Shown: one piece after another, positions 1 to 11,425 of the stretch
Position numbering within the stretch: position 1 is the stretch's first letter
How the letters are laid out: the number at the start of each line of letters is the position of its first letter
Assembly: GCA_024277355.1 (NCBI GenBank)
Contig: JAJRVL010000010.1
Location: 1-11,425, forward strand
DNA length: 11,425 bases
Origin: an archaeon
GTDB lineage: Archaea; Iainarchaeota; Iainarchaeia; Iainarchaeales; 1-14-0-10-31-34
Direction of reading: 5' to 3'
Translations under genes and position numbers: made by a program
Notes under the pieces: model-generated
Databases searched by the model: none
What the model was told of the DNA's origin: nothing
Seen by the model: only the letters and a program-made list of their open reading frames with translations

Positions 1-141
1 TCATTATTTTTAAGTTAAACTGATATAATTAATACAATACTTAAATAAAAAAAGTGGTATTTTGTTTGAATTTATAGCTTTTCTGATAACTTTAACAATT
101 CCTGGTTATTTGTTGGTTGAAAAGCATTTTTTTGGTTTGGA
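1..141. repeat. Terminal direct overlap, copy 1 (identical to 11285-11425); circular-closure signature
   Basis: Base-by-base comparison shows 1-141 equals 11285-11425 with no mismatch, and identity runs to the last base of the window. The repeat covers the GT2 start codon, the 57-bp intergenic region and the first 80 nt of the GT-C gene, so it is the same locus read twice rather than a discrete element. Confidence 0.97.
5..61. promoter_or_regulatory. Divergent intergenic control region between the GT2 gene (minus, ATG at 4-2 = 11288-11286) and the GT-C gene (plus, TTG at 62)
   Basis: 57 bp, almost pure A/T. TATA-like strings are tatttttaag (5-14), tataattaat (24-33) and ttaaataaaaa (41-51). 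A 7-bp perfect inverted repeat, tttaagt (9-15) / acttaaa (39-45), extends to 9/11 matches. GTGGT lies 4-8 nt upstream of TTG 62 and could be an SD-like element. No TSS data. Confidence 0.4.
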
Positions 142-1498
142 GAAATGGGTTTTGTCTGTTTTTTTGTCTTTGTCTGTTACTTCTTTTTTTTATTATTTCA
201 TGGTTTCTTTTTTTGGCATAACAAAAGAAATAATTTATTTTTATGCTTTAATTTTGTTAATTGTTTTTTTTGTGTTAAAAAAACCAAATTTTAAACGAGT
301 GTTTTATTCAATAAAAGAAATTAAGTTACCAAGCAAAACAGTTAAAAAAGAAAATTTATTTGAATTAACAGGAATTTTTATTTTAGTTTTTTGTTTTTCT
401 TTAATTGTTTTTTTTATTTATGCAGGGCAGCCTTATAGTTTTGATGATTCTGCTTATCATTTGCCTATTATTAATGATTTTGCTGATGATGGCGAAAAAA
501 CTTTTTTTGTTGAACCAAAAAATGTTTATGAATTAAGAAGCAATCAGTTTCCTTTGTTGTTTGAATCTTTTGCAGGAGTATCAAAGTTCTTTATTGGAGG
601 AAACTTATTTCATTTTATTTCTTTTTTTTCATTTGTTTTATCTTTATTTTTAGTTTATCTTATTAGTAAACTAACAGGCTATAATGAATTCTTTTCTTTG
701 GTTATTTTTGGTTTAACTCAATCTGTTCTAATTTTAACTCGTTATTTTAGTGCTGAAACTTTTCTGCCACTGCTTTTTTTGGGGGCAGTTTTTTTTGTTT
801 TAAAGTTTATTAAAACAGAAAAACTGTTTTTTATTTTTGTTTCTGGTTTTTTGGCTGGTTTAATGTTTTTATCTAAGTTTACTGGTTTTATTTTTTTTGC
901 TGGCTTATTTTTGTTTTTGCTGTATAAAAGAAAATTTAAAGAAAGTGTTTTATTTGCTTTAATTTTTGTTTTGATTTCTTCAGTTTTTTTTGTTTCTCAT
1001 CTAAATGTTTCTTTTAATGAAAATACTATGGGGGCTTATGGAAAAATAGTTGCTGAAAATATTTGGGATAAACCCTCTTTGAATTTTTTCAAAATTACTG
1101 AAATTTTATTTTATTTTTTTTCAAATAACTATTACTTTTTTTTGATTCCTTTACTTTTTGTTTTAGGTTTTTTTGGTCTGAAAGAAAAAGAATTAGATTT
1201 TTTTGTTTTAATGAACATTACTTTTGTTTTGTTTTTGTTTGTAAATGTTGTGAATCAAATGGTTCCCACTTACACAGGTTTTCCGCGTTATTTTCTTCCA
1301 ATTTATTCTTTATTGTGTATTTTTGCAGGCATCCAATTGAAAAAAGCATTTTTTTTCAGAAATAAGTTAATTAAAGTTTTATTAGGATTGATTTTTATTT
1401 TTTTGATTCTTTTTTCTTCTTTTTTTATTTTGGGGGTGTTCAACCATCAAGCAGGAAAAACTGTTTTTTATTCTGATAAACTGATTCCAAATAATTAA
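62..1498 (+). CDS. GT-C fold integral-membrane glycosyltransferase (ArnT / PMT_2 / GT39-GT83-like), membrane domain; the frame continues past an in-frame TAA at 1496-1498
   Basis: 478 aa and extremely hydrophobic, with roughly a dozen predicted TM segments. The acidic first-loop motif GQPYSFDDSAYHLPIINDF is typical of polyprenyl-phosphate-sugar dependent GT-C enzymes. No WWDYG motif, so not AglB/STT3. TTG start; the frame is closed upstream by TAA at 26-28. Confidence 0.75.
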   Translation: MFEFIAFLITLTIPGYLLVEKHFFGLEKWVLSVFLSLSVTSFFYYFMVSFFGITKEIIYFYALILLIVFFVLKKPNFKRVFYSIKEIKLPSKTVKKENLFELTGIFILVFCFSLIVFFIYAGQPYSFDDSAYHLPIINDFADDGEKTFFVEPKNVYELRSNQFPLLFESFAGVSKFFIGGNLFHFISFFSFVLSLFLVYLISKLTGYNEFFSLVIFGLTQSVLILTRYFSAETFLPLLFLGAVFFVLKFIKTEKLFFIFVSGFLAGLMFLSKFTGFIFFAGLFLFLLYKRKFKESVLFALIFVLISSVFFVSHLNVSFNENTMGAYGKIVAENIWDKPSLNFFKITEILFYFFSNNYYFFLIPLLFVLGFFGLKEKELDFFVLMNITFVLFLFVNVVNQMVPTYTGFPRYFLPIYSLLCIFAGIQLKKAFFFRNKLIKVLLGLIFIFLILFSSFFILGVFNHQAGKTVFYSDKLIPNN

Positions 1499-1543
1499 AA
1501 TGTTTCTGTTTGGTTTGTTAATGGTGCTGCTCCAATAACTGAA

Positions 1544-1777
1544 TTGAATAATGCTGTTTTGTATGATTATGCGTGGAATAATCGCGGCTGGACTTCTTGT
1601 GATTATTTAAATAAAATGAAAATAAATTATGTGGTTTATTATAAAACAGAAGAATCTTATAATCATTCTGATTCTTCAGATTTAAGTATTATTTTTCAAG
1701 AACATTCTTGTTTAGAATTTTTTTCTCAAACAGATTCTAATAATATAATTAATTCTGTGACCTTTAAAGTAAACTAA
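1544..1777 (+). CDS. Probable C-terminal extracytoplasmic domain of the same GT-C protein (same frame; open from 1499), separated only by one TAA
   Basis: 62 and 1544 are in the same frame. Codons 1499-1543 read NVSVWFVNGAAPITE with no stop, so 62-1777 is one 571-codon frame with a single TAA. The 77-aa piece has no signal peptide or TM of its own and only a TTG start. Confidence 0.5.
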   Translation: MNNAVLYDYAWNNRGWTSCDYLNKMKINYVVYYKTEESYNHSDSSDLSIIFQEHSCLEFFSQTDSNNIINSVTFKVN

Positions 1778-1790
1778 TCTTTTTTTTTGC
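1778..1790 (+). terminator. Oligo-T tract (T9) immediately after the TAA stop at 1775-1777
   Basis: Sequence is taa tc ttttttttt gc. Archaeal RNA polymerase terminates at oligo-T tracts (established knowledge). Its position right after the end of the extended GT-C frame supports 1777 as the true 3' end of that gene. Confidence 0.45.
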
Positions 1791-1799
1791 GTTATTTGA

Positions 1800-2012
1800 T
1801 TAATTTTCTTTTATTTGAAATTCAATTCTTTTTATTTTGCTGTTTTTTAATGAAATTTTTTCTGTTTGAAATTCATTTGCCTGAAACTTTATTTTTTTAT
1901 CTGAAATTGATTCAAGATTATTTTGTTCAATAAAACTTCCAAAAGCTATTATTATCATTGAAATAATAAAAAGGATTTCAATGGTAAACAGAATTCTTGT
2001 TTTTTCTTTCAT
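1800..2012 (-). CDS. Small (70 aa) N-terminally membrane-anchored hypothetical protein
   Basis: ATG start. N-terminus is MKEKTRILFTIEILFIISMIIIAFGSF (charged n-region plus about 20 hydrophobic residues), followed by a Lys/Glu/Gln-rich tail. No recognisable family. It sits alone between two plus-strand genes. Confidence 0.35.
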   Translation of the reverse strand: MKEKTRILFTIEILFIISMIIIAFGSFIEQNNLESISDKKIKFQANEFQTEKISLKNSKIKRIEFQIKEN

Positions 2013-2105
2013 AAAATGTTTTTCTGTTGATATTATTAATTTAGTATTTTTTTTGTTAGCTTTTTTCCTAAGTTTTTATAATTCTTCTTTTTACTATTAT
2101 ATAGT
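2013..2105. promoter_or_regulatory. Divergent promoter region for the small minus ORF and the AsnB-like gene
   Basis: TATA-like tttttataa (2073-2081) is centred about 28 nt upstream of ATG 2106, implying a leaderless or near-leaderless mRNA. On the minus strand aaattaataata (about 2031-2044) lies about 25 nt upstream of ATG 2012. No SD-like sequence before 2106. Confidence 0.35.
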
Positions 2106-3506
2106 ATGTGTTCTATTTCAGGCGTGATTTCAAAGAAGAAAGAAAATGTATTTGATCATTTAATGGAATTATTGTTTGATTTAAAGCATAGAGGCAATGA
2201 TTCTTTTGGTGTTTCAATAAATAATAAAACAGTTACAGCTAAAACTATTTCTTTGTTAAGAGAAAAAGAAATTAAAGGTTTATCTGGAATAGCACATTCA
2301 AGATTAGAAATTACAGGAAAACAAACTCAACCTTTATCTTTTGGAAATTCTTCTGTTGTTTTTAACGGTCAAATTTATAATTTTTTTGAGTTTTCTGATT
2401 CTGATTCAGATGCAGTTTTTGTAAAAGAATTTTTTGAAAAAGAATTAAAGAAAAATTCAGTTGAATCTGCAGTAAAGAAATTTATGCAAAAAGCAAATGG
2501 ACAGTATTCTATTGCATTATTTCATAAAAAAAAGTTTTTTGTTTTCAGGGATTTATTTGGAATAAAACCTGTTTGGTTCGGCGAAAATGATTCTTTTATT
2601 GCTTTTTCTTCTGAACCTAAACCATTAAAAAAAATGAATATTAATTTTCCTTTGCCTTTGCTTCCGGGAAACTTATTAATTATGTCTGAAAAAGGAATTG
2701 AAGTAAGAAAAGTTTTTTCTTTTGATTTAATGAAAAAGAAATGTAAAACAAAAGCATCTTTTTTGGATTTAAAAAAAGCTTTTTTTGATTCTATTTATTT
2801 GCGTACCAGAAACTTAGATAAAGCAGGAGTATTGTTTTCAGGGGGAATTGATTCAAGTTTAATTGCTAAAACTGTTTCTTCTGTTGTTCCAAAAACTGAA
2901 TTATTTGCTGTTGGAATGGAAGATTCTCATGATATTGATTCAGCAGTTAAAGCTGCAGAAGAATTAAACTTAAAACTGCATTTAAGAATTTTAAAAAAAG
3001 ATGAATTAAAGGATTATTCATTGAAAAGTTTAAGTTTGCTTTCTTTTTTTGATGAAATGCAATTGCAGTTATCTGTTCCTGAATATGCTGTGTGTGAGTT
3101 AGCCAAAAAGCAGGGAATGAAAGTAATATTTTCAGGGCAAGGTTCAGATGAAATTTTTGCAGGTTATCATAGTTATTCTAAAGCTCTTTCTTCAAAAAAA
3201 AATATTTCAGATGAAATTTGGCATTCAATTCTTAATTTATGGAGCAGAAACCTTTACAGAGAAGATTTAATTTCAATGAATTTTTCTTTAGAACATAGAA
3301 TTCCTTTTTTGGATAAAGAATTAATTTGTACTGCAATGAAAATTCCTGTTAAACAGAAAATTTTTAATGAACAAGATAAATTAAGAAAAAGAATTTTAAG
3401 AAAACTTGCTTTGGATTTAGGTTTATCTGAAAGCATTGCATTAAAACCAAAAAAAGCTTTGCAGTATGGAACAGGAGTGTCAAAACATATAAGCAAGTTT
3501 TTTTAA
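2106..3506 (+). CDS. asnB: Asparagine synthase (glutamine-hydrolysing) family amidotransferase: class II Ntn glutaminase domain plus PP-loop ATP pyrophosphatase domain
   Basis: N-terminal MCSISGV gives Cys2 as the nucleophile. Other motifs: KHRGNDSFG, HSRLEITG, NGQIYNF, PP-loop LFSGGIDSSLIA, FSGQGSDEIFAGY, EHRIPFLD. At 466 aa it is shorter than E. coli AsnB. The symbol denotes family only; the substrate may not be aspartate (see findings). Confidence 0.9.
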   Translation: MCSISGVISKKKENVFDHLMELLFDLKHRGNDSFGVSINNKTVTAKTISLLREKEIKGLSGIAHSRLEITGKQTQPLSFGNSSVVFNGQIYNFFEFSDSDSDAVFVKEFFEKELKKNSVESAVKKFMQKANGQYSIALFHKKKFFVFRDLFGIKPVWFGENDSFIAFSSEPKPLKKMNINFPLPLLPGNLLIMSEKGIEVRKVFSFDLMKKKCKTKASFLDLKKAFFDSIYLRTRNLDKAGVLFSGGIDSSLIAKTVSSVVPKTELFAVGMEDSHDIDSAVKAAEELNLKLHLRILKKDELKDYSLKSLSLLSFFDEMQLQLSVPEYAVCELAKKQGMKVIFSGQGSDEIFAGYHSYSKALSSKKNISDEIWHSILNLWSRNLYREDLISMNFSLEHRIPFLDKELICTAMKIPVKQKIFNEQDKLRKRILRKLALDLGLSESIALKPKKALQYGTGVSKHISKFF

Positions 3507-4069
3507 ATTATAAAATAGTTTACATCCTGTAATCCTGACTGTTTGTCTATTATCATATAATTGCAGTCAGTGGTTGTGCTGTTATAATTTGCATCAATTA
3601 TTTTTTCAAATATAATATTTTTTTCATATAATGCAAGTGAATTTAAATCTAATCCAATTTCAAGTTTATGTCTGCATTGTAAATCCATGCTTATATTTAT
3701 GTCATAAATATTTAATTCTCCCACTGAATGAGGCAGGGTTATTGGACCTAATTTAGTTACATTAAAGTTTTCTATACTGCAGTCTGAATTTGTTGAAGCT
3801 AATACATTTTGGTCATAATAATAAATATTTGAATCTGGATTAAATAATCCTGTAAGGCAGTCGGCTGAATAAGCTGAATCAATTAGTGCATCTGCTGAAG
3901 CTTTATCTAATAATCTTTGAGTATTTTGCCATTGTTTTACAGTAAAAGAAAAACTTTCTTTTTGCGGGATTAATGCCTGGCTTTTGTTAAATGAATTAAC
4001 TGTAAATAATGCTGTTGATAAAACAATTAATGCTATTACTCAGATTAATACACTGTAATACCCCTTCAT
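3503..4069 (-). pseudogene. Fourth class III signal peptide (type IV pilin-like) gene, interrupted by in-frame TGA at 4042-4040 (codon 10)
   Basis: My own reverse-complement translation from ATG 4069-4067 gives MKGYYSVLI*VIALIVLSTALFTVNSFNKSQALIPQKESFSFTVKQWQNTQRLLDKASADALIDSAYSADCLTG...HSVGELNIYD. This is in frame with the tracked ORF 3503-3724. The ATG overlaps the upstream gene's TGA stop (ATGA). The hydrophobic stretch spanning the TGA looks like a pilin N-terminal helix. Confidence 0.6.
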
Positions 4070-4404
4070 CTTAAACTCCTTTTACCCATGCAGTATTTTT
4101 TTTCAATTAATTCTCCTTTGCCGTAAATTAGCTGGTAGTCCATATTGTAATCATATAAAATAAAGCATTCTGCATAATCAAAATTATTGAAATCTGAATT
4201 GCCTGACTGCAAGCCAATATCTTCTGCTGTTTTTCCCTGATAAAATCCTGTTATTGCCTGATTTGGAAGTTCTTGTTTAATAAAAGAAATATTTGCTTCA
4301 CTTCCTTCTTCTATTGAATAAGGAAAAGTCATAATTAATGTAATAATTATTACTGTTGTTAATCCAATTAATGCATCTGTACTAAACATAAATCCTTTAG
4401 TCAT
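4066..4404 (-). CDS. Class III signal peptide / type IV pilin-like protein (112 aa)
   Basis: N-terminus is MTKG|FMFSTDALIGLTTVIIITLIMTF: a short basic n-region and KG before a roughly 20-residue hydrophobic helix. The start overlaps the upstream gene end by 8 nt (ATGACTAA). Two Cys, one N-x-S/T sequon. Confidence 0.6.
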   Translation of the reverse strand: MTKGFMFSTDALIGLTTVIIITLIMTFPYSIEEGSEANISFIKQELPNQAITGFYQGKTAEDIGLQSGNSDFNNFDYAECFILYDYNMDYQLIYGKGELIEKKYCMGKRSLR

Positions 4405-5038
4405 TTTTCCACACCAAAAATTTTATTGTTGCAGGATACATAAAACAGTTTGCTGTATTTCCTGTAATGCAGTATTCCATTTCATTTTTATCTATTGTTA
4501 ATGTTTTTCCGTTTTCGGTATCTGAATGAATCATTACATTTAAGTCTATTGCATAAATATTTTTTGCTAATGCTGGAGGAGAAATTTCACAGTCTGATAA
4601 CAGTGTTGCGTTTTCATCTGGATTTAATCTTCCGCCTAATACTTTAATATAACAAGAATAATCTTTAGGCAACCCTAAAAATTCTTTTAATATTGGCTTA
4701 AATGTTCTGTGATTATTTCCATATTTATCCCATGTTTTGCAGTCGGCTTCACTTCCCCCGCAGTCAGATAAATTTAATGCAAATTCCGGAATGCAGTTGC
4801 TTGCATAAGAAATTATTTTGTTTTTATCTCTTATATCAACTAACTCGCAGATAATTCTTGGATTATTTACCATTAAAACTGAAGCAGTTTTTCCTGTTAT
4901 TTGTGTTTCATCTTTTAATTGTTTGTCTTTGAAATTATAGTTTTCTATTTCGCTTAACTGCATAACTAAACCTATTGCTAAAACAACCAAAACTAATGAC
5001 ATTATGAAATCAAGTGATACTAATTGTCCTTTTTTCAT
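4397..5038 (-). CDS. Class III signal peptide / archaeal type IV pilin-like protein (213 aa), cysteine-rich ectodomain
   Basis: N-terminus is MKKG|QLVSLDFIMSLVLVVLAIGLV. It matches the archaeal prepilin pattern (K/R)G followed by Q-x-S-x-(D/E)-(F/L) and a hydrophobic helix (Class_III signal / DUF361-like). Eight Cys. The start overlaps the upstream stop (ATGA). Confidence 0.75.
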   Translation of the reverse strand: MKKGQLVSLDFIMSLVLVVLAIGLVMQLSEIENYNFKDKQLKDETQITGKTASVLMVNNPRIICELVDIRDKNKIISYASNCIPEFALNLSDCGGSEADCKTWDKYGNNHRTFKPILKEFLGLPKDYSCYIKVLGGRLNPDENATLLSDCEISPPALAKNIYAIDLNVMIHSDTENGKTLTIDKNEMEYCITGNTANCFMYPATIKFLVWKND

Positions 5039-5478
5039 GTTGTTTCACCTAATATTTCTTTGTTTAAGTCTATTGTCATTCCACAGAAATAATTCAGGCT
5101 TGTTGTTGCAGTAAAATTAAAGTTTATGTCTTTTTGGACTGCTACTTCATTTAAGTCAGTTGAATAATGGCTTATTCTGATAAAAGGAGTTGTACTTCTA
5201 TTTAGTGTTATGTTGCAGTCTTGTCCTCCTCTTTTATCTGAATCAAAAATAAATGGAACTTTATAATTAATGCTATAATTGCTGTCTGTTTCATCAAATA
5301 CTTTTGCTTGATTAATTAATTCAAGTAAATCGTTTGCAATATTTTCTTGTTGTGCTCTTATTCCTGTTGTTCTTTCACTTAAAGTTAATTCGCCTGTAAA
5401 AGTCATAAATACGTTTCCTAAAAGTATTGCTGCAATGACTGTAAGCATTAAATCCAAACTAATTTGTCCTTTTTTCAT
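5035..5478 (-). CDS. Class III signal peptide / archaeal type IV pilin-like protein, first gene of the operon
   Basis: I prefer ATG 5478-5476, giving MKKG|QISLDLMLTVIAAILLG. This is paralogous to the next gene's MKKGQLVSLDF, and 15 nt at the 5' end (atgaaaaaaggacaa) are identical in both genes. The tracked TTG at 5499 would add the hydrophobic MYSYLLI before the basic n-region, which is atypical. Two Cys, four N-x-S/T sequons. Confidence 0.75.
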   Translation of the reverse strand: MKKGQISLDLMLTVIAAILLGNVFMTFTGELTLSERTTGIRAQQENIANDLLELINQAKVFDETDSNYSINYKVPFIFDSDKRGGQDCNITLNRSTTPFIRISHYSTDLNEVAVQKDINFNFTATTSLNYFCGMTIDLNKEILGETT

Positions 5479-5517
5479 AATTAATAGATAAGAATACAAT
5501 TCAAGAATATTTAAACC
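5479..5517 (-). promoter_or_regulatory. Candidate promoter of the pilin-like operon
   Basis: Minus-strand tttaaata (plus coordinates 5508-5515) is centred about 33 nt upstream of ATG 5478. That spacing is compatible with an archaeal TATA box and a very short 5' UTR. It lies in the 39-nt gap after the gpmI stop. Confidence 0.4.
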
Positions 5518-7050
5518 TTAATGTAGTATTATGCTTTTTCCTGTCATTTCTTTTGGTTTTTTTATTCCAAGCAATTCAATTATTGTAGGGCTTATATCAA
5601 TTAATCCTGCATTTTTCTTTAATTTTATTTTTTTTAGTTTTTCTTTTCCTGAAACAATAATTAAAGGCACTTTATTCAAAGTGTGTGCTGGACAAACTTG
5701 TTTATTTGAATAAAACATTTGCTCTGCATTTCCATGGTCTGCTGTAATTATTGCTGTTCCGTTTTTTTTCAGTATTTCTTTTATTATTTCTCCAATACAT
5801 TTATCTACTGTTTTTACTGCTTTAATGACTGCATTTAATTTTCCTGAATGGCCGACTAAATCAGGGTTAGCAAAATTTAATATTATTACATTTTGTTTTC
5901 CTTTTTTTATTTCCTGTAAAACTTTGTTTTTAACTTTTATTGCACTCATTTCAGGTTTTAAATCATAAGAAGGAACTTTAGGAGAATTAACTAAAATTCT
6001 TTTTTCTTTTTTGTTTGGTTTTTCTGTTTGGCTGTTAAAAAAGAAAGTTACATGAGCATATTTTTCTGTTTCTGCGATTCTTAATTGATTTAAATTGTTT
6101 TTGGCTAAAACATTTCCTAAATTATTTTTTACTTTTGTTTGTTCAAATGCAATTCCTGCTTTTATTTTTTTTTCATATCTTGTCATGCATACAAAATTTA
6201 CTTTAGGGGATTTAAATTTTCTTTCAGTAAAGCATTTAGTTAACTGCCTGCTTCTGTCTGAACGGAAATTAAAGAAAATAATTAAATCATCTTGTTTTAT
6301 TTTCCCGTTTTCATTTAAACAAATAGGTTTAACATAATAATCTGTTTTATCTCCTCTTTTATATGCGTTTTTTACTGCAGTTAAAGCATTTTTTTCTTTA
6401 AATCCTTTGCCTTTTACAAGCAATTCTATTGTTTGTTTTGTTCTGTTCCAGTTGTTGTCTCTGTCCATTGCATAATATCTTCCTATAATGCTGGTAATTT
6501 TCCCGACTCCAATTTTTTTTATTTCTTTTTCTAATTCTTTTAAGTATTTTCCTGCAGATTTTTCAGGAACATCTCTTCCATCTAAAAAACAGTGAATAAA
6601 TACTTTGTTTATTTTCATTTTTTTTGTTAGTTTCATTAAAGCATACAAATGCTGTGTTGTTGCATGAACTCCTTCATCTGAAAGCAGTCCCATTAAATGA
6701 ACTGCTTTATTTTTTTCTTTTGCTTTTTTTACTGCTTTAACTAAAGTTTCATTTCTATAAAAACTTTTATTTTTTATTGCTTTATTAATTAACATTAATG
6801 GCTGAAAAACAATTCGTCCTGCTCCAATATGCAAATGTCCTACTTCTGAGTTTCCCTGACTTTTTGGAGGCAAACCAACATCTGCTCCTGAACAATTTAA
6901 TTCTGTATTAGAATAATTTTTTAAATAATTTAAATAGTTTTTTGGTTTAGCTAAAAAAACTGCGTTTCCTTTTTTTTGTTTGCTTTTTCCCCAGCCGTCC
7001 ATTATAATTAAAATCAAAGGAACATTTTCTTTTTTTTTCATTTTTTTCAC
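5518..7050 (-). CDS. gpmI: 2,3-bisphosphoglycerate-independent phosphoglycerate mutase (iPGM, GpmI type)
   Basis: Near-complete set of family motifs: LIIMDGWG, NSEVGHLHIGAGRIV (catalytic Ser), GLLSDEGVHAT, HCFLDGRDV, GRYYAMDRDNNWNR, NFANPDLVGHSG, ITADHGNAE. 510 aa from GTG 7050. ATG 7041 (MKKKENVPLILIIMDGWG), preceded by aagtga, is an equally plausible start. Confidence 0.95.
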   Translation of the reverse strand: MKKMKKKENVPLILIIMDGWGKSKQKKGNAVFLAKPKNYLNYLKNYSNTELNCSGADVGLPPKSQGNSEVGHLHIGAGRIVFQPLMLINKAIKNKSFYRNETLVKAVKKAKEKNKAVHLMGLLSDEGVHATTQHLYALMKLTKKMKINKVFIHCFLDGRDVPEKSAGKYLKELEKEIKKIGVGKITSIIGRYYAMDRDNNWNRTKQTIELLVKGKGFKEKNALTAVKNAYKRGDKTDYYVKPICLNENGKIKQDDLIIFFNFRSDRSRQLTKCFTERKFKSPKVNFVCMTRYEKKIKAGIAFEQTKVKNNLGNVLAKNNLNQLRIAETEKYAHVTFFFNSQTEKPNKKEKRILVNSPKVPSYDLKPEMSAIKVKNKVLQEIKKGKQNVIILNFANPDLVGHSGKLNAVIKAVKTVDKCIGEIIKEILKKNGTAIITADHGNAEQMFYSNKQVCPAHTLNKVPLIIVSGKEKLKKIKLKKNAGLIDISPTIIELLGIKKPKEMTGKSIILH

Positions 7051-7137
7051 TTAATTTTTAATTTTTATTTAATCATTTTTTTTGATTTTATTTATTTTTA
7101 ATATTTTTTTGTTATTAATTTATTTTTTTTTATTTCT

Positions 7138-7503
7138 TCATTCAATTATTTCTATTGTTATTTCTTTTCCTGTTTCATCAAATGATTTAATATTATCTAA
7201 ATTAAAAGGCCAACAAATTATTAAGTGTATTTTTCCTAAAACAGAGAAAACATTTAAGTCTGCTGAAGAAGGATTGTTGTTTGGGGATGGGTGTGAATGG
7301 ATTGTTCCAATAATTTTTGAGTCAAACGGAATTAAGTCTGTTCTGATTGAAGAAAAATTTTTACCATAAACTGCCGGCAATACTACTAATTCATCTACTT
7401 CTTCTTTTTCATTTTTTCCTAACATTGAAATGAATTCATTTGGATAAACTTTTCTTGAAGCCATTAAAATTGATTCCAAAACACTTTTTTTTATTTTATG
7501 CAT
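7138..7503 (-). CDS. Stand-alone JAB1/MPN/Mov34 (JAMM) zinc metalloprotease, minimal archaeal type (121 aa)
   Basis: The JAMM motif is complete: upstream Glu in YPNEF, then GTIHSHPSPNNNPSSADL (H-x-H-x7-S-x2-D). The start overlaps the upstream gene end by 8 nt (ATGCATAA). Ends with TGA. Confidence 0.85.
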   Translation of the reverse strand: MHKIKKSVLESILMASRKVYPNEFISMLGKNEKEEVDELVVLPAVYGKNFSSIRTDLIPFDSKIIGTIHSHPSPNNNPSSADLNVFSVLGKIHLIICWPFNLDNIKSFDETGKEITIEIIE

Positions 7504-8413
7504 TTGTTTTCTTCCTTTTTAGAATAAAACTGAATTCATCATAAAATAATGCAAGAAAAACTCCTGCAATAATATAAGATGAAACTAGAAAAATAAACGC
7601 TATTAAAGCAGAATATTCTGGCCCAACTCCAACTAAAGAATAAAGATAAATCAAAATTCCTTCTCTTAATCCTAAACCATTAATTGTTATGGGAATAAGC
7701 CCTATAAGTAGTGCTAAAGATGAAATTAATGCAATATCAATTAATTCAACTTTTTGCCCTAATGCTGAGAATAATATTTGTGTTATCCAAAACATTAAAA
7801 TAAAATTAATTAAAGAAAAAAAGTAATTTGTCAATATTGCTTTTTTTTCAGTTTTAAGATATTCTTTACTTTCTATGAATAATTTATAAATTTTGTTAAC
7901 TAATTTTATTTTTTTTATTTTGTTTTTTAATCCAAGTAAAATAAAAACAACTATAAAAAAAGTAATCAAATAACTAATATCTGGTTTAACTTCAAAATAT
8001 TTTATTAATGCTATTAAAGAAAAAAACCCTATAATTGAAAAAGAAACAAATCTGTCAATAAAGAAAATAGCAAGTGCTTTTTTTGTTGAAACATCTGCTT
8101 TTTTTAAAAGCAAAGCAAAAGACATTTCGCCTATTTTTCCCGGCAAAAACATTCCAGTTGACCAGCTTATTGCTTTAAATCTAAATGTCTGATAAGTTGT
8201 TGTTTTAAGAAATGGTTTTACTGCTAAAGTAGTGATTACTGTTGAAACAACAAAAAAAAATCCAACTAAAACAAAATATTCAATTTTTATCTTTGTTAAT
8301 GCATCTGAAATTTCTTTTAATCCTATAAATTGAATTATAAAAAATAGGATGATAATACTTGTTGCTGTTTTTAGGACAGTTTTTAATTTATTGTTTTTAT
8401 TCATTTCAATCAA
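7496..8413 (-). CDS. LPG_synthase_TM / UPF0104 flippase-like multi-pass membrane protein
   Basis: About 8 TM segments with family-typical loops FLPGKIGEMSFALLLKK and ITINGLGLREGILIYLY. TTG at 8413 is the tracked start. ATG 8404 (MNKNNKLK...) is more likely the real start. Confidence 0.7.
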   Translation of the reverse strand: MIEMNKNNKLKTVLKTATSIIILFFIIQFIGLKEISDALTKIKIEYFVLVGFFFVVSTVITTLAVKPFLKTTTYQTFRFKAISWSTGMFLPGKIGEMSFALLLKKADVSTKKALAIFFIDRFVSFSIIGFFSLIALIKYFEVKPDISYLITFFIVVFILLGLKNKIKKIKLVNKIYKLFIESKEYLKTEKKAILTNYFFSLINFILMFWITQILFSALGQKVELIDIALISSLALLIGLIPITINGLGLREGILIYLYSLVGVGPEYSALIAFIFLVSSYIIAGVFLALFYDEFSFILKRKKTNA

Positions 8414-8474
8414 TCTTTACTAAAAATAATTCAAGGCAATTCAATTAAAAATAGCTTTTGATTTATAAATAACT
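8414..8474. promoter_or_regulatory. Divergent promoter region between the flippase-like gene and the methyltransferase gene
   Basis: ttaaaaata (8445-8453) is centred about 26 nt upstream of ATG 8475, suggesting a leaderless mRNA. tttataaat (8462-8470) and taaaaataa (8421-8429) are further TATA-like candidates usable on either strand. No experimental support. Confidence 0.35.
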
Positions 8475-9287
8475 ATGGAAAAGATAAAAGAAAGAGCATC
8501 TTTTAGCTGTTCTGTTTTTGCCGAAAACTGGAAATCATTAGAAGAATATCTTCTTTTTTTAAAGGAAATTTTTGCATATGATTTTGCAGCAAATAAAATT
8601 TCTAAAGATTCAACAGTATTAGAGCTTGGTTTTGGAGAAGGTTTTGGAACAAAAATGCTTGCAAAAAAAGCAAAAAAAGTTTTTGCATTAGATGTAGACG
8701 AAAAAGCATTTAATCATGCAAAACAAAAATATTCTTCTGAAAAAATACTTTTTAGTTTATATAACGGAAAAAAAATTCCTTTTGAAGATAACTATTTTGA
8801 TGCAGTTGTTTCTTTACAGGTAATTGAACATATCAAAGACGATTTTAATTTTGTTAATGAAATTTACCGAGTAACAAAAAAAAACGCAGTAGTAATTATT
8901 ACGACGCCTAATAGAAAAATAAGACTTAAAGAAAACAGCAAACCCTGGAATGAATTTCATTGCAAAGAATATTCAGAAAAAGAGCTTGAAAATTTGTTTA
9001 ATAATTTCAGTTCAGTAAATATTTTTGGAGTGTTTGCAAGTAAAGAAATTATGAAAACAGAATTAAACAGAATTAAAAAAGCAGTTTTTATGGCTTCATT
9101 AGATCCCTTTAAATTAAGAAAATTTTTTCCATTTTATTTAAAAAATACTCTAAAAAAAATAATAAAAAAAGTATTTGCAAATGAAAAAAGAGAATTTGAC
9201 CAGAAAAAATTCAGTCATAAAGATTTTTTTATTTCAGAAAAAAATGCAGATAACTCTCTTGACTTACTAGCAGTGTGTAGAAAATAA
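8475..9287 (+). CDS. Class I SAM-dependent methyltransferase (Methyltransf_11/23-like)
   Basis: Motif I VLELGFGEGFGTKMLA, the acidic residue after beta-2 in VFALDVDEKA, and motif IV region FDAVVSLQVIEHI. 270 aa, with a C-terminal Lys-rich extension. Confidence 0.85.
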   Translation: MEKIKERASFSCSVFAENWKSLEEYLLFLKEIFAYDFAANKISKDSTVLELGFGEGFGTKMLAKKAKKVFALDVDEKAFNHAKQKYSSEKILFSLYNGKKIPFEDNYFDAVVSLQVIEHIKDDFNFVNEIYRVTKKNAVVIITTPNRKIRLKENSKPWNEFHCKEYSEKELENLFNNFSSVNIFGVFASKEIMKTELNRIKKAVFMASLDPFKLRKFFPFYLKNTLKKIIKKVFANEKREFDQKKFSHKDFFISEKNADNSLDLLAVCRK

Positions 9288-9289
9288 AA
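9280..9289 (-). terminator. Candidate oligo-T terminator (TTTTATTTT on the minus strand) right after the GT4 TGA stop, inside the 3' end of the convergent methyltransferase gene
   Basis: Plus strag 9281-9289 reads aaaataaaa, which is ttttatttt on the minus strand and starts 1 nt after the stop at 9292-9290. The assignment is weak because such runs are common in this composition. Confidence 0.25.
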
Positions 9290-10399
9290 TCAGTTTATTT
9301 CATTTAATCTTTCTTTTAATTCTTTTCCAATTTTTTCTATAATAAATTTTTCTTTAAATAAATTATATCCATTTAAAGCTATTCTTTCTCTTAAAACTTT
9401 ATTTTTTTTAAGTTCAATTATAGTGTTAGCAAGACTTTTTTCACCATTCATTCTGCAAAAAAATATGTTTTCTTTATGGCTAAACACCTCTTTCACTGCT
9501 TTAGATTCTCTTGTTATTACAGGTTTTTTCATTGCAATACATTGAAATACTTTGTTTGGAATTACATTTGAAGCTTTTTCTGTTTTCCCAAAAATTCCCA
9601 AACAGACATCAAATCTTGCAATTTTTCCTGGAAGTTCTTCTAATTTAACTGGTTTAAAAAATTTAATATTTGAAATATTGTTTTGTTTTGCTAAATTACT
9701 TATTTCCACATAAAGCTGTCCTTTTCCTATTATTTCAAACTCGATGTTTTCTTTTTCAAGTATTTTTACTGCTTTAATAATATATTTTATTCCATGTAAT
9801 GGAATAAAAGTTCCATAAAATCCTACTTTAAATTTTTTGTTTTCTTTTGGTTTTTTTGGGTAAAAAATTGTTTCATCTGCCCCAACAAAAACTTTAATGA
9901 ATTTATTTTTGTTTAATCCAAATTTGTTTGTAAAATAATTTATATGTGATTCAGTATCAAGAATTATTTTGTTGCTTAATTTTAATCCAAATTTTTCCAG
10001 ATAAAATACTATTTTTGCGGTAATTGAATTTTCTTTTATTACTTTTCTGTCTTCAATTAAAGTGTTGTAAATAGAAACTAAAGGATTAATTACGAGTTTT
10101 TTTCTTGAAAAAAAAGAAATTATTTTAGCTAAAAAAACATCAGGGAAAGAAGGAAACCCAACTAAAATTAAATCGTAGTTTTTTATTTTAACAGATTTTA
10201 TAATTAATTTTAAATAAGCTGAAAAATAATCAATTATTAAACTAAGATTTTCTATTATAAAATTTTTTGAGTATTTTTTTCTTTTTTTTATTGGAACATT
10301 AATTTCAATTACTTTAACATCATTTTTTTTTAGCCCTTCAATAAAAATCTTGTTTCTTGGATAATTTTTTTCATATGTACCAAAATAAAGTATTTTCAT
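9290..10399 (-). CDS. GT-B fold glycosyltransferase, group 1 / GT4-like
   Basis: 369 aa. The N-terminal MKILYFGTYEKNYPRN and central VGFYGTFIPLHGIKYIIKA resemble the Glyco_trans_4 and Glycos_transf_1 architecture. The C-terminal FDVCLGIFGKTEKASNVIPNKVFQCIAMKKPVIT corresponds to the nucleotide-sugar binding E-x7-E region, here degenerate. The ATG lies 4 nt after the GT2 stop. Confidence 0.75.
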   Translation of the reverse strand: MKILYFGTYEKNYPRNKIFIEGLKKNDVKVIEINVPIKKRKKYSKNFIIENLSLIIDYFSAYLKLIIKSVKIKNYDLILVGFPSFPDVFLAKIISFFSRKKLVINPLVSIYNTLIEDRKVIKENSITAKIVFYLEKFGLKLSNKIILDTESHINYFTNKFGLNKNKFIKVFVGADETIFYPKKPKENKKFKVGFYGTFIPLHGIKYIIKAVKILEKENIEFEIIGKGQLYVEISNLAKQNNISNIKFFKPVKLEELPGKIARFDVCLGIFGKTEKASNVIPNKVFQCIAMKKPVITRESKAVKEVFSHKENIFFCRMNGEKSLANTIIELKKNKVLRERIALNGYNLFKEKFIIEKIGKELKERLNEIN

Positions 10400-10403
10400 T
10401 TTT

Positions 10404-11288
10404 TCACTTTTTCATGTCAGCCAGAAAACCAAATAAAATAATTTGTAATCCGGTTACAATTAAAATCATTGTTAAAATCATTAAGGCAATATGCCCTTCT
10501 ATTCCTGAAGTTAAATGCAAAAACACTAAATATAACCCCGTCAAAAAACCTAATCCAAATAAGCTTCCTCCAATTAAACCAAAAAACTTTAATGGAGCAT
10601 AATCTCTGTAAACTCTTAAAATGTTAAGCCATGCTTTAATTGCATAATCAAAAGGATTAGACATTAACCTGCTTTCTCCTTGAGTTCTTTTTCTGAAAGT
10701 GCATGGAATTTCTTTTACTTTAAATTTTTCTTTTGTTGTTCTGATTATTTGTTCTTGTGTGTAAGTGTAATTTGCGATTATATCTAATTTTGCTATTTTT
10801 TGGTTAAATGCTCTAAATCCTGTTTGTGCATCAGTTATTTGCTGGTGAGTTATGTTTGAAATCACTTTAGAGAAAGCTTTGTTGCCTAATTTTTTGATTA
10901 AAGGCATTTCTTCTATTTTTCCTGCAAATCTGCTTGCTAAAACTAAATCATTTCCTTTTCTTACTTCTTTTATCATTAAAGGAATTATTTTTGGGTCATA
11001 TTGTCCGTCTGCGTCAACATGAATTATTATTTCAGGATTTAATTTTAATGCCTGTTTCATTTCTGTTCTAAAAGTTTCAGCTAAACCTGAATTTCTTGGA
11101 TGAGAAAAAACAATTGCATTTTCTTTTTTTGCTTCTATTACAGTATTATCTTTACTGCCGTCATCTAATACAAGAATTTTATATTCTTCATTTTTCAGAT
11201 ATTGTTTTAATTCTCTTATCACTGAAGAAATTGTTTTTTCTTCATTGAATGCAGGAATAGTTATTACAATTATTTTTTTTCCCCTCAT
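10404..11288 (-). CDS. GT2 family polyprenyl-phosphate sugar synthase-like glycosyltransferase (DPM1 / GtrB / ArnC-like) with two C-terminal TM helices
   Basis: Motifs IIVITIPAFNEEKTI, ILVLDDGSKDNT, HVDADGQYDP (DxD) and QTGFRAF. Two C-terminal TM helices follow: LKFFGLIGGSLFGLGFLTGLYLVFLHL and HIALMILTMILIVTGLQIILFGFLADM. This GT-A domain plus C-terminal TM pair is the GtrB/ArnC architecture. The start codon lies inside the terminal overlap. Confidence 0.9.
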   Translation of the reverse strand: MRGKKIIVITIPAFNEEKTISSVIRELKQYLKNEEYKILVLDDGSKDNTVIEAKKENAIVFSHPRNSGLAETFRTEMKQALKLNPEIIIHVDADGQYDPKIIPLMIKEVRKGNDLVLASRFAGKIEEMPLIKKLGNKAFSKVISNITHQQITDAQTGFRAFNQKIAKLDIIANYTYTQEQIIRTTKEKFKVKEIPCTFRKRTQGESRLMSNPFDYAIKAWLNILRVYRDYAPLKFFGLIGGSLFGLGFLTGLYLVFLHLTSGIEGHIALMILTMILIVTGLQIILFGFLADMKK

Positions 11289-11425
11289 TATTTTTAAGTT
11301 AAACTGATATAATTAATACAATACTTAAATAAAAAAAGTGGTATTTTGTTTGAATTTATAGCTTTTCTGATAACTTTAACAATTCCTGGTTATTTGTTGG
11401 TTGAAAAGCATTTTTTTGGTTTGGA
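11285..11425. repeat. Terminal direct overlap, copy 2 (identical to 1-141)
   Basis: See copy 1. It contains the duplicated intergenic region (11289-11345) and a redundant copy of codons 1-26 of the GT-C gene (11346-11425), which is not an independent gene. Confidence 0.97.

Follow-up and report, generated by a model that had tools for sequence, protein, structure and literature searches.

An 11.3-kb archaeal contig with identical ends matches a conserved chromosomal block and is probably a collapsed tandem repeat

Results

The window, meaning the whole 11,425-nucleotide stretch analysed here, consists of an 11,284-bp unit followed by a second reading of its first 141 bases. The unit has a G+C content of 25.6%, is 96.7% coding with no non-coding gap longer than 96 bp, and holds 13 genes, in line with an initial annotation made from the sequence, which listed about 13 genes and none of a replication or mobility family. 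The first gene (62-1777, plus strand) encodes a GT-C-fold membrane glycosyltransferase (PMT_2/ArnT-like; Pfam PMT_2) and is interrupted, as seen by alignment to the 570- and 577-aa orthologues of two relatives (L001 and L002). It converges on orf70 (1800-2012, minus strand), a 70-aa small membrane protein that stands beside the AsnB gene in relatives as well, with orthologues of 70-74 aa in L001, L002, L004, L005 and L009 and no credible family match in Pfam, NCBIfam or PHROGs. An AsnB-like, glutamine-hydrolysing asparagine synthase (2106-3506, plus strand; Pfam Asn_synthase, 4.5e-44, and GATase_7) is about 74% identical to that of relatives.

Four pilin-like genes follow on the minus strand. 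The fourth (3503-4069) is interrupted, the third (4066-4404) encodes 112 aa with an N-terminal M-x-K-G and then a hydrophobic helix, the second (4397-5038) encodes a Cys-rich, probably secreted protein of 213 aa with 67-93% identity in five relatives, and the first (5035-5499) probably starts at the ATG at 5478 (MKKGQISLD...), which corresponds to Met-8 of the open reading frame, invariant in the alignment. A Pfam search of these proteins gave no match; the M-x-K-G and hydrophobic helix are invariant among 16 aligned paralogues and orthologues, and a Peptidase_A24 protein and a Class_IIIsignal protein are encoded just upstream in relatives. Single-sequence AlphaFold modelling of the 213-aa protein yielded an N-terminal helix followed by strands, at a poor pLDDT of 43.

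The core glycolytic enzyme iPGM (2,3-bisphosphoglycerate-independent phosphoglycerate mutase; 5518-7050, minus strand, with the start at 7041 in the database copy P0001, which is 100% identical and lies on a contig of 11,425 bp; Pfam iPGM_N, 2.6e-77) is 72-80% identical to its counterparts in relatives, most of which lie on long contigs. Also on the minus strand are a JAB/MPN-domain protein (7138-7503; Pfam Prok-JAB, 1.7e-10) and a flippase-like membrane protein (7496-8413; LPG_synthase_TM/TIGR00374). A class I SAM methyltransferase (8475-9287, plus strand; Pfam Methyltransf_11) and a GT-B glycosyltransferase (9290-10399, minus strand; Pfam Glycos_transf_1) form a GT1 and methyltransferase cassette that is swapped relative to related genomes. 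The last gene (10404-11288, minus strand; Pfam Glycos_transf_2, 1e-21) encodes a dolichyl-phosphate glycosyltransferase-like GT2 enzyme with C-terminal membrane helices, 79-81% identical to the GT2 of relatives.

Two of the 13 genes carry single-base nonsense changes absent from relatives. The GT-C gene has an in-frame TAA at 1496-1498, where relatives have Ser (TCA or TCC), and its C-terminal 77 aa remain in frame and homologous; the fourth pilin-like gene has an in-frame TGA as its tenth codon (4040-4042), where relatives have GGA (Gly) and intact proteins of 192-199 aa. Stop-codon recoding (TGA at Gly, TAA at Ser) was considered and rejected, since TAA and TGA are different stops and each lies a single base change from the codon of relatives. 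Both changes are recent and are compatible with a weaker selective constraint on copies that are redundant.

The absence of replicon genes noted in the initial annotation held up in profile searches. Searches of all open reading frames against Pfam, NCBIfam and PHROGs found no Rep, Orc1/Cdc6, MCM, primase, ParA/B, integrase, transposase, capsid or terminase. PHROGs returned only weak, non-structural matches, namely two of the JAB protein to tail-annotated families (E=5e-4 and 5e-3) and one of a methyltransferase; nothing in the unit resembles a virus or provirus in having a capsid, portal or terminase gene, and IMG/VR held no match. Scans of the unit likewise returned no tRNA, no known Rfam family, no ORB-like motif, no terminator and no att-like direct repeats beyond AT-rich chance matches. 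The features of an autonomous plasmid (an initiator gene or a recognisable origin) and those of an integrative or excisable island (an integrase or recombinase, att repeats, a tRNA) are thus both lacking, and gaps of at most 96 bp are too short to hold a typical origin. Cumulative GC skew, a check proposed in the initial annotation, turns near 3,750 and at the ends and merely tracks gene orientation.

Direct sequence comparison confirmed the identity of the ends that the initial annotation had pointed out: positions 1-141 and 11285-11425 agree base for base, and 141 is exactly the longest length at which a prefix of the window equals a suffix. As that annotation described, the overlap is no discrete repeat element. 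It runs over 4 nt at the start of GT2, whose ATG occupies 11286-11288 on the minus strand, then over the 57-bp divergent spacer (5-61) and on through 80 nt of GT-C, which starts with the TTG at 62, so that one locus is read twice, and both ends of the window map onto a single overlapping stretch of L002 (5684-5826). The overlap is not of low complexity and has no third copy in the unit, where a repeat search found no other long repeats, only AT-rich chance matches. An exact, unrepeated overlap of this kind is the mark of a contig that closes a de Bruijn cycle, here at k=141. The default largest k-mer of MEGAHIT is 141, and this program presumably assembled the window. One related contig bears the name k141_494777, which follows the same k=141 naming convention. 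The earlier suggestion that an overlap as long as the assembler's k is a cycle signature also agrees with CheckV, in which terminal repeats cluster at the k-mer lengths of assemblers (PMC8116208). A unitig flanked by a chromosomal repeat present twice was judged an unlikely source of the overlap; since the overlap would equal 2k minus the repeat length, that repeat would have to be exactly 141 bp.

This set of genes recurs, with order and orientation unchanged, within contigs of 31-364 kb in at least five related Iainarchaeota/Diapherotrites assemblies (L001, 217,889 bp; L002/L006, 41 kb and 364,048 bp; L009, 146,652 bp; L004, 37,730 bp; L005, 31,599 bp). The loci compared include JAFCDN010000023.1, PFAI01000017.1, CAZSOZ010000001.1, JBDRFE010000002.1 and Ga0434945_000019. 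Nucleotide alignments are collinear across the block at about 70-80% identity, and the proteins of the conserved genes are roughly 50-81% identical to those of the window. The flanks are constant, the order being a TctA transporter gene, then GT-C through AsnB and orf70, then the essential genes for ABCE1/RLI and Pelota; in all relatives examined the block keeps this fixed position between TctA and RLI, neither separate from the chromosome nor patchy or variable in location. The divergent adjacency of GT2 and GT-C that forms the ends of the window is native to L001, L002, L008 and L009. Only the internal GT1 and methyltransferase cassette and the body of GT-C vary among relatives. In the cassette, relatives have a Methyltransf_21-type gene in place of the methyltransferase, and the GT-B gene of the window is not orthologous to the GT1 found there, with no significant similarity to that of L001. 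The window differs from the locus in relatives by the absence of TctA and ABCE1/RLI at its flanks, by the exchanged cassette and by the two interrupted genes.

A scan of the genome collection with an either/or IUPAC pattern (window positions 1707-1763 or a back-translated RLI motif) found three relatives only. Another either/or pattern, for both block edges, had no match in JGI metagenomes or IMG/VR, and an exact probe of the window had none in IMG/VR. Protein searches with RLI and TctA gave one candidate sister RLI (P0130), on a 104,433-bp contig without iPGM; another protein, P0258, was tried as a flank protein of the source genome and rejected, since it comes from a different organism (68% nucleotide identity). 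In relatives the locus is prone to duplicate and to break assemblies: the contigs of L008 and L009 end in or beside the 5' region of GT-C, and TctA homologues lie on contigs of 2.5-8 kb.

The only non-ancestral join in the window is a 22-bp spacer at 1778-1799 (TCTTTTTTTTTGCGTTATTTGA), which connects the stop codon of GT-C to that of orf70 and so brings together both outer boundaries of the block. Among relatives, the 3' end of GT-C abuts TctA, and the 3' end of orf70 overlaps that of ABCE1/RLI; neither gene has left convincing coding remnants in the spacer. The junction lies in a T9 run, where two genes converge by their 3' ends; beyond that run the spacer and its surroundings are not of low complexity, and no repeat of at least 21 bp links the two ends of the block. 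Attention had earlier been directed to the contig ends, which are a native adjacency; the informative junction is the one at 1778-1799. There the far ends of a segment that occurs once and unbroken in relatives are connected head to tail, as in a tandem duplication.

Discussion

As judged from gene order and sequence similarity, the window is a conserved 11.3-kb chromosomal block of a tiny, AT-rich DPANN archaeon (Iainarchaeota/Diapherotrites) and no replicon. Its content (GT-C, GT2, GT1, methyltransferase, flippase-like, JAB, iPGM, four pilin-like, AsnB and the 70-aa gene) is the pilin, glycosylation and iPGM locus of these organisms, with gene set, order and orientation in common. The initial annotation had given weight to the missing replication and mobility genes. 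They are missing because the unit is an ordinary block, conserved on the chromosomes of relatives; their absence is what one would predict and is no sign of a novel replicon type.

The terminal overlap, the genes of the unit, their chromosomal synteny in relatives and the site of the new junction were observed directly; that the junction stems from a tandem repeat instead of a free circle is an inference. The most likely cause of the contig, and one we consider probable, is a tandemly repeated chromosomal segment collapsed into a k=141 loop. The outer ends of the block would be joined head to tail in the source DNA through the 22-bp spacer, the block being tandemly duplicated or amplified in the chromosome of the whole population or part of it, and a k=141 de Bruijn assembler (MEGAHIT) would collapse the copies into one cycle and output it with an overlap of length k. 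The tendency of the locus to duplicate in relatives, the known frequency of false circles among MEGAHIT contigs and the two nonsense changes speak for this reading as well. Tandem segmental duplications and amplifications, whose units are joined at microhomologies, resemble the window in their head-to-tail ends and lack of mobility genes. The likeness extends to the junction in a short, homopolymer-containing spacer and to nonsense mutations compatible with redundancy. Unlike them, the window was assembled without a branch at the duplication boundary.

Two observations count against a tandem repeat. The contig passes straight through 1778-1799 without a break, whereas a two-copy tandem duplication would create branch points at its boundaries and hence an expected contig break there. 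The unbroken passage implies that the chromosomal flanks are far rarer than the cycle, were pruned, or are absent, which a free circle would lead one to expect as well. In addition, each breakpoint is no more than 22 bp away from a stop codon, a tidier arrangement than random duplication breakpoints would give.

A real but non-autonomous extrachromosomal circle is a possible though unlikely source. It would have recombined out of the chromosome, perhaps by an exchange between tandem copies or at an oligo-T microhomology shared by the convergent gene ends, and have become abundant enough to give an unbranched cycle. The contig running unbroken through the novel junction, the closure at length k and the location of the junction in the T9 run between two convergent 3' ends all favour such a circle. 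However, the unit carries neither a recombinase nor an att site or tRNA, at least five relatives have the block at one and the same place in the chromosome, a circle lacking an origin would dilute out, and no circular copy was found in other assemblies (the genome collection, JGI metagenomes and IMG/VR).

Somewhat less likely still is an artefact of assembly or library preparation with no stable physical counterpart, in which the junction would come from chimeras (such as those of whole-genome amplification) or from a MEGAHIT mis-join at a locus that is extremely AT-rich and heterogeneous between strains. This assembler often yields false circular contigs; in mock viromes, 10-30% of the "circular" contigs from MEGAHIT and IDBA-UD were false and repeat-derived (Roux et al., 2017; PMC5610896). 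Among relatives, TctA homologues lie on short contigs, and the L008 and L009 contigs end in or beside the 5' region of GT-C; the ends of the window fall in that same stretch, which suggests pruned branches. A join at k=141 nevertheless requires real 141-mers that span the junction, and the region of the spacer offers neither low complexity beyond the T9 run nor a repeat of at least 21 bp between the block ends. The false circular contigs are like the window in having an exact overlap equal to the largest k and in being a sub-genomic piece of a larger genome, but the cycle seen here needs a genuinely new junction present in no relative. The cycle thus implies that ends were truly joined head to tail, whether in the DNA or in the library, and not just that a repeat was shared.

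That a circle is stably maintained seems very improbable. The core block, with the sole iPGM, AsnB, pilin and glycosylation genes of the cell, would have left the site between TctA and ABCE1 to become an 11.3-kb mini-chromosome free of replication genes and copied by the host. The likeness of the window to small archaeal plasmids and excisable islands is confined to size and apparent circularity; unlike them it has no Rep, Orc1/Cdc6, integrase, att site, tRNA target or origin-sized gap, and it carries core chromosomal genes. Least credible is an autonomous 11.3-kb mini-replicon holding the sole iPGM and AsnB copies and replicated by host factors from an unrecognised origin: the cycle is closed and no second copy of the unit's proteins was detected in the database, where each is on one contig, but the unit has no initiator gene, ORB-like motif or intergenic region above 96 bp, its skew follows gene orientation only, every relative examined shows the ancestral, chromosomal state, and two genes are already broken. 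The small, host-replicated extrachromosomal circle that the initial annotation had offered among its explanations is accordingly disfavoured, the block being chromosomal in relatives and without initiator or origin; its two others, an excised circle and a tandem duplication, correspond to the possible circle and the probable repeat described above.

The case is mainly a cautionary one. A contig with a k-length overlap and no replicon genes calls for a check of synteny before it is named a new replicon, and here synteny with relatives accounts completely for the missing genes. A free circle with core metabolic genes, if true, would be unusual for archaea. The possible biology under a tandem repeat is more modest: a DPANN surface pilin and glycosylation locus, which sits in a strain-variable region that repeatedly breaks assemblies, seems to have undergone head-to-tail duplication or amplification.

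Results

The window (11,425 bp, 25.6% GC) begins and ends with the same sequence, positions 1-141 and 11285-11425 being identical base for base, and 141 bp is the longest prefix matching the suffix, which leaves a non-redundant unit of 11,284 bp. Within the overlap lie 4 nt of the GT2 start, a spacer of 57 bp and the first 80 nt of GT-C, exactly as the initial annotation had described it, and a repeat search of the unit found no third copy and no other long repeat. That observation is confirmed; the interpretation placed on it, a closed circle or tandem unit lacking any recognisable replication or mobility gene, is supported in part.

As a circle, the unit is 96.7% coding, with a longest gap of 96 bp. 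Pfam assigns GT-C/PMT_2 (62-1498), AsnB (2106-3506), iPGM (5518-7050), Prok-JAB (7138-7503), LPG_synthase_TM/flippase-like (7496-8413), class I methyltransferase (8475-9287), GT1 (9290-10399) and GT2 (10404-11288), while profile searches, which the initial annotation had proposed for all ORFs and especially the pilin-like and 70-aa ones, matched no Pfam, NCBIfam or PHROGs family to the four small genes at 3503-5499 (pil1-pil4) or to the 70-aa gene at 1800-2012 (orf70). None of these searches turned up a Rep, Orc1/Cdc6, MCM, primase, Par, integrase, transposase or capsid gene in the window, so that the first gene inventory proved correct, and the window contains no tRNA (tRNA scan), Rfam match or ORB-like motif. 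In the cumulative skew, also proposed as a check, the GC-skew turns track gene orientation. The JAB/MPN gene shares 8 nt with the flippase-like gene and in relatives always lies directly upstream of iPGM; its protein weakly matches desampylase and RadC-type models. In all four small genes, and in their orthologues in L001, L002 and L009 (related loci), M-x-K-G stands unchanged ahead of a hydrophobic helix, a predicted feature that matches the archaeal class III (prepilin) signal, and in relatives genes for a Peptidase_A24 and a Class_IIIsignal protein are found just upstream. Many cysteines are invariant in pil2 of the window and these loci, and the four genes seem to encode a hitherto undescribed DPANN family of pilin-like proteins of the cell surface.

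A protein search with the window iPGM (P0001) found closest relatives with 72-80% identity, mostly on long contigs. Several of these loci were compared: JGI Ga0434945_000019 (L001; 217,889 bp), SRR7048224_71766 and CAZSOZ010000001.1 (L002/L006; 41 kb and 364,048 bp), JBDRFE010000002.1 (L009; 146,652 bp), Ca. Iainarchaeum JAFCDN010000023.1 (L004; 37,730 bp) and Ca. Diapherotrites PFAI01000017.1 (L005; 31,599 bp). Where long enough, these contigs carry a gene set identical to the window in content, order and orientation: after prepilin peptidase, three small genes and TctA come GT-C(-), GT2, GT1, MT (methyltransferase), flippase-like, JAB, iPGM, pil1, pil2, pil3, pil4, AsnB(-) and orf70, followed by ABCE1/RLI(-) and Pelota. 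Nucleotide alignments with the window are collinear at ~70-80% identity. By shared order and collinearity, the window is a conserved chromosomal block of an Iainarchaeota/Diapherotrites-group DPANN archaeon. That origin explains in full why replication and mobility genes are missing, and the weight first placed on their absence is not supported. The closest relative found is a 1,810-bp Logan contig (L003; SRR27458547_29791) with 88.9% nucleotide identity to window 4387-6196, spanning the iPGM 3' end, pil1 and pil2; run SRR27458547 may hold a sister strain.

Both ends of the window map to a single overlapping stretch of L002 (5684-5826), and GT2 and GT-C are divergent neighbors in all relatives that have both genes on the contig. 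This adjacency is native, so the join that matters is not the one at the contig ends. The sole join without a counterpart in relatives lies at 1778-1799, where 22 bp (TCTTTTTTTTTGCGTTATTTGA) separate the GT-C stop (1775-1777) from the stop of the opposite-strand orf70 (1800-1802). In relatives, GT-C and TctA face each other with their 3' ends, and orf70 and ABCE1/RLI overlap at theirs. The cycle therefore makes a head-to-tail link between the outermost points of the block, exactly where genes end, with no recognizable remnant of TctA or ABCE1/RLI in the junction spacer.

Two genes are broken in the window but whole in every relative. GT-C is interrupted in frame by TAA at 1496-1498, a Ser codon (TCA/TCC) in relatives, its last 77 codons remaining in frame and homologous, and the fourth pilin-like gene is interrupted in frame by TGA at 4040-4042, a Gly codon (GGA) in relatives. 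Both stops are single G:C-to-T:A changes with conserved, in-frame sequence downstream, and fit, but do not prove, relaxed selection on redundant copies.

Discussion

The default largest k of MEGAHIT is 141, and a related ENA contig (L008; ERZ27247117) is named k141_494777. A terminal overlap equal to the assembler k is the trace of de Bruijn assembly on a cycle (CheckV, PMC8116208), and 10-30% of circular MEGAHIT/IDBA-UD contigs from mock viromes were false and repeat-derived (Roux et al. 2017, PMC5610896). A circular MEGAHIT contig does not by itself establish that a complete circular molecule exists.

The best explanation, and probably the right one, is a head-to-tail repeat of the conserved chromosomal block, with copies that would have collapsed into a k=141 cycle, an event of a kind already known. 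That the cycle crosses the new head-to-tail junction implies that the 1778-1799 join was present in the DNA or library, and its simplest source would be a block duplicated in tandem or amplified. Recombination between tandem copies would free unit circles too, so the tandem and circle states are linked. One observation pulls the other way: the contig runs unbroken through 1778-1799, where two copies with equal-depth flanks should branch the graph. The flanks must thus have been scarcer, pruned away or missing altogether, so that a free circle or a chimera keeps some likelihood. A real but non-autonomous excised circle is unlikely and would be of interest if true, and a chimeric or assembler artifact we consider somewhat more doubtful still. 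An autonomous replicon without replication genes is very improbable. A unitig bounded by a two-copy chromosomal repeat was also judged unlikely, as the overlap would equal 2k minus the repeat length and a repeat of exactly 141 bp would be required.

An RLI protein (P0130) is encoded on a 104,433-bp contig without iPGM, a candidate that may be the window genome's own RLI contig. If so, the assembled chromosome would lack the block beside RLI, as it would if a repeat had collapsed or if the site were empty.

Relatives show instability at this locus: in L008 (1-177), a second GT-C paralogue, its 5' end 77% identical in nucleotides to the first, starts directly after the first GT-C's stop, and the contig ends ~140 nt into it. 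L009 (1-260) stops inside GT-C, ~135 nt from the 5' end of that gene, and the window ends (cf. 1-195) lie in the equivalent GT2-start/spacer/GT-C 5' stretch. GT-C proteins are ~50% identical between relatives, with the first ~45 residues conserved, and this conserved 5' end, with a highly variable body behind it, is apparently a place where assemblies break time and again, strain heterogeneity being the probable cause. The GT1+MT cassette (8475-10399) is replaced in the window relative to its relatives: no similarity could be detected between its GT1 and that of L001 at the same position, and its MT is of Methyltransf_11 type on the opposite strand, versus Methyltransf_21 in relatives. A glycosylation cassette has thus been swapped, with GT2 on one side and the flippase-like gene on the other both conserved. 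In this clade, TctA homologues are mostly on 2.5-8 kb contigs, and RLI and iPGM mostly on contigs of 20-364 kb. Together, the broken genes, the paralogue, the contig breaks, the short TctA contigs and the GT-C and GT1+MT variation suggest a surface-glycosylation region that differs between strains and repeatedly confounds assembly.

Follow-up and report, generated by a model that had tools for sequence, protein, structure and literature searches.

Organization of the pil operon

Four consecutive open reading frames (ORFs), here named pil1 to pil4, occupy positions 3503-5478 on the minus strand of the window, by which we mean the whole 11,425-nt stretch of archaeal DNA that was analysed. The first gene of the operon, pil1 (5035..5478), codes for a pilin-like protein of 147 aa with the N-terminus MKKG/QISLD, where the slash marks the putative processing site. 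It is followed on the same strand by pil2 (4397..5038; 213 aa, MKKG/QLVSLDF), pil3 (4066..4404; 112 aa, MTKG/FMFSTDA) and, as the last gene, pil4 (3503..4069; 188 codons, MKG/YYSVLI(TGA)VIAL), all of which likewise encode pilin-like products. Successive genes overlap by 4, 8 and 4 nt, in the form of ATGA, ATGACTAA and ATGA respectively, and the first 15 nt of pil1 and pil2 are identical (ATGAAAAAAGGACAA). These overlaps, the shared 5' end and the four N-termini had been described in an earlier note on this DNA, and agree with our re-reading of the sequence and with the translations. The upper operon limit of 5499 given there is merely the TTG of the longest ORF; the orthologues all begin at the M-x-K-G equivalent of the ATG at 5478.

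The 39-nt spacer that follows the iPGM gene contains a TATA-like box (TTTAAATA, 5508..5515, minus strand), read directly from the sequence and located 29 nt upstream of the pil1 ATG. This box is a putative pil1 promoter, from which the transcript would have a short leader or none. Within the operon, a Shine-Dalgarno (SD)-like GGTGA (5045..5049, minus strand) lies 6 nt upstream of the pil2 ATG, the similar GGTG (4412-4415, minus strand) precedes pil3 and AGGAG (4076-4080, minus strand) precedes pil4, an arrangement that would fit translational coupling.

Codon 10 of pil4 is an in-frame TGA (4040..4042, minus strand), representing either a nonsense change confined to this sequence or an error of the consensus, and pil4 is thus not an intact ORF under translation table 11. 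In four orthologues from the same genus this codon is GGA or GGT (Gly). The frame is open for the remaining 178 codons after the TGA, and the next in-frame ATG, GTG or TTG start is a GTG at window position 3724, which would yield an ORF of only 73 aa. Both pil1 and pil3 normally end in TGA, as do 264 of 1024 long ORFs across the genome. The letters that the earlier note gave for the fourth N-terminus were right, but the residue it marked as doubtful is this TGA, and the ORF it took as a gene is not intact.

N-terminal motifs and conservation of the four families

All four proteins carry a short K-G leader followed by a hydrophobic helix. In alignments of 32-44 orthologues per family, K or R at -2 and G or A at -1 were seen in at least 97% of sequences, and in all four families the leader is succeeded by an uncharged run of at least 22 residues. 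This conservation of leaders and motifs upholds the original proposal of class III signal peptides on type IV pilin-like proteins. Beyond the leader, each family is typified by its own signature. Among the 36 pil1 orthologues, position -2 is K/R and position -1 is G, followed by Q at +1 in 35 sequences and D at +5 in 34, with S at +3 and two conserved cysteines. In pil2 (44 orthologues) the D at +6 is invariant, Q is found at +1 in 41 sequences, and C64 and C82 are conserved. The pil3 pattern, scored in 43 loci (41 in the alignment, A3), is K-G/F-I-F-[ST]-x-D-A; 37 of the 43 have D at +6, and two cysteines are conserved. In the pil4 orthologues (32-34 sequences, 135 to 424 aa long), K-G is followed by [FLI]-Y-[ST]-A; four cysteines and no acidic residue are conserved. 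Ectodomain cysteine counts across the families are even and conserved. The N-terminal 60 residues of pil1 are homologous to pil2 (hhalign 97%). The acidic residue of pil1 is D rather than E at +5; the QxSxE motif of Szabo et al. 2007 reportedly combines Gln at +1 with Glu at +5.

We found pil2 in 48 of 61 related genomes, and its family spans about 560 representative clusters (E<=1e-3). The four N-terminal patterns, the gene order and a -4/-8/-1 spacing recur together in about 44 loci from some 30 families of the same order, and the operon pattern is therefore beyond chance. The overlapping genes and recurrent order are likewise in keeping with the suggestion of a tightly coupled set resembling a major-plus-minor or a minor pilin set. 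The ectodomains, which the earlier note proposed to compare for hypervariability, are not hypervariable, these regions being only moderately faster-evolving than neighbouring housekeeping genes.

Predicted folds

AlphaFold monomer models were obtained for pil2 (pLDDT 91.6; helix 4-58 and a beta head) and pil4 (pLDDT 94.1; helix 2-68 and a five-stranded sheet). Both predict a continuous N-terminal helix of 55-68 residues, and in both the helix is predicted to pack on an antiparallel beta-sheet head in the manner of the type IV pilin fold. Foldseek searches of the PDB returned nothing for either model, and profile searches of PDB sequences gave no significant match for the pil proteins. We compared the pil4 model with 48,161 PDB chains using VIA, and 27 chains were recovered at Z>=5. 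The top pilin-type match was GspK (Z 7.6), ranked second overall among similar-scoring generic helix-on-sheet folds; XcpV/W, EpsI/J, PilX (5.4) and PilA5 were also among the chains at this threshold. The same model matches Atlas clusters of TadE/Tad (PF07811) at TM 0.48/0.63, a moderate likeness between models that are predicted on both sides; by sequence, PF07811 gave no match.

For the pil2 head, Foldseek and VIA found no solved pilin counterpart, the best VIA scores (Z 5.2-5.7) being to PAS/CHASE-type sensor domains, and its archaellin matches cover the helix only. A fold likeness was seen between pil2 (P0002) and a cluster of the haloarchaeal Pfam family DUF7288 (TM 0.56/0.67). The sequence of pil2 itself matched neither DUF7287 nor DUF7288, and neither family was detected at the window in the genome scan; 6 and 4 of the 44 orthologues respectively gave weak matches below the Pfam cut-off (best E 0.014 and 0.0052).

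Pilus machinery in the genome and the nature of the pil proteins

As the earlier note had stated, the window contains no ATPase, platform or A24 peptidase gene, and the machinery it had supposed to lie elsewhere was indeed found on other contigs of the genome. Profile searches recovered 6 T2SSE ATPases, 2 Peptidase_A24 proteins, 9 T2SSF matches and 12 Class_IIIsignal matches, the platform genes including pairs. A complete Epd/Tad-like locus is located at 516-523 kb of contig C2, about 10-16 kb past the end of the window, which it adjoins by contig-end overlaps and synteny. It comprises an ATPase, two one-domain platform genes, five pilins of 47-59 aa, two further pilin-like genes and an A24 peptidase of 377 aa that contains an Arc_PepC domain; among the NCBIfam models, EppA matches this peptidase best and does so over its full length. 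The ATPase, the pair of platform genes, the class III peptidase and the headless major pilins together mark this locus as system 1 (Epd-like). In 28 of 32 genomes pil2 lies within 20 kb of a long-form EppA-like A24 peptidase (median 6.4 kb). Contig C11 has another ATPase/platform locus, beside which lie a pil3-like gene and a paralogue of pil2 (hhalign 97%, 140 columns).

Taken together, we consider it probable (roughly 0.72) that pil1-4 form a chromosomal operon for the accessory or minor pilins of a type IV filament of the Epd/Tad-like kind (system 1), the host being a small archaeon of the DPANN group, probably one of the Iainarchaeota. The best reading of the set is as an unannotated member of the known class of minor-pilin priming or tip sets.

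An unlikely alternative, though the strongest of the competing ones, is that these are A24-processed, pilin-signal-anchored surface proteins that are not filament subunits, forming instead a short pseudopilus, a bindosome-like assembly or membrane-proximal parts of a machine. Class III signals are also used by archaeal non-filament proteins, such as the sugar-binding proteins of Sulfolobus (PMC13705601), and the pil2 head, for which no pilin-specific fold was found, resembles ligand-binding domains of the PAS/CHASE type. However, the long continuous N-helices, the Asp at +5 or +6 in three of the four proteins and the GspK/TadE-like fourth protein are features of filament-core packing, and the operon is closely linked to Flp-like major pilins and assembly genes.

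It is far less probable that the products are ordinary Sec-dependent signal-anchor membrane proteins that merely resemble prepilins. None of the curated Pfam and NCBIfam models matches any of the four proteins, with PF04021 sub-threshold: it gave no match to the four at E<=10 and none in the window at E<=1 in a six-frame genome scan, and was matched by one of the 36 pil1 orthologues (E 0.003). The FlaFind pattern would presumably pass pil1 and pil2 alone. Against this, the leaders are just 3-5 residues long, with a near-invariant K/R-G abutting the hydrophobic stretch across the 32-44 orthologues of each family, and family-specific residues are conserved at +1 to +7. Moreover, an A24 peptidase adjoins the pil genes in most genomes, and the PF04021-positive pilins elsewhere in the same genome share the KG/Q..E/D layout.

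The window as part of the chromosome

The earlier note had treated the DNA as a circular element. An exact repeat, R (1..238, plus strand), spans an intergenic region and the start (59 codons) of a gene for a PMT_2-like glycosyltransferase. Its bases 1-141 recur exactly at 11285-11425, giving the terminal overlap of the window, and again at the tail of contig C11, while bases 108-238 exactly match the head of contig C2 on the reverse strand. Since parts of the repeat are shared by both window ends, the C11 tail and the C2 head, it generates a loop in the assembly graph, and the supposed circle is such an assembly loop and not an autonomous element. In each of four genomes of the same genus, one contig (up to 364 kb long) carries the genes of the C11 tail, the window and the C2 head in collinear order. 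All nine ORFs that flank the operon in the window are housekeeping, glycosylation-related or unassigned, and include iPGM, asnB and a JAB protein; iPGM and asnB are single-copy in the genome, and a 77-aa ORF had no match. A repeat-induced loop of this kind can pass as a "circular" contig in a metagenome bin, and once it is recognized, the claim that the adhesin cassette is mobile, which would have been more exciting, falls away.

In that claim, an extrachromosomal circle of 11.3 kb would carry a portable, exchangeable cartridge of pilins or adhesins and borrow host-encoded machinery. It could draw on the exact 141-nt direct overlap of the contig ends, on a GC content of 25.6% vs about 28% in the rest of the genome and on flanking direct repeats of at least 238 bp that make occasional recombinational loop-out physically possible, but we regard it as the least credible reading. 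The same 141-mer ends C11, C2 begins inside the repeat, and in the congeners the complete gene set is bordered by orthologues of C11 genes on one side and of C2 genes on the other. The window carries the sole iPGM of the genome, and no gene for replication, partition, an integrase or relaxase/mobilization was found in it. Throughout the order, one-contig genomes included, the operon occurs as a single copy in the same syntenic place. This fixed position among relatives is not that of a plasmid, virus or integrative element.

Comparison with known systems

The closest archaeal comparison is the Epd system of Methanococcus maripaludis (EppA, the minor pilins EpdA/B/C/D and the short major pilin EpdE), an archaeal type IV filament of system 1. 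A pair of platform genes defines system 1, which is known from DPANN archaea (PMC13705601), and Epd-type loci have a dedicated EppA, with at least five predicted minor pilins in most genomes (PMC4858521). The genome studied here shares with Epd a long A24 peptidase, a platform split into two genes and short headless major pilins, as well as several additional class III proteins that have Gln in position +1 and an acidic residue in position +5, some of them encoded away from the core genes (PMC13705601; PMC4858521; PMC3875500). It differs in that the acidic residue of the pil set is Asp and stands at +6 in pil2 and pil3, that pil3 and pil4 start with Phe or Tyr instead of Gln, that pil1-4 lack detectable sequence homology to curated pilin models and that the host lineage is a DPANN group without a cultured member.

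In bacteria, the GspH-I-J-K proteins of the T2SS and the FimU-PilV-W-X proteins of the T4aP likewise comprise four different pilin-like proteins encoded in one packed operon. As in GspHIJK, three pil proteins retain the acidic residue of the N-helix, and the one without it is the product of the 3' gene and exceeds the major pilin considerably in size (PMC5207764). In such sets, the first subunit has been proposed to be the sole minor pilin that lacks Glu5, which is larger and comes from the 3'-terminal gene, and pil1-4 conform to the general description of a minor-pilin operon as 4-5 pilin-like genes of which exactly one is acid-less, larger and 3' (PMC5207764). However, the pil set has no sequence homology to the GspHIJK and FimU sets, the archaeal system has no outer membrane or secretin, and pil4 lacks the alpha-helical insertion of GspK. 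The companion locus resembles Tad (Flp) systems in its Flp-like pilins, TadA-like ATPase and TadB/TadC-like twin platform genes, whereas the pil set has four proteins vs the two of TadE/TadF. An origin of the Tad pilus from the archaeal Epd pilus is assumed in PMC13705601, with reference to Denise et al. 2019.

Conserved pilus loci of the CpaF/TadC type, with a proposed role in host contact, have similarly been described in the tiny, host-dependent archaea of cluster 2 DPANN (Hamm et al. 2024, PMC11291902). That study names cluster 2 lineages and Undinarchaeota and stresses coiled-coil proteins, without mention of Iainarchaeota or of the four genes described here.

A possible priming complex and its implications

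From these comparisons we infer cleavage, complex formation, a tip position and a partner machine along the following lines. Each pil precursor would enter the membrane and be cut after the conserved K/R-G by the EppA-like A24 peptidase of the neighbouring locus; pil3 and pil4, with no Gln after the cut site, may for that reason not be EppA-type substrates. The four mature N-terminal helices would then pack together, giving a small complex seated on the ATPase and the platform encoded by two genes, and this complex would prime and cap a filament of the 47-59-residue Flp-like pilins from the C2-end locus. Given that the genome has six ATPases, the pil set could also serve another machine, or several. 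As the last gene product, with no conserved Asp, a variable size, occasional lectin-type domains and a GspK/TadE-like predicted fold, pil4 is the candidate first (tip) subunit.

More tentatively, and with the odds somewhat against it in its full form, pil1-4 might be the archaeal counterpart of the bacterial four-protein priming complex: a heterotetramer, conserved across Iainarchaeota-type DPANN, in which the acid-less pil4 caps the assembly and nucleates the Flp-like filament. It could then link the Epd and Tad pseudopilins, and lectin-bearing pil4 proteins could form a host- or surface-recognition tip in some species. DPANN archaea are thought to need contact with other cells, with type IV pili as the leading candidates for establishing it. 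The pil set adds four unannotated families, beyond the reach of existing Pfam and NCBIfam models, for which a specific role that can be tested, next to an Epd/Tad-like pilus, is now proposed.

Organization of the pilin-like operon

The source genome (1.13 Mb in 11 contigs, 96%-complete, ~28% GC) contributes the window as one entire contig, C8, of 11,425 bases. Four minus-strand genes, denoted pil1 to pil4, are arranged head to tail in it: pil1 (5035-5478, 147 aa) begins with MKKG↓QISLD, the arrow marking the predicted cleavage site, pil2 (4397-5038, 213 aa) with MKKG↓QLVSLDF, pil3 (4066-4404, 112 aa) with MTKG↓FMFSTDA and pil4 (3503-4069, 188 codons) with MKG↓YYSVLI. Their consecutive overlaps (ATGA, ATGACTAA and ATGA) and the identity of the first 15 nt of pil1 and pil2, both pointed out in the earlier note, can be read directly in the sequence. 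The motifs GGTGA, GGTG and AGGAG, found 5-9 nt upstream of the three internal start codons, are putative coupling signals, and a TTTAAATA box 29 nt upstream of the pil1 ATG is a candidate promoter. At its 3' end the operon converges on the plus-strand asnB gene, with the TAA stops of asnB and pil4 overlapping in the palindrome TTAA (3503-3506) and no intergenic terminator between them.

The tenth codon of pil4, left as a '?' in the first reading, is an in-frame TGA (4040-4042). At this position each of the four same-genus orthologues carries a glycine codon (GGA or GGT), TGA is the ordinary stop of pil1 and pil3 and ends 264 of 1024 long ORFs genome-wide, and the remaining 178 codons of pil4 are open, with 51-61% identity to the same-genus orthologues. 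Since glycine is retained in the congeners, TGA is a normal stop and the rest of the frame is intact, the sequence argues for a nonsense change by one G-to-T substitution, whether a very recent event or an artefact of the consensus or population. Recoding of TGA or selenocysteine at this codon is excluded by the same congener codons and by the use of TGA as a stop in the operon and the genome.

Conservation across the lineage

We found pil2 in 48 of 61 related genomes, one- and two-contig genomes included, nearly always in single copy, and the order pil1-pil2-pil3-pil4 with its -4/-8/-1 spacing is kept in ~44 loci from ~30 families. Each gene defines a family with its own N-terminal signature: K/R-G↓Q-I-S-[FL]-D in pil1, with Asp at +5 in 34/36 members; K-G↓Q-I-F-S-L-D-F in pil2, with Asp at +6 in 44/44; K-G↓F-I-F-[ST]-x-D-A in pil3, with Asp at +6 in 37/43; and K-G↓[FLI]-Y-[ST]-A in pil4 (135-424 aa), where no acidic residue is conserved. 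Cysteine counts are even and conserved in all four families (most commonly 2, 6, 2 and 4, respectively), as expected of disulfide-bonded extracellular heads. Homology among the families is limited to the N-terminus, spanning ~60 residues between pil1 and pil2 (hhalign 97%) and ~25 in the other comparisons. A pil2 profile recovered 560 representative clusters at E<=1e-3 among 1.84 billion, and the commonest label among the Atlas neighbours of pil1-3 was Candidatus Iainarchaeota.

The earlier note had proposed comparing the ectodomains for hypervariability, and none was seen: same-genus orthologues are 61-66% identical for pil1, 66-73% for pil2, 67-82% for pil3 and 51-61% for pil4, against 69-77% for asnB, iPGM and the Prok-JAB gene. 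One pil4 orthologue has a Laminin_G_3 domain (E 2e-19), and some are 323-424 aa long (L062:1493-2764, L075:5814-6878 and L044:6472-7440, all loci from relatives); in a further such locus, L082, a 371-aa gene (194-1306) occupies the pil3 position and is possibly a pil3-pil4 fusion.

Predicted folds

Searches of the four proteins against Pfam, NCBIfam and PDB sequence profiles returned nothing significant. A lead from the Atlas to DUF7287/DUF7288 was unsupported by sequence, and a literature search found no mention of either family. The AlphaFold2 model of pil2 (44-sequence alignment, pLDDT 91.6) comprises one helix at residues 4-58 followed by a beta-rich head. Foldseek against the PDB gave nothing significant for this model; exhaustive VIA-align gave, besides PAS/CHASE-like heads (Z 5.2-5.7), nothing but matches confined to the helix, archaellins included, and an ESM Atlas shape search drew archaeal hypothetical clusters and a DUF7288 cluster (TM 0.56-0.59). 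For pil4, modelled with Gly replacing the stop on a 34-sequence alignment (pLDDT 94.1), the prediction has two helices, one of them spanning residues 2-68, and a five-strand sheet. Foldseek against the PDB again gave nothing significant, and VIA-align against 48,161 chains placed GspK of the GspK-I-J tip complex at rank 2 (Z 7.6); only 27 chains reached Z>=5, and they include XcpV/W, EpsI/J, PilX and PilA5. The Atlas shape search for pil4 drew TadE/Tad clusters (TM 0.48/0.63). Both models have a long N-terminal helix, the feature that the earlier note would expect of a pilin, and a beta head; this predicted pilin architecture is clear, a clarity that applies to the architecture and not to homology of the heads with solved pilins.

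Chromosomal position of the window

The window's two ends share an exact 141-nt direct overlap, and the same 141-mer forms the last 141 nt of contig C11 of the same genome. The reverse strand of a further contig, C2, starts with window positions 108-238 and then runs into a paralogue, at 59% identity, of the PMT_2-like membrane glycosyltransferase gene that comes first in the window; the small ORF following that gene has a paralogue next on C2 as well. The two PMT_2-like paralogues, 59% identical overall, are identical over at least 238 bp, corresponding to the upstream region and the first 59 codons; copies of this repeat lie at window 1-238 and 11285-11425, in the C11 tail and at C2:526337-526574. 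Because of the shared contig ends, the repeat of at least 238 bp is entered from C11 and from the window's end, and left through the window's start and C2. The choice between the two resulting assembly paths is decided by synteny in four congeneric genomes, where single contigs of up to 364 kb hold, one after the other, the C2-head orthologues, the GT2-to-asnB block with pil1-4 and the C11-tail orthologues. On this sequence evidence, the window belongs to the chromosome, where it lies between C11 and C2, and its apparent circularity is an assembly loop produced by the duplicated glycosyltransferase 5' end; a real circle is ruled out by the sharing of contig ends and the synteny. No replication, partition, integrase or relaxase genes were found in the window, which also carries asnB, iPGM, a Prok-JAB protein, a flippase-like LPG_synthase_TM protein, a methyltransferase and two glycosyltransferases. 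iPGM is present once in the genome, and the sole further match to asnB, on C11, is weak and partial. Gene conversion could account for the identity of the PMT_2-like paralogues over at least 238 bp, as could an assembly chimera at the level of strains.

Pilus machinery near the operon

In the genome as a whole there are six T2SSE-family ATPases and nine matches to the T2SSF platform family, most of them in neighbouring pairs, along with two Peptidase_A24 (prepilin peptidase) genes and a dozen matches to the class III signal peptide family PF04021. A complete pilus locus lies at the C2 end that joins the window, on the same strand as pil1-4. Its ATPase is 571 aa long, and each of its two platform genes encodes a single T2SSF domain. 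Five pilins (47-59 aa; KA↓Q..E.LL) are accompanied by an A24 peptidase of 377 aa that includes an Arc_PepC domain; the best NCBIfam model for this peptidase is EppA over the full length, at a score far below the equivalog cut-off. The locus also has two more pilin-like genes, whose products are 169 and 119 aa long. The earlier note's expectation that the machinery is encoded outside the window is thus borne out, and its picture of a mobile cartridge on a circle lacking machinery is undone by the shared contig ends, the synteny and this nearby locus.

In the order C11-window-C2, the locus is ~10-16 kb from pil1, and the interval holds only iPGM, JAB, glycosylation genes, the second PMT_2-like gene and the small ORF that follows it, an unassigned 186-aa ORF and TctA-family transporter genes. 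The operon directly follows the core pilus locus in many relatives. A long-form EppA-like A24 peptidase lies <20 kb from pil2 in 28 of the 32 genomes with both on one contig (median 6.4 kb), a pattern rather than a statistic, the genomes being related. The short-form A24 peptidase (~270-300 aa; median 52 kb from pil2) varies little in its distance to pil2 in 14 genomes (31-62 kb), which suggests that synteny in the order is conserved over a long range.

The 121-aa Prok-JAB (MPN) gene (7138-7503) has counterparts at orthologous positions in L042-L046, and lies ~0.4-2 kb upstream of pil1 in the relatives scored for it (9 of the 10 loci compared, from several families of the order), closest in L075; in this genus iPGM lies between the two. 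We know of no functional link between Prok-JAB and the pilins. Three same-genus contigs span the site that corresponds to the methyltransferase and GT1 glycosyltransferase genes (8475-10399), and tblastn with these two found no match there. About 1.9-4 kb of DNA is nonetheless present at the site (~4 kb in the same-genus genome G002), which suggests that a variable islet of surface-glycosylation genes separates the pilin operon from the pilus core locus.

A candidate minor-pilin set

Archaeal T4F system 1 (Epd type), reported in DPANN (PMC13705601), is characterized by two platform genes, a peptidase of its own and pilins that lack a head, and the C2-end locus is alike in all three respects. 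At least five minor pilins are predicted in most Epd-type loci (Makarova et al., PMC4858521), and in M. maripaludis piliation is reported to need minor pilins both inside and outside the locus (PMC3875500). In bacterial systems the first, or tip, subunit is the sole minor pilin without Glu5, exceeds the major pilin in size and has the 3'-most gene of its cluster (Ng et al., PMC5207764). In its own terms pil4 displays all three signatures, and GspK is among the best fold matches of its model. The four proteins fit a minor-pilin set of an Epd/Tad-like filament. Because of these tip signatures and the GspK match, we infer a scheme, including a choice among the six ATPases, in which pil1-4 would be cut after K/R-G, probably by the EppA-like peptidase, and would assemble into a priming or cap complex topped by pil4, beneath which the Flp-like pilins would polymerise.

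For cluster 2 DPANN and for Undinarchaeota, conserved pilus loci are known from Hamm et al. 2024 (PMC11291902), a paper that covers neither this lineage nor this gene set. The four are unannotated proteins of an already known kind, recognised by no Pfam, NCBIfam or PDB-sequence model. A second pilin-like triad (165, 138 and 288 aa) lies on C11 at 16703-18476 (L085:5704-7477), its first gene a clear pil2 paralogue (hhalign 97% over 140 columns) and its second pil3-like, with the pil3 N-terminus. Since this triad adjoins another ATPase/platform locus, each pilus machine may have its own accessory pilin set.

Follow-up and report, generated by a model that had tools for sequence, protein, structure and literature searches.

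The window, as the whole 11,425-nucleotide stretch of archaeal DNA analysed here is termed, carries pilin-like genes together with glycosyltransferase genes and ends in an exact 141-nt terminal direct repeat. This raises the question of whether it is an autonomous element that makes a fibre and glycosylates it, as proposed in the first-pass annotation, or a part of the chromosome, and what its glycosylation genes might produce.

The terminal repeat would suit an autonomous 11.3-kb circle encoding a pilus fibre and dedicated pilin glycosylation machinery, as would the presence of pilin-like and glycosyltransferase genes on one contig and the slightly lower GC content of that contig (25.6% vs. 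26.1–28.7% in the other contigs). However, positions 1–141 and 11285–11425 are also identical to the last 141 nt of another contig, C11:104293–104433. As three other contig pairs of the genome also share 141-nt ends, these are overlaps of a k=141 assembly graph, and the presumed closure point is one of them. The same gene order occurs in chromosomal, contiguous form in G003, G006, G023, G048 and others. The 364-kb contig of a congener sets the window into the chromosome by synteny, and together with graph logic this indicates the contig order C11, C8 and the reverse of C2. The counterpart on contig C1 of G003 is one contiguous run, pilins-186-TctA-GT-C(-)/GT2(+)-GT4-MT-UPF0104-JAB-iPGM-pilins-AsnB-ABCE1. 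By synteny with this run, the sequence at 11285..11425 does not lead back to position 1; it is a second printed copy of the overlap and leads into an intact GT-C gene at the C2 end. The repeat R (1..238), which comprises the divergent GT2/GT-C promoter spacer and the first 59 GT-C codons, occurs twice in the chromosome, its positions 108–238 being identical to the C2 end. The iPGM and JAB genes are single-copy in the genome and are found here alone, and no replication or mobility genes were found on the window contig. A circular element is thus very improbable. Judging from gene order, the window is a chromosomal segment of a ~1.1-Mb DPANN archaeal genome and carries a variable, probable surface-glycan cassette.

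The genes around the cassette belong to the chromosomal backbone. The order of AsnB (2106–3506, + strand), three or four pilin-like genes with class III signal peptides (3503–5499, − strand) and iPGM (5518–7050, − strand) is unchanged across 2106..7050 in relatives that lack the cassette. Retention of the pilins and AsnB by these relatives marks them as backbone genes and argues further against both the circle and a self-contained module of fibre and glycan. The JAB/MPN protein (7138..7503, − strand; PF14464) likewise lies outside the cassette, and in most of 60 relatives its gene stands 27–80 nt from a TctA-like gene. The overlap of the JAB and UPF0104 genes in the window arises because the cassette was inserted there. 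The cassette occupies an insertion hot spot between the TctA-like gene and JAB-iPGM, in a conserved block that carries the type IV pilus operon; the pilin synteny block also holds housekeeping genes. AsnB had been grouped with the GT4 and the methyltransferase as a possible builder or decorator of the glycan. The latter two do recur as cassette slots, but AsnB adjoins ABCE1 in relatives both with and without the cassette, which does not support a glycan-tailoring role for it.

Profile searches upheld every family assignment made earlier for the cassette enzymes. The first is a GT2 glycosyltransferase (10404..11288, − strand; PF00535, 78 bits) with a C-terminal two-helix membrane anchor (GT2-TM), which its family and PDB matches place among polyprenyl/dolichyl-phosphate hexosyltransferases like DPMS, ArnC, GtrB and AglJ. 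In phmmer searches of the PDB it matched Pyrococcus furiosus DPMS (5mlz) at 1.9e-19. The alignments with this enzyme, ArnC (9hwj) and GtrB (5ekp) all span the full length, including the C-terminal transmembrane hairpin, and those with ArnC and GtrB cover residues 5–291. The DAD motif lies within IIHVDADGQYD. These results bear out the GtrB/ArnC/DPM1 design noted at first reading. Among NCBIfam models it scores highest with AglJ, but since its 146 bits fall short of the 325-bit cut-off the protein is not an AglJ equivalog. Further NCBIfam matches were to a Dol-P-hexose transferase (87 bits), PpgS and ArnC.

The second component, also recognised at first reading as a flippase-like neighbour of the GT2, is a UPF0104/LPG_synthase_TM membrane protein of the MprF flippase-domain family (7496..8413, − strand), which exceeds the curated cut-offs of both PF03706 (94 bits vs. 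33.4) and TIGR00374 'flippase-like' (69 bits vs. 43.2). In G003 and G004 its slot holds orthologues of 59–63% identity, and in G002 a Wzx protein (PF01943, 100 bits). No GtrA family or EmrE-type flippase was found in the genome. The UPF0104 protein is predicted to be the flippase for a lipid-linked glycan, although the only flipping known for this family is that of phospholipids by MprF-type proteins, not of dolichol-linked sugars (PMC5898192, PMC12713373).

The third component is the GT-C transferase. The open reading frames 62–1498 and 1499–1777 on the + strand form one frame of 478 codons, a single TAA at 1496–1498 and 92 in-frame codons that encode the extracytoplasmic C-terminal domain. 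The PMT_2 score is 28.7 bits vs. a cut-off of 26.1, and the invariant DD...H.P motif is retained as FDDSAYHLP, its Asp-Asp pair lying in the loop that follows a Lys-rich, presumably cytoplasmic, loop. This broken gene adjoins MT183/MT208 of C11 in the chromosome. An intact paralogue, 55% identical and at least 558 residues long, lies at the C2 end (C2:524899–526572). Its AF2 model (pLDDT 76.6, pTM 0.79) yielded only GT-C enzymes as top Foldseek matches, namely ArnT (5f15, E 3.7e-6), ALG12, STT3, DPY19, ALG9 and Pmt4. The reading frame 62–1777 is thus a true GT-C with the ArnT/STT3/ALG fold, interrupted by a single TAA. The first-pass annotation noted a nonsense codon in the key transferase, but the view of a system crippled by it is not supported: the broken gene is a second copy, and the placement of the contigs indicates that the GT2 is in fact paired, in divergent orientation, with the intact paralogue on C2. 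The window copy would be a decaying duplicate. Its pseudogenisation, and that of the GT2 in G004, suggest relaxed selection. The GT-C subfamily is narrow, with 23 proteins found among 5.8 billion.

Two soluble enzymes complete the cassette. A GT4 (Glycos_transf_1; 9290..10399, − strand; PF00534 53 bits, PF13692 52 bits) lies 4 nt downstream of the GT2 and is predicted to extend the lipid-linked sugar in the cytoplasm. Convergent with it is a class I SAM methyltransferase (Methyltransf_11; 8475..9287, + strand; PF08241, 74 bits), predicted to cap the sugar by O-methylation. Since both proteins lack transmembrane segments they must act before flipping, and from their co-location alone we infer that they act on the same lipid intermediate. 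The position of the methyltransferase gene on the opposite strand in G000 counts against this proposed pathway.

Four congeners share the slots for GT2-TM, GT4, methyltransferase, flippase and GT-C. The GT2-TM is steady at 79–84% identity, and other slots vary in content: the flippase may be UPF0104 or Wzx, the methyltransferase Methyltransf_11 or an unrelated FkbM/RfbT-type enzyme (PF05050), and identities in the GT4 slot range from 23% to 74%, those of G002, G003 and G004 to the window GT4 being 23–35% in partial alignments. GT2 and GT-C lie side by side in divergent orientation in G003, G004, G008 and G027. Every genome with a GT2 orthologue of at least 55% identity also carries this GT-C (G002–G005, G008 and G027). 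In G018 and G039 a GT-C is at the site, but no GT2-TM was detected at E ≤ 1e-20. Eight more relatives have GT2-TM and UPF0104 within ~9 kb at other loci. The families, the divergent pairs and this linkage sustain the earlier three-part scheme of polyprenyl-phosphate-sugar synthase, UPF0104 protein and GT-C.

The cassette thus probably builds a short, methylated lipid-linked sugar chain, flips it and attaches it to a surface target. Based on family membership, the GT2-TM would load a hexose onto dolichyl phosphate at the inner face, the GT4 would lengthen it and the methyltransferase would methylate it. The UPF0104 protein would then turn the lipid-linked glycan outwards, and the PMT_2-type GT-C, in its intact C2-end copy, would transfer it to a surface acceptor.

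To our knowledge, the characterised three-component systems carry single sugars. Decoration of this kind, as by AglD/AglR/AglS or GtrABC, is a less likely alternative: UPF0104 would flip a Dol-P-monosaccharide made by the GT2-TM, and the GT-C would add the one sugar to a protein or to a glycan such as the N-glycan made by AglB, whose island could supply that acceptor. The GT4 and methyltransferase would on this account be mere island neighbours from a different cytoplasmic pathway. Every characterised GT2-TM/GT-C pair behaves so, as is established and in agreement with PMC11127046. The minimal cassettes of G027 and G008 consist of GT2 and GT-C, no orthologue of the window's UPF0104 being found anywhere in these genomes at E ≤ 1e-10, and the two GT2-TM genes of G008 are matched 1:1 by two GT-C genes. 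Nevertheless, the GT4 and methyltransferase slots are kept in all four congeners despite non-orthologous replacement. In G003, where the genes from GT2 to iPGM lie on one strand and overlap or abut, the two are translationally coupled between GT2 and UPF0104. The Wzx-type flippase and extra GT2 of G002 are typical of oligosaccharide carriers.

A glycolipid pathway is improbable. By analogy to GpgS/GpgF and HexSDF, the GT4 and UPF0104 would make and flip a glycosylated lipid, which the GT-C would decorate. The GpgSDF system of Pseudomonas aeruginosa, which acts on phosphatidylglycerol, combines a GT4 with a deacetylase and a candidate flippase of the UPF0104 family (PMC12713373), UPF0104 stands beside deacetylase-plus-glycosyltransferase genes elsewhere (Makarova et al., PMC5898192), and ArnT, to which the GT-C model is structurally closest, is a lipid-modifying enzyme. 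The window cassette shares with the GpgSDF/HexSDF operons the pairing of GT4 and UPF0104, but lacks a deacetylase and has the GT2-TM and GT-C absent there. Moreover, the GT4 is the least conserved component, the conserved pair being GT2-TM and UPF0104, and the protein- and glycan-modifying STT3, ALG12 and DPY19 equal ArnT in Foldseek score.

A lipid-linked chain finds a precedent in Haloferax volcanii (AglJ/AglG-I-E/AglP/AglB, with AglD/AglR/AglS), where a GT2-TM starts a Dol-P glycan, soluble glycosyltransferases extend it, a SAM methyltransferase methylates it, and after flipping a GT-C-type enzyme finishes it outside. The cassette is predicted to follow the same succession, starting with a GT2-TM whose best NCBIfam match is AglJ, but its terminal enzyme is a PMT_2/ArnT-like GT-C rather than STT3/AglB. 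In bacteria, GtrA/GtrB/GtrC, ArnC/ArnE-F/ArnT and CsbB/GtcA/YfhO use a membrane-anchored GT2 to make a polyprenyl-phosphate sugar that is flipped and transferred outside by a GT-C (PMC11127046, PMC5836110). The cassette GT2 matches ArnC and GtrB from end to end and the GT-C model is nearest ArnT; however, UPF0104 would stand in for the GtrA/EmrE-type flippase, the carrier would be archaeal dolichol, and the presence of a GT4 and a methyltransferase points to a load of more than one sugar. For archaea this type of module was already predicted by Makarova, Galperin and Koonin in 2015 (PMC5898192, which also discusses AglD) as the neighbourhood of arCOG00897 (AglD-like GT2), arCOG00899 (UPF0104 flippase) and arCOG00563 (PMT/STT3-like), exemplified by MJ_1079/MJ_1080. 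The three protein classes and their proposed roles as synthase, flippase and outer-face transferase are the same, the GT-C being likened by class. The cassette differs in its fixed GT4 and methyltransferase slots, a flippase slot that Wzx can occupy instead, the narrow GT-C subfamily and the hot spot in a pilus-bearing synteny block.

The pilins are a possible but doubtful acceptor, to which gene position alone points. In group IV pilins of P. aeruginosa, the GT-C-type enzyme TfpW, encoded at the type IV pilin locus, O-glycosylates pilin from a polyprenyl-phosphate sugar (bioRxiv 10.1101/2020.04.19.049825), and the first-pass annotation drew this analogy by class and location. TfpW lies directly beside pilA, whereas here the closest pilin genes to either side of the GT-C are three to four genes away. 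The pilins at this locus are not Ser/Thr-rich (11–18% of the whole protein vs. a genome mean of 12%), and pilins also occur in relatives without the GT-C. Other candidate acceptors are S-layer or other secreted proteins, the AglB-made N-glycan and lipid. AglB itself is encoded in a separate island (C10:21696–22826) with its own UPF0104 and Wzx close by, and the pathway of the cassette would therefore be additional to the canonical N-glycosylation of this archaeon.

The GT2-TM gene of the cassette (10404-11288, minus strand) matches PF00535 with 78 bits against a cut-off of 23.3, and its product aligns end to end with the P. furiosus DPMS, ArnC and GtrB, the C-terminal TM hairpin included. The DXD motif is present as DAD, with 'HVDADGQ' aligning to 'MDADLQ' of DPMS (5mlz) and 'LDADLQ' of ArnC. 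Alignment to ArnC (9-293) and GtrB (29-308) extends to residue 291 out of 294, taking in both hydrophobic helices of the hairpin. None of the NCBIfam models gave an equivalog-level match; the best, AglJ, scores 146 bits against a cut-off of 325, and the other named-enzyme models (ArnC, Dol-P-hexose transferase) fall even further under theirs. By sequence comparison, the protein is a predicted polyprenyl-phosphate glycosyltransferase of the DPMS/GtrB/ArnC/AglJ type, and the GtrB/ArnC/DPM1 design with a DAD motif and two C-terminal TM helices, proposed in the first-pass annotation, is borne out by the profile match and the full-length alignments.

The UPF0104 protein (7496-8413, minus strand) matches PF03706 with 94 bits against 33.4, over profile positions 2-297 of 302, and TIGR00374 with 69 bits against 43.2. 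The PF03706 model is built on the MprF TM region. A phmmer search of the PDB with this protein returned no match at E ≤ 1. The GT4 (9290-10399, minus strand) is soluble and the methyltransferase (8475-9287, plus strand) belongs to Methyltransf_11; profile matches thus uphold the earlier UPF0104/LPG_synthase_TM, GT4 and SAM methyltransferase calls. Whereas three-component systems use a small flippase of the GtrA/EmrE type, the UPF0104 protein fills the flippase slot in this cassette, and the dedicated small flippase family GtrA (PF04138) is absent from the 1.13-Mb genome (11 contigs, 96% complete). Eight further relatives have, at other loci, GT2-TM paralogues no more than ~9 kb from UPF0104 genes. 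Makarova, Galperin and Koonin (2015, PMC5898192) described archaeal UPF0104 (arCOG00899) as a probable flippase, its gene neighboring those of an AglD-like GT2 and a PMT/STT3-like protein. This prediction, the GT2-TM neighborhood in the eight relatives and the substitution of Wzx for UPF0104 in one congener (G002) lead us to infer that the protein is a candidate flippase.

The GT-C gene in the window (62-1777, plus strand) is broken, its ORF at 62-1498 running on in frame to 1777 past a single TAA at 1496-1498. The end of contig C2 of the same genome, reversed, is identical to window 108-238 and then continues into an unbroken 558-aa GT-C paralogue. PMT_2 (PF13231) scores above its gathering threshold for both copies, narrowly so for the window copy. 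Because a GT-C profile search of the PDB by sequence gave only noise, fold comparison was used instead. The AlphaFold (AF2) model of the intact paralogue has a pLDDT of 76.6 and a pTM of 0.79. In a Foldseek search of the PDB with this model, the top 37 matches are all GT-C-fold proteins or relatives, including a GT-C-like GPI-transamidase subunit. ArnT is the best match (E = 3.7e-6; TM 0.52-0.55), and ALG12, STT3, DPY19, ALG9, Pmt4, AftB and PglB are also matched. The predicted structure of this ORF family is therefore a GT-C fold, with a multi-TM core and a soluble extracytoplasmic domain. The PMT_2 score and the fold matches agree with the GT-C class first assigned to it, and neither points to a non-glycosyltransferase membrane family. 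Across 22 homologues, D111 never varies, D112 is conserved at 90% or more, and H116 and P118 follow; the window copy reads 'FDDSAYHLP'. The acidic D111/D112 motif probably lies in the first large extracytoplasmic loop, a topology deduced from the Lys-rich loop that precedes it.

A protein O-mannosyltransferase (GT39, PMT proper) was considered and rejected, as PMT_2 alone matched, with neither PMT (PF02366) nor MIR found. In the fold search, ArnT, ALG and STT3 proteins come out ahead of Pmt1, Pmt2 and Pmt4, and the NCBI 'family 39' label carried by GT-C homologues is an automatic annotation.

TAA is an ordinary stop in this genome, and the GT-C homologues, namely the C2 paralogue and those of relatives, form uninterrupted frames of 510-594 aa, two of them clipped by contig ends. 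A genome-wide scan found 102 same-frame ORF pairs split by one stop; since most of these pairs are neighboring genes in a compact genome, this count is mute on read-through of the TAA. A second nonsense codon lies in the TctA-like gene (PF01970, ~391 codons) that adjoins the intact GT-C on C2 (L010:9159-10334, plus strand = G000:C2:523733-524908). Its in-frame TAA is at 9792-9794 of the extracted locus, and relatives carry a single ORF of 388-400 aa. The genome thus has two private TAA nonsense codons a few kb apart, one in the TctA-like gene and one in the window GT-C.

The two GT-C copies are 55% identical overall. Identity is near-complete over residues 1-80, exceeds 80% again across 121-160 and drops far below that in the C-terminal third. 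At the nucleotide level, window 1-592 and the C2 end form a mosaic, with the first 238 nt identical, ~87% identity to 592 and ~70% or less beyond. This pattern suggests gene conversion or recombination at the GT-C 5' end and the shared promoter.

The window is a whole contig (C8) of 11,425 nt and 25.6% GC. It was previously read as a circle with a closure point, carrying a self-contained module. Contig C11 ends with the same 141-nt sequence as the terminal repeat behind that reading, and 141-nt ends are common to the contig pairs C1/C3, C4/C6 and C7/C10 as well; the repeat is therefore an overlap of the k = 141 assembly graph. Profile search of the contig found no replication or mobility family, and the same content is contiguous and chromosomal in relatives. 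An autonomous circular element was rejected on these grounds, and the self-contained module falls with it. The exact 141-nt shared ends (C1/C3, C4/C6, C7/C10, C11/C8) may in turn serve as a scaffolding aid for this genome, and 'circular' contigs resting on a 141-nt overlap, here or in similar assemblies, need the same scrutiny. The only iPGM and JAB genes of the genome are on this contig. The gene content is archaeal, with ABCE1, pelota, ELP3, FlaI/FlaJ, AglB and a prepilin peptidase, besides proteins with class III signal peptides; close homologues are labelled 'Candidatus Micrarchaeota archaeon' or 'archaeon' in databases.

In the congener G003, the entire region lies on a single 364-kb contig, in the order ThrRS-FlaI-FlaJ-FlaJ-PibD-two pilins-186-TctA-like-GT-C(-)/GT2(+)-GT4-MT-UPF0104-JAB-iPGM-three pilins-AsnB-ABCE1-pelota-ELP3. 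Because this contig carries everything together, synteny with it gives a predicted chromosomal order of C11, C8 and reversed C2 for the genome studied here. Relative to G003, an extra segment is present between ABCE1 and AsnB, comprising two methyltransferase genes, the repeat at window 1-238 and the broken GT-C gene. The window GT-C is consequently predicted to be a duplicate, and the true partner of GT2 to be the intact GT-C on C2, across a 57-nt spacer. The earlier statement that the key transferase carries a nonsense codon thus describes the window copy correctly, but that copy is the duplicate, and an intact gene exists on C2. The two methyltransferases are small SAM-dependent enzymes (208 and 183 aa) directly upstream of the broken gene, at the end of C11 (L009:10594-11846). 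A homologue of the 183-aa protein adjoins GT2 in the cassette of the related genome G027 (L033:8005-8508), so that this GT-C family is repeatedly accompanied by methyltransferases.

In four congeners the slots are the same, i.e. entry, extension, methyltransferase and flippase, with fillers that differ. The cassette of the genome studied here comprises GT2-TM, GT4, Methyltransf_11 and UPF0104; that of G003 comprises GT2-TM, a different GT4 (GT4'), FkbM and UPF0104; that of G004 has GT2-TM with an in-frame TAA, GT4, FkbM and UPF0104; and that of G002 has GT2-TM, GT4 plus a GT2, FkbM and Wzx. Among these cassettes, identity is 79-84% for GT2-TM, 59-63% for UPF0104 and 23-74% for the GT4s; the GT-C homologues are 53-59% identical to the intact copy, and the Methyltransf_11 enzyme is unrelated to the FkbM type of the congeners. 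The TAA in the G004 GT2-TM (L040:2289-3164, G004:C66) lies near the 5' end; cassette genes appear to have been knocked out repeatedly in different species. GT2 and GT-C are divergent neighbors in G003, G004, G008 and G027, and only GT-C-bearing genomes, which are related and not independent samples, contain GT2 orthologues with 55% identity or more.

The GT-C subfamily is found in 9 of 61 genomes and in only 23 database proteins. On every contig of sufficient length to show it, GT-C sits between the TctA-like gene and JAB; on shorter contigs, of which there are many, as expected in a variable region, it is flanked by pilus-operon or TctA-like genes. In most of 60 same-order relatives a gap of 27-80 nt separates the TctA-like gene from JAB. 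In five relatives lacking the cassette (G006, G023, G022, G048 and G032) the surrounding order is largely retained, running from the pilus operon through TctA and JAB to the second pilin set and ABCE1, with iPGM (after JAB) and AsnB (before ABCE1) usually present. Hence the pilins, iPGM, JAB and AsnB are backbone, into which the glycosylation genes have been inserted at a single hot spot. The pilins, retained where the cassette is missing, do not belong to the same gene set as was first supposed. Nor does AsnB: a role as amidotransferase tailoring the cassette glycan was rejected, as AsnB adjoins ABCE1 whether or not a relative has the cassette. Functional coupling of JAB and UPF0104 was likewise discarded, since, whenever the cassette is absent, JAB directly adjoins the TctA-like gene.

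The same site holds a 445-aa TnpB-like ORF in G059 (L042:1378-2715, C3). In G020 (L041:1563-3741, C2) it holds a soluble DPM1-like GT2 (234 aa) and a 498-aa PF10131 'PTPS_related' membrane protein. These fillers suggest a recombination hot spot that receives different GT2/membrane-transferase pairs. The cassette-less G006 has a bigger glycosylation island (L044, C3:85000-99000) with two UPF0104 genes, GT2-TM, a DPM1-like GT2 and GT4, together with three large multi-TM proteins (381, 507 and 532 aa) that match no Pfam family. The 381- and 507-aa proteins show ArnT/PMT-like 'DE' motifs past the first TM helix and so may be unrecognized GT-C enzymes. The AglB island of the genome studied here is separate (C10:21696-42508), with its own UPF0104 and the only Wzx of the genome. 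This N-glycosylation island comprises a 672-aa AglB/STT3 frame, the UPF0104 paralogue (25582-26466, 169 bits), several GT2s (at 28.3, 33.1 and 37.5 kb) and Wzx (41684-42508).

In the mechanism we favor, GT2-TM would make Dol-P-hexose on the cytoplasmic face; GT4 and the methyltransferase, both soluble, would therefore act next on the cytoplasmic side; UPF0104 would flip the lipid-linked product; and GT-C would transfer it outside. We regard this overall scheme as probable, with some reserve. Conservation of the entry enzyme, together with variation in the middle steps and the transferase, fits one pathway with a glycan that varies by species. The three-component logic proposed at first reading stands, given the family assignments, the divergent GT2 and GT-C neighbors and co-inheritance in related genomes. 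That logic is also the core of the classic single-sugar scheme (AglD/AglR/AglS, GtrABC), in which GT4 and the methyltransferase would act elsewhere. The conserved GT4 and methyltransferase slots, and the extra GT2 and Wzx of G002, would argue for a longer, methylated glycan, and we hold the single-sugar scheme to be a less likely but serious rival. A glycolipid product of the GpgSDF-like kind (PMC12713373) is less likely still, and we consider it improbable.

As for the acceptor, the cassette lies at a distance of three to four genes from the closest pilins on both sides, and UPF0104 points in the same direction as JAB-iPGM-pilins. All GT-C/pilin contexts recovered belong to one synteny block (pilus operon-TctA-cassette-JAB-iPGM-pilins), the GT-C family being too narrow to offer independent ones, and the inherited block also carries housekeeping genes. 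The five pilin-like proteins show no clear O-glycosylation signature in Ser/Thr or sequon composition, with S+T making up 11-18% of the full-length sequence, where the ORFs of the genome average 12% and reach 19% at the 95th percentile. In contrast, the O-glycosylated pilins of Sulfolobus are Ser/Thr-rich, with ~37% S+T (PMC7347861). The support for the pilins as GT-C acceptor is positional, and we consider this assignment possible rather than probable. The complete proposal is more doubtful: that GT-C is an AglB-independent archaeal protein glycosyltransferase moving a short glycan with a methyl cap from its dolichyl phosphate carrier onto Ser/Thr (or Asn) residues of surface proteins, type IV pilins or others, with UPF0104 as the dolichol-linked-glycan flippase. 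If true, it would give a first genetic handle on archaeal O-glycosylation, and the differing GT4s, methyltransferases, flippases and GT-Cs of the species would represent surface-glycan diversification, possibly driven by pilus-recognizing viruses or hosts.

The cassette belongs to a kind already predicted for archaea, in view of the 2015 prediction for UPF0104 and the well-established bacterial three-component paradigm (PMC11127046, PMC5836110); TfpW offers a GT-C precedent in a pilin locus (bioRxiv 10.1101/2020.04.19.049825). The natural slot-swapping, including exchange of UPF0104 and Wzx, the fixed GT4 and methyltransferase slots and the hot spot beside the pilus operon are useful additions to that picture. 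According to a 2018 review (PMC6098224), the enzymes of O-glycosylation in archaea had yet to be identified, a later literature search found no identification, and dolichol-linked-sugar flippases likewise await experimental identification (PMC6098224; PMC5898192). The locus is for this reason a reasonable experimental candidate for archaeal O-glycosylation, and no more. It offers a compact, comparatively well-delimited set of five genes, with swap variants in four congeners, that is open to expression tests of whether UPF0104 flips polyprenol-linked glycans and of the substrate and acceptor of a PMT_2-type archaeal GT-C. DPANN archaea with ~1-Mb genomes keep a hypervariable surface-glycan island at a fixed hot spot beside pilus genes, and such an island bears on host attachment and virus recognition.
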